IMG/VR virus record: IMGVR_UViG_3300046740_000358
Coordinates: 1 to 64,000 of that record
DNA length: 64,000 bases
DNA from: a virus
Strand: one strand, 5' to 3'
Part shown: in pieces, positions 1-64,000 of the stretch
Numbering within the stretch: the first letter of the stretch is position 1
How the letters are laid out: each line of letters starts with the position of its first letter
Translations under genes and position numbers: made by a program
Notes under the pieces: generated by a model
What the model saw: only the letters and a program-made list of their open reading frames with translations
Databases searched by the model: none
Told to the model about the DNA's origin: nothing

Positions 1-429
1 GGCGCGCGTGGCAGCCTCCGCGGCTTCCCGGGCCTCGCGCTCCACCCGTTCGCGCTCGAGGCGCTCGGCGTTCTCGACCAGGAACTTGGCGTGGGCCTCC
101 TCTTTCTCGATGACCTTGATCGCTTCGTCGATGGGATCTTCGATCGCCGAGATGGCCGTAGCGAGTTCCTTGGCCGCGCTGTCGACCTTGCGGCCGTACT
201 CGAGGGCCTCTTTCTTCAACTCCACGCGGCGAGCTTCGACGGCCACGCGCCGACCGCGCAGATCCGCCCGTGCCTCCCTGGCCAACTTGGGGTTGGCGCG
301 GACGTCCAGCCCCACGTAGAGCTTGGCCAGTTCCGCGATCTGGTCCTTAGTCGTCGCGTACGTAATGGCCCGCGCGGAGCCTTCCTGGTCGCCGACGATC
401 GCCAGCGTCTGTCCTGATTCTTTTGCCAT
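1..429 (-). CDS. Coiled-coil phage protein, truncated at window edge (MAKESGQTLAIV...)
   Basis: Own translation: open frame from ATG at 429 to the edge, E/K/R-rich helical sequence, downstream of recT. Confidence 0.75.
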   Translation of the reverse strand, partial: MAKESGQTLAIVGDQEGSARAITYATTKDQIAELAKLYVGLDVRANPKLAREARADLRGRRVAVEARRVELKKEALEYGRKVDSAAKELATAISAIEDPIDEAIKVIEKEEAHAKFLVENAERLERERVEREAREAAEAATRA

Positions 430-432
430 GAT

Positions 433-648
433 CTACCTATCGGCCCTCGCCTGTGAATTCGAGCGACCTTTCTCCAACTCCTTCACCTTGTCCTGTAGGT
501 CGCGGATCTTCCGGTCCTTCTCATCGTTAGAAGCCTTCGCCTTTGCCTCCCGGTCGGCCCGGCGCGCAGCGGCGACCGCCACCGCCGCGTTGATCACCGT
601 GCTGGCGATGTTCACGACGCCCGCGACGGTGTCGATCCGTTTACCCAT
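433..648 (-). CDS. Hypothetical protein
   Basis: ORF track; tightly packed with neighbours. Confidence 0.65.
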   Translation of the reverse strand: MGKRIDTVAGVVNIASTVINAAVAVAAARRADREAKAKASNDEKDRKIRDLQDKVKELEKGRSNSQARADR

Positions 649-811
649 GGCGCCGAACCCACCACGCGGTCACACGGTTGACCGCGACCAGCAGCAGGAC
701 CAGCCCGGCCGCCGCGATAACGACGTCGACCTCCAGAGTGCCGACCAGGGTCATGTACTCGCCATGGCCGGGGTACCAGAGCAGCGACAGGAACCTGTGG
801 CCTTCGTGCAT
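641..811 (-). CDS. Small membrane protein (56 aa)
   Basis: Own translation MHEGHRFL...VVIAAAGLVLLLVAV; fills the gap, abuts recT stop. Confidence 0.5.
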   Translation of the reverse strand: MHEGHRFLSLLWYPGHGEYMTLVGTLEVDVVIAAAGLVLLLVAVNRVTAWWVRRHG

Positions 812-2065
812 CTACTCGCCCTCGGCCGCGCTGGCGCCCGGCTCTCCGGCTTCGGGCATCGCCCGCAGTTTCGCGATCTCCTCGTCCGCCTGCGCGGCGG
901 TCATGGCCGACGTGGACGGCACCCCGAGACGTTCGGTGATCTCCGACATCTGGACCCCGCGGTCCGCTGCCAGGTAGGCGATGTCCCGCGTCTGCTGGGC
1001 CGTGGCCATCTTGATCTTTGGGGGCTTCGTATCGGCCGGTGGCTTGTCGGCAACCGCCGCTGCCGGCTTGTCACCGCCGAACGCCCTTTCCTCGGCCGCC
1101 TTGGCTGCTGGGTCGGCGGGCTTGCCGGCGGCGGGCACCGTCTCGGCCTGCTTCGCCTCACGCTCGAGGCGCTTCTTCAGCGCGATGTCATCGAGCGTTT
1201 CCGGCTTCTCGGCGATGGCCCTGGGCTGCTTTGTCTCGACGTCGGCGGGCGACGTCTCCTCGGCCGCCGCGCCGATCTGCATGGGGATCGGGGCGAGCCC
1301 TTCCTCCTGGCGATCGTTGACGGCGATACCATGCGCGAGTTCGATGGAATTCGGCACCATCTTCGAGGAGCGTCGCAGTACCGTCTTTTTCTGCATCTCC
1401 TCTTCGTCCGACTTCCACGGGCTGATCGACGGCAGGTTCTTTCGGTTCTTGATCCGGTCGAGTTCCTTTTTCGTCATCACGTCGAAGTGGTAGCCGCCGT
1501 CCTTGAACTTCCACACGCAATAGGCGTGCGTGACTTGGCCGGGATCCTCCTCGTCCGTCGGAACGTGCCAGCACCGATCGATCAGGCCGTATTCGTATTC
1601 GAACTGGTCTTTCTCGTGCACCACACGCACGGCTACGCCAGCGATCTCTCCAGAGTTGCGAGCCAACTTGATCAACCCCTTGAATCCGATCACCAGCGTG
1701 CAGATGTTGACCTGGGCGCTGTTGTCTCGGAACGGAATCAGGTAGGCGTGACCCTGCGGTCCGTTGGGCTCGAGCCCGAGCTGCGCGCAGGTCAGCATGC
1801 ACGAGAACACGCTCTCCTGGGTGCAATCCAAGATGCTCAGTTGCCCCGGCTTCGGGACGGCCTGCATCGCCGTCAGGATCACCCGGTAGAAGCGCACCGG
1901 GTCGATGTGCTTCGGGAGCGCGATCTTGATCTGGTCCATGCCGCGGTCGAGCACTTGCTTGAACTGCACGAACCGGCTGGGTTGCTTGTTGGCGGGGCCC
2001 ACGATCTCGCCCGAGACGGCGGCCGGTGGTCCTGGGATTGTCGTCGGTCCTTTGGTCGTGGCCAT
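812..2065 (-). CDS. recT: RecT-family single-strand annealing protein
   Basis: Motifs AQLGLEP, GHAYLIPF, IGFKGLIKLARNSG, PW..DEEEM.KKTVLRR. Confidence 0.95.
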   Translation of the reverse strand: MATTKGPTTIPGPPAAVSGEIVGPANKQPSRFVQFKQVLDRGMDQIKIALPKHIDPVRFYRVILTAMQAVPKPGQLSILDCTQESVFSCMLTCAQLGLEPNGPQGHAYLIPFRDNSAQVNICTLVIGFKGLIKLARNSGEIAGVAVRVVHEKDQFEYEYGLIDRCWHVPTDEEDPGQVTHAYCVWKFKDGGYHFDVMTKKELDRIKNRKNLPSISPWKSDEEEMQKKTVLRRSSKMVPNSIELAHGIAVNDRQEEGLAPIPMQIGAAAEETSPADVETKQPRAIAEKPETLDDIALKKRLEREAKQAETVPAAGKPADPAAKAAEERAFGGDKPAAAVADKPPADTKPPKIKMATAQQTRDIAYLAADRGVQMSEITERLGVPSTSAMTAAQADEEIAKLRAMPEAGEPGASAAEGE

Positions 2066-2068
2066 GGC

Positions 2069-3025
2069 TTACTTCCTTCGCTTCTTGGTGGTGGTCGATT
2101 CGAGCCGCAATTGCCGGAACATCTCGTCCCGCGGTTCGATGTGGCGCTCCGTCGTGTACAGCGTGAGCCGCCGTCCGTCGGGCAGGACGCCGAACGTGGC
2201 GCTTCCGATGGCCTCGCGGAGTTTGTTCTCGGCCTCGTCGGCGCGCGCGCCTTCAATCTTTTTTACGATCACCATGGCCGTCTTGGCCTCCACCAAGGTC
2301 TGCCACCAGATGGCCGCCGCCGGCGGGAGTCCGATCTCGTCCCCGCTGTCCCGCGGGTGCAGGCGCTTGATCGCGCGCGCCGTCGCCTCCGACCCGTCGA
2401 TCGGCGGCGGCGTGTCGGACGTCACGTATTTCCAGAAGTCCGCGACGGTCGCCCGCACCTCGGCGATGAAGGCTTCGTTCCGCACCATGTCGCGATAGAC
2501 GAAGGAGTTCCCGCCCAGGATGCCCGCGGCGCTCCCCCACGCGACTCCCGTGCACGCGGCTTGGCACTGCACCTGGCACTCCACGTGGGGCGGCGTCGAC
2601 TCGTCCCAATTGTGGGTCATCCAGAAACCAACGTTCTTGGTCTCGAGGACGCCGTTGCCGGGCATGCCGGGGGCGTCGACGATCCAGCGGTCAGGGGTGG
2701 CGCGCAGCACTTCGAGCTCGGGGTCGATGACCACCACGTGCGGGCCTCCCCCCGCCCAGAGCTTGCGCTTCGCCCGGTCTTCGTACATGTCGGCCACCAC
2801 CGGCTCCATGCGGCGGCCGATCTCGAAGTAGTCGGCCGAGTCGTCGATCACCTTGTCGGCCCGCCCCGTCTTCTGGAGCCAGAGCGTGTAGGGGCTGCCC
2901 CAGGATGCCGGCGCCAGCCCGAACAGGATCGCCACCTCCGAAGCCCCGACACCATCACGGCGCCCAGCTAGCCAAGCTTCGCGCGTGCCGTAGTCCAGCA
3001 ACTTCCCTTGTCGTAATTCGCTCAT
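2069..3025 (-). CDS. YqaJ-like (lambda exonuclease family) recombination nuclease
   Basis: WLAGRRDGVGASEV, ATPDR, LETK, CQVQCQ; adjacent to recT. Confidence 0.93.
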   Translation of the reverse strand: MSELRQGKLLDYGTREAWLAGRRDGVGASEVAILFGLAPASWGSPYTLWLQKTGRADKVIDDSADYFEIGRRMEPVVADMYEDRAKRKLWAGGGPHVVVIDPELEVLRATPDRWIVDAPGMPGNGVLETKNVGFWMTHNWDESTPPHVECQVQCQAACTGVAWGSAAGILGGNSFVYRDMVRNEAFIAEVRATVADFWKYVTSDTPPPIDGSEATARAIKRLHPRDSGDEIGLPPAAAIWWQTLVEAKTAMVIVKKIEGARADEAENKLREAIGSATFGVLPDGRRLTLYTTERHIEPRDEMFRQLRLESTTTKKRRK

Positions 3026-3028
3026 ACC

Positions 3029-3241
3029 CTACCTATCGGCCCCGCCGTCCGGATCCGATCGGCTTTTCTTCAGGCGCACCATCGTTTCGAGCGCCAGCCG
3101 GACGTCGGGAACCTCGGTGGCTCCCCCGTTGTGCGTCACCTCCAAGGGATCCAGGATCAGGCGGCGCTTCATGATGGCCTCGGCGCGCGCCTGGTGGGTC
3201 TTGCGGACGTCGGGGTCGGCCCAGATGCGGCGCTGGCTCAC
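3029..3241 (-). CDS. Hypothetical protein
   Basis: ORF with overlapping start/stop junctions. Confidence 0.6.
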   Translation of the reverse strand: MSQRRIWADPDVRKTHQARAEAIMKRRLILDPLEVTHNGGATEVPDVRLALETMVRLKKSRSDPDGGADR

Positions 3242-3459
3242 GACCGCTTGACCCCTTCTATTTCGTCGGCGTCTTCCAGCAGCGCCTGGGCGAGGCGGCG
3301 CGCCACTGCGGGCGTGACCAGCATTACGGCGTCGCCACCGTTCAGCAGCGCGACGAAGCGCGTGCCGTCGGGAGCCGTGGCTACCCTGACCTCGATCTCC
3401 GACGTCGCGGCGGGCGCTGGCGTTTGCATCGGGCCAGCGGCGGCGCTCATGACGACCAC
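3238..3459 (-). CDS. Hypothetical protein
   Basis: Coupled ORF. Confidence 0.6.
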   Translation of the reverse strand: MVVMSAAAGPMQTPAPAATSEIEVRVATAPDGTRFVALLNGGDAVMLVTPAVARRLAQALLEDADEIEGVKRS

Positions 3460-3710
3460 AGCCCCGCCTTGATCCTAGCGATCTCGGCCTGCAGCAGCGA
3501 CATCAATGCCCCCGGGTTCTCGCCCGTGTCCGGCGACAGCAGGATCGCCGCAAGGTGCGCGCGGGCTTGCTCCTCTGTGGCCGCGACGCCGGCGGCGATG
3601 AGCATCTGCCCCATGGCCGACTGAAACGTGACGATGACGTCCGCCAAGCTCTCACCCATGATCACGGGGTTGACCCGCGCCCAGATGGCCTTGTTCGGTT
3701 TGACGATCAT
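3447..3710 (-). CDS. Hypothetical protein
   Basis: Coupled ORF (ATGA overlap). Confidence 0.65.
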   Translation of the reverse strand: MIVKPNKAIWARVNPVIMGESLADVIVTFQSAMGQMLIAAGVAATEEQARAHLAAILLSPDTGENPGALMSLLQAEIARIKAGLWSS

Positions 3711-3940
3711 CGGTCCGCCTCAAGTTTGTCGGCACCAGCCTTCAGGACGAAGGCGGCGTCGGCCAATGCATGGGCTCGTGCGATCTCGATCGCGTCGGTC
3801 ACGCGGTCGCACAGGGTTCCACACGGCGGTGGGACGAGTCCACGCCGCCGCATACCCTCCGCTTCGTGACAGGCGGGAACACCATCGCCCGCCAGAAATG
3901 CATTGGTGAAGGCCCGGTGGGCGCGGTCGCGGGCCGTCAC
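3707..3940 (-). CDS. Hypothetical protein
   Basis: Coupled ORF (GTGA overlap). Confidence 0.55.
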   Translation of the reverse strand: MTARDRAHRAFTNAFLAGDGVPACHEAEGMRRRGLVPPPCGTLCDRVTDAIEIARAHALADAAFVLKAGADKLEADR

Positions 3941-4338
3941 AGCCGCCCCATGATCTGGTCGCGCACCACTTCGAGGTAATACGCGATTTCACTCGACACG
4001 GGGGGCGGGCCGTCGATCCACCGCTGCACGATGGCCCCGCACCGCAGCCGTTCATACATGGCCGCCGGGTGGTCGTGCCGCGCGCCGCGCTCGATCACGA
4101 GGTCGACGCCGGCCGCCATGTGCGGCGCCAACTTCGACCGGACCGCCCGCATGACCATGGACTGCACGAGCCCTCGCGCCCACCACCGGAAGTGCAGGAC
4201 CACCGTCACCTTCCGATCCCCGCGGTCCGAGACGCTGTAGGTCTCCACGCCGAACGGGTTCATCCCCTTGGGGTAGCCTTCTCGCATCACGCGGACGAGG
4301 CTCATCAGCGTGCCGCGCTCGCTGTCGGGCACCGTCAC
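3937..4338 (-). CDS. Hypothetical protein
   Basis: GTG start at 4338 overlaps the upstream stop. Confidence 0.55.
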   Translation of the reverse strand: MTVPDSERGTLMSLVRVMREGYPKGMNPFGVETYSVSDRGDRKVTVVLHFRWWARGLVQSMVMRAVRSKLAPHMAAGVDLVIERGARHDHPAAMYERLRCGAIVQRWIDGPPPVSSEIAYYLEVVRDQIMGRL

Positions 4339-5039
4339 GACATCACCGCAACTTGCTTCAGGACCGACTCGACGGCCTCCATATCCAGCGCGGAATCGTC
4401 CTCCGTCCGGACTCGGCGCTCCATGTCGATCCAGAACGGATCGGACCGGCACGCATTCCCTTCGATGGCCCTGATCTGTTCGACCACGTTGTCTGGGCCA
4501 AGGCCACCTGCGTATCCACAAGGAATACCGCTGAGCGCTCTCGGCCAAGAATCCGGCAGGACGCCGGCGCCGCCCGACGTGTCGAACAGGACCGCAGCGT
4601 CGACGCCGAGAGCCTTTGCCGCCATCGCGTTGTGGCCGTTCACGCCGTCCCACTGGAAGATGAACTTCTTACCAAGCAAGCTCCGCATGTTCGCTGCCAT
4701 CGCGGTCGACGACTCGTGTGCTTCGGCGTGAGTGTTGATCTGGACCCGCTGCCCAACCGCCGCGATCCCGGGGACATCCTCCCAGTCGAGTTCCCCTTTC
4801 AAGAGTTCGCGCACCCACTTGCCGCATAGGTGCGTCGAAACGTTCAACGGGCCGAAGCCCTTGGCGACGGACACGAAGCGATCGATCCAGCCTCGCGACG
4901 GGAACCGCGGCGTCCCCTCCTGCCTTTCTGACACCAAGATCCCCCACTCGACGAAGGAGAACCGCTGCGACAGCGCGATCAGGTGGTGGATGTTGGTGCT
5001 GTCGTCGGCCCCGGTGATGGTGACGAGGTACGGTTTCAC
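4335..5039 (-). CDS. Phosphoribosylanthranilate-isomerase-like TIM-barrel protein
   Basis: VTITGADD, VEWGIL, LFDTSGGAG, GYAGGLGPDNV, WIDME motifs. Confidence 0.8.
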   Translation of the reverse strand: MKPYLVTITGADDSTNIHHLIALSQRFSFVEWGILVSERQEGTPRFPSRGWIDRFVSVAKGFGPLNVSTHLCGKWVRELLKGELDWEDVPGIAAVGQRVQINTHAEAHESSTAMAANMRSLLGKKFIFQWDGVNGHNAMAAKALGVDAAVLFDTSGGAGVLPDSWPRALSGIPCGYAGGLGPDNVVEQIRAIEGNACRSDPFWIDMERRVRTEDDSALDMEAVESVLKQVAVMS

Positions 5040-5042
5040 GGT

Positions 5043-5291
5043 TCACGTTCCTTTCGGCGGTGGCAGATTCTTCGCCCATTCACCGAGGGCCACCACCTCG
5101 GCGCGGGTCAAAACGATGTTCGAGACCAGCCGGTTGCGGCGCCAGTGCGCGACGGCTATCACCCCAGACGGGCTCTCAAGTACCATGTGGGCGCATACCG
5201 CGGTGCCGCCATCTCGAGCGCGGCTCAGGACGTAGCCCGCTCCCAACCCGCGGCGTCGCTGTTCTTCGAAGGCCGACATGGGGTCAGTCAT
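5043..5291 (-). CDS. Hypothetical protein
   Basis: ORF overlapping the dnaB stop. Confidence 0.5.
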   Translation of the reverse strand: MTDPMSAFEEQRRRGLGAGYVLSRARDGGTAVCAHMVLESPSGVIAVAHWRRNRLVSNIVLTRAEVVALGEWAKNLPPPKGT

Positions 5292-6762
5292 CCCTCGGCA
5301 GCCGGCTGTCGCCTGCCCACACTGAATCGAAGTCGTCTGCCGCATGGTCGTCCGAGAAGGTCATGGTGGCCTTGTCGTATATGCACGGCAGTTCTCCCGT
5401 GGCTCCCGCCCGATTCTTCGGGATGATCAGCAGCGACTTTAGCCTCAGGCGCTCACGGACCTCCTTGGGGTCAGGCTCAACGCCGCGAACCGTGGCGATC
5501 GGCTTCATTGGCTCGCTGAACGGCATGATGATCACGTCGGCGTCAGCTTCGATCGCGCCGCTGCCTTTGAGGTGTTCCTTGCTCGGCTTCTGGACCTCTC
5601 CCTCGAAAGACTTGTCGTGGGCCTTCTTCGTGAGTTGGGAGATCAGGGTTACAGGGGACTTCAGGTCTCGCGCCAGCCCCTTCGCCTCACCAGTGAAGTT
5701 TGCGATCGCATTCTCTTCGCTCTGCCCGCGCTGCTGGGCACGCTTCGCGATCTGCAGGTAGTCGATCGTCACGTTCACCAGCGGTGGCAATCCGTCGGCG
5801 GCAGGCGGCATCCCCTTCCGGACCTTCGCCGCCCAACGCCGCGAGATCGCCACCACGCGCTCGATGCTGGTCCGCTTGTCGTAGATGTATAGGGGCAGCG
5901 GACGGAGACGCTTCGAAGCCGAGTGAATCGGAATCCAATCGTCCGGCAAGACAGCGCCACGGTGGATCTTCCTGGTCTCGACCATCGACAGGGCGCCAAG
6001 GCCGCGTTCGATCAACTCCTGCTTTGACATTTCCATCGAGAAAACGAGGTTCGGGATCCCCTGCTGCTCGGCTGACTTGATCGCGACGTCCCACGCCCAC
6101 GAACTCTTGCCTCCACCCGGGAGGGCCGCGACCACGATCAGTTGGTCCCGCGCATACCCGCCGATCTTCTTGTCGAAGATCCCCAGCCCAGAGCGCACAT
6201 AGAACAGGTTCGGGTGTTCGTTTTTTGTCTCGATCGTGGACATCGCGTCGTCGATCACATCGCCAACGCGCACCGGATCGTCGTCGCCAGCGGACTCGAT
6301 CCGGGACATGTACGTCACGTGGTCATCCACCAAGTCTGTCACGTCCTCGAGGGCGTACGCGCGCGATGCCGTCTCTAGGCACTTCGCGATCACGCGTCTG
6401 GCGGTCGCCCGCTCCTTCACGATCGCGGCGTAGTGGCCCACGTTTTCGGCCGTGCCAACCGCCCCGGTCAGAGTCAGCAAGTAGGACTCTTGCCCATCCA
6501 GCATCGAAAGCTTGCCCCGCCGGCGGAGATCTTCTGCCAGTGGGATCACGTCGATGGGATCTCCGTTTTCGATAAGCGTTCGCATGGACTCGAAGATCTC
6601 GCGATGCTGGGGGAAAAAGAAATCGTCGACGGCCAGCAGGCCAGCGACGTCGTCGAACGCTGACGGCTTGATCAGCACCGCGCCGAGGGTTGCTTGCTCA
6701 GCTTCGAGACTGCTCGGGGATTGGCGCTTTCCAGCCGCCTCGGCATCAAGTCCGGTTGCCAT
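5284..6762 (-). CDS. dnaB: DnaB-like replicative helicase
   Basis: N-terminal EAEQATLGAVL; Walker A ALPGGGKS; FSMEM; IDYLQI; SGAIEADAD; KNR.G; SD GGAG before 6762. Confidence 0.95.
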   Translation of the reverse strand: MATGLDAEAAGKRQSPSSLEAEQATLGAVLIKPSAFDDVAGLLAVDDFFFPQHREIFESMRTLIENGDPIDVIPLAEDLRRRGKLSMLDGQESYLLTLTGAVGTAENVGHYAAIVKERATARRVIAKCLETASRAYALEDVTDLVDDHVTYMSRIESAGDDDPVRVGDVIDDAMSTIETKNEHPNLFYVRSGLGIFDKKIGGYARDQLIVVAALPGGGKSSWAWDVAIKSAEQQGIPNLVFSMEMSKQELIERGLGALSMVETRKIHRGAVLPDDWIPIHSASKRLRPLPLYIYDKRTSIERVVAISRRWAAKVRKGMPPAADGLPPLVNVTIDYLQIAKRAQQRGQSEENAIANFTGEAKGLARDLKSPVTLISQLTKKAHDKSFEGEVQKPSKEHLKGSGAIEADADVIIMPFSEPMKPIATVRGVEPDPKEVRERLRLKSLLIIPKNRAGATGELPCIYDKATMTFSDDHAADDFDSVWAGDSRLPRDD

Positions 6763-6769
6763 GGGTCTC

Positions 6770-7015
6770 CTAGTCCGGGATCGGGTTCGTGATCCACTGC
6801 TTGGGGCGCGCTGCCTTCGCGAACGCCAGCAGTTCGGACACCAGCGGCATGAACCGGCATTCGGTGATCGCGCGCTTGGCCGCACCTTCGAGCTCGTCTT
6901 GGGGCAAACCCTCAAGCCCGATCATGTACGCCTCGACGGCGCGCTCTGTGAGCGGGTGGCGGAAGTATTCCGAGAGCGTCTTCACGACTTCGACGGTGTA
7001 TTTCTGGATGGTCAT
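6770..7015 (-). CDS. Putative helicase loader/inhibitor
   Basis: Lies between initiator and dnaB; CRFMPLVSEL resembles the F.P.(V/I)AE motif of phage loaders. Confidence 0.55.
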   Translation of the reverse strand: MTIQKYTVEVVKTLSEYFRHPLTERAVEAYMIGLEGLPQDELEGAAKRAITECRFMPLVSELLAFAKAARPKQWITNPIPD

Positions 7016-7902
7016 GCCTTGGGGTCTCCGTTACGAGCTTGGAACTTTGCGAACGAATCGGCCGTCGAGACCTTGCCGGGCCCGGCGCGGGCCTCCTGCC
7101 GCGGCACCCCCAGCCCCCCGAAGGCGGTCACGAAAAACGTGAACGGGTGGCGAGCCTTGGCCACCGCTGGCGCCTCATCGGCCAGGAACTCCGAAATCAT
7201 CGCAGGCGCGCGCGCCTCGAACTCCAGACGCTCGGGATCTGTCTTGCCGGCCAAGAAGTCCGCCAGCACCCCAGACGCCTTCCCGTCGCTCGGGTTGCCG
7301 TAGGTGAGGCGCTTGTACTTCGCCGCCCATGCCCGTCCGAACTCGCGGAGCCAATCCCCTGCTGCCCACGTACCCGTGCGTGGTACCACTGGGATCGCGC
7401 GCGTCTCAAGATCCGAAAGCTTTGAGACAGATGGGGATCCAGAAAGAGAGAGATCAGATCGTGCGGGTGCGGGAGGAGGAACACTTGCTTGCAAACGGCG
7501 GCCATTTGCATCCCACGATGCGGCAGCGGCGCGCTGGCGGACAGTCCGAATGGTGTCCCCTGCCGCCTTCCGCTTGGCTTCGCGCTCCCAGCGTTTCAGC
7601 ACGTAGTCGGGGGCGTGGTCTTCCAGGTCGTGCACTGCAAACGCCTGCAAATGGCCGCCGTTTGCATCCGCTTGCACGACATCAAGAAACCCACTCGACA
7701 CCAGCGCGGCGGTCAATTCCCCTGGTTTCCCGCGCCAATCTGCCACCGCCTCAACTGAAAGCGAGTCTCCGATTACAGGATCTCCGGAAGCGTAGGCCGC
7801 GTCCCAGATCAGTTCGAGCGCCCCCCGAGCTAAGCCGCGCCCCCCCACCAGTGACGCCAGCCGGAAGAACTTTGGGTGCGTCCCGAGGGTCGGCCTGGCC
7901 AT
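7012..7902 (-). CDS. Replication initiator protein
   Basis: N-terminal HPKFFRLA...LELIW...LVSSGFLD...VHD domain, linker with internal repeats, upstream of loader and dnaB. Confidence 0.75.
   Translation of the reverse strand: MARPTLGTHPKFFRLASLVGGRGLARGALELIWDAAYASGDPVIGDSLSVEAVADWRGKPGELTAALVSSGFLDVVQADANGGHLQAFAVHDLEDHAPDYVLKRWEREAKRKAAGDTIRTVRQRAAAASWDANGRRLQASVPPPAPARSDLSLSGSPSVSKLSDLETRAIPVVPRTGTWAAGDWLREFGRAWAAKYKRLTYGNPSDGKASGVLADFLAGKTDPERLEFEARAPAMISEFLADEAPAVAKARHPFTFFVTAFGGLGVPRQEARAGPGKVSTADSFAKFQARNGDPKA
7430..7676. repeat. Putative replication origin (iteron-like inverted repeats inside the initiator gene)
   Basis: TGCAAACGGCGGCCATTTGCA (7490-7510) is the exact reverse complement of 7646-7666; further TGCAA half-sites; purine run with GATC cluster at about 7436-7460. 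Confidence 0.6.
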
Positions 7903-7904
7903 CA

Positions 7905-8060
7905 GGTCACCCACGTCCGCTGCCCGAAGCCGCCACCCTCCGTCAACCTGGCATCTCGTCTCGGGAGTGATCCCGGCGTTGATGTGCGTTCCCGATCGGG
8001 AGGAGAGGGGCAGCTTCTGACAGCGGACGCGTGAAAGGTCATCATCGGGAACGCGAGGCG
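7905..8060 (-). ncRNA. Structured 5' leader RNA of the initiator gene
   Basis: 29-bp stem 8030-8002 / 7941-7913 with 2 mismatches and several G-U pairs that form on the minus strand; competing 11-bp helix 8054-8044 / 7996-7986. Confidence 0.6.
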
Positions 8061-8134
8061 ATCTGTACTTCGTTTCGCGATCGGATCGCAAGATCTTTTC
8101 GCGTCTGGCCATCGAAACGACATCGCCATACTGA

Positions 8135-8800
8135 TCACTTGCGCCCGATCCCACGGCAGAGGTCGACGACCTGGTGGGCCTCGGCGGCGCTCATCTCGGC
8201 GATGTGAACCTGCTGATCGCGCCCCATCTGGGTGGTCAGCCAGCGGTAGCCGGCCCCGCGGGCTTCGTTCTTGGAACACCCGTCACGCTTCGCCTTGGCC
8301 TTGCACAGGCGATCGAATTCAGCGTGGGCCGCAATCCTCGCCGTCCTAGTCGTCGGGCCGCCAGGGCGCCCGAGGGCCCGCTGCGTCCCCGCGTGGCAAC
8401 CAACGTACGCGCCGCAGTCGACGCACCGCCAGAACCAAGGCTCGACACCGCCTCGAGCGCGCGGGTTCCAACGCGGGTAGATCTCGCCGCCCTTCACCAG
8501 TTTGGACGTCGCCCCGCACTCGACACAGGTCGGCGCCGGCGGTGGTGGCGGCGCTGGCTCGGCCGGTTCAGCCGCCTTGGCCAGCACCAGCGCGGCATGC
8601 GGTGGGCAGTGATCCTTGTCGCCGTCCTTCGTCGTGCACCGCTCGCAGAGCCTGTGGTCGCAGGTTCCAGACTTCCGGCGGGACACCGGGTAGTCGCACT
8701 CAAGGGTCGCCCAGTTTTGGCAGGAAGGGACGGTGCACTTCACCCGCGGCGCGCGGCCGCCGCAGATGAACCCGCCGGGGATGGGGCGGCAGTCCCTCAT
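8135..8800 (-). CDS. DUF3268-family zinc-finger protein with extra N-terminal Cys-rich domain
   Basis: CVECG...EIYP...WRCVDCGAYVGCH...LGRP...R.AAH.EFD.L. Confidence 0.8.
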   Translation of the reverse strand: MRDCRPIPGGFICGGRAPRVKCTVPSCQNWATLECDYPVSRRKSGTCDHRLCERCTTKDGDKDHCPPHAALVLAKAAEPAEPAPPPPPAPTCVECGATSKLVKGGEIYPRWNPRARGGVEPWFWRCVDCGAYVGCHAGTQRALGRPGGPTTRTARIAAHAEFDRLCKAKAKRDGCSKNEARGAGYRWLTTQMGRDQQVHIAEMSAAEAHQVVDLCRGIGRK

Positions 8801-9342
8801 TCGTGCGCGCTCTCGACCCGATCTCCGTCGTGCAAGTCAGACCACGATTTCCAGCCGGCCTCGGTCAGTTCACGTGAGTAGACCTCGCCCCGCGGAAGGA
8901 GCGGCACCTTGAAGTCGGGGGACGTGAAGACGCGATAGTGCCAGACGTCGTGTTTCTTTCCGTGTTCGGAGAACGGCGGCTCGGCCCAGATCAGGCGCTT
9001 CCACTGGCCGAAGAAAAACTCGACCCACTTCTCGGTCAGCGCGACGTGCTTCGGCGCCAGCCCGCTGGTCTCCCTGTCTTGGAAGGACAGTGATAGGTGG
9101 AGGCACCTCGAGTAGTCGGGGTTCTTCCACCAGCCTGACGAGTGCATCCCGTCGTCCCGAGTGAAGATCAGCGTGGACCCTGGATCCGTCGGCACGTGGC
9201 GCTTGCACCGATTGAAGTAGGTAAGCGCCTCGCGCGTCTCAAGGCGTCCAGTGTAGATGCCGTACTGGCACACGCGCTTCATGGCGCTTGCAACGGCTGC
9301 CATCTGGTCGTCGGTCGGGGGCGGTGGTATCTCGGTCTTCAT
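8797..9342 (-). CDS. Hypothetical protein
   Basis: ATGA-coupled; globular composition (HSSGWWKNPDY.RC.HLSLSF). Confidence 0.7.
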   Translation of the reverse strand: MKTEIPPPPTDDQMAAVASAMKRVCQYGIYTGRLETREALTYFNRCKRHVPTDPGSTLIFTRDDGMHSSGWWKNPDYSRCLHLSLSFQDRETSGLAPKHVALTEKWVEFFFGQWKRLIWAEPPFSEHGKKHDVWHYRVFTSPDFKVPLLPRGEVYSRELTEAGWKSWSDLHDGDRVESAHE

Positions 9343-9539
9343 CGGTTTGCTCCTATCGCGCGGAACTCCCAGCCCGCCGCCTTCAGCCGCCCGAGCTCGC
9401 CAATGGGGCACCTCCCCAAGTCCACGCGCCCCGACACCGTCAGCCCCCGGCCTCCGTGGCGTGGAGGGGCAATCAGGACGTGCCAGCGGCCTACGCGGGC
9501 GGGGTGGGTGGCAACGTGGGTGGCGAGGTGGCGCTTCAC
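9339..9539 (-). CDS. Hypothetical protein
   Basis: GTGA/ATGA coupling at both ends. Confidence 0.45.
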   Translation of the reverse strand: MKRHLATHVATHPARVGRWHVLIAPPRHGGRGLTVSGRVDLGRCPIGELGRLKAAGWEFRAIGANR

Positions 9540-9766
9540 GAGACGACACCAAGGGCGTGCACCACGAGGACGCGCTTGCGCCAATCATTCGTTTTCCGGC
9601 TGGTCAACAGCCCGGCGCCAATTCGCTCCTTGAGCGCGTCGGAGACCTGTTTCTCGCTGAGGCCGAAGCGCACGGACATCTGACCGTTGGTCGGTGAGGT
9701 CCCGTCGTGCTGGCGCTTGAATTCCTCGACGAACACCAGAAGCGGATCGAGGCCGGATTTCATCAC
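9536..9766 (-). CDS. LexA-N-like winged HTH protein
   Basis: FVEEFKRQHDGTSPTNGQMSVRFGLS...V.DAL pattern. Confidence 0.6.
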   Translation of the reverse strand: MMKSGLDPLLVFVEEFKRQHDGTSPTNGQMSVRFGLSEKQVSDALKERIGAGLLTSRKTNDWRKRVLVVHALGVVS

Positions 9767-9966
9767 ACACCGTCCATGTAAAAGACCTTAGCTAGTTGCT
9801 CAAACGTGGCGCATCGCACGCCGTCGAATTCTCGGCAGGAGCACTCGGCCGACGTCTCGCACGGCCCCATGACCACCAGCGTGGCGTCAGCGATGACGCA
9901 GGAACAGCCCTCGTGTCCCGGGCGCGGGAGGTTCGGGCGCACGACAAACGGCGTGACGTCGATCAT
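9763..9966 (-). CDS. Small Cys-rich hypothetical protein
   Basis: ATGA-coupled ORF. Confidence 0.5.
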   Translation of the reverse strand: MIDVTPFVVRPNLPRPGHEGCSCVIADATLVVMGPCETSAECSCREFDGVRCATFEQLAKVFYMDGV

Positions 9967-10481
9967 GCGCCCCTCGTCGCGAACGGAACGATCTGGGTGT
10001 GGGGTGGTAGGAAGAGGGGGTGTTTCGGCCAGCCGTCCTTGGTGCGCCCGAAGCAATGCACCACGGGCTTGTGCCGCAACAGCGCCGCCCGCACCTCGGA
10101 CGTCCGCAGTTCAAGCACGCGGTGCTTGAGCGGGATCGCGCCCCAAGCGGCAACCACCACCTCACAGCGCGCGCACATGGCTGCGATCGCGGGGTCGTTG
10201 TCGACGGGCGTGAACACGTCGAGGCCCGCCCGGATCGCGTCCACCAAGCGGTCGGGGTCCGTGGCCCGAAAGGGCGAGACGTTGACGACCATGATCCCGT
10301 CGAAGCCGTTGTGCGCGGCGATGCGACAGACGGACCTGATCGTGTTGTCGTTGCTCGTCTTGTCGTCGACGAACTCCTCCGATGCCATCGAAGGGTTGAC
10401 CATGCAGATACCAAGGGGCCGCGTTGGGTTGTCCGTGATGCTTCGTCGAAGGGTGAAGCGGTACGTGGTCGGCTCGCTCAT
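9963..10481 (-). CDS. DUF1643-family protein
   Basis: YRFTL.R, MVNPS.A, D.TIR, FRATDP, VVAAWG, TKDG.P.HPL. Confidence 0.88.
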   Translation of the reverse strand: MSEPTTYRFTLRRSITDNPTRPLGICMVNPSMASEEFVDDKTSNDNTIRSVCRIAAHNGFDGIMVVNVSPFRATDPDRLVDAIRAGLDVFTPVDNDPAIAAMCARCEVVVAAWGAIPLKHRVLELRTSEVRAALLRHKPVVHCFGRTKDGWPKHPLFLPPHTQIVPFATRGA

Positions 10482-12175
10482 TGTCCACTCGCTTTCCGTT
10501 GCTCGGCGATCGCCCGTCCCACCGCTTCGCCCATCGCGATCGGCATGGCCATTCCGATTTGCTTCCATCGGGCCGACTTGGTGACCCCCGAGAAGTACCA
10601 CCGGCGGACCTCCCCGCAGAACCTGCACTTCTCCCCCGGGCGCACGCCGTCGCGCATCAGCCCCGGCGTCTCGGCGTCCACCTGGTGGCCCACGCAATCC
10701 CCATCTGGGAACCCCTGCAGGATGGCGGCCGCGCGCTCCGACAGGATGACGGCGTTCGGGCCCTTGTGCTGGGAATTGCCCACCGCCGGATCGTGGTGAC
10801 CGGGCGTGCCCATGCGCTCGTCGCCCTGGATGGTCGTCGACGGCCTATCCCACGGCCACTCCAGCGTGGTCCCGTTCCCCATCTCATTGCTCAGGACGGC
10901 GGGGGCGGGGTCGGCGCCGGTGGCAAACGTCTGGCAGCGCGCGCCGCGGGTCGGGCCTACCGTGCGCTCGAGTTGGGGGACGTCATCGACCAGCAGCGAC
11001 GTACCACCGCGCGAGTTCCGCCCGCCGTTGGTCTTGATGGTGCGGCCCGGCTCGTCGAGCTTGCTCTCCGGGTGGTTGTCCCAGGAGCGAGCCGCGGGGA
11101 CCGCCAGCGCTCGGCCGCCCTGCGCTCCCCTGTTCGCCCGTGAACCCGTGACCGCTGGCGCTGGCGCATCGAGTGTCGCAGGCGGGTGCCTGTCGTTGAA
11201 AGTGTTTGTCGCCGGCGCTCGGTGCGGCGCGGTCGCAATCAGGACCTGGCCGCCCTTGATCCCTTCGTGCGACGTCACCACCCGAGCGGGTTCGTCGGGC
11301 CGGCTGCAGACGGACTCGTCGCCGCCATTCGGGACGTATGCCATCGGTTCCGGCGCCGGCACGCCCGCGATCAAGATCTGGCCTCCCTTGTGGTGCTGGC
11401 GCGCGGTGACGGTTCGCGCCGCCTCGTCGCCCGTCGAGCATCGCGTGTCGTCGCCGCCGTTCTTTCGCCCGTCCTCTCCCCGCGCGCGCATCCGCATGTT
11501 CACCGGGCGTCCGAGCTCGGCCAGGGGGAGGTGTTCCAGCGCCTGGCGGCAAGTCACGTAGGGCAGCAGCGCGTGCCCGTCGAACGATGCTTGTCCCGTG
11601 GCGGGGGCGTGGGTCGGCGCCGGCCACTTCACGCACGGGCCGTCGAGATGGCCGAACCAGAACGGGCGGGACCGGAATTGCGGCACGCCGAACGAGACCG
11701 CGTTGAGAGACGCGAAGTCGCGAACGCAGTACCCGACCGCCGCGAGCGGGGCCAGCACCTCTTGCACCACGTGCCACGACGTCGAGTCCTCGAGCCCCGG
11801 CACGTTGCCGATCAGGTACGCGCGCGGCCGCAGCAACCGAATGATCTCGGCGGTGACGTGGAGACAGTCCCGCTCGTCAGCGGTCCCCAAGCGCTTCCCG
11901 GCCCGGCTCCAAGGGGTGCAAGGCGGGTCGGCAACGATCAGGTCCAGCCGATCGCCAAACTGCGCCGGCGTGTGCCCGTCCAACGTCGGGCGCCATCCGT
12001 GGCGGACCATCTCCGCCAGATCGTTCACGTCGATCTGGATCGGCCGGTGCCCGTGGTTGCGCTCGTACGAATCGCAGGCGTCGGCGTCTTTGTCGAAGGC
12101 CATGTGCATCTTCACGCCAGCGCGGCGAAGGCCCTCCGCCAATCCACCGCTGCAAGGGAATAACTCTATGTTCAC
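10478..12175 (-). CDS. DNA (cytosine-5) methyltransferase with repeated TRD-like units
   Basis: ELFPCSGG (motif I), DPPCTPWS (IV), GNVPG (VI variant), FGVPQFRSR (VIII), AAILQGFP and QIGMAMP (IX/X). Confidence 0.9.
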   Translation of the reverse strand: MNIELFPCSGGLAEGLRRAGVKMHMAFDKDADACDSYERNHGHRPIQIDVNDLAEMVRHGWRPTLDGHTPAQFGDRLDLIVADPPCTPWSRAGKRLGTADERDCLHVTAEIIRLLRPRAYLIGNVPGLEDSTSWHVVQEVLAPLAAVGYCVRDFASLNAVSFGVPQFRSRPFWFGHLDGPCVKWPAPTHAPATGQASFDGHALLPYVTCRQALEHLPLAELGRPVNMRMRARGEDGRKNGGDDTRCSTGDEAARTVTARQHHKGGQILIAGVPAPEPMAYVPNGGDESVCSRPDEPARVVTSHEGIKGGQVLIATAPHRAPATNTFNDRHPPATLDAPAPAVTGSRANRGAQGGRALAVPAARSWDNHPESKLDEPGRTIKTNGGRNSRGGTSLLVDDVPQLERTVGPTRGARCQTFATGADPAPAVLSNEMGNGTTLEWPWDRPSTTIQGDERMGTPGHHDPAVGNSQHKGPNAVILSERAAAILQGFPDGDCVGHQVDAETPGLMRDGVRPGEKCRFCGEVRRWYFSGVTKSARWKQIGMAMPIAMGEAVGRAIAEQRKASGQ

Positions 12176-12363
12176 TGGTCGGTCTCCTCGTCTTCAATCG
12201 GTTCCCGCTCGCGCGGCAGTCGCTTCCTGGGGCGCAGCAGTTTCACATGCGATGCCCACACCACGAACGTGTATCCGGTGATCAGCCGCGGTGCCGCCCG
12301 CCAACCGATGCCAGCGCTGGATAGGCGGACGAGATCGCCAACGCGGAGTTCGGCGCGCGCCAT
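12172..12363 (-). CDS. Hypothetical protein
   Basis: Coupled ORF. Confidence 0.45.
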   Translation of the reverse strand: MARAELRVGDLVRLSSAGIGWRAAPRLITGYTFVVWASHVKLLRPRKRLPREREPIEDEETDQ

Positions 12364-12596
12364 CAGGTCCACTTCGCGATCAGTTCCGGGGTCAGGCCCT
12401 GGCACATCAACCGTTCGGCCACCCTTGCCCGCGAGGTTCCGTGCAGCCCCGTCTTTGCAAGTTCGTCCAGCATGGCCGCCACGACAGGGGCGACCGTCAT
12501 TGTCACCCTGACGCCGCGGTCGTACGCGCGCCCAGTCGCACGCATATGACGGCGGGCCTTCGCCAGTTCCAGGGCGACTCGAGAAGCCGAAGGCAT
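12363..12596 (-). CDS. Ribbon-helix-helix DNA-binding protein
   Basis: VRVTMTV strand, helix, then GTSRARVAERLM. Confidence 0.6.
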   Translation of the reverse strand: MPSASRVALELAKARRHMRATGRAYDRGVRVTMTVAPVVAAMLDELAKTGLHGTSRARVAERLMCQGLTPELIAKWT

Positions 12597-13007
12597 CTAC
12601 TCGTCTCGCCCTGGAACGCTAGAGCGCCGTGCGGCCTTCATCGCCCCGTTGACCTTGACCAACCTGGCGCCCTGAGCGTCGGCCTTCACCTTGTCGAACC
12701 GGAGTTGCTTGCACGTCGGGCACGTGATGCCGGCGCCGGACATCGAGAAGCGGAGGTGAGACCCGCGCTCCGTGCACGCGGCCACGTCCATCGCAGGACC
12801 AACGCGGGCGTGGACGGGCACGCGCTCGAGTTCGGCGATGGCTGCAACGATGGCCGCCTGCAACCCGGGGAGAGACGCGATCCTTTCGGGAGACAGCACC
12901 TGGGCAGCTAGTCCCGACGTCAGCGACTGCTCGATGTCGGCGATGACGATGGTCATGCGATCGATCACCCGGCGCTTCATCGGCGCCGGGACGTCGAGCC
13001 ACTTCAT
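12597..13007 (-). CDS. Hypothetical protein (C-terminal CxxC)
   Basis: ATGA-coupled ORF. Confidence 0.55.
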   Translation of the reverse strand: MKWLDVPAPMKRRVIDRMTIVIADIEQSLTSGLAAQVLSPERIASLPGLQAAIVAAIAELERVPVHARVGPAMDVAACTERGSHLRFSMSGAGITCPTCKQLRFDKVKADAQGARLVKVNGAMKAARRSSVPGRDE

Positions 13008-13285
13008 GGTCGCGCCCCCAGCGGGTTCTCGTCGTCGAGTTCCAGTCCGAGACCCGCCAGCCAGTCCACGTACGCCGGCAGCGGCGACCCCAGCAGGTAC
13101 CGCGACCCGCTGTGCGTGGTGACCGTCCTCCCCTCGGCCGCGACCACCTTGGACGTGATGATGCACTCCCCGTCGAGGTCGACGAACCCGGACAGATGCG
13201 CCGGGGCGAAGTGCGGGCGCACCCGCTGGGCCCGGCTGCCCACAAGTTCCCAGTTCGCGAGGGTGATAACGGACTTCGAGCTCAT
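13004..13285 (-). CDS. Hypothetical protein (ITSKVV...TTHSGSRYLLG)
   Basis: Coupled ORF, globular. Confidence 0.65.
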   Translation of the reverse strand: MSSKSVITLANWELVGSRAQRVRPHFAPAHLSGFVDLDGECIITSKVVAAEGRTVTTHSGSRYLLGSPLPAYVDWLAGLGLELDDENPLGARP

Positions 13286-13528
13286 CGAAACCACTCGTCA
13301 ACGATGAAGCCGTGCCGGCTGGCCCAGCGCCGGAACAGTTTGGCTTCCTTCCGCGCCTTCCGGTTCGACCTTCCCCGGTGTAGGTAGTGGACTTGTCGGC
13401 GCGTCTTCATCGGCACACCAGCCACGAGGCCACGCCTGCCAGCGCAGCGAGAACCAGCAAGGCCCGGCCCTCTCGTCGGTAGCGCCGGGAACGCTGGTCG
13501 GGGGTTTCGGTCACAAGTTGCGGGGGAT

Positions 13529-14107
13529 TCAAGATGCCACCTCCTGTTTCAATTCTTCCATCGCCGCTCGCAGGGCCCGCACCTCACGGGACCGCTCCGC
13601 CGCTCGCCTGTAACGCCCCAGCGCCGCCACCACCGCCGTCACCGGGATGCCGTACCGCCTCCCCAGGTCGATGTAGACGCCGTAGTAGCGCCCCTCGTGC
13701 ACCACCGCCCCCATCTCCCGAATGAACCTCGGCAGGCCGCGGGCGGCGTACTGCTCGGCCGCGAGGATTGCCGCGTCCAGCGTGGCCACGCGGGCGGCGA
13801 GCTGCGCAGTCGACACGAGGTCTTCTGGTGACGGGGCGCGCCCGGCCGACGTCGGTTCGAAGGCCACCGCTCGAATCGTTGCGAGGTCGTACCCCCTCGC
13901 CAGTCGATTGTCGTCGGTCACGCTCACCGGCAGGGCCCAATGGGTCACGCGGCGCAAAACCTCCTTGCGCTGGAACCCGTCGAAGCGTCCGGCGTCGAGC
14001 GCGACGAGGGTGGCCTCCTGGGCGATGTCATCGCGGGAGACGCCCTGCCATCGGCGAGCGGCCCAGCTGGAAAACTTGGTGATTGCAAGGGTTGTTGAGG
14101 GGGTCAT
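13529..14107 (-). CDS. Sigma-factor-like / HTH transcription regulator
   Basis: SRDDIAQEATLVAL (region-2-like), SPEDLV, C-terminal HTH-like YIDLGRRYGIP. Confidence 0.55.
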   Translation of the reverse strand: MTPSTTLAITKFSSWAARRWQGVSRDDIAQEATLVALDAGRFDGFQRKEVLRRVTHWALPVSVTDDNRLARGYDLATIRAVAFEPTSAGRAPSPEDLVSTAQLAARVATLDAAILAAEQYAARGLPRFIREMGAVVHEGRYYGVYIDLGRRYGIPVTAVVAALGRYRRAAERSREVRALRAAMEELKQEVAS

Positions 14108-14382
14108 TCTGACGGCTCCAGATGCCGGGCAAGATGCTTTTCGATGACGTCCGCAAGGTGAAGGTGCTCGTCCCAGTCGTTGTCGCCGTGGTCGGCGCAG
14201 ACGGAGCGGAGCGCGGCTACGGTCGCTTCCCGCTCCAAGATCCACTTCGCCCGCGTGGCCTCCGTATCCTCGTAGCCAAGCTCCATCAGGCACCGCTGCA
14301 GCACCGACGTCCACGCCGCGCGGTGTCCCCGGATCCAAACCCGCTCCCCTTCGTCGGTTCTGTCGGCTTCGATGGTGCTCAC
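14104..14382 (-). CDS. Hypothetical protein
   Basis: Coupled ORF. Confidence 0.65.
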   Translation of the reverse strand: MSTIEADRTDEGERVWIRGHRAAWTSVLQRCLMELGYEDTEATRAKWILEREATVAALRSVCADHGDNDWDEHLHLADVIEKHLARHLEPSE

Positions 14383-14657
14383 GGCTTCACCGCCCGTGCG
14401 GCGTCCGCCTGCCCGGCGAGCTTCGCGGCCCGTTCAAGGACATCAGGGTCTGTCCACGACTGCGCCACGCCAGCCCGATTGTTTCTCTCGGCCGCACGTC
14501 GAAGAAAAGCCAGGCCGAATTCGCGACAAGCGTCGAGGCCCATATTCACCACGGACGGCGCGTGGAGTTCGTGTGCAAGCTCCCGCGCATCCTCCTGCGT
14601 GCCGCACGCGAAATAGGTTCCGTGGTGACACACGACGGGATACCCGCTTTCGGTCAC
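14379..14657 (-). CDS. Hypothetical protein ending DAARAVKP
   Basis: GTGA-coupled. Confidence 0.55.
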   Translation of the reverse strand: MTESGYPVVCHHGTYFACGTQEDARELAHELHAPSVVNMGLDACREFGLAFLRRAAERNNRAGVAQSWTDPDVLERAAKLAGQADAARAVKP

Positions 14658-14947
14658 GGCTTCGCCGCCCGTGCGGCGTCTCGCCACGCTTCGATCCCGC
14701 CGGCCCTGATCTCGATAGCGCACGCCTGCAGTTCGAGCTTTCGCGCTACCGCGCCATCATGCAGGGCCGCCGCCTTTGCTTCGAGGTATGCGGCCACCTG
14801 GTCCGTCGTTAGGCCAAGGACCGGAGGATTCGCCGAGTTCAAGCGTCCGCACGCCCGCCCCCATCGGTGCGCCAAGAAAGCGGCACCAGCCCACAGCACG
14901 GAGAGGATCGCTCCGAAAGCAAGAAACACTCGCTCCGAAACCATCAC
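14654..14947 (-). CDS. Membrane protein ending DAARAAKP
   Basis: N-terminal hydrophobic helix; GTGA-coupled. Confidence 0.6.
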   Translation of the reverse strand: MMVSERVFLAFGAILSVLWAGAAFLAHRWGRACGRLNSANPPVLGLTTDQVAAYLEAKAAALHDGAVARKLELQACAIEIRAGGIEAWRDAARAAKP

Positions 14948-15444
14948 GGCGCCTTCCGTGCGGCGTCTAGGGCCGCGAGGATGGTTGCCGCCGCCCGCTC
15001 GCCCTTGTTATCCGCTGGGCTGTGGCCGGAGCCGTACTCTCGGAGTTCTCCGAGCGTCAGACGCAGCGCCGCCTCCATCTCAGGCGCCAGCCGGATCATC
15101 TCGCGGGCGAGGGGAGATGCCAGTTCAATCCAGGAAGCGTCGTTGGTAAGTGTCAAGACGTCCGCACAGTTGGCGTCTTCCAACCCCCAGGCCATGCCGT
15201 ACTCTCGCCACCGCCACGGCGCGGGGTGCTCGCCTGTGCCGGCGCGCGACGCGACCTGCGCCGGATGCTCGGTCGGATGCGATCCGGCGCCCGCGATGCC
15301 CTCGGACGCGACGTAAGTCTGGTTGCCGCCCACTCCCCCCACTGACACGACGAACGCCTGTGGGGCATGGCCAGCAACGATGGTCGCCTCGTCATGTGGT
15401 CGTTTGACGGCCTCGCCGCCCTCGTGCTTCTCTTCGTCTGACAT
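14944..15444 (-). CDS. Hypothetical protein, paralog of 62495..62866
   Basis: SD GGAGG; shares HPAPW, LASPLA.E.IRLAPEMEAALR and TILAALDAAR. Confidence 0.7.
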   Translation of the reverse strand: MSDEEKHEGGEAVKRPHDEATIVAGHAPQAFVVSVGGVGGNQTYVASEGIAGAGSHPTEHPAQVASRAGTGEHPAPWRWREYGMAWGLEDANCADVLTLTNDASWIELASPLAREMIRLAPEMEAALRLTLGELREYGSGHSPADNKGERAAATILAALDAARKAP

Positions 15445-15484
15445 CGGGTCTCCTCCGTTCAGGGGACTTGCGGGTGAACCTGGA

Positions 15485-15518
15485 AAGCCCCGGGGGCGCG
15501 AGTGAGGCGCCCCCGGGG
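15485..15518 (-). terminator. Putative intrinsic terminator
   Basis: CCCCGGGGGCGC-loop-GCGCCCCCGGGG followed by CTTT. Confidence 0.55.
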
Positions 15519-16034
15519 TCAACCTTTCGGGGTGGTAACGATTCGCGTGAGGATCACTGTCGTGGTGTCCGAAGCCACCTGGCCGTGGTCGTAACTCCGC
15601 GTGCGAATGACGTCGTCGACGTGGAATTCGTCGCCTTCGATCACCAATGGCTTGCCACTAGTCTGGAGCGCCGCGATCGTTTCGTAGGCGCGTCTCTGTC
15701 TAGCCTCGCGATCGTCCGCTGGTTTGCGGATCGGTTCGGTCACGTCCTCGCGCATCGACACGTGGAAGTCGGAGAGGATGTCACTGGCGATGGCTTCAGC
15801 GGGTTCGGTGTTCTCCGTGGTCGGCAGTAAGCCACCGAGAACGGCATCGACCAGCGCCTGGCGGTCTGTCTTCATCTCCTCGTCCTCGGCGGCACGGAGG
15901 GCGTCGAGGGCAACGATTGCGATACCGCAGAAGGACAATGACGCCGATCCTGACATCGCATCTCCGACGGCCCGCTCGACGGCCTTGATCAGCGCCTTGG
16001 AGTGCCTCATCGCGGCCACCGGAATGGCCACCAC
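15519..16034 (-). CDS. Hypothetical protein
   Basis: ORF track. Confidence 0.55.
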   Translation of the reverse strand: MVAIPVAAMRHSKALIKAVERAVGDAMSGSASLSFCGIAIVALDALRAAEDEEMKTDRQALVDAVLGGLLPTTENTEPAEAIASDILSDFHVSMREDVTEPIRKPADDREARQRRAYETIAALQTSGKPLVIEGDEFHVDDVIRTRSYDHGQVASDTTTVILTRIVTTPKG

Positions 16035-16092
16035 GTCACGAGGACCGCGGCGACGATGCAGTCCAAGGCGCCCACCACGGCCTGGGCTGTGG

Positions 16093-16275
16093 TCACGACT
16101 CCACCGAAGGGCGGACCGGGTAGGCCGCGACGGAGCGGCGGATCAGTTCGGCGATCCCCACCCCGTGGGCGCGCGCCTTCGCCCGCAGGCGGATGTTCTC
16201 GGACTTCGTCAACCGGAACACCGGCCCGACAAGCGGGCGTGGAATCCTTGACCTCGGCTCCATCTGTTTCTGCAT
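16093..16275 (-). CDS. Ribbon-helix-helix protein, leaderless
   Basis: VFRLTKSE..RLRAKA..HGVGIAELIRR; promoter directly upstream. Confidence 0.65.
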   Translation of the reverse strand: MQKQMEPRSRIPRPLVGPVFRLTKSENIRLRAKARAHGVGIAELIRRSVAAYPVRPSVES

Positions 16276-16282
16276 GCGACAG

Positions 16283-16311
16283 ACGGTATCGTGATATCGC
16301 GACCTCGTCAA
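16283..16311 (-). promoter_or_regulatory. Sigma70-type promoter with palindromic operator in the spacer
   Basis: TTGACG-17-TACCGT-7-ATG; spacer contains TCGCGATATCACGA. Confidence 0.7.
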
Positions 16312-16316
16312 ATGCC

Positions 16317-16754
16317 TTATGCGTCGACCGTCGTCAGGTAGATCACGACACGCGGGTTCGCGGCGTCTTTCAGGCGGCGGCTTCCGTCCCAATGCGCGAT
16401 CAGGCTGTCATTCATGATGACGCCCGCGTTCTGGAGCGCGTCCCCGATCGCCTGGTAGTAGCCGTTGGCATCTCCCGTGGCCCGATCGCGGAAGATGCCC
16501 GCACGCACCGTCACCGGCTGGTTGATTGCGCCGGCCCTATGCCACTGCTGGCGGAGTTGCCGGATCGCGCTGTCCGCCCAGTCCTTCGTGAAACTGGCGC
16601 TCATGATGAACGGCGTCCCGTCGCGCTTGCGTGCGATGCGCTGGGACGTCTTCTTTGTCCGGGGCGGGCCCAAGATCTCGAACCGCCACCGCTCGCCGAT
16701 GGGCTGTAGGTCCAGAGCGGGCGGCTTCGGTTTCTTCGGCTGGCGGCGTGACAT
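16317..16754 (-). CDS. rusA: RusA-like Holliday junction resolvase
   Basis: GPPRTKK.S, DANGYYQAIGDAL..AGVI.NDS.I, NPRVVIYL. Confidence 0.8.
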   Translation of the reverse strand: MSRRQPKKPKPPALDLQPIGERWRFEILGPPRTKKTSQRIARKRDGTPFIMSASFTKDWADSAIRQLRQQWHRAGAINQPVTVRAGIFRDRATGDANGYYQAIGDALQNAGVIMNDSLIAHWDGSRRLKDAANPRVVIYLTTVDA

Positions 16755-16802
16755 CGCCGACCACCGTGCGCCCGCCCGCGCGGCGGTGTCAACCACAAAC
16801 GC

Positions 16803-16828
16803 AAAACGGGGCCCGACCTGGGCCCCGC
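16803..16828 (-). terminator. Intrinsic terminator
   Basis: CGGGGCCC-AGGTC-GGGCCCCG followed by TTTT. Confidence 0.65.
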
Positions 16829-16853
16829 ATGCTTCGATCTCGACCGGCCTACG

Positions 16854-17612
16854 TCATTCCGCCGTCCACGCCCCCGGGCCGTTGCCGGGCAAGATGTAGA
16901 CGCGATCGTTCCGCAGGTCATGCCGGTAGGCGGTCCTGCTGCGCTCGTCGGCCTTCTTGACGGTGACGGCCGCGATGTACTCGACGCTCGCCTTCGAGCC
17001 GAACACGTTGGACGTCGAACCGTCGTCGTTTTCGACGATGATGTACCCATGGCTGTAGTCGCCGGGCTCCGTGCACGTCCCCATGAAATCCAGTCGTCCA
17101 ACGCCCTCGCCGAACCACGCGGGGCAGACGAAGTTCGACACCTCGACGTCGCGCGTGACCCGGCCAATGGTTGCCGCGATCGTGTAGTGGTCGTTTTCCA
17201 CCGCATCACACACCTCGAGAGCCGTCACGATCCCGGACGCCATCCGCACCCAGCGATCCCCGTACGGATCGCCAATGAGCTCGAGCGCCTCGTGCCCCAT
17301 GACCGTCGGGATCGGCTGGCTCCGCCCCCAGGCAAGATCGGGCAGCGCCAAGCCGCCGTGGTCGCCGAGGTAGCCCGGCGTCTCCAGTGACGGCACGATC
17401 TGAATCGGCGCGAAGGATCCGGCGGAGAGGTTGTCGGAGTTCGAATACCCCACCACCTCCACCGGCCTCTTGACGGGCAGGTAGTCCTGCCACAGCGGGA
17501 GAAAATCGCGCTCGACCTGGATGCGGAGCGCCTCCACGGCGAAGGCGAAATCGTCGGGCTTCATCAGGCCGCGGTCATTCAGGAACGCGACCTCGCGGAC
17601 CATGTCCATCAT
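16854..17612 (-). CDS. Putative zinc metallopeptidase-like protein
   Basis: LGDH, HEALE..GDP, EVCDAVE, VSNFV.P.WF. Confidence 0.6.
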   Translation of the reverse strand: MMDMVREVAFLNDRGLMKPDDFAFAVEALRIQVERDFLPLWQDYLPVKRPVEVVGYSNSDNLSAGSFAPIQIVPSLETPGYLGDHGGLALPDLAWGRSQPIPTVMGHEALELIGDPYGDRWVRMASGIVTALEVCDAVENDHYTIAATIGRVTRDVEVSNFVCPAWFGEGVGRLDFMGTCTEPGDYSHGYIIVENDDGSTSNVFGSKASVEYIAAVTVKKADERSRTAYRHDLRNDRVYILPGNGPGAWTAE

Positions 17613-18115
17613 GGGACGCAGATTCCCCAGCCCGGTTTCGGCGCAGGACCCGTCGGCACGCGGCACACCAGCGGGGGCACGCACGCCGGTGAACAGAACG
17701 GACCGGACGCGAGACCAGACGCAAACCGCACCTCGCGCGCCGTCAGGTAGGCCATCGCGTTGGCCGTGACGACGTCCGCATTCGGCTGGGCGCTGCCCGG
17801 GTGGGCCGCCTTCCGGTTCTCGGCGGCCGTCGCCGCCAGCGCCACCGCGCACACCACCGCATCGTCACCCACGCGCTGCGCGAGCTTGGTCAGCAGGCCG
17901 ACGTAGTCCTTCGACAGAAGGTCGGTGGTGACGTCCGTGATGATGCTCGGCAATTGGCTCTGCACCTTGTCGGCGGCGCAGTCGACCACGTCGACCACCT
18001 TGGTCAGGACGGGCGTCGCTGGCGGCGGCGTCCCCGTGGTTGTGCACCCTGGAACCGCCATCGAGACGGACAGGAGGGCCAGGAGGAGGGCGGCGGTTCG
18101 AATGGACGTGTTCAT
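17609..18115 (-). CDS. Lipoprotein
   Basis: Signal peptide with VPGC lipobox-like site; SD GGGAG; Cys-rich C-terminus. Confidence 0.7.
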   Translation of the reverse strand: MNTSIRTAALLLALLSVSMAVPGCTTTGTPPPATPVLTKVVDVVDCAADKVQSQLPSIITDVTTDLLSKDYVGLLTKLAQRVGDDAVVCAVALAATAAENRKAAHPGSAQPNADVVTANAMAYLTAREVRFASGLASGPFCSPACVPPLVCRVPTGPAPKPGWGICVP

Positions 18116-18136
18116 GGTAGTGGCTCCCTTGCGATT

Positions 18137-18772
18137 TCAGTTGATCCAGGCGGCGAAGTTCCCGCCAGCAGTGAGCGACACAGTTGCCTGCCAGCACCCC
18201 GTCGCGTTTCCACAACTTGCAGGCGGACGGTAGGTGATCGCGCCAGCGACGGCTGTGCCCCCACCCTTGTAGGTCCAGGTCCCGCCAACGGCGTGGGTGT
18301 AGACCGAACACTGGACCCAACTGACGCTGACGAGTTGCGGGTTGTACTGCGGAGCCGGTCCGAGAGCGTCGCTCATCCCCATCGACTGGCACCGAAGCTG
18401 AATTTCAGCAACGGCAGGATTCAAGCTGTAGGTCGCAAACGTGGATGGGGCGACGGGGGCGATGTCCCCGCAGGTGCCGATGCCCGTCCCGAAAACCTTC
18501 ATCATCGTACCGGCCGGCTGCGTGGGCGTGTACGGAGGAGGGGGCAGCGGGTAGGGCGCGTAGCCCCAGGACTCGACAACCGTCTGGCGAAGCGCGAACG
18601 GTCCCTGCCCGCCGAAGTAGTACGCGCCGGCCGGCGTGAACACGCCGCCCACGTTCCACGCGGGGCTCAAGTACACCACCGCTGGGTTGACGTAGGCGCG
18701 GGCCTCGGCGGCAAACAGACTCACGGCACAAAGCGCGGCGATGGCGAGGAGCGATTTCAGTCGTGGGATCAT
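18137..18772 (-). CDS. Secreted protein
   Basis: Signal peptide ending AEARA; SD AAAGGA. Confidence 0.65.
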   Translation of the reverse strand: MIPRLKSLLAIAALCAVSLFAAEARAYVNPAVVYLSPAWNVGGVFTPAGAYYFGGQGPFALRQTVVESWGYAPYPLPPPPYTPTQPAGTMMKVFGTGIGTCGDIAPVAPSTFATYSLNPAVAEIQLRCQSMGMSDALGPAPQYNPQLVSVSWVQCSVYTHAVGGTWTYKGGGTAVAGAITYRPPASCGNATGCWQATVSLTAGGNFAAWIN

Positions 18773-19167
18773 GTGATGGGTCCTTTCGGTTGGTCGTCTT
18801 GACGTGGAGGGATGGGCGGACGGCGGCGCTCGACTCCGACGTCTCGCATGGTGGTGCGACGGTCGGGCCCGAAATAGAACTCGTGCCCCCCCAAGCGGAT
18901 CCAGAAGGAGACGGCACAAAGCGCCCAGTCTCCCCGCTTGCTGGCGATGCACGTGGGCAGCCGGCCAACCTCGAAGGTGGAGGTCGGCGCCGGCGCGTCG
19001 ATGACGACGGCGTCCACGCCGCACTTTCGGAAGCACGTTGACGGCGCGGACGTCGGCGTCTGGTCGCCATCCTCTTCGAACGGCTCCTCGAGGAGATCGT
19101 CCGACGGCAGATTGGTGCCATCAGGGACAGTGATCGGGTCGTCCTGGAAGTCGTCGGGCTTGGTCAT
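18769..19167 (-). CDS. Hypothetical protein, acidic N-terminus
   Basis: ATGA-coupled. Confidence 0.55.
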   Translation of the reverse strand: MTKPDDFQDDPITVPDGTNLPSDDLLEEPFEEDGDQTPTSAPSTCFRKCGVDAVVIDAPAPTSTFEVGRLPTCIASKRGDWALCAVSFWIRLGGHEFYFGPDRRTTMRDVGVERRRPPIPPRQDDQPKGPIT

Positions 19168-19194
19168 GGGGTCCGGGCCTAGCCGGGGATTCTA

Positions 19195-19557
19195 CTATCC
19201 CTTGCGCCCGGGGGACGAATCGTCACGCCCTGCAGCCCGCTTCCGTCGAGTTTCCGAGGTCTCGTCCGGTGGACTGAGGCGTCCGCTCGCGATGTCGAGC
19301 GCGTCAGCCTGCGCGATCGCCAGCGTGGCCGCCTGCTCTTGCAGCGGGATCGACTTCCTTATCGCGCTCGCGGCAGCTCGGAGAACCCACGGGAGATCAG
19401 GGCCCTCAACTCCGTTTGTTCTTCGGAGAGTCTCGCAAATAGTATCGACATGGGCTCGGAGGACTTCCCAGGTTTTGGGATCGATCGCCTTGCGCTGAAC
19501 CGGCGCACCCTTGACCCCAGATCCCGAACTGCCGTTGCTAGATGACCCATGCGCCAT
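19195..19557 (-). CDS. Hypothetical protein
   Basis: SD GAGGAG. Confidence 0.55.
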   Translation of the reverse strand: MAHGSSSNGSSGSGVKGAPVQRKAIDPKTWEVLRAHVDTICETLRRTNGVEGPDLPWVLRAAASAIRKSIPLQEQAATLAIAQADALDIASGRLSPPDETSETRRKRAAGRDDSSPGRKG

Positions 19558-19579
19558 GTCTCCTCGCGTTCGTTGATCG

Positions 19580-20215
19580 TCACGGCTTCGCAGGGGAAGC
19601 GTCGGGGGGGATCTGCTGCACAGCCGGCGCCGCAGCGATGGGCGCTAGCTTGGCCGGCGCCGGCGGCAGTTCCGGGGGCGGCGCCGCGATCACGGGGGCT
19701 GGCTTCGCCTTGCGCAAGGCCAGCTCCTTGCTGTCCCTGGCGGCGTTCTCGCGGACGGCCTTGACCAGGCCGGCGTCGACCCGCTTCCGCCGCGCGGCCG
19801 CCGGCTGGCCCTCGACCACGAAGTCCCGGCCCATCGACTCGATGACCGCGCTCTGCGCCTTGGACGTCGCTTCAGCCGCGGTGACACGCGCCTCGAGGGC
19901 GGCCAACTCCTTCACCAGGTCCCTGGTGGGCGTCGCGAGCTTCTTGTATGCGCGCTTGGTGGTGGCCTCGGCTTCCACCTCCACCTGGTCGACCTTCTTG
20001 TCCGTGTCGGCCTTCCCAGACTGGGAATGCAGCACGGCCAAGACGAGCGCCGCAAGTGCGGGGCCTGCCGCCACGGCAATCTTGGGCAGCAGCGGGACCA
20101 CGGGCTTGATGACGATCCGGAGGCTGGCCCAGACGATGGCCTTGTCCTTTTTCGACAGGAGCGTGTTCGGTGGCGTCTTCTCGACCCGCTCAAACTCATT
20201 GGTCTCAGGCGCCAT
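19580..20215 (-). CDS. Membrane-anchored coiled-coil protein (possible i-spanin)
   Basis: TM helix, coiled coil, Pro-rich tail; downstream of the tail fibre. Confidence 0.55.
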   Translation of the reverse strand: MAPETNEFERVEKTPPNTLLSKKDKAIVWASLRIVIKPVVPLLPKIAVAAGPALAALVLAVLHSQSGKADTDKKVDQVEVEAEATTKRAYKKLATPTRDLVKELAALEARVTAAEATSKAQSAVIESMGRDFVVEGQPAAARRKRVDAGLVKAVRENAARDSKELALRKAKPAPVIAAPPPELPPAPAKLAPIAAAPAVQQIPPDASPAKP

Positions 20216-20260
20216 TGGTTAAGTGAAGCACATACGGACTGCACCCGAAAGCGGTGGGTC

Positions 20261-21301
20261 CTAGACGTACTCCTCAAGGATGATCAAGCCCGGCGATCCG
20301 GCTGCGCCGGCGCGGGAGTCGGCGGTGACATCAGCGATCGATCCACCCGAGCCACCGGAACCGTACCCCGACGCCGCCGTTCCAACGGCCGTCGTCACGG
20401 GGCGCGACCTGGGCCGGCCGCCAACCCCGTAGGGCAACAGTGACGCCCCGCCACCGAGGTCTCCGTAGGAGGTGGCGTACGCCCGGAACCACCCCTGCTG
20501 CCCGTAGACGCCGGGCAGTGCCAACTTCAGAGCCCCCGGGCCCGCGGTCACGGAAGCCGCAGCGCCCGGAACGCCACCTGTGCCAGCCGGGGCTGGTGAC
20601 GAGGACACCAAATTGACCCGCGTGCCGCCGCCACCTCCGGGAGCCGTCCAGGTCGTCGCGCCATCAGTGAAGGTGGTCGGGCCACCCGCGCCGCCATCGC
20701 CGGGCGTAGCGTTGCCAGCGATCCCGGCGGCGCCGAGCGTGTACCCCCAGGTAGCCGGGATGGTCGCGGTCTCGAACATGCCCCAACTTCCGGTAGCCCC
20801 GCCGCCCGCGATGCCTTCGCCGATATTGCCGTCTCCGGCGGCGCCGCCGCCTCCGCCACCACCCCCGCAGAACCAGACGCGCGCGTAGCCGCACCCCGTC
20901 GCCTTGGCGAGCGTCGTGCCGCTGGTGAGCCACGACGTCCGGATCAAGGACCCCGCCTGCGGCAGCACCATCAACTCCCAGTGGGTCGTGTCGACTGTCG
21001 GGTTCGTACCCGCCGGCGACGCGGTCTTGCAGCGGAACCCGACGCCGCCGTAGGAGACGAAAGACCCGACCACGTAGTTGGTCTCGCTGGCGTCCCACTC
21101 GGGGAGGCCCTGGGCCATGTAGTAGCGCAGTCCTTGGTGGAACTTCTGCGTCAGCCAGTTCAACGTGCCGCGCTTGAGTTTCACCGGGAACGGGAGGTAC
21201 CCGGTGTTGATCAACCCCGCGCTGGGCGCGACGATGTCCGGCGAGCTCGAGACGCTGTTCGCCCACGTGGCGGAATCGACTGTCGGTTTCGTGATGGCCA
21301 T
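20261..21301 (-). CDS. Tail fibre protein with glycine-rich C-terminal domain
   Basis: LNWL...YYMAQGLPEWD...Y..GS.V N-terminus typical of fibres that follow DUF2612; GGGGGGG-rich domain. Confidence 0.8.
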   Translation of the reverse strand: MAITKPTVDSATWANSVSSSPDIVAPSAGLINTGYLPFPVKLKRGTLNWLTQKFHQGLRYYMAQGLPEWDASETNYVVGSFVSYGGVGFRCKTASPAGTNPTVDTTHWELMVLPQAGSLIRTSWLTSGTTLAKATGCGYARVWFCGGGGGGGGAAGDGNIGEGIAGGGATGSWGMFETATIPATWGYTLGAAGIAGNATPGDGGAGGPTTFTDGATTWTAPGGGGGTRVNLVSSSPAPAGTGGVPGAAASVTAGPGALKLALPGVYGQQGWFRAYATSYGDLGGGASLLPYGVGGRPRSRPVTTAVGTAASGYGSGGSGGSIADVTADSRAGAAGSPGLIILEEYV

Positions 21302-21316
21302 GGTGCGCGGTCCCTT

Positions 21317-22030
21317 CTAGATGAACTCGGCCAAGTAGCCGCCGATTGAATCGTCGCCAATTTCGCTCAGGCCAACGGCGCCCGGGTCGGGGTCATCGTC
21401 CCAGCCAACGAAATTTCCCGCAACGTACCAACTCGCGTCGAGGCCGACGCCCATGGGCCGCGGGATGAGATCGTCGTGGATGGCGGCGACCTCGAAGGCG
21501 GTCGGCTGTCGGGCCATCTGCAGATCGATGTACATCATCCCGGGCGACGTGTACGTGATGAGCGTGGCATCGTTCACGAGCGCGCGCAGGGCCTCGATGA
21601 TTTCGGGGCCCGAGCCGATGGAACGGTTTCGGATCTTCCGCAGCGCGATCAGGATGCGCAATTCCGCATCAGACGCGACGTAATACCCCGCCATCACGCG
21701 GCCCTGGCCCACGAGGGACGCCGTCACGTCGAGGTTGACGCCGCTCGCTTGGTCGGGGTCATCTAGCAGCGGGATCAGCATCAGCGCGTTGGCAACGTCC
21801 TGCAGGAGGTAGACGGTCAGCAGGATCCGCGCGGTCAACTTGGGCTTGCCCTGGTACTGGCTGATCAGGCGCGACAGGGCGACCGTCACGAGATCGGGCG
21901 CACCGTTGGCGGCCGTGACGGGGGCGACGCCAGGAATGAACGGAGGCGGGTCCGTGCTGGGCGGTCCGACGAAGCCACCGCCGCCGGCCCCACCAGGCCC
22001 AAACGGGAGCGGTGCGAAAGGTCCGGGCAT
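21317..22030 (-). CDS. DUF2612-family baseplate protein
   Basis: SRLISQY, D.D.A.G.NLD....VG..R, IPRPMGV. Confidence 0.85.
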   Translation of the reverse strand: MPGPFAPLPFGPGGAGGGGFVGPPSTDPPPFIPGVAPVTAANGAPDLVTVALSRLISQYQGKPKLTARILLTVYLLQDVANALMLIPLLDDPDQASGVNLDVTASLVGQGRVMAGYYVASDAELRILIALRKIRNRSIGSGPEIIEALRALVNDATLITYTSPGMMYIDLQMARQPTAFEVAAIHDDLIPRPMGVGLDASWYVAGNFVGWDDDPDPGAVGLSEIGDDSIGGYLAEFI

Positions 22031-22036
22031 CCGCGC

Positions 22037-22639
22037 CTACTGTTGGGTCGGGTTCGCGACGCCTTCGTCAATGACGGCGTAATCGTCCATGCGCACGCCG
22101 TTGAGGGAACTGCTCGAGGAGATGCCAGCCCAGAAGTCGAGCGTGTTGACGATCGACATGTCGAAGCCGCCGCCGAGAACGGGGTTGACCTGCGGGGCGT
22201 GAATCACCTGGTCGCCCTGCAGGCTGTCCGTCTGCCCCGACGTCTTCGTGATCTGGATGCCGCGGAAGATGCCACGGCCGAACAACTTGCCGGTGGTGGC
22301 GTCCCCCATGTTGTCCTTGTCGGTCCGCAGCCAGATATCGAACGAGAACGGCAGGACGGCGTGCGCGGACGCATTGAACTGGAGCGCCCCAGAGTCGTAC
22401 ACCGTGACCGGACTGGCGATGGTCCCGAGCTTGACCAGAAACTGGATCGTCGGGTTGCCCGTCGTGTTCTTGAGCGCCCCCCCGCCGCGAAGCCAGATGC
22501 CGCGCTTCGTGACCCAGAACCCGCGGTTGAGGTCAACCCGGTCCTCGGGATTGATGATGCTGACGGCGGTGGTGTAGGTGTCCTGGATAGTCCGCGCCCG
22601 GGACTGCCGGGCGAGACACGACGGGAAGAAAAGCGCCAT
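22037..22639 (-). CDS. Hypothetical beta-rich protein, possibly virion-associated; leaderless
   Basis: ORF; TTGACA-17-GACGAT-6-ATG upstream. Confidence 0.7.
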   Translation of the reverse strand: MALFFPSCLARQSRARTIQDTYTTAVSIINPEDRVDLNRGFWVTKRGIWLRGGGALKNTTGNPTIQFLVKLGTIASPVTVYDSGALQFNASAHAVLPFSFDIWLRTDKDNMGDATTGKLFGRGIFRGIQITKTSGQTDSLQGDQVIHAPQVNPVLGGGFDMSIVNTLDFWAGISSSSSLNGVRMDDYAVIDEGVANPTQQ

Positions 22640-22645
22640 TCCTCT

Positions 22646-22674
22646 ATCGTCGGGCCAGAGGGCCCCGGTGTCAA
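22646..22674 (-). promoter_or_regulatory. Sigma70-type leaderless promoter
   Basis: TTGACA-17-GACGAT-6-ATG. Confidence 0.65.
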
Positions 22675-22696
22675 ACTGGCGCGCGCGAGACGCGGC

Positions 22697-22858
22697 TCAG
22701 GCGTCGTCGACGGGCGCAGGGTCGACCACCGCCCAGCCGGCCTCGGTCTTCACGAACGGGGCCCCCCCGAACCAAACGAGGTCGCTTGGGCGCACCTGGG
22801 CGGCCTCCTCCTCCGTCAGCAGGAGGCGAACCGGGTAGGTCGGGCGGGTGTCGGACAT
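22697..22858 (-). CDS. Small hypothetical protein (53 aa)
   Basis: Own translation MSDTRPTYPVRLLL...; TTGACG-17-CATGGT promoter upstream. Confidence 0.45.
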   Translation of the reverse strand: MSDTRPTYPVRLLLTEEEAAQVRPSDLVWFGGAPFVKTEAGWAVVDPAPVDDA

Positions 22859-22974
22859 CTGGACGAGGGGCACAACGGTCGAACCATGCGCACTGGACCC
22901 GATGCCGTCAACCCCCTGTTCCGATTTTGCCGTCAGGAATGAGTGCCGATCGACCGGGCGGCCTCATTCGAACG

Positions 22975-23289
22975 CCAAAAACAGGAAGTAACCGCCTGAA
23001 CGTCAGGCGTTAAGTCGGGAGGCGCCCGCTCGCATGCGGGTGGTCCGGCGTGCTGCGACCAATGGCCGACTTACGACCTGGCCGTGTCCGGGCGCTTCGG
23101 GCGCCTCCCCACCTATTCAATCGCGCCAGCCACGCCAACCCGGAAAGACATTCTTCCTCTTTTTCGCCCCCCGGCGATGGTCCCAAAAGAGGAAGTGAGC
23201 ATGTACCCCCGCCGCCCTCGTGGCTCCTTTCTTGCCGACTCGCTTGGACGGCGGGGGTGCGGCCTGCGAGTGGGCCGCGCTGTGCGTGG
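22975..23289 (-). ncRNA. Unidentified structured RNA, 3' of the tRNA
   Basis: Several 11-13 bp helices with loop-loop complementarities; no credible ORF. Confidence 0.55.
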
Positions 23290-23364
23290 TGGTTGCAGGG
23301 GCTGGGATCGAACCAGCGACCTTCGGGTTATGAGCCCAACGAGCTACCGCTGCTCTACCCTGCA
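23290..23364 (-). tRNA. tRNA-Met(CAT), initiator type, CCA encoded
   Basis: TGCAGGG/CCCTGCA acceptor stem, GGG-CTCATAA-CCC anticodon arm, GGTTCGATCCC T arm, ACCA end. Confidence 0.95.
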
Positions 23365-23629
23365 AAAGCCGCCCGGGTCGACTGGGGACCGAATGCAACG
23401 GCAATCCCTCTGCCCGAGCGTCGGACCTCACTGTACCAGAATAGAAACCCCGTAAAAACCACGTATCTATGGGGGTGGGCGCCACCCCGGGCCCGCCCCG
23501 CTGAGCGGTCAGGCGAGGCCCGGAGCGCCGGGCTTGCTCCCCCGGCTGAGGCGTGCGCACCCTACCAGAGCCGGAAGCCCGCGCGCGACCACTGAACACC
23601 CGTCACGTATCGACCAATGTCGATTCGCG

Positions 23630-23658
23630 TTGCACGGCTATCATTCTCGGCCCATGCT
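23630..23658 (+). promoter_or_regulatory. Sigma70-type leaderless promoter
   Basis: TTGCAC-17-CATGCT-6-GTG. Confidence 0.6.
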
Positions 23659-23664
23659 TGATCT

Positions 23665-23880
23665 GTGAGCAAGACGAACCCAAGACGCGGCGGCAAGCGG
23701 CCCGGAGCTGGCCACCCGATCACCACCGGCAGCAACGCGACGGCGAGGGTGGTCTACCGCGTGTCGGCCGCCCAGCGCGCCGAACTCGCGACCGAGGCCC
23801 AGCGCCTCGGTCTGTCCTCCGCCGACCTTGCGGCCAAGCGCCGCGCGTTCCCACCGTCCACCCAAGGAGAATCAAAATGA
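23665..23880 (+). CDS. Ribbon-helix-helix protein
   Basis: RGGKRPGAG arm plus VVYRVS...EAQRLGLS.ADL. Confidence 0.7.
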   Translation: MSKTNPRRGGKRPGAGHPITTGSNATARVVYRVSAAQRAELATEAQRLGLSSADLAAKRRAFPPSTQGESK

Positions 23881-23996
23881 AAATGTCCCGAGTCCTATTC
23901 GCCGTTGCCTTTGTCCTCGGCCTCGCCTACGGCGGTGCGGTTGTGGCGAAGTCGGTTTCTGATCTGGTCGTCGAAGCCAAGGAGTCCGCCCAATGA
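23877..23996 (+). CDS. Small membrane peptide
   Basis: SD AAGGAG, ATGA coupling, hydrophobic. Confidence 0.55.
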   Translation: MKMSRVLFAVAFVLGLAYGGAVVAKSVSDLVVEAKESAQ

Positions 23997-24430
23997 ATGC
24001 CAAGAAACTGTTCGCGCTGTCGCTCGTCGTTTCGGTTCTTTCAGTCCTGGGATGCAACGATGCACCCGAAGACCAGGCCACTGCCGAACTTCGCCTCCCG
24101 GGGATCTGCGGGTTCCACGTCGGCCGCTACATCTTCGCGCTGGGCGAACGCCTAGATAGCGGCGCCGGCTGCCAGTATGCGCCGACCACCGAAGACCTCA
24201 TCCTGCCTACCGAGCACGCGGGGGTGGCGTGCTCGACGTTCCTGAGCCACTACGCCGCAGAACCCGCCAGCGGGTACAGCCGCTTTCTGGGACAGGATCA
24301 GACGTGCAACTGGTCCAGAAACGGCGACGTGGGAACCTGCGTGATTAATCAAAAGGCCCGCGTCGCGGGCGTTGAGTGTGCGTCCAAGTTCGCGATGACT
24401 TACAAGCGCGTCGAGGTCATCGCTTGGTAG
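23993..24430 (+). CDS. Cys-rich lipoprotein
   Basis: Lipobox VLGC. Confidence 0.7.
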   Translation: MNAKKLFALSLVVSVLSVLGCNDAPEDQATAELRLPGICGFHVGRYIFALGERLDSGAGCQYAPTTEDLILPTEHAGVACSTFLSHYAAEPASGYSRFLGQDQTCNWSRNGDVGTCVINQKARVAGVECASKFAMTYKRVEVIAW

Positions 24431-24431
24431 G

Positions 24432-25682
24432 TCAGATCTCGGTGGAGATGTTCGTCGTGAAGTCGGCGACCGCGATCCTGCTCTGACCGCCGGTCGCGAT
24501 CGTCCCGAACGCGCGCTCCCACGTCGGATATTTGTTGAACGGGATCGCTAGGTCTTCCTGCTGGATGATGTTGTAGACGTACCCGAGGTAGATCGACTGG
24601 ACGGCGGGCGCGTCTCCGATCGCGTTGACTGCGGCCAGCACCACGCCATACAGCGGTGCTAATTGTACCGACTGCCCCGTCCTAGAATTGTCCTCGCCGT
24701 AGTCTGCCAATGCGTTTCTTATCGCAGGCCCCAGCGCCGAAGACACCGCTTGCCCAGCATATTTCTGCTTGAGTCGCACGTAGTAACAGACTCCGAGCGC
24801 GATCGGCCTGTCGAACTTTATCGGCTGCCCGTTCCCTTGCGCATCGATGATGGAGGCGGTGACCGCCCCCACCAGCGTCACGCCGCCCGAAGCCTTCGCC
24901 CAGATGGCCGCCGCGATGTCGGCGTCGAGTCCCCCGCGCACGACTGCCTGAATCGAGTTGGGCGGGAGGTCCGTGCTTCCAGGCCGCGCGATGGGAGAGC
25001 CGGTCTTGTTCTCGAATACCGCCGCATCCGAGACGCCTTGGATGTTCGCCAGCGCGGCGTAGAGGGAGTCGACCACCGACTTCCCCGTCAGCGCCACGGA
25101 GGCCGCGCGCCGAATCCGCAGGGCCGCGTCCGTCTCGATGTTCGACCCGAGGTTGACGCCCAGCGCGTTGGTGCAGCCCGTCCACCCCGAGATCACCGTC
25201 TTGATGGCCGTGATGGTGCCGGCGCCGGCGAACACGGGCCCGGTGGTGGTCGCGCGCACGGCCCCGGGCGTCGCCCCGCTGGCGTCGATGGTGACGTCGG
25301 CCAGCGTCTGGAAGTGCGCGGGATCGGCATCGGTGTTGTCGACCAGCGAGCCAGCCGGGATGAAGGTCCCCGGCGTGCCCGTCAGAATCACGTCGTCCGT
25401 GCTGTAACTGGCCCCGTTGCGGGTGATGCCGTTGATCTGGACGAGGCGGGAGAGCGCCGCGCGCTGCGCTCCCGCGGGTGACCTGGCGACGAACACCGCC
25501 TCGGCGAGCTGGCTCACGGTGTCGATGGCCTCTGCCGTGATGCCGTCGTACTGTCCATCAGGCGAGCTCGGGGTCGTGTCGTAGTCCTGGCCGTAAATGG
25601 TCTTCATCGCGGCGTCGACGTTCGCCAGGATGACGTCGAGGCGGTCGCGCGTGAACCCGGTTGCGTCGATGACGGTTGCCAT
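24432..25682 (-). CDS. Baseplate J-like protein
   Basis: SPDGQ, GITR, SGW...TN, ETDAALR.RR, VVRGG.D..IA.AI. Confidence 0.92.
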   Translation of the reverse strand: MATVIDATGFTRDRLDVILANVDAAMKTIYGQDYDTTPSSPDGQYDGITAEAIDTVSQLAEAVFVARSPAGAQRAALSRLVQINGITRNGASYSTDDVILTGTPGTFIPAGSLVDNTDADPAHFQTLADVTIDASGATPGAVRATTTGPVFAGAGTITAIKTVISGWTGCTNALGVNLGSNIETDAALRIRRAASVALTGKSVVDSLYAALANIQGVSDAAVFENKTGSPIARPGSTDLPPNSIQAVVRGGLDADIAAAIWAKASGGVTLVGAVTASIIDAQGNGQPIKFDRPIALGVCYYVRLKQKYAGQAVSSALGPAIRNALADYGEDNSRTGQSVQLAPLYGVVLAAVNAIGDAPAVQSIYLGYVYNIIQQEDLAIPFNKYPTWERAFGTIATGGQSRIAVADFTTNISTEI

Positions 25683-25694
25683 GCTGGTCAGCTC

Positions 25695-26093
25695 CTACGG
25701 GCTCAAGGGGTAGAGGTCGGACACGGACCATGCATCGCCGTCGACGTCCTTGCCGCTGGCGTTGATGGTGACCATCCTGGTGTTGCGGTCGAAGACCAGA
25801 TCAAACGACGTGATGCTGGCCACCCCGTTGGTCGTCAGGATGCGAGCCTTCAGCGTGGCCTCGGCGTAGGCGGCGTTGGCGGGCATGTGGCCGAGGATCG
25901 GCTCGACGTCGGTCCCGTCCTGGTACCACGGGACGCCTTCGTTGGCATCGAGGAACCACTCCCCCAAGATCACCTTCAGGTTGCACTCGAGGCGCTGGGC
26001 GGTCGCGCGTGAGCCGTAGTGAAAGTTGGCCATACCCCGTCCGCGCATTTCGTCGCCGTTGGAGTCGAGCTTGCGGACGTGCATCGTGGCCAT
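25695..26093 (-). CDS. Baseplate wedge / sheath initiator
   Basis: RKLD..GD, GEWFLD...GVPW, I..T.GV.SI. Confidence 0.85.
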   Translation of the reverse strand: MATMHVRKLDSNGDEMRGRGMANFHYGSRATAQRLECNLKVILGEWFLDANEGVPWYQDGTDVEPILGHMPANAAYAEATLKARILTTNGVASITSFDLVFDRNTRMVTINASGKDVDGDAWSVSDLYPLSP

Positions 26094-26105
26094 GCGGTTG
26101 CGGCC

Positions 26106-26309
26106 TTAGGCGTCGAGGGCTTGGATCACGAAGTGAAAGACCTCGTCGTACATCTCGAGGAGAGGGCCATCGGCCACGAGAGACCCGCGGCGTCCCGTGC
26201 GCTTGAAGACCCGATCGCCGAGGGCGACGGTATCCGGCACCAGGTCGGGGACGTCGGCGGTCCCGACGGCGCCCGCCTCGCGGTTGCTGACCAGCATGAT
26301 TTTCGCCAT
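26106..26309 (-). CDS. Small hypothetical protein, leaderless
   Basis: TGG-TATCCT-7-ATG. Confidence 0.55.
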   Translation of the reverse strand: MAKIMLVSNREAGAVGTADVPDLVPDTVALGDRVFKRTGRRGSLVADGPLLEMYDEVFHFVIQALDA

Positions 26310-26337
26310 GGTCACGAGGATACCACCGCCTAGGGCG

Positions 26338-26808
26338 TCAGTGGATCGGCGCGACCGTCGGCGTGGGGGTCGTCGCCGTCGTGACGATGACGGTCAGGGC
26401 GTGCGCGTGCAACTCGGCAGCGATGGCCGCGCAGGCGTCGGCGGCCGATTTCATTCCCGCGATGTTGCCCGCGAACACCGGCGCGAGGTTCGGACCGGCC
26501 CCGGGTGATGTGACCACGCCCGCGAACGCGCCCGCAAACGCGATGGGGGGGGCACCCCAGAACGCCACGAACGCCGCCTGCATGGCTGGCGCAGCGGCAC
26601 CGCCAGACGCGAATGCAGCCCCCAGCGCGCCCGCGAGCACACTCACGGCCCCCGCCACGCTTGGCACACCATTGATAGACGACCGGGCGGCCGCCGCATA
26701 CCCGCCGTACGCCTGCGCCCATCGCTGACCAGCCTCGGCGTGTGACGCGGGGAACGACGTGGCGATGTCCTCTAGTGCGCTTGCGAGGCTGCCCTGATCC
26801 AGCGCCAC
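26338..26808 (-). CDS. Ala-rich protein following the spike gene
   Basis: ORF track; position. Confidence 0.65.
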   Translation of the reverse strand: MALDQGSLASALEDIATSFPASHAEAGQRWAQAYGGYAAAARSSINGVPSVAGAVSVLAGALGAAFASGGAAAPAMQAAFVAFWGAPPIAFAGAFAGVVTSPGAGPNLAPVFAGNIAGMKSAADACAAIAAELHAHALTVIVTTATTPTPTVAPIH

Positions 26809-26812
26809 CTGA

Positions 26813-27490
26813 TCACGGCCCCACGAACGCGGTCATTGATTTTATCTTTGCCTTGAAGGCCGCCATGTTGAGCGGACCGACTCCCGTCGGCCCCATTCCG
26901 GTAGCGAAGCTCATTTCGGCGATGCACTCGAGGATCGCTTCCGACAGCACCGCTGCCTGGGCAGACCCCTGCCCCGTGCCGCCGCCCTCCGGTGGTGTCG
27001 CTCGGAAGATGATCGCCCCCTCGCGCGTCCGGAGCTCGGCGGAGGTCATGCTGAACGTGCCGATCGCCCGCGGCTCGCTCGAGATCCCCGGGATGAACAT
27101 CGCGTCCGACGGATCGTGGAACCGGATCTCGCTCGGCTCCTGGGTGCCCCCCTTGGCCAGCCAGTGGTCGATCGCGCGATCCCCGAAGACCAAGATCCCC
27201 TCGTCTCCCTCCTTGATCGGGAACGTGAGGATCAGCGGGCCGCCAGCGGGGAATTGCACCGGCACGTTCACGCACGGCTGGGCGTCGCGCACCTCGGACC
27301 CGCGGAACTTTTTCTTGATGGCCGGCTGCACGCTGGCGGTCTGGGTGACGGGGTCGAAGGACATCACGATCCCGGGACCGGAGACACAGATCCGCTTGAG
27401 CATCGCGCGCGCGGCCGCGCTGTGGGCATCCTCGTCCGAAGCGTTCAACTCCTCGTCGGTGCGGTCTTGGTTGCTCTCGTCTTCAGCCAT
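26813..27490 (-). CDS. Gp138-like baseplate spike / puncturing protein
   Basis: PG.V.SFDP..QTA.VQP, VPVQFP..G...LTFPI..GDEG..VF.DR.ID.W, RFHD.SDA.FIPG. Confidence 0.9.
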   Translation of the reverse strand: MAEDESNQDRTDEELNASDEDAHSAAARAMLKRICVSGPGIVMSFDPVTQTASVQPAIKKKFRGSEVRDAQPCVNVPVQFPAGGPLILTFPIKEGDEGILVFGDRAIDHWLAKGGTQEPSEIRFHDPSDAMFIPGISSEPRAIGTFSMTSAELRTREGAIIFRATPPEGGGTGQGSAQAAVLSEAILECIAEMSFATGMGPTGVGPLNMAAFKAKIKSMTAFVGP

Positions 27491-27493
27491 GGG

Positions 27494-28450
27494 TCACGCC
27501 GCCTTTTTCGCTGGGATCGGCTTGCTGAGGGACACGCACAGCGATTCCGTGTGCCACTCCTTGCCGAGAGTATCGCCTTTGTGGGTCAGGCTGATCACCT
27601 TGTAGAGCCCGTCGGGATCCATGCGGGCCGGGCCGTGCTTTTTCTTCGTGACCTTCTTGCCGGGTTTCTTTGCGCCGGCGGCCTGCTCGGTGATGGTCCG
27701 CAGTTCCTCCTTCAGATCGTTGTTGTCGAGTTGGACCACGCCGCCGATCTTGATGGCCGGGTTCAACAGGCACCACGCCTTGATCCCCTTGTCCGTGACC
27801 TCCGGCGCCTTCAGCATGCCGGTGTCGGCGCGGATGACGATCGCTTCCCCGGGGAGAGTGCCCTCGAACGGGATGAAGTGGAGCACGCCGTTCTGGATGG
27901 ACCAGTCGCACTCGGCCGCCGCGGCGATCTGGTGGAGGTAGTCGCGGGCCATCCCGTTCATGACCTTGGCCCTCGAGCGCTTGCCCTTGTTGGCGGCGAC
28001 CGCCGCCGCGTTGCCAAGCTTCGTCGACTTGAACTGGCTGACGATGTGGTTCAGGACATCCGAGTCCGTGGTCCCCGCCGCCAGGACGGTGTTGATGACC
28101 GTGCCGTAGTAGTCGCCATCGCCGTCGCCCGCGATCAGTTGGGTGATCTGATCGTTGCCCTCCCGGTACCGCCGCGGGCGAACGAGGTTCCCCGCGAACA
28201 CGAGGCGGGCTTCGCGCTGGTAGCCGGCGTTGCACTGGACCTCGTCGAACTCCCCCTTGATCCGAGACTCGGTGTCGTCGGCCAAGTTGTAGATCAGGAA
28301 CTCGGCGTGATTCGGCGTGTGCTTGATGGTCTTCGTGATCTCGAACTTGATCCGGAAGTCCTGGTTCGCTACCGCGCCGTCCCCCGTACTCGCCTTGCCG
28401 ATCAGGAGTTCGAAGACCCGCCGGTACTGCAGGACCGGATCGGTGCTCAT
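27494..28450 (-). CDS. Baseplate hub protein
   Basis: F.I.K......N.A...IYNL, AGY, WSIQNG, TGM...P, LLNP.I..G, H.GDT.G..W. Confidence 0.9.
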   Translation of the reverse strand: MSTDPVLQYRRVFELLIGKASTGDGAVANQDFRIKFEITKTIKHTPNHAEFLIYNLADDTESRIKGEFDEVQCNAGYQREARLVFAGNLVRPRRYREGNDQITQLIAGDGDGDYYGTVINTVLAAGTTDSDVLNHIVSQFKSTKLGNAAAVAANKGKRSRAKVMNGMARDYLHQIAAAAECDWSIQNGVLHFIPFEGTLPGEAIVIRADTGMLKAPEVTDKGIKAWCLLNPAIKIGGVVQLDNNDLKEELRTITEQAAGAKKPGKKVTKKKHGPARMDPDGLYKVISLTHKGDTLGKEWHTESLCVSLSKPIPAKKAA

Positions 28451-28800
28451 GCGCTGGCGTCCGCCGCCGCCTCGGCCATCTCCTCCGCGCTCAGCCAGTA
28501 GACGTTGACGCGCACGCCGAGATCTTCCGACCCGGCGTCGACGTCCGTGTTCGCCTCGTCGAACGGGATCAGCGACCCGATGCCCAGCGCGTAGGGCGCG
28601 AGGATGTCCTGCCCCAGCAGGATCGGCACGCCCGACAGCAACTTGACTTGGTCGATCTGGCGCGTGATGTCGACGGTCCAGAACCCGGGATCCCCTGGAA
28701 TTCCTTCGTTCCAGCGGGTCTCGAAGTCGTACTTGGCCCCGTCGCCCAGGGCGCACGTGAAGACCCTCGAGGGCTCGCTGTTGAACGGGATGAGGAGCAT
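28447..28800 (-). CDS. Baseplate plug-like protein
   Basis: IP......F...L....Y....RWN.....W..D; synteny. Confidence 0.8.
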   Translation of the reverse strand: MLLIPFNSEPSRVFTCALGDGAKYDFETRWNEGIPGDPGFWTVDITRQIDQVKLLSGVPILLGQDILAPYALGIGSLIPFDEANTDVDAGSEDLGVRVNVYWLSAEEMAEAAADASA

Positions 28801-29456
28801 CAGAGGACCCCCGTCGCCTGGCCACCGCGCAGGAACACCGACTTCCGCTTGGCGACCGTCTGCTCGGGCGCCTGCTTGGCCCCGCTGGTGGTCTTCGGGT
28901 CGGCCTTGCGCGCGGTCGCCTTGTCGGCCCGCGGGGTGTACTTGACCGTCCTGGTGCTGACGATCCGCACCTCGCGCAGCGTCGCCCGGAAGAGAAGCGC
29001 GCCGCCCGTGCGCTTGTCCTGAGTCGCCCCGAGCTTCTTCAACAGCAGGCTCTCCCGGAGGCCCAGCCCCGTCTGGTACGAGAACGGGTTCCCCGACGCC
29101 TGCAGGTTCAGCATGTTCTGCAACGCTCGCGCGTGGCGGCTCAAGGTGTCGCCGCCGGCTGCAGGCACGAGCCAGTCGTAATCGCGCGCCAACTCTAGGA
29201 CTCGGTCCCGGTCGGACTGCCGCATCCCAAGCCAGATCTCCGACACCACCGCGTACATCTCGATCACCTTCGGCATCAGGACCACGTGGTCCGAGACGAT
29301 GAAGCCGGTTTCGACCGGGTTGTCCATGATGTCGAGCTCGGAGGTGGTGTCCTCCGAGATCACGGTGTCGAACTCGAAGGGCGGCTGGCGCAGGCCGTTC
29401 TCGTCGGTCCCCATGATCCAAACGCTCCGCATGGGAGGTGCAGTCATCACCGGCAT
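28800..29456 (-). CDS. Dit-like / tube initiator baseplate protein
   Basis: FD.VISE......I.DNPVE.G..VSDH; L.F..TLREVRIV. Confidence 0.85.
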   Translation of the reverse strand: MPVMTAPPMRSVWIMGTDENGLRQPPFEFDTVISEDTTSELDIMDNPVETGFIVSDHVVLMPKVIEMYAVVSEIWLGMRQSDRDRVLELARDYDWLVPAAGGDTLSRHARALQNMLNLQASGNPFSYQTGLGLRESLLLKKLGATQDKRTGGALLFRATLREVRIVSTRTVKYTPRADKATARKADPKTTSGAKQAPEQTVAKRKSVFLRGGQATGVL

Positions 29457-31735
29457 CAGTATTCCTCGGCGGTGCTGAGGTTGCGGATCACTCGGGCGTT
29501 TTTGGTCTTGGCCTCGTCGCGGACCTGGGCGGCCACCCGCTGGGCGAACCGCTCGACGTCGGCGGGCTTCATGGGATCGCCCTCGAACTTGAGATCGCCG
29601 AAGGTGAAGTGCTGGTCAATCTTGGTGTCGCCGCCGAGTTTGGACTTGACCAAGTCCAGCATCGCCTGGGGAGGAGCGTTGGCGGAGCCGCCGTAGGCCG
29701 CTCCCTGCATCCCGCCGACGCCGCCCAGCATGGAAGCGATGTCGATGCCGCTGCCCCCGCCGAACTTCCCGAACATCTCCTGGAGGCCCGCGACCAGCCC
29801 GGTCTTCTTTTCGTCTGCCAGCGCCGACGGGCGGAACCCGGGGCCCTCGGCGGTACCAGCCGCCGGCAGCGCCCCGCGGGGGGCGTACGGGCTATTCCAC
29901 GCCCCCTGGGGGCCGGTGTCCTGGCCAGGCAGGCGGACGCCGTCTCCCGCCGCCAGTTCCGCTTTCTCCGAGAACGTCGGCAGGGTCACCAGCCCGGTGG
30001 CGTTCATGGTCTCGGCGAAGGAGTTCCACGCGGCCTTCATCTTGGCCACGAGGTCGTCGAAGTGCGTTCCGATCGACACGATGGCCGCGAGGATGGGTCC
30101 GAAGACCGGGATGTTCACCAAGAACGCGGCGAAGGACATCCAGTTCTCGCGCATGAAGCCGGTGACCGCCTGCCAGTTCTGCCACAGCAGGTAGACCGTC
30201 GCGCCGGCGGCCAGCAGCGCGGCGATCACCAGGTAGACAGGCGACGCCACCAGCAGGAACGCTGCGGCCGCCTGCAGGGACGCCACCAGCGCCGCCGCCT
30301 TGAATGCGATGAGCACGCCGGCCAACGTCGACACCACCGTGATGACGCCGACGATCGCCACCTGGGCGGCCGCGCCGAACTCGCTCCAGTGATCCTGGAG
30401 GTACCCGACGACCTTGATGGCGCCGTAGATGGCCGCGCCCAGCAGCAGGACCGGGGCGAGAATCCGCGCCATGCTGAAAACGGCCGCGAGCGCCGTGCGC
30501 ACGAACGCGAAGCGCAGCGCGGCCAGGCCCAGTACCAATGTCCCGAGCACGGTCTTGGCCAGCCACAGACCCGCCGGCCCGAGCTCGGTCACGATCATGC
30601 CGGTGACTGACTCCCCCCCCGTGTAGAACGTGTAGAGGTCCTCGGCGATCAGCCCGATGGCCACCAGCAGAGCCCCGGTGAAGAGGCGCTTGAGGTTCAT
30701 CAGGCTGTAGACCAGCAGCCCCACGCCCTTGGCCACCTTCTCGAAGGCCAGCCCCGCCATCGCGAACCCCAACAGGACCGCCGTCGCCTTCACCGCCATC
30801 ATCGCGGTGTCCGACTTCAGGAACCACTCCACCAGCGCGGCCACACTCTCCACCGCCTGGGTGACCATACCGCCGATGCTGTTGCCGACATCGACGACCC
30901 GCTTCCCCAGCGCGGTCATCGCTCCGTCCGCCGTGAAGAACGCGGCGTTGAGCTTGGCGATCCCGCGCTTCATGCCCTCGAACAGCACCTCGCCCCCGCG
31001 GCGGGTGAGCATCTTGGCTGCCGAGATGATCGCGCCCTTCATGGCGTCGAAACTCGAGGCGGACCGCTTCAGCATCGGGTCGAGCTTGGAGAAACTGGCC
31101 TTGAACAACTCGAGCCGCTCGGGAGCGGTCATCTTGTTGAAGGATTCCTGGGTCAGTTTCGCCTGCCCCTGGACCTGACGCAGGAACGGCAGGAACCGCT
31201 TGAACAGGATGTTGATGCGGGTGGCGTGACCTTGGCCAGCGACGAACAATTCCTGCATCTCGCGGGCGGCCACCTGGTGCGGCACCTTCAAGGTGTGCCC
31301 GATGGCGGCCAGCTTGTTGGTGAACTCGGTAATCTGCTCGACCTTCCAATCGGGCACGGCGTCCTTGATGACCGGGAGCCCGCCGCGGAACATCTCGATG
31401 TATTCGTCAGCCTCGCCCGGGAGGAGCGCCGCATCACGGATGATCTGGTCCATCGTCGTCGCGGCTTCCTTCATGCCCGCGTTGAAGTCGCTGGAGATGC
31501 CGAGGGCGTCGAAGAACCCGGCCAGCGCGATGGTGTTCTGCTCGTATTCGTCGCTGATGTTGGCGATCGCCTTGACGGCCAGCCCGCCCAGGACGGCGCC
31601 GGCGGCCGCGCCGTAGGTCAGGAGTTGCGTCGAAGCCTCCTCGGCTCGCTTCTTGAAGGTCTCAAGGCCGGAGAAGTCCGGCGCGAAGCCCAGGGCGATG
31701 AACAGGCTGTCGATGATCGTGCCGCCGACAGGCAT
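29456..31735 (-). CDS. Tape measure protein
   Basis: IIDSLFIALGF N-terminus, long helical/hydrophobic body, follows the chaperones. Confidence 0.9.
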   Translation of the reverse strand: MPVGGTIIDSLFIALGFAPDFSGLETFKKRAEEASTQLLTYGAAAGAVLGGLAVKAIANISDEYEQNTIALAGFFDALGISSDFNAGMKEAATTMDQIIRDAALLPGEADEYIEMFRGGLPVIKDAVPDWKVEQITEFTNKLAAIGHTLKVPHQVAAREMQELFVAGQGHATRINILFKRFLPFLRQVQGQAKLTQESFNKMTAPERLELFKASFSKLDPMLKRSASSFDAMKGAIISAAKMLTRRGGEVLFEGMKRGIAKLNAAFFTADGAMTALGKRVVDVGNSIGGMVTQAVESVAALVEWFLKSDTAMMAVKATAVLLGFAMAGLAFEKVAKGVGLLVYSLMNLKRLFTGALLVAIGLIAEDLYTFYTGGESVTGMIVTELGPAGLWLAKTVLGTLVLGLAALRFAFVRTALAAVFSMARILAPVLLLGAAIYGAIKVVGYLQDHWSEFGAAAQVAIVGVITVVSTLAGVLIAFKAAALVASLQAAAAFLLVASPVYLVIAALLAAGATVYLLWQNWQAVTGFMRENWMSFAAFLVNIPVFGPILAAIVSIGTHFDDLVAKMKAAWNSFAETMNATGLVTLPTFSEKAELAAGDGVRLPGQDTGPQGAWNSPYAPRGALPAAGTAEGPGFRPSALADEKKTGLVAGLQEMFGKFGGGSGIDIASMLGGVGGMQGAAYGGSANAPPQAMLDLVKSKLGGDTKIDQHFTFGDLKFEGDPMKPADVERFAQRVAAQVRDEAKTKNARVIRNLSTAEEY

Positions 31736-31998
31736 CAGTGCTTCTCCTTGGCTTTGCGCTGGCGCTCCATCTCGACCCGATACCTCCTATGGTACTCCGC
31801 TTCCTCGTCCATCAGTTCCCAGAAGTCCGCCAAGTGGTTGATGGTGTAGGTCCCGTCGAGGAGTTCCCTCCGGCTGCACAGCGGCGGGTCGCGCGCGATG
31901 ACGCGCATGATTCGCCAGTCGATGTTGGCCGAGACGATCGGCTTGATGTCTACGTCAGGGGGAGCGGGCTCGAAGGCGAGTCCGCGTCGGAGAAAAAA
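31735..31998 (-). CDS. Tail chaperone C-terminal extension (-1 frame)
   Basis: LC...EL.DGTYT...LAD..E..D motif; no own start; reachable via slippery site. Confidence 0.75.
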   Translation of the reverse strand, partial: FFLRRGLAFEPAPPDVDIKPIVSANIDWRIMRVIARDPPLCSRRELLDGTYTINHLADFWELMDEEAEYHRRYRVEMERQRKAKEKH

Positions 31999-32459
31999 TC
32001 GCGGTAATTCTCCCGCAGAGCGGGGAGCAAGACCTGCCACACGAGTTTGGGCCGCCCGCCGAAGACGGTCTGAAACATGGCGCTGTCCGCCAAGGGGGCG
32101 TGTGAGGCGTTCCCCTTCCCCGGCTCCCGCTCGGCGGTGACGTGCGCGAACACCGTCTTGACGATGGCCAAGTATTCGTTCGGGTCTGCCGTCTGCAGGA
32201 TCGTCGAGATGGCCTTGAGCGCGCTGGCGCCGCTGGCCTCGTCGGCAGAGAACATCTCCATGACCTGGGCCAGTGTCAACTTCCGGACGTCCCCCTGTTG
32301 GGAGGAGAACGCGATCAGGAGGCGAAAGGCCGTCTCCCCGATCTGCTTGACGATGCGAAGGGAAATGAGAAAGGACGTCTCCGCCGGCATCACGCCGAAC
32401 GAAAACGTCCTCCCACCGATGGTCTCTTGGGGTGCGCTCATGGACACCAGCGTATCCAC
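31950..32459 (-). CDS. Tail assembly chaperone
   Basis: Between tube and TMP; ends NYRDFFS. Confidence 0.85.
   Translation of the reverse strand: MDTLVSMSAPQETIGGRTFSFGVMPAETSFLISLRIVKQIGETAFRLLIAFSSQQGDVRKLTLAQVMEMFSADEASGASALKAISTILQTADPNEYLAIVKTVFAHVTAEREPGKGNASHAPLADSAMFQTVFGGRPKLVWQVLLPALRENYRDFFSDADSPSSPLPLT
31992..31998 (-). other. -1 ribosomal frameshift heptamer T TTT TTC
   Basis: X XXY YYZ in frame at the chaperone end; -1 frame open to 31735. Confidence 0.75.
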
Positions 32460-32486
32460 GAACGCTCCCCATGGTCAAACCAGCCC

Positions 32487-32930
32487 CTACAGGTCGAAGA
32501 TCGACGCCCCGCCGTAGGTGTGGTCGGTGCGCTCGATGACGAGGGTCCATTCCATGTCGCTGGGCTTCTCGCCGCGGCCGAAATCGGCGGGCTTCTTGAT
32601 GTAGCCCACCGTCCCGATCGCCACGTCCTGGAGGGCCTGGTCCTTGGCGTAGAAGCGGATCGGGACGAAGGTCGCCGGCCCGCCCTCTTGGAGTTCGCAC
32701 AGCGTCCCCAGGTAGGTGTTCGAAGCGCTGTCGGCGGCGAACTTGAAGGTCACCTCGCCGCTGCGATCGCGGCTGCGAAAGACGGTCATGCGACCGTCCG
32801 CCCCCACCTCGTCGCTGAATGAATCGGTGCGTCGCTTGACGGTGACGACGTCGTCGCCCTTGGCGAACCCCCCGAGCGTCACCCCGTTGAGGATCCACGT
32901 CCAGGAGGCAAAGTCATATGGCATTTTCAT
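32487..32930 (-). CDS. Tail tube protein (DUF3277-like)
   Basis: GFA.GD, VGADG, S.SN..L; follows sheath. Confidence 0.9.
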   Translation of the reverse strand: MKMPYDFASWTWILNGVTLGGFAKGDDVVTVKRRTDSFSDEVGADGRMTVFRSRDRSGEVTFKFAADSASNTYLGTLCELQEGGPATFVPIRFYAKDQALQDVAIGTVGYIKKPADFGRGEKPSDMEWTLVIERTDHTYGGASIFDL

Positions 32931-32960
32931 TGGTCAGGTCTCCTTGGAGGAAGGTCCGTT

Positions 32961-34451
32961 TCAGCGGTCGAAGACGAAGGTGATGGCCGCGCCGTGGAAG
33001 GCGCCAGCGCCCTTGGCGGCGATGGTGATGGGCGGGGTGATGCGGATCGCCCGGTCCGATACCGACTGAGTCGCCATCGGCTCCATGCGCAGGCGGTAGC
33101 CGGTCTTCATGAACTCGCCCTGGGTGACGAGGTTGGCGATCGAAGCGCTGAGCCACGTGCCGGGGGCGAAGAACCCGTTTCTCACGAACTTCTCGCAGGC
33201 CGGGATCGCCCCCTGCAAGACCTGCTGGCCGCCCGCGTCGGTCTGCTTGACCTTGGTGGTTGGGGTCGCCAGCGCGGTGAAGACGCCGTTCTGGACCTCG
33301 GCCGAGAAGGCGTCGAGGCCAAAGCGCTCGTCCGAAAACACCCCGTCGGCCATCTTGCCGTTCTCGAGCTCGTTGAGCCCGGTCGCGCCCGGGGCCGCGC
33401 GGGTGACGTAGAAGTTCCCGTTTTTGGCCTTCATCGCCGCGATCTGGGTGGGGGTCAGGTTGCTCGCCGTGACGCCCGGGAGCTGCTTGAACATCAGCGT
33501 CCCCATGCCGTCGATCGCGTTCAGGTTGGTCACCTGCTCGCGCGCCATCGCCGACACCGCCGCGTAGGGCGTCTCCTGGTAGAGCACGAACGTGTAGCCG
33601 TACGATGTCGCCTGGGCGTAGTACATCAGGTCGGTGGTCGACGCCGGGTCGTAGCAGGTGACGTCCGGCGTGGTGCACCAGAACTTGATCTTGTTGGTCT
33701 GGCAGAACGCCATGCAGTCCTTGTTGTCCTGCACGCTGTTCTGCTGGGGAATGGCCAGGCCGTACCAACCGGCATCGAGCGCCAGCGTGGCGGTCAGGCT
33801 GGCGGTCATCGACTCGATGGCGATGCCGTCGACCTTGCGGGCGCCCGTGGTCACGGTGATCTGCAGGAGCGCCGTGATGTCCACCGGGGCGCCGCCGCCG
33901 GTGGGAGCCACCGCGTACGACACGAGGCTGGTCGCGCCGGTGGTGGGGCTGTTGATGACGAAGCGCCCGTTGGTGAACGTGCACGTCGTCGAGGCGAGGC
34001 CCGCGGCGAGCTTGGTCTGAATCAGCGCCGCGACGGCCGCCATGCTGGCCGCGCCCGACAGGTTCAAGGCCGTGACCTGGATCAGGGTGGCGTTCACCGT
34101 GATGTCGAACCCGCCGTTGGTGATCGCGGTGTACGAGGCCAGCACCTGGGTCACGCCGCCGCTCAGCAACTTGCCCGACTGCGCGGTCAAGAACTGACGA
34201 CCGATCTTGAACGGACCCGCCGGCCGCGGGATCTGCGCGTAGTACATGTTGGTCGCGAGGTACTCCTCGCTGGTCGCCGAGAAGCCCGCGGCGGTGGCGT
34301 CCGACGGCTGGGCGGTGATCAGCACCCGCGACTCGAGGGGAAGGACGGTGGACCGCCCGACGAACATGCCGGCGCCGAACCCCTGCACGCCGGGAGGGAT
34401 CGCCGAGGCAAGCACGGTGACGGGGACGATCGAATCAAGGGTGACGCTCAT
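32961..34451 (-). CDS. Tail sheath protein (DUF3383-like)
   Basis: EEY.A...Y.Q.P.P, TL.FKQLPGV, G.M..G.F.DE..GLD, GA.H. Confidence 0.92.
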   Translation of the reverse strand: MSVTLDSIVPVTVLASAIPPGVQGFGAGMFVGRSTVLPLESRVLITAQPSDATAAGFSATSEEYLATNMYYAQIPRPAGPFKIGRQFLTAQSGKLLSGGVTQVLASYTAITNGGFDITVNATLIQVTALNLSGAASMAAVAALIQTKLAAGLASTTCTFTNGRFVINSPTTGATSLVSYAVAPTGGGAPVDITALLQITVTTGARKVDGIAIESMTASLTATLALDAGWYGLAIPQQNSVQDNKDCMAFCQTNKIKFWCTTPDVTCYDPASTTDLMYYAQATSYGYTFVLYQETPYAAVSAMAREQVTNLNAIDGMGTLMFKQLPGVTASNLTPTQIAAMKAKNGNFYVTRAAPGATGLNELENGKMADGVFSDERFGLDAFSAEVQNGVFTALATPTTKVKQTDAGGQQVLQGAIPACEKFVRNGFFAPGTWLSASIANLVTQGEFMKTGYRLRMEPMATQSVSDRAIRITPPITIAAKGAGAFHGAAITFVFDR

Positions 34452-34463
34452 GGGCTTACCTCA

Positions 34464-35117
34464 TCAAGGGGTGATTGTTTTCGTGGTGACGCCGCCGGCC
34501 GGGTTCTCGACCGTGATGCCGGTGCTGCCGAGCGAAGCGAAGGTGGAGACGGGAGCATTCTCGGACGCGATCACGGAGATGTACAGATCCACCTGCCCGC
34601 GGCTCTCGCGGTGGGCGTCGGCGATGCCCGACAGGTTGCGCGCCTTGCTGGCCCCGATGAAGCCGATGTTCGCCGCGCGCAGCAACTCCGCGAACGTGGT
34701 CAGGCGCAGGCGTAGGGGCAGCCGCTTCGCTCGGTCGTAGGCCGCCGTCGTGAAGACGGGCAGCCCCTCGTCGTCGGCCGCCGGCGCCTTGCCCCGAAAG
34801 AAATTGACCGACACGGTCAGGTACTGCTGGACCGTCACGGCCTCGAGCTCGGAGCCGTCCTCCTGGGTGGCGTTGACGGCCTCCGGGATCGCGGCGTCTT
34901 CGTTGTCGATGAACGTGAAGGTCGCGAACTCCTCGCCGACGTTCCCGGTCGGCGCGTCCTGGCCCGCCCACCGCACGCTGTTCGGCGCCATCTCCATGGC
35001 CGCCTCGATGATGTCGCCGATGGCGCGGCCCAGCCGGTCAGACCCGGGGACCTCGAGCCCGACGGGGGGCTCGCCGCCGTAGTCGGAGGCCCAGCCCTCT
35101 TGCCATGCGGTGGTCAT
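34464..35117 (-). CDS. Neck / tail terminator protein
   Basis: VR...Q.AP, VSVNFFR, R.Q.D; synteny. Confidence 0.75.
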   Translation of the reverse strand: MTTAWQEGWASDYGGEPPVGLEVPGSDRLGRAIGDIIEAAMEMAPNSVRWAGQDAPTGNVGEEFATFTFIDNEDAAIPEAVNATQEDGSELEAVTVQQYLTVSVNFFRGKAPAADDEGLPVFTTAAYDRAKRLPLRLRLTTFAELLRAANIGFIGASKARNLSGIADAHRESRGQVDLYISVIASENAPVSTFASLGSTGITVENPAGGVTTKTITP

Positions 35118-35416
35118 GCGGGAACCCACTTCCCCTCGCGGATGAAACCGTGATGCCCGCACGTCGTGCAGAGCACGGAGGGGGACAACGTCAGGGGCTC
35201 CTCGCTCTCGACGGCCCACGATGGCCTCGTGGTGGTGTCGTTGAGCGGGATGCGAAGGCGCACGTACCCAGAGCATCGCGCTCCGGCATTATCGTCATGC
35301 TCCTCGATGAGCCCGACCACCTGGCCCTCGTAGACCATGGGGATGAGCGTCACTCCGTGGCCGATGTCGATCTTGCCCTTCTTCTGGTTCTCCAGAACGA
35401 GGTAGTCGAGGCTCAT
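35114..35416 (-). CDS. DUF6527-like small Cys/His protein
   Basis: W......LTLSPSV....CG.HGFIR.G.W. Confidence 0.65.
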   Translation of the reverse strand: MSLDYLVLENQKKGKIDIGHGVTLIPMVYEGQVVGLIEEHDDNAGARCSGYVRLRIPLNDTTTRPSWAVESEEPLTLSPSVLCTTCGHHGFIREGKWVPA

Positions 35417-35781
35417 GCTGACCTCGGAGGCAAGAAGCCCTCGGCGACGGCGTAGGTGTACCCGTGGGCCTGCCACGCCTCGGCCTTCATGACCCGGTAG
35501 TGCTTGTCCCCGTCGATCACCACGTCCGACAGGACCGCGGCCCCGTCGCCCTTGCGGATCGCGGTGGCGCTCCAGATCTCCACCAGTTCCGTGGAGCGCT
35601 CGCCCTCGGCCATCTGCTCGATGGTCTCCGGCGACGCCGGCTGGATGATGCCCACGGCGGGGATCTCGTCGTACCCCTGGACGCGGAACGCTCTCGAGGC
35701 GTCGAAGTCCCCGCGGGGTCGCTTGATCGTGAATGACCGGGCGAAGTCCGGATCGGTCATCATCTCCGAAACGTCGATCAC
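35413..35781 (-). CDS. Head-closure / stopper protein
   Basis: DV.E...DPDF, GIIQPA, EG.R, W..HGY. Confidence 0.8.
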   Translation of the reverse strand: MIDVSEMMTDPDFARSFTIKRPRGDFDASRAFRVQGYDEIPAVGIIQPASPETIEQMAEGERSTELVEIWSATAIRKGDGAAVLSDVVIDGDKHYRVMKAEAWQAHGYTYAVAEGFLPPRSA

Positions 35782-36236
35782 GGCGTCACCTGGTAGGTCA
35801 CGGTCTGCAGCACTTGCGACGTGTCGATCAGGGGCTTGCTCGACCCCTTACGTCGGATGGTCGACGGGGCGTTGGGCACCCACGGCCCAGCCACGATCGC
35901 CCGCTGGACCTCGCTCTTGCCGTACTCGCCCAGCAGGCCCAGCGCGCGCGATGCCGCCATGCGACCGTCGATCACGCCCTTCAGGTTGGCCTTGTTGAGC
36001 GCGCGGACCCCGGGCTGCGCCCGCTTGATGCCCGTGCGCAGCGCCGGCCGCTCCGGGATGGTCTCGGTCCCGAACTCGTTCCACGCGGCCACCTGAGCGA
36101 CCGACGTCCCGTCAGCGTACTTCGGGCCCTGGGCCCAGCCGATCTTCACGGTGGCGTGCGCCAGCGCGCGCAAGCGAGCCTCCACGGCGCCCAGGCCGGG
36201 GAGTTTCGAGCTTTGTGCATTGGTGCGCATGGTCAA
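35778..36236 (-). CDS. Neck / tail completion protein
   Basis: A.VA..NEFGT..IP.RP, PNAPSTI..KGS.KPLIDT. Confidence 0.88.
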   Translation of the reverse strand: MTMRTNAQSSKLPGLGAVEARLRALAHATVKIGWAQGPKYADGTSVAQVAAWNEFGTETIPERPALRTGIKRAQPGVRALNKANLKGVIDGRMAASRALGLLGEYGKSEVQRAIVAGPWVPNAPSTIRRKGSSKPLIDTSQVLQTVTYQVTP

Positions 36237-36619
36237 CAGACCGGAGCCGCGAGCGTCGAGCCGCCGAAGACGAGCTCGACGAGGTAGGTGTACCGCTGGC
36301 CGAACCGGGTCCAGCCGTACGGGTTGTTCATGTTGGCCAAGATGACCTGGGCATCGCGCTGGACCAGCACCCGCCCGACTTGCTTCATCGTCTCGGTCCC
36401 GCTGGCGGCGCCGACCGCGCCGACGGTCGCCAAGATCTTGTTGGCCACCAGCCGGTCAGCTACCCAGTTGGTGACGCCCTCGACGTAGAAGGTGCCCCAC
36501 TCGGTGACCGACAGGTAGGTAGCCGACGCGGTCAGAGCGGCCTGCACCGTCGGGTCCGGCCACTCCGTGACCGAATCGAACAGCGGTGTCATGGCCGCCC
36601 TGAATTCCGCGACGGTCAT
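36233..36619 (-). CDS. Head-tail adaptor (DUF4054-like)
   Basis: V.EFR...P.F, W.D, T.FGQ.Y. Confidence 0.8.
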   Translation of the reverse strand: MTVAEFRAAMTPLFDSVTEWPDPTVQAALTASATYLSVTEWGTFYVEGVTNWVADRLVANKILATVGAVGAASGTETMKQVGRVLVQRDAQVILANMNNPYGWTRFGQRYTYLVELVFGGSTLAAPVC

Positions 36620-36621
36620 GG

Positions 36622-36933
36622 TTACTTCTTGGGCTGCCCCTTGTCGGCTTCCTTGCCCTCGGTAACCGCCTCGACCACCAGTTGCGGGCGGCCGCGGTGA
36701 TCGTTCTTCAGCCACGACGCCGTGACCGGGTGGCCCTTCATCCGCTCGATGACGGCCGAGTCGACCTCGACCTCCCCGGGCGTCTCGATGCCGACGCCGT
36801 CCATCCCCGTCCGAATCCCAAGGCGAGGAAATTTGATGAGCCCCGACGCCGCGCCCCCGGGAGCCGCCGCACTGCTGACGCCCGGGAGGTCGAAGTCGTG
36901 CTCCGCGAAGTTCTTGACGATCACTTTTGCCAT
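36622..36933 (-). CDS. Hypothetical protein after the capsid gene
   Basis: SD AAGGAG; synteny. Confidence 0.7.
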   Translation of the reverse strand: MAKVIVKNFAEHDFDLPGVSSAAAPGGAASGLIKFPRLGIRTGMDGVGIETPGEVEVDSAVIERMKGHPVTASWLKNDHRGRPQLVVEAVTEGKEADKGQPKK

Positions 36934-37046
36934 GGGTCGGTCTCCTTGAAGTCTGGTCTCAGGCGGCGGCCGAGGACATTCGCGACCGCCACCTGTACGA
37001 GATTGGGCGACGAGGCCCGGAGCCGTCAAACCGGCCCCGGCTCCTG

Positions 37047-38174
37047 CTACGTGGTGCCGTCCATGTAGTACATGTTGGTGACGCGCTTCACCTCGACACC
37101 GGAGAGGCGGAACTCGCCGGGGACCTTGACCTTGGTGTTCTCGAGTTGAGGCGCCAAGTAGGCCAGCGGCATCGGGATGTGGAAGACGAGGGTGTCTTCG
37201 TTGTTGACGTAGAACGTCGTGCGCCCCGTCGAGCTCGCGCCGGCGGTGGCCGCGGCGAAGATCGGGAGGATGGTCAACGGCTTGTTGGTGCTGGCCGTGT
37301 AGATGTTGTTCTCCTGGAGGAACTTCAGGATCGTGATGTTCGTCGAGTTCGCCGTGTTCAACGGCGTGACGGACAGGTACTGCCAAGCCAACTCGGGCAG
37401 GCCGACGGTGTCGGGCATCACGTTGAAGCCCGAGTTCGCGTAGACCTTCTGCATCCCGAAAGCGAAGTCGGTCAGGATCTCCGCCACGGAAGCGGCGGTA
37501 CTGCCGCCGATGCCGGCCGCGCCGGTCCAGTTCTTCGTCGAAGGGGTGACGGCCGACGTCACGCCCGCGTTGTTCAGGAGTCCCGTGAGGGCCTTCGGGG
37601 TGTCGCCCAGCAGGCCGACGCGGTTGCAGAAGCGCTGGTACGCCTGCACCGACGCCTGGAACCGGCGCTCAGACAGCGGCGCCTTCAGCAGGGCCGTCGT
37701 CCGGATCTCCTGCTGCGTGAACATGTACCCGACCTCGGCGCCGTGGATGTTGAAGGTCTTCTCCGACCAGGACACGTCGGCGTTGCCCGTGTCGTTGGCC
37801 TGAGAGTCAGCCCACTTGGCCTGACCGACCTGGTCTTCGATCTGGTAGCGGATCGAGGTTGCCGCGGGCCCTGCTTCGCCCGTGATCGGCAGGAGCCGCG
37901 TGTACTGCATCGGCTCGTAGTACCGGGGCAGGATCTTGGCCTCGGTGTACGCGAGTTGCGAGACGAAGAAGGCATAGCCTTCCGCCGCGTCACCCGCGCG
38001 CGGGCGCCGGCGCAGCATCGCCTGCTGCTCGGACGGGCTCCCGACCACGGTGTACAGCAAGGGCCGGAACATGGCGTCGAGGGCTTCGACGCGGTCCTGG
38101 TTCACCCACGCTTCCTTCAACTCGCCCGGGGCAAGCTGCTCGTCGGCGACCAGCACTCTCTTCAGGTTCTTCAT
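37047..38174 (-). CDS. Major capsid protein (DUF2184 family)
   Basis: F..SQLAY.E, G..F..QE.R.A, GLLN..GV, T.L.FL..NN, F.IP.P. Confidence 0.92.
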   Translation of the reverse strand: MKNLKRVLVADEQLAPGELKEAWVNQDRVEALDAMFRPLLYTVVGSPSEQQAMLRRRPRAGDAAEGYAFFVSQLAYTEAKILPRYYEPMQYTRLLPITGEAGPAATSIRYQIEDQVGQAKWADSQANDTGNADVSWSEKTFNIHGAEVGYMFTQQEIRTTALLKAPLSERRFQASVQAYQRFCNRVGLLGDTPKALTGLLNNAGVTSAVTPSTKNWTGAAGIGGSTAASVAEILTDFAFGMQKVYANSGFNVMPDTVGLPELAWQYLSVTPLNTANSTNITILKFLQENNIYTASTNKPLTILPIFAAATAGASSTGRTTFYVNNEDTLVFHIPMPLAYLAPQLENTKVKVPGEFRLSGVEVKRVTNMYYMDGTT

Positions 38175-38224
38175 TTTGGTTGTCTTTCGCTTTGTGGTTG
38201 AAGGTGGTGGACTGGACCGGCCGA

Positions 38225-38776
38225 TTAGGTCGTGACGCGACCGCGGACGCCGAGGCCCTGGACGAGGAGACGCGCCAACGCGCCCGACGCCACCGTGTCG
38301 AGGTACTTCGAGTTCAAGAGAACGATGCGGCCCGTGGTGGCCACGCCGCCCTTGCTCGAGGCGAAGGCTCCGGCGGTGGCGTTGCCGGCGCCGCCCGCGG
38401 TGATGATCAGGCCCTCGTCGCCTTCGCGAACGGCCTCAGCGACCTGGACCCAGATGCAGCCCTCGATCAGGTACGGGACGTTCTGGTACTGGGCGTACGA
38501 CACCACGCCCGCCACCGAAGATGGCGCCACGATCGCGTTGCGAACGGAGATGCCCGCGTAGCGATCGCCGTCAGCCGCCCAGGGCTTGACCTGCTGGTCG
38601 GTACCAGCCGCCGGCGCCGCCGCTCCCGTCGCGGCGATTGCCACGCCGAAGTCGATGCCCGTCGCGCTGCTGTTGATTCCCGTGAGGACCCGCGCCGGGA
38701 ACTGCGCCGAGATCATACCCGCGTAGGCGATCTCGAATTCCCGTCCGCCAGCCGTTGCCAAAGTCGCAAGTGCCAT
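38225..38776 (-). CDS. Head decoration / cement protein
   Basis: A..G, I.FG.A, GI.V, G.IWV; between protease and MCP. Confidence 0.8.
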   Translation of the reverse strand: MALATLATAGGREFEIAYAGMISAQFPARVLTGINSSATGIDFGVAIAATGAAAPAAGTDQQVKPWAADGDRYAGISVRNAIVAPSSVAGVVSYAQYQNVPYLIEGCIWVQVAEAVREGDEGLIITAGGAGNATAGAFASSKGGVATTGRIVLLNSKYLDTVASGALARLLVQGLGVRGRVTT

Positions 38777-38833
38777 TGCTCATTCTCCTTGTAGTGGGGC
38801 CCGTTGTCCGTTTCGTTTCGTGGAGCGCGGGCC

Positions 38834-40183
38834 CTACTGCCGCGCCTCTTCGAGAACCGCTTCCGCCTCGGCGACCTTGCCCAGCCGGTGCAGCCGGTTG
38901 GCCTCGGTGACCGCATCCATGCCGGTGAAGCGCGGGGGCTTCCCGGCCTTCTGCGGCGCGCTGGTCGACGTCTCGCCGGCGCCGGCGCTGCCACCGCCAG
39001 CCAGCGCGGCGTCGCGGGCGCGGACGTCGGCGTCGTTGGCGCTGGCGTCACCCGTTCCGCGGAGGCGCTTGGCGATCGCGGCCGTCGTCGAGAACGTCGC
39101 GGTCACCACCTCGGCAGGAGCCTTGTCGAGCGCCACGGCCCCGAGGCCAGCGGTCACGATCGGCTTCAACTCTTCATCGTTCGCCATGATGGCCCCCAGC
39201 ACCTCGAGGCGGATCGCGGGGACCGTCTTCCCCTTGCTGTCGAAGTCCTTCACCAAGATCATCGCGTCGCCGACCACGGAGGTTCGTTCGATGGCGGCGA
39301 GCTCGACCAGGGCGGGGATGCCGTCCAGTTTCTTCTTGGCCTCGTCCAGCGCCGCGTCGGTCGCGCGCTTGGCGGCCTCGGCCGTGGACAACTTGCCCTC
39401 GGCAGCGTCGGCGCGCTCCTTCTCCATGTTGCGGCTCTTGGTCATGGCGTCGTGGGCCATGTAGCAGTCCTGCAGGCCGGTCATGTGACGGTCGTAGGCG
39501 TCCTGGACGTTGGTGACCTCGTTCTCGGCGACAGTGAACGAGAACCCCGGGACGGTGATGTCTCCGATCTTCTTGTCCTTCACGGTGATGCGCATGCTGG
39601 TCTCCTTGGTTGGCTGGGTCGGGTTGCGGTCCGCGATTCGAAGGGCGGGACCGCCCCGAGCCGCATCAACGATCGCTACGTGGTTGCCTGTGATCCCTCG
39701 CTGGATGCCGTCGTACGCCTGGCCGTTGAACGTGCCAGGCGTCATGTCGAGGTCGAAGTCGTACCCGCACGAAAGCTGTACGGTGCCCTCTTTCTCGACG
39801 ACGTCGATCGCGGTCTGGTCGCGGATCAGCAGCACGGCGGCGGTGGTGTCTCCGGCTGGCCGGACCTCGTGGACGTCGCCAGCGGCCACGCGCTTCCACT
39901 CTTTCGAGTCCACGCCCTTGGTCGGGTGCGTGACGGTGAGGGTGGCGCGCTCGAAGCTGGCCAGCGTGTCCTTCGAGAAGACCTCCGCCCGGGGGCGGAA
40001 GAGGCGGACCACGCGGTCGGGATCGCCGTCCGTCAGCCCGAGCTCGCGTGCGCGGTACGGCTGCACGTTGTCGGCCGTCGAGATCAGAGCAGGCGCAGAG
40101 AGGAATCCCTCGCGCGTGCGCGTCCGCTGGCTGGCGGTGCCGCGGAGATCCCACGTCGACAGGTCGACGACGGTGATTTTCAC
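38834..40183 (-). CDS. DUF2213 prohead protease / scaffold
   Basis: T.EGFL, RP..EVF...L.SF, T..HP, LSCGY, NHVAIVD.ARGG. Confidence 0.92.
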   Translation of the reverse strand: MKITVVDLSTWDLRGTASQRTRTREGFLSAPALISTADNVQPYRARELGLTDGDPDRVVRLFRPRAEVFSKDTLASFERATLTVTHPTKGVDSKEWKRVAAGDVHEVRPAGDTTAAVLLIRDQTAIDVVEKEGTVQLSCGYDFDLDMTPGTFNGQAYDGIQRGITGNHVAIVDAARGGPALRIADRNPTQPTKETSMRITVKDKKIGDITVPGFSFTVAENEVTNVQDAYDRHMTGLQDCYMAHDAMTKSRNMEKERADAAEGKLSTAEAAKRATDAALDEAKKKLDGIPALVELAAIERTSVVGDAMILVKDFDSKGKTVPAIRLEVLGAIMANDEELKPIVTAGLGAVALDKAPAEVVTATFSTTAAIAKRLRGTGDASANDADVRARDAALAGGGSAGAGETSTSAPQKAGKPPRFTGMDAVTEANRLHRLGKVAEAEAVLEEARQ

Positions 40184-40506
40184 GCGGCCCCCTTCGGGAC
40201 TTCGTTCACGGCGTCTTCGGCGGACCTCTGGATCGCGTCGGCGCGCGGAGAGTTCACGATCGCAGCGCGAATGCCCGTCAGCGCCCGGAGGGCACCGCCC
40301 GCATCCACCGCTTCGTTGGCCGCCTGTCGGATTTCATCCAATCTCGGGTACGAATGAGCAAAGGAGGACGCCGCCAGACGCCGAGCGCCCGCAATGATCC
40401 CGTCGTACTGCTCGACCTCTATGCCGATCACCTCAAGGAGGCGGCCAGTGCACGGATCGGCAAGCCACTTCTCCCACTGCGCGGGCGTGATCTTGAACTT
40501 GGTCAC
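40180..40506 (-). CDS. Hypothetical protein
   Basis: GTGA-coupled on both sides. Confidence 0.55.
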   Translation of the reverse strand: MTKFKITPAQWEKWLADPCTGRLLEVIGIEVEQYDGIIAGARRLAASSFAHSYPRLDEIRQAANEAVDAGGALRALTGIRAAIVNSPRADAIQRSAEDAVNEVPKGAA

Positions 40507-41408
40507 GCGGCCTCGCCCTCGCCGAACTCGTCCGGCAGATCGCCGAGGTTGATGATCGGGCGCGCGCCGCAGCGGCAGTTGATGTCCTCGCCCGGGTGGA
40601 CGTGATCGCCATCGACCAAGGGGCGCGCATCCCACCGGCACCGCTGGCCCTCCATGTCGAGGTGGGACTTGCGCTCGCGCTGGTCCAGCACGCCGGCCCA
40701 GGTGTACTCCTCGATCCCCAGCGACGTCTGGCGGACCTCATTGAAGGCCGCGTTCATCTTCGAGGTCTGGTCACGGGCGATCAGGCGAGCCCGGCGCTCG
40801 GTGATGTGGCCGATCTCGACGAGATCCTTCGCGAGGTCTTCCCAGCGCTGGCCGTCCACCCAGGCCCGCGTGACGGCGTTTCGCACCCGGCCGAGGTAGC
40901 GCTCCGGGATCGTGGTGATCAGGTCGGCGGCCGCCTGGGCGGCGTCGCGCATGGCGGGAACGATGGCATGGCCGATCGCGCTCGAGGGCTTCAGCAACTG
41001 CGAGACGTCCACGCGCACCGACTCGAAGATCGCCTTGGTCAGGCGCTCGTCGACGTTCGCCAAGTTCTTCTGGACCGCCAGCGCCGCGAGGTATTCGGCC
41101 TGCGCGCGGGTGTTGCCGATCTGGGCCGCCAGCGCGTCGAGGCGGCGTGTCCCGTGTCCCGGGAGGCTCGACCGCGGGCGCGGCGCCGCATCCCATGCGT
41201 GGGAGGGCTCCGCGAACATGGCCCGCAGATCGGCGATCGCGGCGGCGCCGGCGACCGTCATCCGCTTGACCAGTTGCAGGAGTTCCCAGCGCAGCCAGAT
41301 CTCGCTGGCCATGCTCCTTGAGATCGCCCGCAACCGCCGCTCGCGGTTTCGCAGCCGCGCCACGTGCGGGTGCGGCAAAACGAAGTGTCGGATCAGGGCG
41401 TGAGGCAC
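40503..41408 (-). CDS. MuF / SPP1 gp7-like minor head protein
   Basis: RARLIARDQT.K.N, Y.W....D.R.R.SH, HPG..INCRC. Confidence 0.92.
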   Translation of the reverse strand: MPHALIRHFVLPHPHVARLRNRERRLRAISRSMASEIWLRWELLQLVKRMTVAGAAAIADLRAMFAEPSHAWDAAPRPRSSLPGHGTRRLDALAAQIGNTRAQAEYLAALAVQKNLANVDERLTKAIFESVRVDVSQLLKPSSAIGHAIVPAMRDAAQAAADLITTIPERYLGRVRNAVTRAWVDGQRWEDLAKDLVEIGHITERRARLIARDQTSKMNAAFNEVRQTSLGIEEYTWAGVLDQRERKSHLDMEGQRCRWDARPLVDGDHVHPGEDINCRCGARPIINLGDLPDEFGEGEAA

Positions 41409-41463
41409 GGCTCGCGCAATGATAGAGGCACCGTCCGAGGCGCCTCAATGCACGGGACGTGCC

Positions 41464-41652
41464 TTATGTACGTACAACGGGAGGCAAGGCGAACGCTTTC
41501 AGGGCGGATTCGATCGCGTCTGTCAGCGTCATCTCCCGCGCGCGCGCTGCCTTTTCGGCCGCTTTTCTGACGTCGACAGGGATCCAGACGTTCACGCGGA
41601 CGTAGTTGCCGCCCTTGCTCCGATCGATGGTTTGCCGAGACCGTCGCGCCAC
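41464..41652 (-). CDS. Ribbon-helix-helix protein
   Basis: VRVNVWIP...RKAAE.AA....MTLTD.IE.AL; divergent from portal; start uncertain. Confidence 0.7.
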   Translation of the reverse strand: MARRSRQTIDRSKGGNYVRVNVWIPVDVRKAAEKAARAREMTLTDAIESALKAFALPPVVRT

Positions 41653-41708
41653 TCCAAGGATCCGACACCGTTTTCGCCCCGTCGTCAAGGCGGGTTACCA
41701 TGACGTCC

Positions 41709-43331
41709 ATGGCCACATTCTGGGATCGGGTGTTCCGCCGCCAACCTACAGCCGACGCGAGCTCCCTGGCTCCCCGGGCCCCCAGTGACGCGATGCTGGC
41801 CGCCATCGGGCGCGACAGCGCAGTGGCAGCGACGGCGCCGAGCCGCCCTGGCGTGTGGGACGGGATCCAGAACTGGGCCGCCGGCATCGGTGCCGGTCCC
41901 GACAAGCGCCTCGGGAATGCGTTCAACCCGATCGCGTTCCTGACCAGGCAGGAGTGCGAGGCGTACTACAACGGCGACTGGGTGATGGCCGCCGCGGTGG
42001 ACAAGCCCGTGGAGGACATGACCAGGAACTGGCCGACCCTCGTGTGGCCGGGCAAGGACAAGGACGAAGCGGCAACCAGCGCGCTCGCGGACGTAGAGGA
42101 CGAACTGCAGATCCGCGAGCACGTCGTCGAGGCCATGACCTGGGGGCGACAGTTTGGCGGCGCCGCCCTGATCCTCATCATCTCGGGTGAGGATGACTGG
42201 TCGCTCCCGATCGGGTACAAGCGCGGCGCCATCGTCGCCCCCGGGACGCAGCCCAACTATGACGCGATCGGCGTTGGGGATCTCGACCTCGTCTACCCGG
42301 TAGACCGCCACCGCCTTGCCCCCACCGGCATGGCCGACAACGCGCGCCGCGATCCCAGGACGGGCAAGTCCAACCAGAACTTCGGGCAGCCGCTGGCCTA
42401 CAGCTTCACGGACGAGGCGGGCATCAGCGAGTACAACGTCCACTGGTCGCGGGTGATCCGCTTCCACGGCAAGCGCCTGTCCCGATACGACTGGTGGCGG
42501 AACGGCCGCTGGCACGCGAGCGTGTTCCAGAAGATTCAGACCGACGTGATGGACTATGCCGCCTCCCGCGCTTCGACGGCGACGCTGGGCCTCGAGCAGG
42601 CGGTGGACATCCTGAACATCCCGGGGCTCGCCGAGAAACTGTCGACGCCCCTGGGCCGCACGCAGGTGATGGACCGCATCGCCTTCGGCGCGAACCTCAA
42701 GGGGCTCAACCGCGTCTGGCTGCTGGACGGCGGCAACAAGACCGTCAACCGTGACCCCGAGATGTACTCCCAGAAAAAGGTCGACTACAGCGGGTCGGCA
42801 GCGGCGTTGGAAAGTTGGATGTACATCATCAGCGGCGCGACGGGCGTGCCGGTCACGCGGCTATTCGGGCGCTCCCCGGGCGGGCTGAACAGCACCGGGG
42901 ACAGCGACATGAAAAACTACCGCGAGCAATGCGCGAACGGGCAACAGACCGACATGCGCCCCGCGCTGCTGCGCCTGTACGAGGTGGTGATTCGCAGCGC
43001 CATCGGCTACATGCCCGACGACCTCAAGATCGTGTTCCCCCCGATCGACGATCCCAGCCGCTCGGAGGCGGCCGAGATCTTGGCGAAGGAAGCGACGGCC
43101 TACAAAGCCTTCGTCGACATGGGGATGCCCCTCGGGATCGTCATGCGGGAGTTGAAGTCGAAGGGAACCTCGTTCACGACCCTCGAGGACGCCGACGTCT
43201 CGGCCGCAGCGGACCTCGACAAGCAGGACGCGGAGCTCGCCAAGGCGGGCGCGAAGGCGCAGGCGGCGGCGTTCAAGAAGGGCGAGGTACCGGGGGCGCC
43301 CGGCAAGACGAGGCCGGCGCCGGCGGAGTAG
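41709..43331 (+). CDS. Portal protein (DUF1073 family), inverted orientation
   Basis: Y..DW.....VD.P.EDMTR.W, W.R..GG, VH.SR...F.G, GA..VP.TRLFG.SP.G.N.TG..D..NY; leaderless TACCAT-7-ATG. Confidence 0.92.
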   Translation: MATFWDRVFRRQPTADASSLAPRAPSDAMLAAIGRDSAVAATAPSRPGVWDGIQNWAAGIGAGPDKRLGNAFNPIAFLTRQECEAYYNGDWVMAAAVDKPVEDMTRNWPTLVWPGKDKDEAATSALADVEDELQIREHVVEAMTWGRQFGGAALILIISGEDDWSLPIGYKRGAIVAPGTQPNYDAIGVGDLDLVYPVDRHRLAPTGMADNARRDPRTGKSNQNFGQPLAYSFTDEAGISEYNVHWSRVIRFHGKRLSRYDWWRNGRWHASVFQKIQTDVMDYAASRASTATLGLEQAVDILNIPGLAEKLSTPLGRTQVMDRIAFGANLKGLNRVWLLDGGNKTVNRDPEMYSQKKVDYSGSAAALESWMYIISGATGVPVTRLFGRSPGGLNSTGDSDMKNYREQCANGQQTDMRPALLRLYEVVIRSAIGYMPDDLKIVFPPIDDPSRSEAAEILAKEATAYKAFVDMGMPLGIVMRELKSKGTSFTTLEDADVSAAADLDKQDAELAKAGAKAQAAAFKKGEVPGAPGKTRPAPAE

Positions 43332-43333
43332 GG

Positions 43334-44773
43334 TCACCCGGCGTTCGGTCCGAAGGCGTCGAAGATGGACGAGGGCCCCTTCGCGATGTTCCAGCCGTTC
43401 GACATGGCATCCACCTGGTCGTCGTGGGCGTCGCCAACGCCCGTGAACTTCGAGCACTCGTCCAAGAACTTCCCCAGCCATTTCGGGGCGTCCTTCAGTT
43501 CGAAGGCGGGCACCAGCAGCCGACCGATGTTCCAAGCTGCGGCGGCCGGCTGGGCGCGGGTGAACTTGTCGCCGATAGGGACCACCTCGACGATCCGCTC
43601 GACGCCAAGTTCTCGGAGCATCTGCGGGATCGCCAGGAACGCCCCCACGCACTCTACCCCGATGGGGGTCTGCCCCCACTCCTCCTGGATGGCCAGCAGG
43701 TCACGCACGAACGCTGGGATCGTCTTCTGCTCGCGGTAGACGTAGCGAACGTAACCGATGATGTAGCGGCGGCCGTCGTCTTCGACGACATCCCGGATCG
43801 ACATGACCACCACCGCGCTGTAGTCGGCCGATGTCCTTTGGCTGGCAGCGGGGTCGGACATCAGGATGAGACGACACCCCTCGAAAGACGTTGTCGCAGG
43901 ATCGTAGTAGTGCGCCTCTCCGAATACGGATCCGCCGCGTGGGCGGGGGGCGCCCTGGTAAAGGGAGGCGAACGCGAACTCTCCGAGATCTTCCTCTCGT
44001 TCCTCGAGCTTCTTGAGCGGGTAGAGTTCGGGCCACAGCGCTTCGCCGGGCTGACGGTTGAGTGGATCGTCCTTCTCGGCGATGGCCGACAAGTTGATCA
44101 CCTTCCAGCCCTCGCGCTTGGAAAGGCGCCCGATCAGGTCGTCTTCATGCCAGCGGGTGTGGATGACGAACACCGACGCGCCCTCGAGCCGGGTCAGCGC
44201 CACCGTCTTGAACCAGTCGTCTACTTTCTCACGGAATACCTCGCTGTAGGCGTCAACCGGGCCCTTGAATGGGTCGTCGACGACCAGCATGCCCTTTATG
44301 CGCTGGCCCGTGAGGCCCGATCCGATGCCGCCGGCAAGCAGGCCACCTCCCTGCGTGGTGCGCCACTCGCTCTTGTTGTCGGTTGACTTCGAGATCTTGA
44401 TCCCAGCGCGCCCGGCGAGCTCGCGCGCCAGCACGCTTTTCGAATGCGCCTGCTGGGAGTTGTAGGAGAAGTAACCGTTCGGGTCGGACGGGTGCCGGGA
44501 CAACCACCAAGCGATCGCGTTCACGAACAGCGTGGTCTTGGCGTGTCCCGGGGGAAGCGAGATCAGGACGCGGACGGGCTCGAGTTGCGCGCGCTCAAGT
44601 TCCGCGATGATGGGGTAGAGGTGCCGCGGCGCCGGGTGGTGCGGGGACATCCGCGCGATGAAGTCGCGAAGCGACTCCCCGCCGCTCATCCCCTCCAAGC
44701 ATGTCAGAAGTTCGTTCTGCTCAGACTCAGAGAGGGTCGCCCACTCCTCAGGTGTCAGATCCGGAATGTCCAT
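43334..44773 (-). CDS. terL: Terminase large subunit
   Basis: LPPGHAKT, VVDDP.K, HTRWHEDDL.G, LYQ..P, DPA, HDDQVDA. Confidence 0.95.
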   Translation of the reverse strand: MDIPDLTPEEWATLSESEQNELLTCLEGMSGGESLRDFIARMSPHHPAPRHLYPIIAELERAQLEPVRVLISLPPGHAKTTLFVNAIAWWLSRHPSDPNGYFSYNSQQAHSKSVLARELAGRAGIKISKSTDNKSEWRTTQGGGLLAGGIGSGLTGQRIKGMLVVDDPFKGPVDAYSEVFREKVDDWFKTVALTRLEGASVFVIHTRWHEDDLIGRLSKREGWKVINLSAIAEKDDPLNRQPGEALWPELYPLKKLEEREEDLGEFAFASLYQGAPRPRGGSVFGEAHYYDPATTSFEGCRLILMSDPAASQRTSADYSAVVVMSIRDVVEDDGRRYIIGYVRYVYREQKTIPAFVRDLLAIQEEWGQTPIGVECVGAFLAIPQMLRELGVERIVEVVPIGDKFTRAQPAAAAWNIGRLLVPAFELKDAPKWLGKFLDECSKFTGVGDAHDDQVDAMSNGWNIAKGPSSIFDAFGPNAG

Positions 44774-45212
44774 CCGGCTTCTTTGTTCGAGCCTTGGCCC
44801 GTGCGATCAGTTCTGCCGCGCGGTCGCGCTTCTCCGCGGAACTCATCATCTGCACTTGGGCGATGGACAGGGGCGCTCCGTCCGGGCCAGCGACTTCGAT
44901 CTTGCGAGGACCCGTGACGTCCATCGTCTCGAAGACCATCTCGATCGACGGCTCGCGGCCGAGGAGAGCGTTCTTGTACAGCGACGCCATCACGTTCTCG
45001 ACACGGGGGACCTTGCGCGATCCGCTCTTGTCGGTGATGTCCTGAGCATCTGCAGCGAAGTAGTCCTGGACCTTTTGGCGCCAGTTCACGCCGGTCTTTC
45101 CGAGTGGGTTGAGCACCTGGCCTGGCTTGATGGGCCGTAGATTGGCGATCCGCCGCTCACGGGCCTCCGGCGTCTCCGTCCTCTTGCGCCGCGTCTTGGG
45201 TTGCCGTGCCAT
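44748..45212 (-). CDS. terS: Terminase small subunit (DUF5681-like N-terminus)
   Basis: NLRP.KPGQ..NP.G; EV.G.DG.PL; precedes terL; SD GGAGG. Confidence 0.75.
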   Translation of the reverse strand: MARQPKTRRKRTETPEARERRIANLRPIKPGQVLNPLGKTGVNWRQKVQDYFAADAQDITDKSGSRKVPRVENVMASLYKNALLGREPSIEMVFETMDVTGPRKIEVAGPDGAPLSIAQVQMMSSAEKRDRAAELIARAKARTKKPDGHSGSDT

Positions 45213-45302
45213 CGTTTCGGTGTCTCCTCCCGCCCATGATACCCTGAGACCTTGACACCCCGTCAATCTGACCGGGGGAACCTCACGTGAAGGAGCGCAA
45301 CC

Positions 45303-45413
45303 ATGGCGACGAAGAAGGCGAAGAAGACCGGGGCGAAGGGCAAGAACGGAAAGACGGGCGGCGGCAAGGGCGGCAAGCGTGCCGCGGGTGGTGGCGGCAA
45401 GGGCGGGGGCTAG
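45303..45413 (+). CDS. 36-aa Lys/Gly-rich peptide ending GKGGG
   Basis: SD AAGGAG; MATKKAKKTGAKGKNGKTGGGKGGKRAAGGGGKGGG*; absent from the ORF track. Confidence 0.7.
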   Translation: MATKKAKKTGAKGKNGKTGGGKGGKRAAGGGGKGGG

Positions 45414-45424
45414 ATAACCCTGGA

Positions 45425-45454
45425 GCCTCCCTCCTTTTGATTCAGGAGGGGGGC
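45425..45454 (+). promoter_or_regulatory. Stem-loop between the two peptide genes
   Basis: GCCTCCCTCCT pairs with AGGAGGGGGGC. Confidence 0.5.
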
Positions 45455-45468
45455 ACCCGAGGCACGCC

Positions 45469-45657
45469 ATGCCAACGAAATCCGGGATGCCCACGGCTGC
45501 TGAAAATAGGGCCGGGAACGAGTTCTTCAGAAAGAACGCGCTGAACAACGCCAAAATGCGCGCGCGGTACGCGGCCCGGAAGGCAGCAGCCGGAAAAGGC
45601 CGGGGCGCCAAGGGCGCGAAGCGCTCTGGCAAGTCCGCAGGCAAGGGTGGGGGCTGA
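45469..45657 (+). CDS. 62-aa basic peptide ending GKGGG
   Basis: ORF track; stop abuts the next gene's start. Confidence 0.7.
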   Translation: MPTKSGMPTAAENRAGNEFFRKNALNNAKMRARYAARKAAAGKGRGAKGAKRSGKSAGKGGG

Positions 45658-46332
45658 GTGAGTCAGCTTTCAGAATCGCTCGCGGTCCTCACGAGGGGCC
45701 GCGAGCTTTCTGATTCTGTCCTGGTCGCCTACTCGGGTGGCAAGGACTCGATGGTCGTGCTCGACATGTGCGTGAACACCTTCAAGCGCGTCGAGGCGTT
45801 CATGATGGAGTTCGTTCCCGGGATGCCCATGAATGACGAGCGCTGCGCCTACGCCAAGTCGCGCTGGGGCGTCACCGTCCGCCGCGGCTACCCGGATCCC
45901 TCGGGCGTCGCCGCCCTCGAGGAGGGCATCTTCTGCGACTACCCAAAGAAGAAAGGGAAGCCGCTCCACTACCGTCAGGTCCACGAGCTCGCCCGGCGTG
46001 ACAGCGGCGTCACCCTGGTAGCCACCGGCCACAAGCGCAGCGATTCCATGGGCAGACGGGCCGAGTTGCTTCGCGTCGAGAAAGACCCCCTGCGCCTGAC
46101 CCCCCTCGCCGCCTGGAACAAGGCCGACGTGCTGGGCTACCTGAAGGCCAAGAACATCCCCCTCCCCCGTGACGAGGGGCGCAACAGCAACGCGATCGGC
46201 CTGGGGGACAAGTTCCTCCTGTGGGCCTACGACCACAGCCGGCCCGACTTCGACCGGATCGCCTCCGTCTTCCTGTACGCCCCCGCATTGATCTGGCGCC
46301 GGACGTTCTACCCCGAGACTGCTGAGGACTGA
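45658..46332 (+). CDS. PAPS-reductase-like PP-loop (adenine nucleotide alpha-hydrolase) protein
   Basis: VAYSGGKDS; G.KRSDS..RR; PLA.W.K.DV..Y. Confidence 0.88.
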   Translation: MSQLSESLAVLTRGRELSDSVLVAYSGGKDSMVVLDMCVNTFKRVEAFMMEFVPGMPMNDERCAYAKSRWGVTVRRGYPDPSGVAALEEGIFCDYPKKKGKPLHYRQVHELARRDSGVTLVATGHKRSDSMGRRAELLRVEKDPLRLTPLAAWNKADVLGYLKAKNIPLPRDEGRNSNAIGLGDKFLLWAYDHSRPDFDRIASVFLYAPALIWRRTFYPETAED

Positions 46333-46337
46333 CCACC

Positions 46338-47088
46338 ATGGCCAAGGCACCGCGCGAGCCGACGACGTCGAAGGCGCCCAAACCTCCCAAGGCGGCGGAG
46401 CCCGTCCCCCACCTCACGAACGAGACCTTCAAGATGGAGGTCGTCCCTCGGACGAAGATCAAGCCAGCTCCGTACAACCCGCGGTCCATCACCAGCGAGG
46501 CCAAGCGCAAGTTGGGGGCTGTGATCGACTCCCTCGGGATGCTGATGCCCTTGGTCTGGAACAAGCGCTCCGGCAACCTGGTCAGCGGGCACCAGCGGCT
46601 CAACAAGCTCGGACAAGACCATGGGGTACCCGTCGAAACAGAAGGACTACACGTTGACGGTGGCGGTGGTCGACCTGGACGACGCCCACGAGCGGGCCGC
46701 CAACGCCGCGATCAACAACGCGGCCGCGCAGGGCGACTTCGACATGGAGGCGCTCGAGAACATGCTCCGCTTCCCCGGGGTCTCCGAGAACATCGAGGCC
46801 ACCGGGTGGGACCAAGCCGACGTGATGCGGCTATTCGGGTCGATGGACACGTCCAGCAGCGACGCGGCCAAGGAAGCGCAGGCGGCTGCTGACGCTGCCC
46901 GAGCGCACGCCGAGAAGTACGACGCCGAGATGCAGGCCGCCCACCAGAAGAGTTCCGACGACTTCTTCATGGTCGTCATCTTCAAGGACTCGGACGCCCG
47001 GACCGCCTTCGCCACGAAGCACGGCCTCGACGACAACCGCTACCAGTCCGCGGCGGCCTTCGAAGCGCTGATCGCCGGCGACGACTGA
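46338..47088 (+). CDS. ParB/Srx-like protein split by a +1 frameshift near 46611
   Basis: PAPYNPR.I, PLVWNKRSGNLVSGHQR in one frame; V..VDLD..E...N...NN..AQG.FD in the next; removing one G gives LDKTMGY. Confidence 0.8.
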
Positions 47089-47240
47089 TCCGGGGCCCAC
47101 GCCAGCACCGCCGCTCGGATCGCCGCGCTGACCGTCAGGCCGGCCACCGATGCCTTGCGCTTCAGGCCCTCGAGTTCGGACGGCGACAGCCGCACCCGGA
47201 CGGGTGGGATCTCGGTCCGCTTGTGGTTGGTCCTGCCCAT
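47040..47240 (-). CDS. Ribbon-helix-helix (MobC-like) protein
   Basis: VRVRLSPSE...LKRKA...GLTVS..IR. Confidence 0.7.
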   Translation of the reverse strand: MGRTNHKRTEIPPVRVRLSPSELEGLKRKASVAGLTVSAAIRAAVLAWAPDQSSPAISASKAAADW

Positions 47241-47323
47241 GTGCCGTTTTCCCGCCTCCCGCTTTGTGTGGCCACACAATCTCGCCCCTTGCGAATCCCC
47301 GCGATCGGCCCCACGTTCCCCCC

Positions 47324-47485
47324 ATGAACCTCGTAACCGTCTCGGGCCTCGTGATGCTGGTCGGTGGGCTCCTCTACTTGCTCCCGGGGGCCCCCGCTCC
47401 TGAGCGCCTGGGCCGGCTGTCGACCATGGGGCTGGTCATGTTCGGGGTGGGGTTGTTCTCGCTGCTCGTCCGCGCTTGGCGCTGA
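47324..47485 (+). CDS. Small two-TM membrane protein, leaderless
   Basis: TTGCGA-17-CACGTT-6-ATG; two hydrophobic helices. Confidence 0.6.
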   Translation: MNLVTVSGLVMLVGGLLYLLPGAPAPERLGRLSTMGLVMFGVGLFSLLVRAWR

Positions 47486-47810
47486 CGCCGTTCGCCCGGC
47501 ACATCGCCTCGACGCTCGGGTAGAGCGCGTGCCCCCCGTCGCTCACCACCTCCAGCGCGGCGGCCGCCTCCCCGTCCGTGAGCACCTTCATCCGCAGGGC
47601 GATCGACGGCAGCCCGCGCGCCCTCTGGTCCAGCAGCCATCCCGCGCAGAACCCGCGCTCGGCGTCGGGCAACCCGCCTTGCTTGTGGCAAGCGTAGGTG
47701 GCTACGATCTGGTCGGCCTCGGTCTCCAGCAGGCGTTCGAATTCCTCCCGGTCCCACAACTTCCTCGGCGCGTCCTTGCGGTACGGGCAGTTCTCACAGG
47801 GGGTCTTCAT
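47436..47810 (-). CDS. DUF6283-like Cys-rich protein
   Basis: PC.NCPYR.D.P..LW..EE..RL, ACH, CAGW, LY.S. Confidence 0.7.
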   Translation of the reverse strand: MKTPCENCPYRKDAPRKLWDREEFERLLETEADQIVATYACHKQGGLPDAERGFCAGWLLDQRARGLPSIALRMKVLTDGEAAAALEVVSDGGHALYPSVEAMCRANGVSAKRGRAARTTPPRT

Positions 47811-47818
47811 GTGGGCTC

Positions 47819-48205
47819 TCACGGTGCGGGCTCCACGTAGGGCTCGTCGAAGTCGAGCCAAGTATCAGCGCCTGCCGCAATGCTGACCACCCCGATACCG
47901 TGGGCCGCGCAGAAGGCATCAGCCGCTTGCAGGATGGCCGACCGTCTCTCCTGCGCTCTGTAGCCGTATCGGTAGCCTGCCTCGGCCGCCATCAGCACCA
48001 AGTCGATGGTGTTGGTTTCCCGGTCCGTGGTCCAGCAGCGCCGGCACAGCCGAGGGCGTTCGGTCACCCGGATCGGGATGCCGCACGCCCTGCAGGTCCC
48101 GTTCGGCGTGTTCGCCTTCACCTCGGCCCACGCCAAGCGCTCGTCCTTCAGCTTGGCGCGCGCGGCCGCCCTCTCCTGGCAGTGGGGGCACTTGGGGCAA
48201 CTCAT
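47819..48205 (-). CDS. Zinc-finger hypothetical protein
   Basis: Multiple CxxC. Confidence 0.55.
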   Translation of the reverse strand: MSCPKCPHCQERAAARAKLKDERLAWAEVKANTPNGTCRACGIPIRVTERPRLCRRCWTTDRETNTIDLVLMAAEAGYRYGYRAQERRSAILQAADAFCAAHGIGVVSIAAGADTWLDFDEPYVEPAP

Positions 48206-48208
48206 GGC

Positions 48209-48958
48209 TCAGAACCGATCCGGCTCGAGGGCAGCGGGCTCCGCCTCGCCCGGCGATTGCTCCCCGGGCAAGTCCGGCATGCTCGGGTCCACCTCCCGCA
48301 CCAGCGCCGCGATCCCCTTGGTGACCGCCTCGTCAGCCCCGGCCGACTGGGCCAGCGTCTGCGCGATCCTCGTCACGCAGTAGGCGTTCGCGTGGTACCC
48401 CCGGCGTGTGAACTTCAGCAGGCGCAGCATGGTGCCGCCGGCGGTGTTGCCGGCAGGCGCCATGAAGCGCAGCCGCTTGGCCGCCATGTCGACGTAGAAG
48501 CGCGGGTCGCAGACCGAGAGCCACTGCCCTGCGGCGGCGTCGCACCAGATGGCGGCGCGCGCGATCGTGAAGTCGAACGATTCGATCAACTTCCTCGGGT
48601 CGTCGAACGTCCACTTCGTGATGAACTGGATCATCAGTTCGCCGCGGGCGGTGAGGGAGATCGCGTTGTCGGTCTCGGTCCGTCGGTACTCGATAGGCCG
48701 CGCCTCGTCCTCGAGCGCGGTGCACACCAGCTTTCCAGCCATCACGGTGGCGGCGACCTCATTCGCGCAGAACACGTCGACGTCGGAGGGCTTCTCGTTC
48801 GCGATCACCGTGCGGATGAACCCGCCGGCCACCACCAGCGGGGTGGTGCGGTTCTTGTCGGTCATCATCCAGCGCAACTTCGACGGCAGGCGGCGCGCGA
48901 TGCGCTCCACGTCGTCGGGGTCAAGTTCGGTCGTTTCCATCGTCGCCCTTTCGCTCAT
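48209..48958 (-). CDS. Nucleotidyltransferase (CCA/poly(A) polymerase head-like)
   Basis: VAGG.IR...DVDVF; FDFT; RL.KF..RGY. Confidence 0.8.
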   Translation of the reverse strand: MSERATMETTELDPDDVERIARRLPSKLRWMMTDKNRTTPLVVAGGFIRTVIANEKPSDVDVFCANEVAATVMAGKLVCTALEDEARPIEYRRTETDNAISLTARGELMIQFITKWTFDDPRKLIESFDFTIARAAIWCDAAAGQWLSVCDPRFYVDMAAKRLRFMAPAGNTAGGTMLRLLKFTRRGYHANAYCVTRIAQTLAQSAGADEAVTKGIAALVREVDPSMPDLPGEQSPGEAEPAALEPDRF

Positions 48959-49416
48959 GGTCCCTCGATCTCCCCTCGGTACGTCCACAGCCCGAGCTGC
49001 CCGCGGACTGGAATCGGCGTCTTGAACAGCCGGGGTTTGGCCAACTCCCAAGCGAACCGGCCTAGCGTGAAGTCTCCCCACCCGAGGTGGTCTGTCCACT
49101 TGATGGCGCCGGCGGGTCGGCAGGCCACGAGGTCGACCGCGCCGAGGATGCAGCCCAGTCCCAGGGATTCGTTCTCGGTGAGTTCGCGGAACCTGCGCGC
49201 CAGCGCCGAGTCGTTTGTCCCCGTGTCTATCGCGGCGAACGGCGCGCCGTTGCGGACGCCATTCCGGATGACCGAGAAGTCCACCGCCTTCCCCGCGTGG
49301 ATCAGCAGCGGGCCGCGGTACTTCGTTGGCCAGGACCGCGTCTCGAAGCGCTTCAGCCCGGCGAAGATGGCGGCCACGTGGGGTTGCTTGATCGTGATGG
49401 TCTTGTGTTCGGTCAT
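48955..49416 (-). CDS. ASCH-domain protein
   Basis: ITIKQP.....G.K.FETRSW.T.YRG.L.IHAG; P.RG.LGLW. Confidence 0.9.
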   Translation of the reverse strand: MTEHKTITIKQPHVAAIFAGLKRFETRSWPTKYRGPLLIHAGKAVDFSVIRNGVRNGAPFAAIDTGTNDSALARRFRELTENESLGLGCILGAVDLVACRPAGAIKWTDHLGWGDFTLGRFAWELAKPRLFKTPIPVRGQLGLWTYRGEIEGP

Positions 49417-49706
49417 CGGAACCTCCGGATCGTCCTGTCACGCCACACCTCCGGCTCGCGCTCCATCGCTTGGCCGCCGTACCGCGCCAGAAAGTCCGCC
49501 CGCCACGTTGCCCGCTTGCGCCGCGCCGCCGCTACGACGCGCCTATTCCAGGCCAGCGACAGGAGGGCGATACCAGCCGTGAATGCCTCGTGGTGGGTGG
49601 CCAGCGCCATCCCGTGCGCGGCCAGCCACGCCAGTCCGTACAGTTCTGCCCCGACGATCGCCAAGCAGACGGCGAATCCGATCAGGAACAACCCGAGGCG
49701 TATCAC
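49413..49706 (-). CDS. Membrane protein
   Basis: Two TM segments; coupled. Confidence 0.6.
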   Translation of the reverse strand: MIRLGLFLIGFAVCLAIVGAELYGLAWLAAHGMALATHHEAFTAGIALLSLAWNRRVVAAARRKRATWRADFLARYGGQAMEREPEVWRDRTIRRFR

Positions 49707-50035
49707 CGCATCCTCGACATCTGGAGGCGGTATGCCTCCTCTTTCCATCCGTCGTCTGTGTCCACGTATCTCGGCGTCGGCCTGACCTTCGGCAGGACGG
49801 GGACCTCGGCCGTCACCTCGGCGCGCGGTTTGCGCTCGAGCTCGCGCGCCAGCAGGCCCATCACCCGTTCGACCTCTTCGGGCGTCGCCTTGTACACCAC
49901 CAAGGAGCGGCGGACCCAGTCCAGAGCCTTGTCACGCGCTCCGCACATCCACGCGGACTGAGTCCCCCACGTGACGTTGTAGCCGTTGCCGCCACCGGGG
50001 GAGCGCTCGATGACGATGACCACGGCCTGGGTCAT
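49703..50035 (-). CDS. Hypothetical protein
   Basis: Coupled ORF. Confidence 0.55.
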   Translation of the reverse strand: MTQAVVIVIERSPGGGNGYNVTWGTQSAWMCGARDKALDWVRRSLVVYKATPEEVERVMGLLARELERKPRAEVTAEVPVLPKVRPTPRYVDTDDGWKEEAYRLQMSRMR

Positions 50036-50238
50036 CCGTGCACCAAGTTCGTCACGAGCGTATTCCAGTCGAGCCCCTGGTTGACGACCAACGCTTGAAA
50101 CGCCGCCTCCCCGTAGGGCTCCGCGTGGCCATTGGCTGCGGCCTGGCGGTTTGCCGCCTCCATTCCTATCGCCTCGATCATTCCCGCTGCGGCCTGAGCG
50201 ATGACCATCGCTGCCTTCTTCGCGTCGGGGCAATCCAT
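50032..50238 (-). CDS. Hypothetical protein
   Basis: Coupled ORF (AGMIEAIGM.AAN...Y.E.AF). Confidence 0.6.
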   Translation of the reverse strand: MDCPDAKKAAMVIAQAAAGMIEAIGMEAANRQAAANGHAEPYGEAAFQALVVNQGLDWNTLVTNLVHG

Positions 50239-50525
50239 CAGGCCACCATCCCCGCCGCCCGCGCGACCACCTGGGTTGCCAACTCCACGAGGTGCGCGCT
50301 CGCCTTCTGCAAGTCCTCGGCGGCGCACGAGATGCACAGCAGCCCCCCGCGCTTCGTCACCACCACCGCGAGTTCGTCGCAGCAGGCGCAGACGGCCGTC
50401 CCCTCGCGACAGCCAGCGTGGCACTCCTCGACGACCTCCTCCGTGTTCGGGTCTCCCGGGCCCAGGACGCCGACGTCGAACACCACCTCCCCGCGTCCCT
50501 CACATTCGCTGCATTCAATCGGCAT
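50238..50525 (-). CDS. Cys-rich zinc-finger protein (CxxCxGxG)
   Basis: CSECEGRG and further CxxC. Confidence 0.6.
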   Translation of the reverse strand: MPIECSECEGRGEVVFDVGVLGPGDPNTEEVVEECHAGCREGTAVCACCDELAVVVTKRGGLLCISCAAEDLQKASAHLVELATQVVARAAGMVA

Positions 50526-50528
50526 GGC

Positions 50529-50783
50529 TCACCCCCTGACGTTCGTTACCCGCTTCATCGGCGCAGGCACCGGGCCGCGCTCCAAGCGCTCCCGGATCAC
50601 CTCGGCCCGCGTGGTCTTGCGCCTCTCGGCGTCGGCGTCGATTTCCTCGAGGAGATCGCTCGACAGCCGCGTGTGGATCGGCGTCATCTTCGGCGTCTTC
50701 TCCCGCAGGAGTTCCGCCAGCGTGATTCCGCGTCGCCTCGCCTCGGCGGACAGCGCGGCATCCAGGTCGGTTGTCTTGCCCAT
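50529..50783 (-). CDS. CopG/RHH protein
   Basis: IHTRLS..LL..ID..A.....TRAEVIR..L; SD GGGGAG. Confidence 0.75.
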   Translation of the reverse strand: MGKTTDLDAALSAEARRRGITLAELLREKTPKMTPIHTRLSSDLLEEIDADAERRKTTRAEVIRERLERGPVPAPMKRVTNVRG

Positions 50784-50878
50784 GGCTACGTGCTCCCCGT
50801 GTTGTGCATCCCGTGTATCTATCACGACGATACCCGTCCTGCCAATACCGCCAAGAGGAGGGGCTTGGTGGCGGGCAT

Positions 50879-51121
50879 CTAGCGGTGTCCCCTGTCTGCC
50901 TGGATCTGACGCGCGGCTTTCGCGGCGGCTTCGCGCGCGTCGAACACGTCGACCTCACGCCCGGTGACCGTCGTGTGCAGGCCATTCGACCAGCGGACCC
51001 GCGCTCCCGCCTGGTCGACGGACACTACGACGCCGGAATCCGCGTCGTAGCCGTCGCCCACCCCTGGGCGAGTCGCGACCCAATTGCCAGCCTTGATCTC
51101 GATACCCGCGTGGTTGGTCAT
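50879..51121 (-). CDS. Small SH3-like hypothetical protein
   Basis: SD GGAGGT. Confidence 0.55.
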   Translation of the reverse strand: MTNHAGIEIKAGNWVATRPGVGDGYDADSGVVVSVDQAGARVRWSNGLHTTVTGREVDVFDAREAAAKAARQIQADRGHR

Positions 51122-51123
51122 GG

Positions 51124-51444
51124 CTACGCGACCTCCGTGATTCTTGCGTGTTCGTTGCGGCAACGGATTCCGCCCGGTCCGACGCCGTGCTGCTGAATCG
51201 CCTCAATCGGCGAGAATGCGCAGCCTAGGCAAACGAACCTGTGATCGGATATCGCAACGGTCAACGCCGTCGTCTCGTGCTCACCGTTCTCGGAGCAGCA
51301 GCCCCGACGAAACACCCCCTGGGAGTCCTCTCCTACTCCACGCGATCCACAGTTGGTGCACGGCTCAGCGGCGAGCAACTGCACACCGGGGAGCAGAGGT
51401 CGCAGCGACAGGATGCCGATCAGGTCTCTATTCGAAGCGTTCAT
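51124..51444 (-). CDS. Cys-rich hypothetical protein
   Basis: SD AAGGAG. Confidence 0.55.
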   Translation of the reverse strand: MNASNRDLIGILSLRPLLPGVQLLAAEPCTNCGSRGVGEDSQGVFRRGCCSENGEHETTALTVAISDHRFVCLGCAFSPIEAIQQHGVGPGGIRCRNEHARITEVA

Positions 51445-51507
51445 GGTGGGTCTCCTTGTTTCCGTCGGGCTCAACCTCCCGACGCTTTGGGTTAGTTGGT
51501 TGTGGGA

Positions 51508-53451
51508 CTAGCCTCGGCCGTTGATTACGACCATGGCCACGCGAACGTCGGTGCCTTCGCTGCGAAACGATCCCGGGGGGAGTGGGCGGTACGAACCGCC
51601 GCACTCCTCAATCAGCGGCGCGAACGCCTCGCGACGCCCGGGCCCGTCGGCGCAGAGCGCGACCAGCCGGCCGTCGGGCTTGAGGAACGTATGCGCGTGA
51701 AGAATGTGCGCGATGTCCGCGCCCCGCACGAACGGGGGGTTCATGACGACCCGATCAAACCGTGCCAGCGCCATGCCTCCGCCGGACACGCCGACGCTCG
51801 TGCTCAGGAAGTCCTCGACCACCACCGTTACGGCAAGGTGCCTCGGCAGCGCATGCGCAACGCTCGCGTTGATCTCGACGGCTACCACCTCGGCGGCCTG
51901 CCCTCCGCCCGTGCGCGCTTGCTCGGCGTCGCCGATGGCCTCGAGGATTCGTCCCGTGCCCGCGCTGGGCTCGAGGACACGCATCCCCGGCCCGATGTCC
52001 GCGATCTCGACCATCCGCGCGGCCAGGGGGGCGGGGGTCGGGAACAACTGCGGCGCGCTGACCACCGTGACGCCGGCCTTCATGGACTGCTCGATGGCCT
52101 TGAACGGTGCGGCGGCGGCGTCCCGCTCGGCGCGGGCTGGCGCGGTCGCTGCGCGGTCTGCGGCGCGCTGTTCCAAGCGGGCCAACTCCTCGCGCGCCGC
52201 GCGGTCAACTTCACGCGCATGGTGATCGGCGCGCATCTTGGCTTCCTCGGCGCCCGGCTTGTCGTGCTTCTTTGAGTCGGTCAGATAGACGGCCGACTGC
52301 CCGTAGCCTACGCCGCTCACCTCAACGGCAGCGGCGCCACGCGCGGCCATGATGCGGCGCAAGGGGGAGTTGCAGACGATTCGGATCCGGTGCGTGCGGC
52401 ACTCTGACAGCCGCGTGCCCTTGTAACTCGGGTCGACCTTGGCCAACTCCGCCTTGGTGACGCCGATCGCCGGCTCGCGGACAACGTCGCGGCCATACAG
52501 ATACGCCACCTCGCCCGAGTAGTTGAGGATCGGCAGGTCTGACTTGGTCTTCGGCTTTGGGGGCGGCGTCCACCCGGACTCCCCCAGCATGGTGCGCTCG
52601 TACGCGATGCGGTTCGTCAAGTGCTCGATCCACCGATTCGTGCTGGACTCCGGGTCCAGCGTTCGCCCAGCGTTCGCCAGCACGGAAGCGGCGGCCCACT
52701 TCTCGTCAACGATCCCGTCTTCCAGCGCCGACCACAGGCTCATGTCCCCTTCGTACTGCGATGCGGGGGGCTGGCGGGGGAACTCGGCCAGCGGAAAGCG
52801 TCGCGAGAAGTGGTTCATGTTTGCCAGCGCCAGCGCCTGGGCCTTGGTCAAGCCCTCTTGCGACCACGCCTTGACCGTCGCCTCGGCCTTGGCAATCGCT
52901 CGCTGGTACCCGCGGAGCTCGGCCTCGAGGGTCTTGATCCGCCGCGCCCGGACGGCCGGGAGTTCCTTGTATTCGGCGTGCGCCAGCGCGGCGGCAGCTC
53001 GGCCCGTCCAGTAGGTCGACGTCTTCCACATCTTCACGGCCTTGGCCATGCCGCTCTGAATCCGTTCGGCGTCCTTCCGGGCCTTCCGCTCGGAGTGGTG
53101 ACCGACAAGGATCGGCTGCCCGAACTCGAACCGCTTGGACACCTGTTCGACCTGGCGGCGGGCCCCGTCGGCATCCGCCGCGCGGCGCTCGCTGTAGCCG
53201 TCGAACCGATCCGCGCGTGCCTCGGCTCGCTCGGCCAAAGTGGTGCTCTCGTCTTCGAGATCGTCTTGCCCCGACAGTTCGAGTGCCAGATCTTCGCGGG
53301 CGGGCGACCACACCGCATAGAAAACCTCCTGCTTGGGTGCCCACCCGTATCCCAGCGCCTTGACCCGCTGGTAGGTCTCGGTGTCGAGCTTCGCGCTGGC
53401 GCTGATTCGGATCTTGTCGTCGGCGGGGTCGTACGTTGCTGAAATGATCAT
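51508..53451 (-). CDS. DUF3560 domain + SAM-dependent (amino) methyltransferase
   Basis: ATY.P.D.K.R, GQPILVGHHSE..AR; C-terminal LFPTP, VLEPSAGTG, MNPPF. Confidence 0.9.
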   Translation of the reverse strand: MIISATYDPADDKIRISASAKLDTETYQRVKALGYGWAPKQEVFYAVWSPAREDLALELSGQDDLEDESTTLAERAEARADRFDGYSERRAADADGARRQVEQVSKRFEFGQPILVGHHSERKARKDAERIQSGMAKAVKMWKTSTYWTGRAAAALAHAEYKELPAVRARRIKTLEAELRGYQRAIAKAEATVKAWSQEGLTKAQALALANMNHFSRRFPLAEFPRQPPASQYEGDMSLWSALEDGIVDEKWAAASVLANAGRTLDPESSTNRWIEHLTNRIAYERTMLGESGWTPPPKPKTKSDLPILNYSGEVAYLYGRDVVREPAIGVTKAELAKVDPSYKGTRLSECRTHRIRIVCNSPLRRIMAARGAAAVEVSGVGYGQSAVYLTDSKKHDKPGAEEAKMRADHHAREVDRAAREELARLEQRAADRAATAPARAERDAAAAPFKAIEQSMKAGVTVVSAPQLFPTPAPLAARMVEIADIGPGMRVLEPSAGTGRILEAIGDAEQARTGGGQAAEVVAVEINASVAHALPRHLAVTVVVEDFLSTSVGVSGGGMALARFDRVVMNPPFVRGADIAHILHAHTFLKPDGRLVALCADGPGRREAFAPLIEECGGSYRPLPPGSFRSEGTDVRVAMVVINGRG

Positions 53452-53642
53452 GAAAGCCTCGCGATCGTGAGAAACGCCGCCGCTGCGGCGTGGAGTCGTT
53501 GGTTGCTGTGCGGCTGCGGACAGAAAACATCGTGCCCGCCTGTCAACACCTGGATAACCTCCGTCGCGGCGGCGTGGTTCGCCTCCAAGGCTTCTCCTGC
53601 GATCTTCAATACCCACGCCTCAAGCTGCGCACGCGGCATCAT
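53448..53642 (-). CDS. Hypothetical protein
   Basis: Coupled ORF. Confidence 0.5.
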   Translation of the reverse strand: MMPRAQLEAWVLKIAGEALEANHAAATEVIQVLTGGHDVFCPQPHSNQRLHAAAAAFLTIARLS

Positions 53643-53672
53643 GAAATCACCTCGGCTAGTTCTCGGCGCGCG

Positions 53673-54086
53673 TCATTGTGACACCGCTTCGAAGATCTCC
53701 AACAACTCGGCCCGCACCGCCTCCAGCCGTTGGAGCCGCGATCGGTGTTGGTCGCGCGCCATGGGGAACGCCGTGTCGCCGAGGGGGTAGTAGTCGCGCG
53801 CGTTCGGCGAGCACTCGGCCACCGCGTCGATCGCCAGCCGGACCGCGCCCTCGGCCTTCGCCAATTGCGATTCAAGCTCGTCGCGCGACGTGCCGTTGAG
53901 ATGGACCATCGGCGCGATCCCGCCCACCGGCATTCCCGACCCGTCGACGACGTAATAGGTGTCTCCGGTTGATGCCGCCATCCGCCCCGCCATCGCGCGA
54001 GCTTCTCCCAGATCCGTCGACTCGTGGACCGTCCTATCGCCGCGCTGGCGATTCCCGCGCTTCACGAAGTATTCGCCCGTTAGCAT
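53673..54086 (-). CDS. Hypothetical protein
   Basis: SD GGAGGT; P.VHLNGTS...P.ARDYYP. Confidence 0.65.
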   Translation of the reverse strand: MLTGEYFVKRGNRQRGDRTVHESTDLGEARAMAGRMAASTGDTYYVVDGSGMPVGGIAPMVHLNGTSRDELESQLAKAEGAVRLAIDAVAECSPNARDYYPLGDTAFPMARDQHRSRLQRLEAVRAELLEIFEAVSQ

Positions 54087-54502
54087 TTCTCGACCTCCGA
54101 ACACGTCGGACGGTGGAACCGCTCGCCGCCGCACTTCGTGCAGGCATAGCCGCCGACTACGCCGCAGATCGTGCAAGACCCCGTCTCGTCCACGCCACCC
54201 GCTACCGCGCAGTCCCCATCTGTGGTGTGCTGGACCGTCGCGGGGACCTCGGTGGTCGCCAATTGGTGACCGCACGCGCCGCATCGATAGCCGACGACGT
54301 GACAGATGTCTGCGCACGTTTCGGTTTCTTCGTAATCCCATTCCAACGGCTCGGCGCTATTCACCGTGATGTCCTGAGATGCGCCGATTAGTTGCTCCTC
54401 CACGAGATCTGATCCGATCACGTCGATGCCACACCCCGGGCACGTGTCCGGGAGTTCCATCTCCACCTCGGTAACGGTGACCTTGTCCATCTTGATCTTC
54501 AT
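54080..54502 (-). CDS. Cys-rich zinc-binding protein
   Basis: SD AAGGAG; several CxxC. Confidence 0.65.
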   Translation of the reverse strand: MKIKMDKVTVTEVEMELPDTCPGCGIDVIGSDLVEEQLIGASQDITVNSAEPLEWDYEETETCADICHVVGYRCGACGHQLATTEVPATVQHTTDGDCAVAGGVDETGSCTICGVVGGYACTKCGGERFHRPTCSEVEKC

Positions 54503-54589
54503 GATCGGTGTCTCCTTAGTTCCTTTCGTGGTCTCGTCAGTACGCGCGTCACGCGCAGACCGGGGGCCTGCCCCTCCCGGTTTCGACCT

Positions 54590-55570
54590 TTACGCGGTTG
54601 CCCGCTGCTCTTCCTCTCCCTCGTCCGGCACCATCTCCACACAGTCGTACGGGTGATCGGCGTCCGGACTCGGATCCATCGCGTCGGCGTCCAGCGCTTT
54701 TTGAAGCGCGGCCCCGTCGATGAATTCCGCTTCAAAGATGTGAGTCACCTGGAACAGTTTGGCAATTTCCAAGTGAAACGCATTGTTACCAGGCGCCTTC
54801 TCCTTTCGCAGTAGCAGCACCACCCCCGACGCGCTTTTCGTGACGTTCACAACGTGCGCCGCTACATCCGCCAACGTCTGAGCCGTTCGGTAGCGCGTCC
54901 CGAACCGAGTCCGAAGCGAGTTTGACGACCAACCCTTGCGAGCTAGCGTGTTCGCCCGCGTATCCACGATCGCGGTGATGCCCAGCGCGGCAACGATCCG
55001 ATCCAAGTGCTCGGGGAGCATCCCCTCATAGCCGATCGTGAAGACGGCCCGCGACAGACCGAAAAGCGGATCGGTCGGCGCGTCCTGCGGAACATCCGCC
55101 ACAACAGCCGCGCGCGGTATCACCGCAAGCTCGGTTGACGGCTCGGCAACCACGTCGATCGCGCCCTTGCGCTTGCGCGATGCCTTTGTCGGCGTCTCGA
55201 TCGGCACCACTTCCGGCCCAGACGTCGGCACCATGTCCGCCAGCGCGACCGGCGCCGATGCCTTGATCTCCCACGTCCCGATCGCGTCCGGCGCATGTAG
55301 CGCGTCGCGCACCTCCGTCATCGTCGCTACGGCCTTTGACCCATCCGACATGACCCGCCAAACCACCTGCCCACCGATCGGCGCCTTTAACCAGTCGAGC
55401 AATTCCTTACGCGCCCAGCCGAGACGCCGTGCCCGTGCCGTCATTGCCTCGTCCGTCTCGTTTTCCCCTCGGCGGAGATTGTCCACGCGGATCGTAGCTG
55501 TCATCCCATCGTCCAGCATTTCGTATGCCGCGACCGTCGGCGGACCCTGAACCTTCTTTGCTCGCTTCAT
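54590..55570 (-). CDS. Protein with C-terminal DUF488-like domain
   Basis: VFTIGYEG...GI..IVD.R....RKG.S...L. Confidence 0.7.
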   Translation of the reverse strand: MKRAKKVQGPPTVAAYEMLDDGMTATIRVDNLRRGENETDEAMTARARRLGWARKELLDWLKAPIGGQVVWRVMSDGSKAVATMTEVRDALHAPDAIGTWEIKASAPVALADMVPTSGPEVVPIETPTKASRKRKGAIDVVAEPSTELAVIPRAAVVADVPQDAPTDPLFGLSRAVFTIGYEGMLPEHLDRIVAALGITAIVDTRANTLARKGWSSNSLRTRFGTRYRTAQTLADVAAHVVNVTKSASGVVLLLRKEKAPGNNAFHLEIAKLFQVTHIFEAEFIDGAALQKALDADAMDPSPDADHPYDCVEMVPDEGEEEQRATA

Positions 55571-55590
55571 CTTGAATTCCCCTTTCTGTT

Positions 55591-55833
55591 TTACGGATAT
55601 GTGTAGCCAAGTACCTTGCGGATCTGACGCTTGAACACCGCGCGTCGCGCGCTCGTCATTCCGTCGACGTTCGATCGTGCGGCGGCGAGCGCCTCTATCG
55701 CTGCGTCAATCTCGCGCGTCGCGCTAGAGCCGACCCACCTATTGCCGCCTCGGACGGCGGCGCGTGCGACGCGTATCGCATTGCGCGCATTTTTCAACCA
55801 TTCGAGCGTTGCCTTTGTTGCGATCTTGTCCAC
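55591..55833 (-). CDS. Hypothetical basic protein
   Basis: SD GGAGGT. Confidence 0.55.
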   Translation of the reverse strand: MDKIATKATLEWLKNARNAIRVARAAVRGGNRWVGSSATREIDAAIEALAAARSNVDGMTSARRAVFKRQIRKVLGYTYP

Positions 55834-55834
55834 G

Positions 55835-56101
55835 TCAGACCTCCACTTGCGCGTCGTGCGCGGCTAGAAATTGCTCCCAAAGTTGAAGCTTCAACTCGTG
55901 CCAGAAACCGAGAACGGCCTTCCGTGACAGCGCGCGGAGTCGGTTCGGATTCTTGCGGCAAGCCATGCCGCGCATCATTCGAACCACTGCGCGATACGAG
56001 AGACCCGTTCGGAATGCCGAGTATCCCGGCACCCCCCCTCCCCATTTCGCGTCCCTGTAAGCGTCTCGCTTGCTCACGGACCGCTTGCGTGCGCCCGTCA
56101 T
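55835..56101 (-). CDS. Hypothetical protein
   Basis: ATGA-coupled. Confidence 0.55.
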   Translation of the reverse strand: MTGARKRSVSKRDAYRDAKWGGGVPGYSAFRTGLSYRAVVRMMRGMACRKNPNRLRALSRKAVLGFWHELKLQLWEQFLAAHDAQVEV

Positions 56102-56328
56102 CGGCGGACCTTTCGCTTGTACGGTCCGACCATGACCCCCCCATCGACCCCCTCGCCCGTAACGGCGTCCACTGCCGGAAAGTGCCGAATGTCCAGACAC
56201 CCCGCCTCTGCTACGCGCTCTGAGAATGCGTTTCGCTCTGCGATCGTCGCAAATACCGCGTGATAGTCGGCCGGACCCATGTCTCCGCTATTCCACGACA
56301 CCCCGAAACCGTTAGCCTCCGATGTCAT
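56098..56328 (-). CDS. Hypothetical protein
   Basis: ATGA-coupled. Confidence 0.55.
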   Translation of the reverse strand: MTSEANGFGVSWNSGDMGPADYHAVFATIAERNAFSERVAEAGCLDIRHFPAVDAVTGEGVDGGVMVGPYKRKVRR

Positions 56329-56654
56329 CGGCGGACCTTCCCTTTGCACGCGGCGCAGAGCGATTCATCTACCTCCGCCGCTTGCTTGCCGCACCCGTCG
56401 CAATCGTGAAACGGTTCACCCGTCCTTGCGTCAATCCCGCGTGCCGTCGCGAACGCCACGATCGCGCGGCGCAATCCCTTCGCCGTCCCACCTACGGACG
56501 GAAAGAGCACCCCAGCCTGCGCGGCGTATGCCCGCGCGCGACGCATTCCCTCGGCCCTCGACACGCCCTTGTCCATGCCCATCTCGCCCGTAGCGTGTTC
56601 GGTCCAAGAGAAAGCATCCTGCAAAACCAACCGGAGATTTGTCGTCGTCGCCAT
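56325..56654 (-). CDS. Hypothetical protein (C-terminal CxxC pairs), leaderless
   Basis: Promoter directly upstream. Confidence 0.6.
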   Translation of the reverse strand: MATTTNLRLVLQDAFSWTEHATGEMGMDKGVSRAEGMRRARAYAAQAGVLFPSVGGTAKGLRRAIVAFATARGIDARTGEPFHDCDGCGKQAAEVDESLCAACKGKVRR

Positions 56655-56661
56655 GTAGAAG

Positions 56662-56750
56662 AGTATACAGACGATATCGGCGCTATCAATACCTCCTAGA
56701 CCGATATCTATCTACAACGTCACTTTATGACGCCGTGCGCCGATATCGCT
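56662..56750 (-). promoter_or_regulatory. Promoter with three CGATATC operator-like sites
   Basis: TTGATA-16-TATACT-7-ATG; CGATATC at about 56672, 56702 and 56741. Confidence 0.65.
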
Positions 56751-56966
56751 CTGAGCCCCTACAGAACGCGCCTAGACCCGCCGATGCCTCTCCTATGCCC
56801 ATGCCCCTCCCCGTCGTTTCCGTGCGCGTACGGCTCGCAACGTTGCTCACGTGCCGCGCCCTTGACCAACGTCTGCCTGCCGACGTGCGCGCGGCCTACC
56901 TGCGATCGGCGTGGCGCCTACTGCGCGACGTAGCTACCGAGTAGCCCGCCAGCGCGGCGCCTGCCG

Positions 56967-57362
56967 TCACGACCGGAACGCGGGGGAGACCGCGAGCCAG
57001 TAGCCCTGGCCAGCGGGAGGGACCGTCTGCTGGTGGCCGGCGTTGTCCGTGATGACGAAACGGAGATCGTGGTTGCTCCCAGGAGGGACGACGGGCCCCC
57101 CGGTAGAAAGCCAGTCGATCCAGATGGTGCCGCGCTTCACTGTGGGCGAGGTCTGCCGGATGACCACGCCGCGGGTGACCTTGGGATCGGTTGTGACCCG
57201 GTTCTGGTACTCGACGACAACCGTCTTGAACGTCAGGTCGGCGTTCTGCAGGTTCATCGGCAGGCCGACGATCGAAGGGGCCACGGGCGCGTCCAGGAGC
57301 ACGATCTCCTCGAGGGGGCCGGTGTCGCCGGGGCCGAGGGCAATGTCGGGAACTGCGCTCAT
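56967..57362 (-). CDS. BppU-like fibre-attachment protein
   Basis: GDT.PL...L.D, G.....W, F........TVP..G pattern; follows the fibre gene. Confidence 0.6.
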   Translation of the reverse strand: MSAVPDIALGPGDTGPLEEIVLLDAPVAPSIVGLPMNLQNADLTFKTVVVEYQNRVTTDPKVTRGVVIRQTSPTVKRGTIWIDWLSTGGPVVPPGSNHDLRFVITDNAGHQQTVPPAGQGYWLAVSPAFRS

Positions 57363-57374
57363 GTTGGTGTGCTC

Positions 57375-60191
57375 CTACGTGGCCTGTGGGTCGGGCTTCA
57401 CAACGATGATAGACGCATGCCCCCCCGGGAACCTAGCGGCGGCATGACCGCGCGGGAAGACGGCGCCGGCGTGACGGCGAAGGTGGGCGATGGTATCGGG
57501 CAGGATCCAGAGCGCGCCCGCCGCAGCGAAGGACTTGACGATGACGGTCGCAGTGCCGGTGATGAAGGTCGACCCGCTGACCCCGCTGGCGGTCACAGCG
57601 AAGGGGGCGAGCGCGGCGGCGACCTGGGCGACGTAGGTCTCGAGGCCAGAGCCAGCAGCACCAGCGGGCGGGATAGCGGCAGATCCGCTCCCCGTGATGG
57701 TCTCAGTGCCGGCGCCAGCGGCGGCGGGGGAGCGCGCGGCCGCGCTGCCCGAACCCGAGAACGTCTGGACCGCGGCGGCCAAGGCAGCGAAGGAGGCCAA
57801 GGCGGCGGCTCCCGTGCCGGTGATCCCGTTGACCGCCGATCCCGTTGCGGTGGCGGCGAAGGGTTGCTCAGCGGCCGACCCCGTCCCGGTGAACGTCTCG
57901 CCCCCAGAACTCGCGGCGGCGAAGGCTTGGAGCGCGGCCACTAGCGCCCCCGTGAAGGTCTCCGCGCCCGAACCTGCAGCCGCGAACGGGGACACCGCCG
58001 CGCTGCCGGCGCCGATGATGCCCCCGGTGGTGCCAGCGCCGCTGGCGGCGAATGCCTGGAGGGCGGCGGCCACCGTGGCGGTGAACGTCTCCAGGGCGGC
58101 GGCAGACGCCCCGAACGGCGCCAAGGCGGCCGAGGCGGTGGCTGTGAAGGTCTCCGCCCCAGTGGCGCTCGAGGCGAAGGGCGAGGCCGCTGCCGAGGCG
58201 GTGCCGCTGATCCCGCTTCCGCTGACCCCGGTGGCCGCCGCCGCGAATGCCTGGACCGCCGCGACAGCCGCCGCCGTGAAGGTCTCGAGCGCGGCGGCCG
58301 CTGCACCGAAGGGCTGGGTGGCGGCGCTGGCCGTCCCCGTGAACGTCTGCGCGCCCGAGCTCGCGCCCGCGAAGGGCTGCTCAGCCGCGGATCCAGATCC
58401 GCTGTAGGTCTCGGCTCCCGCTCCCGCCGCGCCGAACGGAGCCTCGGCCGCCGATGCCGTGGCAGTGTACAGTTCCGTCCCGATGGCTGCAGCGGCGAAG
58501 GGGGACTCGGCCCCACTTCCGCTCCCAGAGAATGTCTCGGCGCCGGCGCCGCTCCCAGCGAACGGGGCCTCAGCCGCCGCGCCCGATCCGGCGAAGGTCT
58601 CGGCGCCAGCGCCGGCCGCGCCGAATGGCGACACCGCAGCCGAGGCGGTGCCCCAGATCGCAGATACCAAGCCAGACCCACTTGCAGAAAACGGCGAGAC
58701 CGCCGCCGCCGCAGTCGAGGTGAACGTCTCCGCGCCAGCGCCAGCCACGGCCACGGGTGGGAGCGCCGCCGACCCGGTGCCGCTGTAGGTCTCGGTGCCA
58801 GATCCCGATCCCCCAAAGGGGGACGCAGCGGCGGCTCCCGTGCCGGTGAAGCCGCTCGTGCCCTTGCGAACGCGAACCAATAGCCCAGGGCCGCGGAGGT
58901 TCGTCGATGTTCCGCCGATCGTGGCCGTCATCGTGACGGCGGTGCTGCCAGACGCGGCGGTGACGGTCGCGACGGCCGCCAGCCCGCCGATGTCGTTGCC
59001 CGTGGCGATCTTGAAGTCGGCGATCTCGGAGACGGTCCCCGTCGTCAGTCCCGTGCCCGTGAACGCCTCGGCAGACGCCCCGCTGGCGATGTCCGTCGGA
59101 GAGCACATCAGCCCGATCAGGACGTCCGCCGCCGCGACGTCCACCGCCCCGAACGTCAGCGACACGTTGCCAGCGCTCGTGTCCTCGGCGTCGGACGTCG
59201 CGAAGTCGTAGGTGCCGTTGTTGGATCTGACCTGGATGAAGAACGCCCACGCGACGTTGTTAGTGCCGGTCGTGATCGTCAGCGTTCCGGACTCGCTCCC
59301 CGTGACCGTGTCCTTTTTGTAGAGGTATAGATTGGTGTTGCCAGTGTCAGCGCCGAGGGTCGCGCCGTAGCCTCCGGCCGCGAGCTTCGACGCCAGCAGG
59401 GTGAACCCGGCCGGCGTGGTGACGGTCCCCCCGTTCGCTGTCGACGGCTTCTGACCGACAACCAGCAGCAGGCCGTCGTCGGCTGTGAGAGACGGGTACG
59501 TCGGCGTGGGGTTCGTCGCGCTGTTGGCCACGGCGCTGATGGCGATGTACTCGATGTCACCGGGAACTGGCAGCCGCACCAAGTGCGCCTGCATCTTGAC
59601 GGTGCCCGTCGTGTAGGTCGGGGTGACGCTGAACGTCCCCATCGCCCCCGCTGACAGGTTCTCCTTGGTGGCGACTGCGATGTTCGCCCAGTCTCGGTGA
59701 ACGTCGGCGCGCTCCGTTGCGCTGTTCGTCCAGGACGCAAAACTGGTGTTCGAGCCGACGTTCTCGTCCGCCATCATCACGGCAATGGCGATGTCGTCTC
59801 CGGCGACTGCGGTCACGTTGTTGGTCGGCGTCCCGGTCGCCCCGCTAGCTACGCTGGCGCCCGCCTTGAAGTCGACGACCCAGGCCCCCTGAGTGCGTCC
59901 GCTCCACGCGGTGGCAATCCAAGCGTGCTCCCAAGTGCCGCCGTTGAATGGGAATGACCACGGGGCGCTAGCGACCTCAGCCGCGTTTTTCTGGAACGTG
60001 TAAAGCGTCTGCCCGCCGACGGAGTCGGTGTCCTGGCGCAGGAGCGTGAACCCAGACGGCGCGGCGACGGTGTTGTCGACGTTCACCATCATCTGGACCA
60101 AGATCCTATCCCCCGCCGACGCGCCGGCAGGCGCCGACACGGACGCGGCCGTTCCCACCCCGGTCCCAGATGATGCGCCTACGTACGCCAT
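57375..60191 (-). CDS. Long virion fibre: two N-terminal beta domains plus about 21 repeats of about 21 aa
   Basis: Repeat unit (T/S)G(T/S)(G/A)SAAxxPFxAxxxGxETF. Confidence 0.8.
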   Translation of the reverse strand: MAYVGASSGTGVGTAASVSAPAGASAGDRILVQMMVNVDNTVAAPSGFTLLRQDTDSVGGQTLYTFQKNAAEVASAPWSFPFNGGTWEHAWIATAWSGRTQGAWVVDFKAGASVASGATGTPTNNVTAVAGDDIAIAVMMADENVGSNTSFASWTNSATERADVHRDWANIAVATKENLSAGAMGTFSVTPTYTTGTVKMQAHLVRLPVPGDIEYIAISAVANSATNPTPTYPSLTADDGLLLVVGQKPSTANGGTVTTPAGFTLLASKLAAGGYGATLGADTGNTNLYLYKKDTVTGSESGTLTITTGTNNVAWAFFIQVRSNNGTYDFATSDAEDTSAGNVSLTFGAVDVAAADVLIGLMCSPTDIASGASAEAFTGTGLTTGTVSEIADFKIATGNDIGGLAAVATVTAASGSTAVTMTATIGGTSTNLRGPGLLVRVRKGTSGFTGTGAAAASPFGGSGSGTETYSGTGSAALPPVAVAGAGAETFTSTAAAAVSPFSASGSGLVSAIWGTASAAVSPFGAAGAGAETFAGSGAAAEAPFAGSGAGAETFSGSGSGAESPFAAAAIGTELYTATASAAEAPFGAAGAGAETYSGSGSAAEQPFAGASSGAQTFTGTASAATQPFGAAAAALETFTAAAVAAVQAFAAAATGVSGSGISGTASAAASPFASSATGAETFTATASAALAPFGASAAALETFTATVAAALQAFAASGAGTTGGIIGAGSAAVSPFAAAGSGAETFTGALVAALQAFAAASSGGETFTGTGSAAEQPFAATATGSAVNGITGTGAAALASFAALAAAVQTFSGSGSAAARSPAAAGAGTETITGSGSAAIPPAGAAGSGLETYVAQVAAALAPFAVTASGVSGSTFITGTATVIVKSFAAAGALWILPDTIAHLRRHAGAVFPRGHAAARFPGGHASIIVVKPDPQAT

Positions 60192-60217
60192 CTAAAGCGC
60201 GGCCTCCGCGCCGCGAG

Positions 60218-60511
60218 TTACTTGGCCTTAGGGGTGACGGTGCCAACCGCGCTGACGGCAGGACCTGCCACGCCGGCCGTGCCGGTGTTGTCGCCAGTGG
60301 CGACCGTGCCGGGGCGCTCCGGGAACACGGGCAGCGTCGACTCGTCTGTGATGAACTCGGCTTCGTGGATCATCACCCAGCCCTCACGTCCGTGCATGCG
60401 CTCGCACTCGGCCTTGATGGGCGCCTGCTGCGCCTCCGTGGGAGGGGAGCGGAACGCATGGGAGGTCACGATCCCCGCCTTCTGATGCCGAACAAAGTAG
60501 ACCTTCGCCAT
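60218..60511 (-). CDS. Hypothetical protein
   Basis: SD AAGGAG. Confidence 0.65.
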   Translation of the reverse strand: MAKVYFVRHQKAGIVTSHAFRSPPTEAQQAPIKAECERMHGREGWVMIHEAEFITDESTLPVFPERPGTVATGDNTGTAGVAGPAVSAVGTVTPKAK

Positions 60512-60520
60512 GGGGACTCC

Positions 60521-60931
60521 TTACGCGGCCTGAGTGATCGACAGGGAGGTGACGGCGACCGCAGCGCCGGCCGAGATGGCTACGCTGTTCAGGTTCAGGT
60601 TCGCGCCCGACGTCCCGACGCTGCCGTCCAAGACCGCGTCTCCGCGGGTGCCTCCCGACTTCACCAGCGAGAACCAAGTGGCGGTCCCGGCGGCGTTCGC
60701 GCTCGAGTCGGAGGTGATGGCGTTGGCGGCCTTGGCCCCGGCGGACGCAGCGGCGAACGCCGTGGCGTTCAGGGTGAGTTCGGCCAGCAGGACCTGGGCG
60801 CCCAGGGCGGTATCCGCGTCCGTTGGCTGGGTGCCGTCATAGATCCGAAGGAACCCACCGTTGAGCGGGTCGAAGCCGGCGTTAAGGGCGAGGTTTCGCG
60901 ATGCCGCCGCGGTCTTCGGGTTGAGCGCCAT
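60521..60931 (-). CDS. Virion structural protein (minor tail / fibre subunit), leaderless
   Basis: LRIYDGTQP..AD, GTATWF, DGSVGTSGA.LNL; TTGAGG-18-TATCCT-7-ATG. Confidence 0.8.
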   Translation of the reverse strand: MALNPKTAAASRNLALNAGFDPLNGGFLRIYDGTQPTDADTALGAQVLLAELTLNATAFAAASAGAKAANAITSDSSANAAGTATWFSLVKSGGTRGDAVLDGSVGTSGANLNLNSVAISAGAAVAVTSLSITQAA

Positions 60932-61003
60932 GCCAGCAAGGATAGGGCCGGGGGCTCGGACCCCTCAACAACGGGGCCGAGACTTGCGTACGTACCAGCA
61001 TGG

Positions 61004-61420
61004 TCAGGTCATCAAGATCGGCTCGAACCAGTGCCGGATGTTCCCAGTCTTGCCGGTGGCCTCTTCGGCTCCTGGCATCCCGAAGGCCGTCAGGACACGC
61101 GCGCACTCCGTATCATCAGGTGGCCGCCCGCGCTTCTCGATAGCCAGCCACCAATAGATGGCGTCCGCCTTCTCTGGCGAGGTCTCCTTGCCCAGACGCG
61201 ACACGACCACAAGCCCGCCATACGACCACGCTTCCGAGTCCGCTGGCGCCGGCAGTCGGGTCCAGTGCGATGGCGGGCGGCGTGGCCGCCGCGGGTCCGC
61301 TGGCGGGTGGTGCGACGCCCGGAACATCCGCTCGGCGAGCTTCTCCACGGCCGCGCGCTCGGCGGCGGCGCCCTTGAATGGCTCGTCTTCGACTCGGTAG
61401 CGGCGCGTTTTTGTCTTCAT
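61004..61420 (-). CDS. Hypothetical protein
   Basis: ATGA-coupled. Confidence 0.6.
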   Translation of the reverse strand: MKTKTRRYRVEDEPFKGAAAERAAVEKLAERMFRASHHPPADPRRPRRPPSHWTRLPAPADSEAWSYGGLVVVSRLGKETSPEKADAIYWWLAIEKRGRPPDDTECARVLTAFGMPGAEEATGKTGNIRHWFEPILMT

Positions 61421-61617
61421 ATCGTCTGCTCGAGGCGCATGCAGTCTGGGCAAAACACCTTCGGGTAGTGGTCGACGTCCCAGCCGCCTGCTGCGGCGTT
61501 ACCGATCAGGGCGTCGTCGTTTTCCCCGGGCTGGGAGACCTCGATCTCTTTGCACGGCTTGCCCGCGTCGTCGGTGCCGTCGCACCGCAGGACGCGGACC
61601 ATCTCCAGCGTGATCAC
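61417..61617 (-). CDS. Small zinc-binding protein
   Basis: CDG...C...GW.....FCPDC. Confidence 0.6.
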   Translation of the reverse strand: MITLEMVRVLRCDGTDDAGKPCKEIEVSQPGENDDALIGNAAAGGWDVDHYPKVFCPDCMRLEQTI

Positions 61618-62498
61618 TTCGACTCCCCCATGGCCGCGCGCAGTTCGCGGACGTAGGGCTCATAGACGACTCGGATCGTCTCCTCAGCCAGCGCGTATTC
61701 TGGGTTGGCGTACTGGGTGACCTCGCCGCCGGGGGACATGCGAAGGGACGAGAAGTGCCAGGCTACGAGTGTTCCACCGGCAACCGACGGTCCGTGCCGA
61801 GGTTCGTCCGGTCCGATCGCAGCCGCTTGGCTAGGCGCGAACTTCTTCGAGGTCCACGGCCCCGGGAACGCCCACGGGGGCAGGATGCTGGCCCCGCGAA
61901 TAAGTGACAGCTCCTCCAGGAACTTCTGGTCCGCGAACTTCCCGTCTTCGGCGCGGAAGTAGCACCACGCGCGGGTCATGTCCGCCCAGCGACGGGCGAT
62001 CTCCGCATCCCGCATGATGACCGACCCGCTGTTGTGGACGCCGTACAACTCGGCGTGGCTTTCGTGGGTGATGCCGGGGAGGCCCTCGGCGGCGCACGCG
62101 AAGTAGTGGGGCATGAGGCCCATCGGCGCTTGGTGCAACTCAACTTGTTCGAACAGCGGCTCGGGCGAGGAGAAGAAATAGAGATCGGCGTCGAGTTGGC
62201 ACACTGAATCGACAACGCCCCCGCGAAGTAGCAGCGCGGTCAGGTCGCCGCGCGCCGACCACATGCGCTCGTGCAGCGTCCGCGGCGGGCCCGGCAACTT
62301 ACAGGTCATCCACGCCTCGGCGAGCTCGGGATGCGCCACCACGCCTCCCGCGTTCGGGCCCTCGGCCCAGGCCGTGACGTCGTCATCCCACGGCAGAACG
62401 TTGAGGGTGAACGGCGCGCAGTGCCGCACCATCGAGGCGTGCAGCACCTTCAGGCGTGGAATGAACGCGCGATCGCAAACCGTGACGTAGTGTCTCAT
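61614..62498 (-). CDS. GT-A fold glycosyltransferase
   Basis: LDADLYFFS.P, PH.F, G..N.G, W...WC, F.DQK.L, HFS. Confidence 0.85.
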   Translation of the reverse strand: MRHYVTVCDRAFIPRLKVLHASMVRHCAPFTLNVLPWDDDVTAWAEGPNAGGVVAHPELAEAWMTCKLPGPPRTLHERMWSARGDLTALLLRGGVVDSVCQLDADLYFFSSPEPLFEQVELHQAPMGLMPHYFACAAEGLPGITHESHAELYGVHNSGSVIMRDAEIARRWADMTRAWCYFRAEDGKFADQKFLEELSLIRGASILPPWAFPGPWTSKKFAPSQAAAIGPDEPRHGPSVAGGTLVAWHFSSLRMSPGGEVTQYANPEYALAEETIRVVYEPYVRELRAAMGESK

Positions 62499-62866
62499 GT
62501 TGCCTTCCTAGGAACGGTCACCGCCCGTGCGGCGTCGAGGGCCGCGAGGATTGTTCCGATCGAACAGCCAGTCTCGTGGGCAGGCGCCGGTTCGAATGCG
62601 TGAAATACGACGCCACATTCGTAACACGCCGTTTCTTCGCGGTCGGAGATCCATTCCAGCCGGCGCAGCGCCGCCTCCATCTCCGGGGCGAGGCGGATCA
62701 ACTCACCAGCCAGGGGCGACGCCAAGCGGACGTTCGGATCGTCGAAGTCGAACTCTCCGGAGATGACCTCGCGTCCATTCGCATCTTCGAGCCGCCAAGG
62801 CTTCCGAATGCCTCCCGAATCCGTCGTCATGGCCCACTGCCACGGCGCTGGGTGCTTGTCGCTCAT
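62495..62866 (-). CDS. Hypothetical protein, paralog of 14944..15444
   Basis: Shared motifs. Confidence 0.7.
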   Translation of the reverse strand: MSDKHPAPWQWAMTTDSGGIRKPWRLEDANGREVISGEFDFDDPNVRLASPLAGELIRLAPEMEAALRRLEWISDREETACYECGVVFHAFEPAPAHETGCSIGTILAALDAARAVTVPRKAT

Positions 62867-63153
62867 CTGCCTTCCGCCCTTCTGTTGACCGCTTCGATTT
62901 CATCCCTTGGGTAGCCAAGCACCATCATCAACGTTGCGATCTGCACGTCGAGGCGCATCCGGATCAGGCGCCTCTCGTCGGCGTCGGGCTCCGTGGGAGT
63001 CAGCCACCCGTCCGGCTCAATCCAGCCGACGCGCGCCTCGTCCTGGATGTACAGCAGCGATTGCAGCAGTTCCTGGCTGGCCATCGTCCGCACGGGCCCC
63101 GGTGTGCTGATGGCTGCCGCGGCGATGACGCCGATGTCTTCCATCCGCGTCAC
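62863..63153 (-). CDS. Hypothetical protein
   Basis: Coupled ORF. Confidence 0.55.
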   Translation of the reverse strand: MTRMEDIGVIAAAAISTPGPVRTMASQELLQSLLYIQDEARVGWIEPDGWLTPTEPDADERRLIRMRLDVQIATLMMVLGYPRDEIEAVNRRAEGR

Positions 63154-63929
63154 CGCGACACCAACGTTCTTTCCGCCCAGTGGATAGGGCTGTCATCCTT
63201 GGACGACGCGAGCCACGCCGTTTCCTTTGCGATCGCCCCCAGCACCCCCGGGCCGTAGCCGCGGCCCGAGTAGATATTCTTGATGACGTTCGACGGCTGG
63301 CACTCCGAGGCGAAGGCTACCCGGTGGAACACGTCCCATGCTTGCCCATTCGGCGTGACGTGGATGCTCGGGCGGTCGACCCACATCGACAAGTGCAGCA
63401 GCATCGACCCGTTCACGTGCTGACCAGGGCCTGGGCGGTCCATCAGGCAGCCGGTCACGCGCTTGCCGTTGGCCAAGGCGCGATCGTGCTCGATCCTCAG
63501 CCGGTCAATCCAGTCGACCGACAGGGGGCACCCGTCGTGCTCGATCGTGAACACGGACGGGCGCCCGTGGCCAGCCTGCCATTGCTCGGCGAGCGTCCAC
63601 ACCGTCCCTGCCCACAGCGCGTTCGCTCCGTCGGGGTGGCTAGTGCGGGGCTCTTTGCCGACCTCATCCATGGGGTCCTTGATGGCCAGCGCCATCGTCG
63701 GGATCTTCTCTCGGCACCGCGCCAGCGTCGCCTGCAGGTCCGGCGAGTCTGGGCAGTCGGCCCGCCGGCACAGCGCCAGCGCGACATCGCATCGGGGTTT
63801 TGCCTCGATGTCCGCCAGCAGTCGCGCGAGCCGGAGGGCGAGCTCGGCGTCACCGCTCCAGTATTGAAGCGCGATCACGAAACCTTCCATTGGCGTGTCC
63901 ACGTAGTTGCTCTCCATCGGTGCTGGCAT
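63150..63929 (-). CDS. Putative glycosyltransferase-like protein
   Basis: HP.G.N, IEHD..PL..DW, HVNG, WD; near the GT gene. Confidence 0.55.
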   Translation of the reverse strand: MPAPMESNYVDTPMEGFVIALQYWSGDAELALRLARLLADIEAKPRCDVALALCRRADCPDSPDLQATLARCREKIPTMALAIKDPMDEVGKEPRTSHPDGANALWAGTVWTLAEQWQAGHGRPSVFTIEHDGCPLSVDWIDRLRIEHDRALANGKRVTGCLMDRPGPGQHVNGSMLLHLSMWVDRPSIHVTPNGQAWDVFHRVAFASECQPSNVIKNIYSGRGYGPGVLGAIAKETAWLASSKDDSPIHWAERTLVSR

Positions 63930-64000
63930 TCTTGGTTCTCTGCTCGCTCGAAGTGGGCGCCGAAGGACGCGTGCCCCGGCAAGGGCACGTACCTCTCACG

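Follow-up and report, generated by a model that had tools for sequence, protein, structure and literature searches.

A putative phage module of basic, glycine-tailed peptides, a cysteine-independent PP-loop enzyme and a ParB-like protein encoded beside the terminase genes

Gene pairs annotated as "PAPS reductase" and "ParB-like nuclease" (the IbrA/IbrB type) are found ahead of the terminase in a number of phages and prophages, as in the case of Bacteroides phage BS-TP2 (gp54/gp55) and Lactobacillus phages LR1 and JNU_P7. In these annotated phages the accompanying Gly-tailed protein is labelled only as hypothetical. IbrA is about twice as long as the enzyme described below and carries at its C-terminus the DUF3440 domain, which is taken as defining. 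PP-loop enzymes acting together with a Gly-rich tail are known from two other sources. In TtuA–TtuB, as in Ncs6/NcsA with Urm1/SAMP2 in tRNA thiolation, the flexible C-terminal Gly-Gly tail of a small partner enters the active site of a PP-loop ATP pyrophosphatase. In Cap9–CdnD (deazaguanylation in type IV CBASS) and QatC–QatB, a small repurposed PP-loop enzyme forms, via an adenylated carboxylate, an amide bond to the Gly-rich tail of its partner.

The same gene pair in the same genome position was found in a virus record (IMG/VR IMGVR_UViG_3300046740_000358), of which positions 1 to 64,000 were analysed and are referred to as the window, and is preceded here by two peptide genes. The features of this region are as follows.

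43334-44773, minus strand: large terminase gene (context).
44748-45212, minus strand: small-terminase-like gene (terS), with a weak DUF5681 match, as in gp56 of Bacteroides phage BS-TP2.
45213-45302, no strand: intergenic region from which terS (minus) and the peptide operon (plus) diverge, holding GAAGGAG.
45289-45295, plus strand: Shine-Dalgarno sequence GAAGGAG, 7 nt upstream of the ATG of peptide 1.
45303-45413, plus strand: peptide 1, 36 aa, starting with MATKK and ending with GKGGG.
45422-45457, plus strand: RNA hairpin in the gap from peptide 1 to peptide 2, its G+C-rich stem being 11 bp long (-34.3 kcal/mol, z -2.4).
45469-45657, plus strand: peptide 2, 62 aa with 16 Lys plus Arg, ending with GKGGG.
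45658-46332, plus strand: PP-loop ATP-pyrophosphatase-type enzyme, 224 aa, with SGGKDS at residues 26-31.
46338 to about 46592, plus strand: N part of the ParB-like gene, up to the GHQR motif.
46588-46595 (about 46590), plus strand: +1 frameshift by one extra base (...AAG CTC G GAC AAG...), from three-frame comparison with the loci L001, L002 and L061.
46621-47088, plus strand: C part of the ParB-like gene, 155 codons from the in-family Met, GC3 0.93.
48955-49416, minus strand: ASCH-domain gene, 153 aa, with GLKRFETR (GxKxxExR type).

The initial annotation described a compact operon divergent from terS that begins with 36-aa and 62-aa peptides, both Lys/Arg/Gly-rich and sharing a GKGGG end, the first of them behind a good Shine-Dalgarno sequence. 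Each of these points was borne out by the minus-strand position of terS, by the sequence and GC3 of the two ORFs, and by GAAGGAG at its 7-nt distance from the ATG. A sigma-70 consensus promoter was not found in the divergent region. Peptide 1 contains 10 Lys, 15 Gly and no acidic residues, while peptide 2 is of similar Lys/Arg/Gly-rich composition with two acidic residues, and in their last five codons 14 of the 15 bases are identical. The TGA of peptide 2 (45655-45657) abuts in the same frame the GTG start of the enzyme gene (45658). The hairpin that separates the peptide genes lacks a U tail and includes AGGAGG within its 3' arm.

That both small ORFs are merely chance open frames in G+C-rich DNA would agree with their short length and low complexity, with the oversight of the 36-aa ORF by gene callers, and with the searches of Pfam, PHROGs, NCBIfam and PADLOC (no match for either peptide) and of a protein atlas (no usable match). 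The GC3 values of peptides 1 and 2 (0.89 and 0.75), however, are of the coding type seen in the neighbouring genes (0.77-0.93), as against 0.57 for the long minus-strand ORF over the same stretch, and the Shine-Dalgarno sequence and the start-stop coupling also speak for translation. Among 760 ORFs of at least 20 aa in the window, only six end in G with at least three Gly in the last five residues, and only peptides 1 and 2 among these six are both basic and high in GC3. Equivalent ORFs occur in related loci of 40-70% G+C as against 1% of control positions (see below), and by this comparison the chance origin, hardly conceivable, is refuted. Both small ORFs are real genes. A candidate for a third paralogue at 41546-41618, suggested by inverted-repeat matches, was rejected as a chance match within a small ORF; this ORF looks ribbon-helix-helix-like by eye.

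For comparison of the peptides, a total of 37 diverged homologous viral loci (GC 40-70%) were collected, and a basic Gly-tailed ORF was searched for that ends between -200 and +40 nt from the start of the enzyme gene. Under a strict rule, such an ORF was identified in 21 of the 37 loci but at only 48 of 4754 control positions (1%). Among 45 candidate peptides, 34 carry a C-terminal Gly, as against 7.8% of small ORFs in the background, and most contain at least two Gly among the last five residues; 36 of the 45 start with MA, followed by basic residues. The check proposed in the initial annotation, a survey for Gly-terminated peptides upstream of homologous PP-loop plus ParB loci, thus gave a positive result, and the link of the peptides to these two genes proved to be kept across very diverged phages. 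About one-quarter of the homologous peptides end otherwise, for instance with GAGQ, GGGSH, GSDSK, SSDSK or KKQKK. In a set of 23 distant PAPS-reductase-like loci, which are mostly without ParB, a Gly tail was found in only two or three.

The candidate peptides are of low complexity and range in length from 24 to 141 aa. Paralogues within one genome share the same tail, such as GKGGG twice (this phage), RGGQGG twice, TGGAG twice and GSSAG twice. The module of Lactobacillus phage JNU_P7 includes three proteins of 92-140 aa that are dissimilar in their bodies but carry the ends GSKGG, GSRGG and GSKGG. Between two closely related loci, L027 and L028, the flanks, the enzyme gene and the ParB-like gene are 92-98% identical in DNA sequence, whereas identity in the peptide gene falls to about 60%, with indels, although the ends of this gene are kept. 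The tail therefore appears to be the constrained part of the peptide and the core to be hypervariable. Altogether, the peptides of the module are short, strongly basic and predicted to be disordered, usually with an MA start and with a Gly-rich end that is specific to the lineage. The occurrence of several precursor-like peptides with a common tail and a hypervariable core beside an enzyme is a RiPP-like pattern; the enzyme belongs to no known RiPP class.

These properties bear on the possibility that the peptides are not substrates at all but histone-tail-like accessories of packaging, which would bind nucleic acids or condense DNA and possibly enter the capsid, the enzyme modifying a nucleotide or nucleic acid by itself and the Gly end serving only as a flexible, protease-resistant tail of low complexity. 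The extreme composition, rich in Lys, Arg and Gly with almost no acidic residues, fits this role, and so does the location of the genes beside terS and terL. High expression for a stoichiometric need would be consistent with the MA start and with the hairpin behind peptide 1, and selection on composition only with the hypervariable core. Left unexplained are the Gly at the final position (34 of 45 peptides), the identity of the last 5-8 residues among dissimilar proteins of one phage, and the association of the peptide with this enzyme clade but not with most of the sampled related loci devoid of ParB. This role for the peptides is unlikely, though a substantial possibility.

Directly behind peptide 2 follows the SGGKDS PP-loop enzyme, in agreement with the initial annotation. 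It matched Pfam PAPS_reduct (PF01507) at 2e-11 with 44.5 bits (gathering cutoff 22.5) and is a member of a family that comprises, at E below 1e-30, about 500 clusters of 50% identity; the closest relative, P0002, is 65% identical. In 42 family sequences, S26, G28, K29 and D30 of the SxGKDS loop are invariant, while none of the cysteines is. The only frequent Cys, at position 38, is replaced by Ala or Val in about one-quarter of the 42 sequences. Since Cys38, invariant in a first alignment of 22 sequences, did not stay so in the 42, the idea of an E1-like thioester was dropped. The ECG motif, with the catalytic Cys of the C-terminal ECGLH type, is absent from the enzyme sequence, and the NCBIfam CysH model NF002537 gave 34.9 bits (cutoff 154), every other model being also far below its cutoff. 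The absence of an invariant Cys from the family argues against both a PAPS reductase and a sulfur transferase, and the remark in the initial annotation that the enzyme is not a true PAPS reductase is upheld. The enzyme is best described as a predicted ATP-pyrophosphatase-type PP-loop protein that is independent of cysteine.

Sulfur chemistry could nevertheless be envisaged in three forms: a tail that carries a thiocarboxylate as in TtuB, ThiS or MoaD; a DndC-like phosphorothioation with the ParB-like protein in the place of DndB; or an auxiliary metabolic gene that encodes a true PAPS reductase. The Pfam match is to PAPS_reduct, the best fold matches include TtuA, LarE and APS reductase, and DndC/DndB in the literature is likewise a PAPS-reductase-family protein with a ParB-like protein. 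Against all three forms, the lack of an invariant Cys in 42 members, with Ala or Val frequent at position 38, leaves the family without an Fe-S site, without a Cys that could serve as persulfide or sacrificial residue, and without that of ECGLH. The CysH score is far under its cutoff, and neither a cysteine desulfurase nor an E1-like gene recurs beside the module in the loci examined. Sulfur chemistry is very improbable and appears to be largely refuted by the missing cysteines.

The AF2 model of the enzyme (pLDDT 92.5) showed fold similarity at Z 10-14 to the PAPS domain of FAD synthase, LarE, APS reductase, QueC, CysD, GMP and NAD synthetases, TilS and Cap9, and no one PP-loop subfamily stands out. 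The top Foldseek match was TtuA, including the TtuA–TtuB complex (5gha), at TM-scores of only about 0.5, and the best PDB match by sequence profile was Cap9 (E 6e-5; fold Z 10.8). Co-folding of the enzyme with ATP and the 62-aa peptide gave a score of 0.00 with partner pLDDT below 50, which is uninformative either way. Peptide-enzyme fusions were not found in the family, the few longer members of which carry unrelated N- or C-terminal extensions.

Since TilS and Cap9 are relatives in fold, the polarity of the reaction might be that of these enzymes, so that a nucleobase or a small carboxylate is adenylated and then attacked by an amine of the peptide, either that of the N-terminal Ala after removal of Met or that of Lys; the peptide would then be the acceptor and its Gly tail a docking site only. 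The conserved MA start is in line with this, as is the action of Cap9 and QatC on partner proteins whose Gly-rich tails are N-terminal. In the module, on the other hand, the Gly-rich end is C-terminal, and three candidate peptides contain no Lys at all, which speaks against attack by a Lys amine and would confine the reactivity to the termini. The match to QueC (PF06508; E 0.082, 12.8 bits against a cutoff of 22) is below threshold, the conserved Cys needed for a QueC zinc site is missing, and genes for deazaguanine synthesis were not seen beside the module. This polarity is thus quite improbable.

A further alternative is a RiPP-like maturation, in which the C-terminal Gly would be adenylated and then attacked by ammonia, another small amine or the amine of the N-terminal Ala of the same or a second peptide, to give a C-terminally amidated, cyclised or concatenated polycation with a function of its own, for example in host takeover or anti-defence, with ParB and ASCH as separate functions. 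Stand-alone PP-loop enzymes devoid of Cys typically form amides, and NAD synthetase, QueC and lasso cyclases of the asparagine-synthetase type are among the fold matches. The conservation of both termini (MA 36/45, G 34/45), the multiple precursor-like copies with hypervariable core, and a hairpin placed behind peptide 1, an arrangement known from many operons of precursor and enzyme, would all be accounted for. The constant presence of ParB, the position at the packaging genes and the association with ASCH would not be, and transporter, protease or immunity genes were not seen in the module loci. Such a maturation is accordingly rated as improbable.

The ParB-like gene follows the enzyme gene in 46 of 46 loci, and a ParB/Srx-like gene at this place had also been noted in the initial annotation. 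Its presence was confirmed, but in this phage it is not intact. After the N part, the open frame continues out of frame to 46892 with GC3 of 0.46, and the frameshift falls within the ParB N-domain. The same frameshift is present in Logan's contig, a second assembly of the same soil sample. The sequencing runs listed for this DNA comprised a single DNA run, from a soil metagenome that is probably the source, and no RNA run. A programmed frameshift was considered and rejected, as no slippery site was seen at about 46590 and the relatives are single-frame. In the closest relative, L001, the ParB-like gene is also broken, at a different place. The split by a recent frameshift may mean that the module is only partly functional in this phage; as the gene is broken both here and in L001 and this phage is yet present at about 38x depth, the clamp may be dispensable.

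Pfam ParBc gave no match. The AF2 model (pLDDT 83) of the intact homologue from L061, however, matched by Foldseek the ParB-CDP structure 6sdk at E 3e-7, and also Caulobacter and Myxococcus ParB, Noc and KorB. A GGHQR motif of the GxxR nucleotide-binding type is conserved among the ParB-like proteins, and the N part matched that of a type II methyltransferase model at 3e-12. The initial annotation, by which ParB-like genes beside terminases often mark DNA-modification loci, is supported here in that this ParB is of the type found in fusions with DNA methyltransferases.

The ASCH-domain protein, not mentioned in the initial annotation, scored 21.2 bits with Pfam ASCH (PF04266), exactly at the cutoff of 21.2. 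The ASCH family adjoins the module in 21 of 46 loci and is absent within 4 kb from more than half, and GxKxxExR is kept in all 19 full-length neighbouring copies. ASCH proteins of the GxKxxExR type hydrolyse amides of N4-acylcytosine (PMC6972931; bioRxiv 10.64898/2026.02.27.708502).

Taken together, the gene set appears to be a conserved phage module, and not a gene of sulfur metabolism, composed of one or more basic Gly-tailed peptides, a PP-loop enzyme, a ParB-CTPase-like protein and often an ASCH protein. The enzyme probably acts on the Gly tails. Established are the genes, the conservation of their linkage, and the folds and motifs; from these we infer the chemical steps and the acceptor as follows. 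The flexible Gly tail would insert into the PP-loop active site, and the tail carboxylate would attack the alpha-phosphate of ATP to form a peptidyl-adenylate, from which an amine would displace AMP to leave an amide bond. The most likely acceptor would be an exocyclic amine of a phage DNA base, tRNA being also conceivable. If the acceptor is DNA, the ParB-like clamp might recruit the enzyme to the DNA near packaging, and recognition or hydrolysis of the N-acyl base might fall to the ASCH protein. Adenylation of the C-terminal Gly by the enzyme, followed by amide coupling of the peptide to an amine that possibly belongs to nucleic acid, is proposed tentatively, at somewhat below an even chance.

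Activation of the tail is suggested by the linkage (21 of 37 loci against 1% of controls), by its specificity with respect to the distant loci, by the tail common to dissimilar paralogues, and by the three peptides devoid of Lys; the predicted fold of a PP-loop adenylating enzyme, with TtuA–TtuB (5gha) and Cap9–CdnD as structurally solved precedents, points in the same direction by analogy. For a link to nucleic acid, the invariable ParB, its predicted similarity to a CTP-binding ParB, the match to the methyltransferase model and the ASCH gene may be cited. Against tail activation, about one-quarter of the peptides are not Gly-ended, and MA at the start shows the same degree of conservation as Gly at the end, a feature that the proposed mechanism explains only as a signal for high expression. 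The linkage alone fits an enzyme substrate and a co-acting DNA-binding protein alike, both this phage and L001 have a broken ParB-like gene, and ASCH is often missing. Of the conjugation reading in the initial annotation, in which the peptides would be ligated to DNA or to a protein for charge neutralisation or restriction shielding, the peptide/enzyme/ParB link and the enzyme class are upheld, while the peptides without C-terminal Gly and the frameshifted ParB speak against it. In its most extended form, interchangeable cationic peptides would be ligated through the C-terminus to exocyclic amines of DNA bases as N-acyl bases, targeted by the ParB clamp at packaging and reversed or read by ASCH, amounting to a new type of conjugation of ribosomal peptides with nucleic acid and to a hypervariable, genetically encoded hypermodification of the phage's own DNA; this is distinctly unlikely.

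A description of the module was not found in the literature on phage PAPS reductase/ParB/terminase, on IbrA/IbrB, on PP-loop with C-terminal glycine, or on ASCH with phage ParB; the gene set is widespread and unstudied. Its enzyme family is routinely labelled "PAPS reductase" and read in viromes as a sulfur auxiliary metabolic gene, a label that is wrong on the evidence presented here. The module lies near packaging genes in very different phages, including soil viruses of the Acidobacteriota type and gut Bacteroides and Lactobacillus phages, and its Gly-tailed basic peptides represent a gene class often missed by gene callers. Activation of the tails by the enzyme, if it takes place, would open a third route to an activated protein C-terminus besides E1 enzymes and PafA-type ligases. 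With DNA as the acceptor, the reaction would represent a new class of hypermodification, bearing on restriction evasion and on the sequencing of phage DNA. Because cultured carriers exist (Bacteroides phage BS-TP2, prophage LR1 of L. reuteri ATCC PTA 6475 and L. gasseri phage JNU_P7), the question is directly testable.

Among the known systems, the annotated phage pairs share both genes and their position, but the DUF3440 domain of IbrA is without counterpart in the 224-aa enzyme (no Pfam match at E up to 0.1). DndC–DndB and the ParB-methyltransferase fusions are alike in that a ParB/Srx fold is paired or fused with a DNA-modifying enzyme, and DndC is, as the enzyme here, a PP-loop protein of the PAPS-reductase family. 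The module differs from these systems in the lack of DndA, DndD and DndE, of Fe-S cysteines and of a methyltransferase domain, and in the presence of a peptide component. Ubiquitin-like and Pup-like modifiers resemble the peptides as small proteins with a Gly end and ATP-dependent activation at the C-terminus, as would apply here; Pup is also disordered, and one module variant ends with GAGQ, similar to the Gly-Gly-Gln end of Pup. In contrast to ubiquitin and Pup systems, the enzyme belongs neither with the E1 enzymes of ThiF fold nor with the PafA-type ligases and has no catalytic Cys for a thioester, neither an E2 gene nor a deconjugating JAB gene was seen in the module loci, and the peptides, of low complexity and without family match, probably lack a beta-grasp fold.

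The ASCH protein keeps the Lys and Glu of GxKxxExR, a motif from which a likeness to the amidohydrolases YqfB and TthASCH is predicted. TmcAL was reportedly shown in 2018 to form an acyl-adenylate from a carboxylate and to acylate N4 of cytidine; unlike the module enzyme it is not a PP-loop enzyme, and ASCH is found in under half of the module loci. An acetate-dependent acetylation by TmcAL is described in a preprint.

The closest precedents for a tail in a PP-loop active site are those of TtuA and Cap9. TtuB is a folded beta-grasp protein, the thiocarboxylate of which is made by a separate E1-like enzyme, and TtuA needs a cysteine-held Fe-S cluster, whereas the partners here are disordered basic peptides and the enzyme family is without an invariant Cys. 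The Cap9 and QatC systems belong to bacterial defence and to the QueC family with a zinc site, as against a phage module and the PAPS_reduct family. In Cap9–CdnD and QatC–QatB an N-terminal tail is the nucleophile on adenylated 7-carboxy-7-deazaguanine, while here the tail is C-terminal and is carried by free peptides, often in several copies. If the enzyme activates these tails, the module would represent a phage-side counterpart of the recently found Cap9/QatC chemistry.

The source genome of the IMG/VR record (75,172 bp, about 66% G+C) carries direct terminal repeats. The following features of the window are considered:

45303-45413, plus strand: peptide 1 ORF of 36 codons, with GAAGGAG seven bases 5' of the start
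45469-45657, plus strand: peptide 2 ORF of 62 codons, its TGA stop directly abutting the GTG of the enzyme gene
45658-46332, plus strand: PP-loop enzyme of 224 aa with SGGKDS, matching the Pfam PAPS_reduct domain at 2e-11
47040-47279, minus strand: ribbon-helix-helix/NikA-like small protein
47436-47861, minus strand: DUF6283 protein (E 1.5e-24)
48955-49416, minus strand: ASCH-domain protein
Between the two peptide genes: stable hairpin (-34 kcal/mol, z -2.4)

Both peptides are rich in Lys, Arg and Gly, with no acidic residue in peptide 1 and two in peptide 2, and both terminate in GKGGG, the last five codons being identical at 14 of 15 bases. GC3 was 0.89 and 0.75 for the two frames and 0.77-0.93 for the neighbouring genes; a 298-codon minus-strand ORF overlapping both peptides gave only 0.57 across them, indicating that it is a mere upstream extension of terS. 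Of the 760 ORFs (>=20 aa) of the window, six have a C-terminal Gly and three or more Gly among their five final residues, and of these six only peptides 1 and 2 were also basic and high in GC3. Sequence and coding-type GC3 agree with the initial annotation, which had reported two basic peptides with identical GKGGG ends.

A terminator-like hairpin (45678-45706; 12 pairs, nine of them G-C, followed by TTTCTGATTC) sits 21 nt past the peptide 2 stop, within the first 20 codons of the enzyme gene, and could lower enzyme expression relative to that of the peptide; the count of terminator-like sites in the region was not above that in shuffled controls. Elsewhere, a 37-aa ORF (18441-18554, plus strand, GC3 0.86) ends in GGGGSG, is hydrophobic and not basic, and may be an unrelated small gene.

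A total of 60 viral and 16 genomic loci with enzyme relatives were retrieved. Within the clade linked to ParB, where enzyme identity is 23-45% and G+C 40-70%, the ORF directly upstream of the enzyme almost always encodes a short basic product whose end is rich in Gly. With strict criteria (Lys+Arg >= 0.18, final residue Gly, at least two Gly in the last five), an ORF ending between -200 and +40 nt of the enzyme start was detected in 21 of 37 loci, versus 48 of 4754 control positions of those loci (1.0%), so that the Gly-terminated peptides which the initial annotation had proposed to look for in homologous loci were indeed recovered. Gly is the final residue in 7.8% of small ORFs generally. 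When starts were assigned solely from ATG and Shine-Dalgarno, Gly was the final residue of 34 of the 45 candidate peptides (median 47 aa), and 36 of the 45 began with MA; cysteine is nearly absent, and three peptides lack Lys altogether. On the enzyme tree, Gly ends span both deep clades, and the other ends (GAGQ, GGGSH, SGTDS, GSDSK, SSDSK, KKQKK, KPKKK, GSREH) are scattered. Among 23 distant PAPS-reductase-like loci, mostly without ParB, a Gly-tailed basic ORF was found in only two or three, at least one of which carries a ParB fragment. No description of this module was found in the literature.

Judged from these sequences, the tail is the constrained element of the peptides. Paralogues in the same genome share the tail and differ in the rest, as seen for GKGGG in the window, RGGQGG in L033, TGGAG in L012 and GSSAG in L002-L005 (each twice). 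The cultured Lactobacillus phage JNU_P7 (L078 3633-5520) has around its ParB gene three module proteins of 92-140 aa with dissimilar bodies, ending in GSTGSKGG, GSTGSRGG and SFGSKGG (common ending GS(K/R)GG); the L. reuteri prophage LR1 has a 141-aa protein ending in GSSGKSSG between enzyme and ParB; and in Bacteroides phage BS-TP2, gp53 ends in GSNG and is flanked by gp52, the ASCH protein, and gp54, the enzyme. Loci L027 and L028 share 92-98% DNA identity over flanks, enzyme and ParB, whereas the peptide gene (L027 3714-3869, L028 3715-3870) is a hypervariable island of about 60% DNA identity with indels, conserved only in its first codons and its final eight. A tiny ORF of nearly all Gly and Lys (L002 3159-3245, L003 2018-2110), starting MGCGGKGKGK and ending GKGK, lies 5' of the GSSAG peptides and is conserved between both loci.

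The enzyme family comprises 494 clusters (50% identity, E <= 1e-30), almost all stand-alone and of about 225 aa; the 193-aa version of the gene caller was rejected as too short, since its start falls after the PP-loop. The AlphaFold model (pLDDT 92.5) has a generic PP-loop fold, with Z of 10-14 against the PAPS domain of FAD synthase, LarE, APS reductase, QueC, CysD, GMP and NAD synthetases, TilS and Cap9. The top Foldseek match was TtuA, including the TtuA-TtuB complex (TM about 0.5), and the best PDB sequence-profile match was Cap9 (E 6e-5). Invariant positions in a 42-member family alignment are those of the PP-loop, G124 and P149; no cysteine is invariant, position 38 being Ala or Val in about one-quarter of the sequences. 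The lack of an invariant Cys excludes PAPS/APS reductase chemistry, an E1-like thioester, and sulfur transfer of the Fe-S or sacrificial type; what is left is adenylation with subsequent attack by a nitrogen or oxygen nucleophile. All NCBIfam equivalogs scored far below cutoff (CysH, for example, 34.9 bits versus 154). The enzyme is thus not a true PAPS reductase, in line with the initial annotation, which saw no obvious C-terminal ECG motif in it; the initial annotation was also right in placing a ParB-like gene beside it, a gene that follows the enzyme in 46 of 46 loci.

The ParB-like gene was not recognised in a Pfam search. For its N part, matches were obtained to ParB-methyltransferase fusion models of PHROG and PADLOC, and the model of an intact homologue from L061 (pLDDT 83) gave matches to CTP-binding ParB, Noc and KorB (E down to 3e-7). 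In the window the N-domain is interrupted shortly past GHQR, at about 46590, by a +1 frameshift. The break must be recent, because the downstream frame is still open with GC3 of 0.93, versus 0.46 for the out-of-frame continuation. A Logan contig (mean depth about 38) from a soil metagenome run, probably the source of the record, equals 45250-47150 without difference; as this is a separate assembly, though of the same reads, the frameshift is not an artefact of one assembler. L001, the closest relative, also has a frameshift in this gene, at another position, and in the JNU_P7 annotation the gene is divided into two CDS where its domains meet.

An ASCH-domain gene ranks third among the recurrent neighbours (21 of 46 loci) and is placed either just upstream or, in convergent orientation, beyond ParB; in the window the NikA-like and DUF6283 genes lie between it and the module. 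The GxKxxExR motif is present in 19 of 19 full-length ASCH copies, and in ASCH proteins of this type the motif Lys and Glu are reported to be essential for N4-acetylcytidine amidohydrolase activity (bioRxiv 10.64898/2026.02.27.708502); N4-acylcytosines are hydrolysed by YqfB (PMC6972931).

In most loci, peptide, enzyme, ParB, terS and terL follow in this order on a single strand, and in L001 portal, terS, terL, peptide, enzyme and ParB all share one strand. In the window the module and the terS and terL genes diverge, and the plus-strand portal gene converges on minus-strand terL and terS (41700-45212); the terS-terL block is inverted relative to L001. The terL genes of the two belong to different families, and no long inverted repeats were found flanking the block in the window. 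A small minus-strand ORF (41464-41688) just 5' of the portal start is ribbon-helix-helix-like by eye; the matches of 13-17 nt that it shares with the peptide genes are due to chance.

The main rival reading, that these basic peptides are DNA-binding accessories of packaging, is considered rather unlikely. The linkage to the enzyme, the sharing of tails and the absence of a required Lys make the C-terminal Gly most likely the point of contact with the enzyme. In the simplest scheme, the Cys-free PP-loop enzyme would adenylate the C-terminal Gly carboxylate, which would then be passed to an amine. Such tail activation is a serious possibility, at somewhat less than even chance; it accounts for the MA start only as a mark of high expression, leaving it otherwise unexplained. 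The invariable ParB partner, its kinship to the ParB domains fused to DNA methyltransferases and the recurrent ASCH amidohydrolase point to nucleic acid as the candidate acceptor. Conjugation of the peptide to DNA, as one version of tail activation, is nevertheless improbable, and charge neutralisation and restriction shielding, as envisaged by the initial annotation, are conjecture.

TmcAL performs acyl-adenylate-driven N4-acylation of cytidine. A preprint describes TmcAL as catalysing acetate-dependent acetylation. A partner tail inside the PP-loop active site is seen in the solved structures of both TtuA-TtuB and Cap9-CdnD. In Cap9 and QatC, however, an N-terminal tail serves as the nucleophile, a polarity opposite to that of the proposed C-terminal Gly activation.
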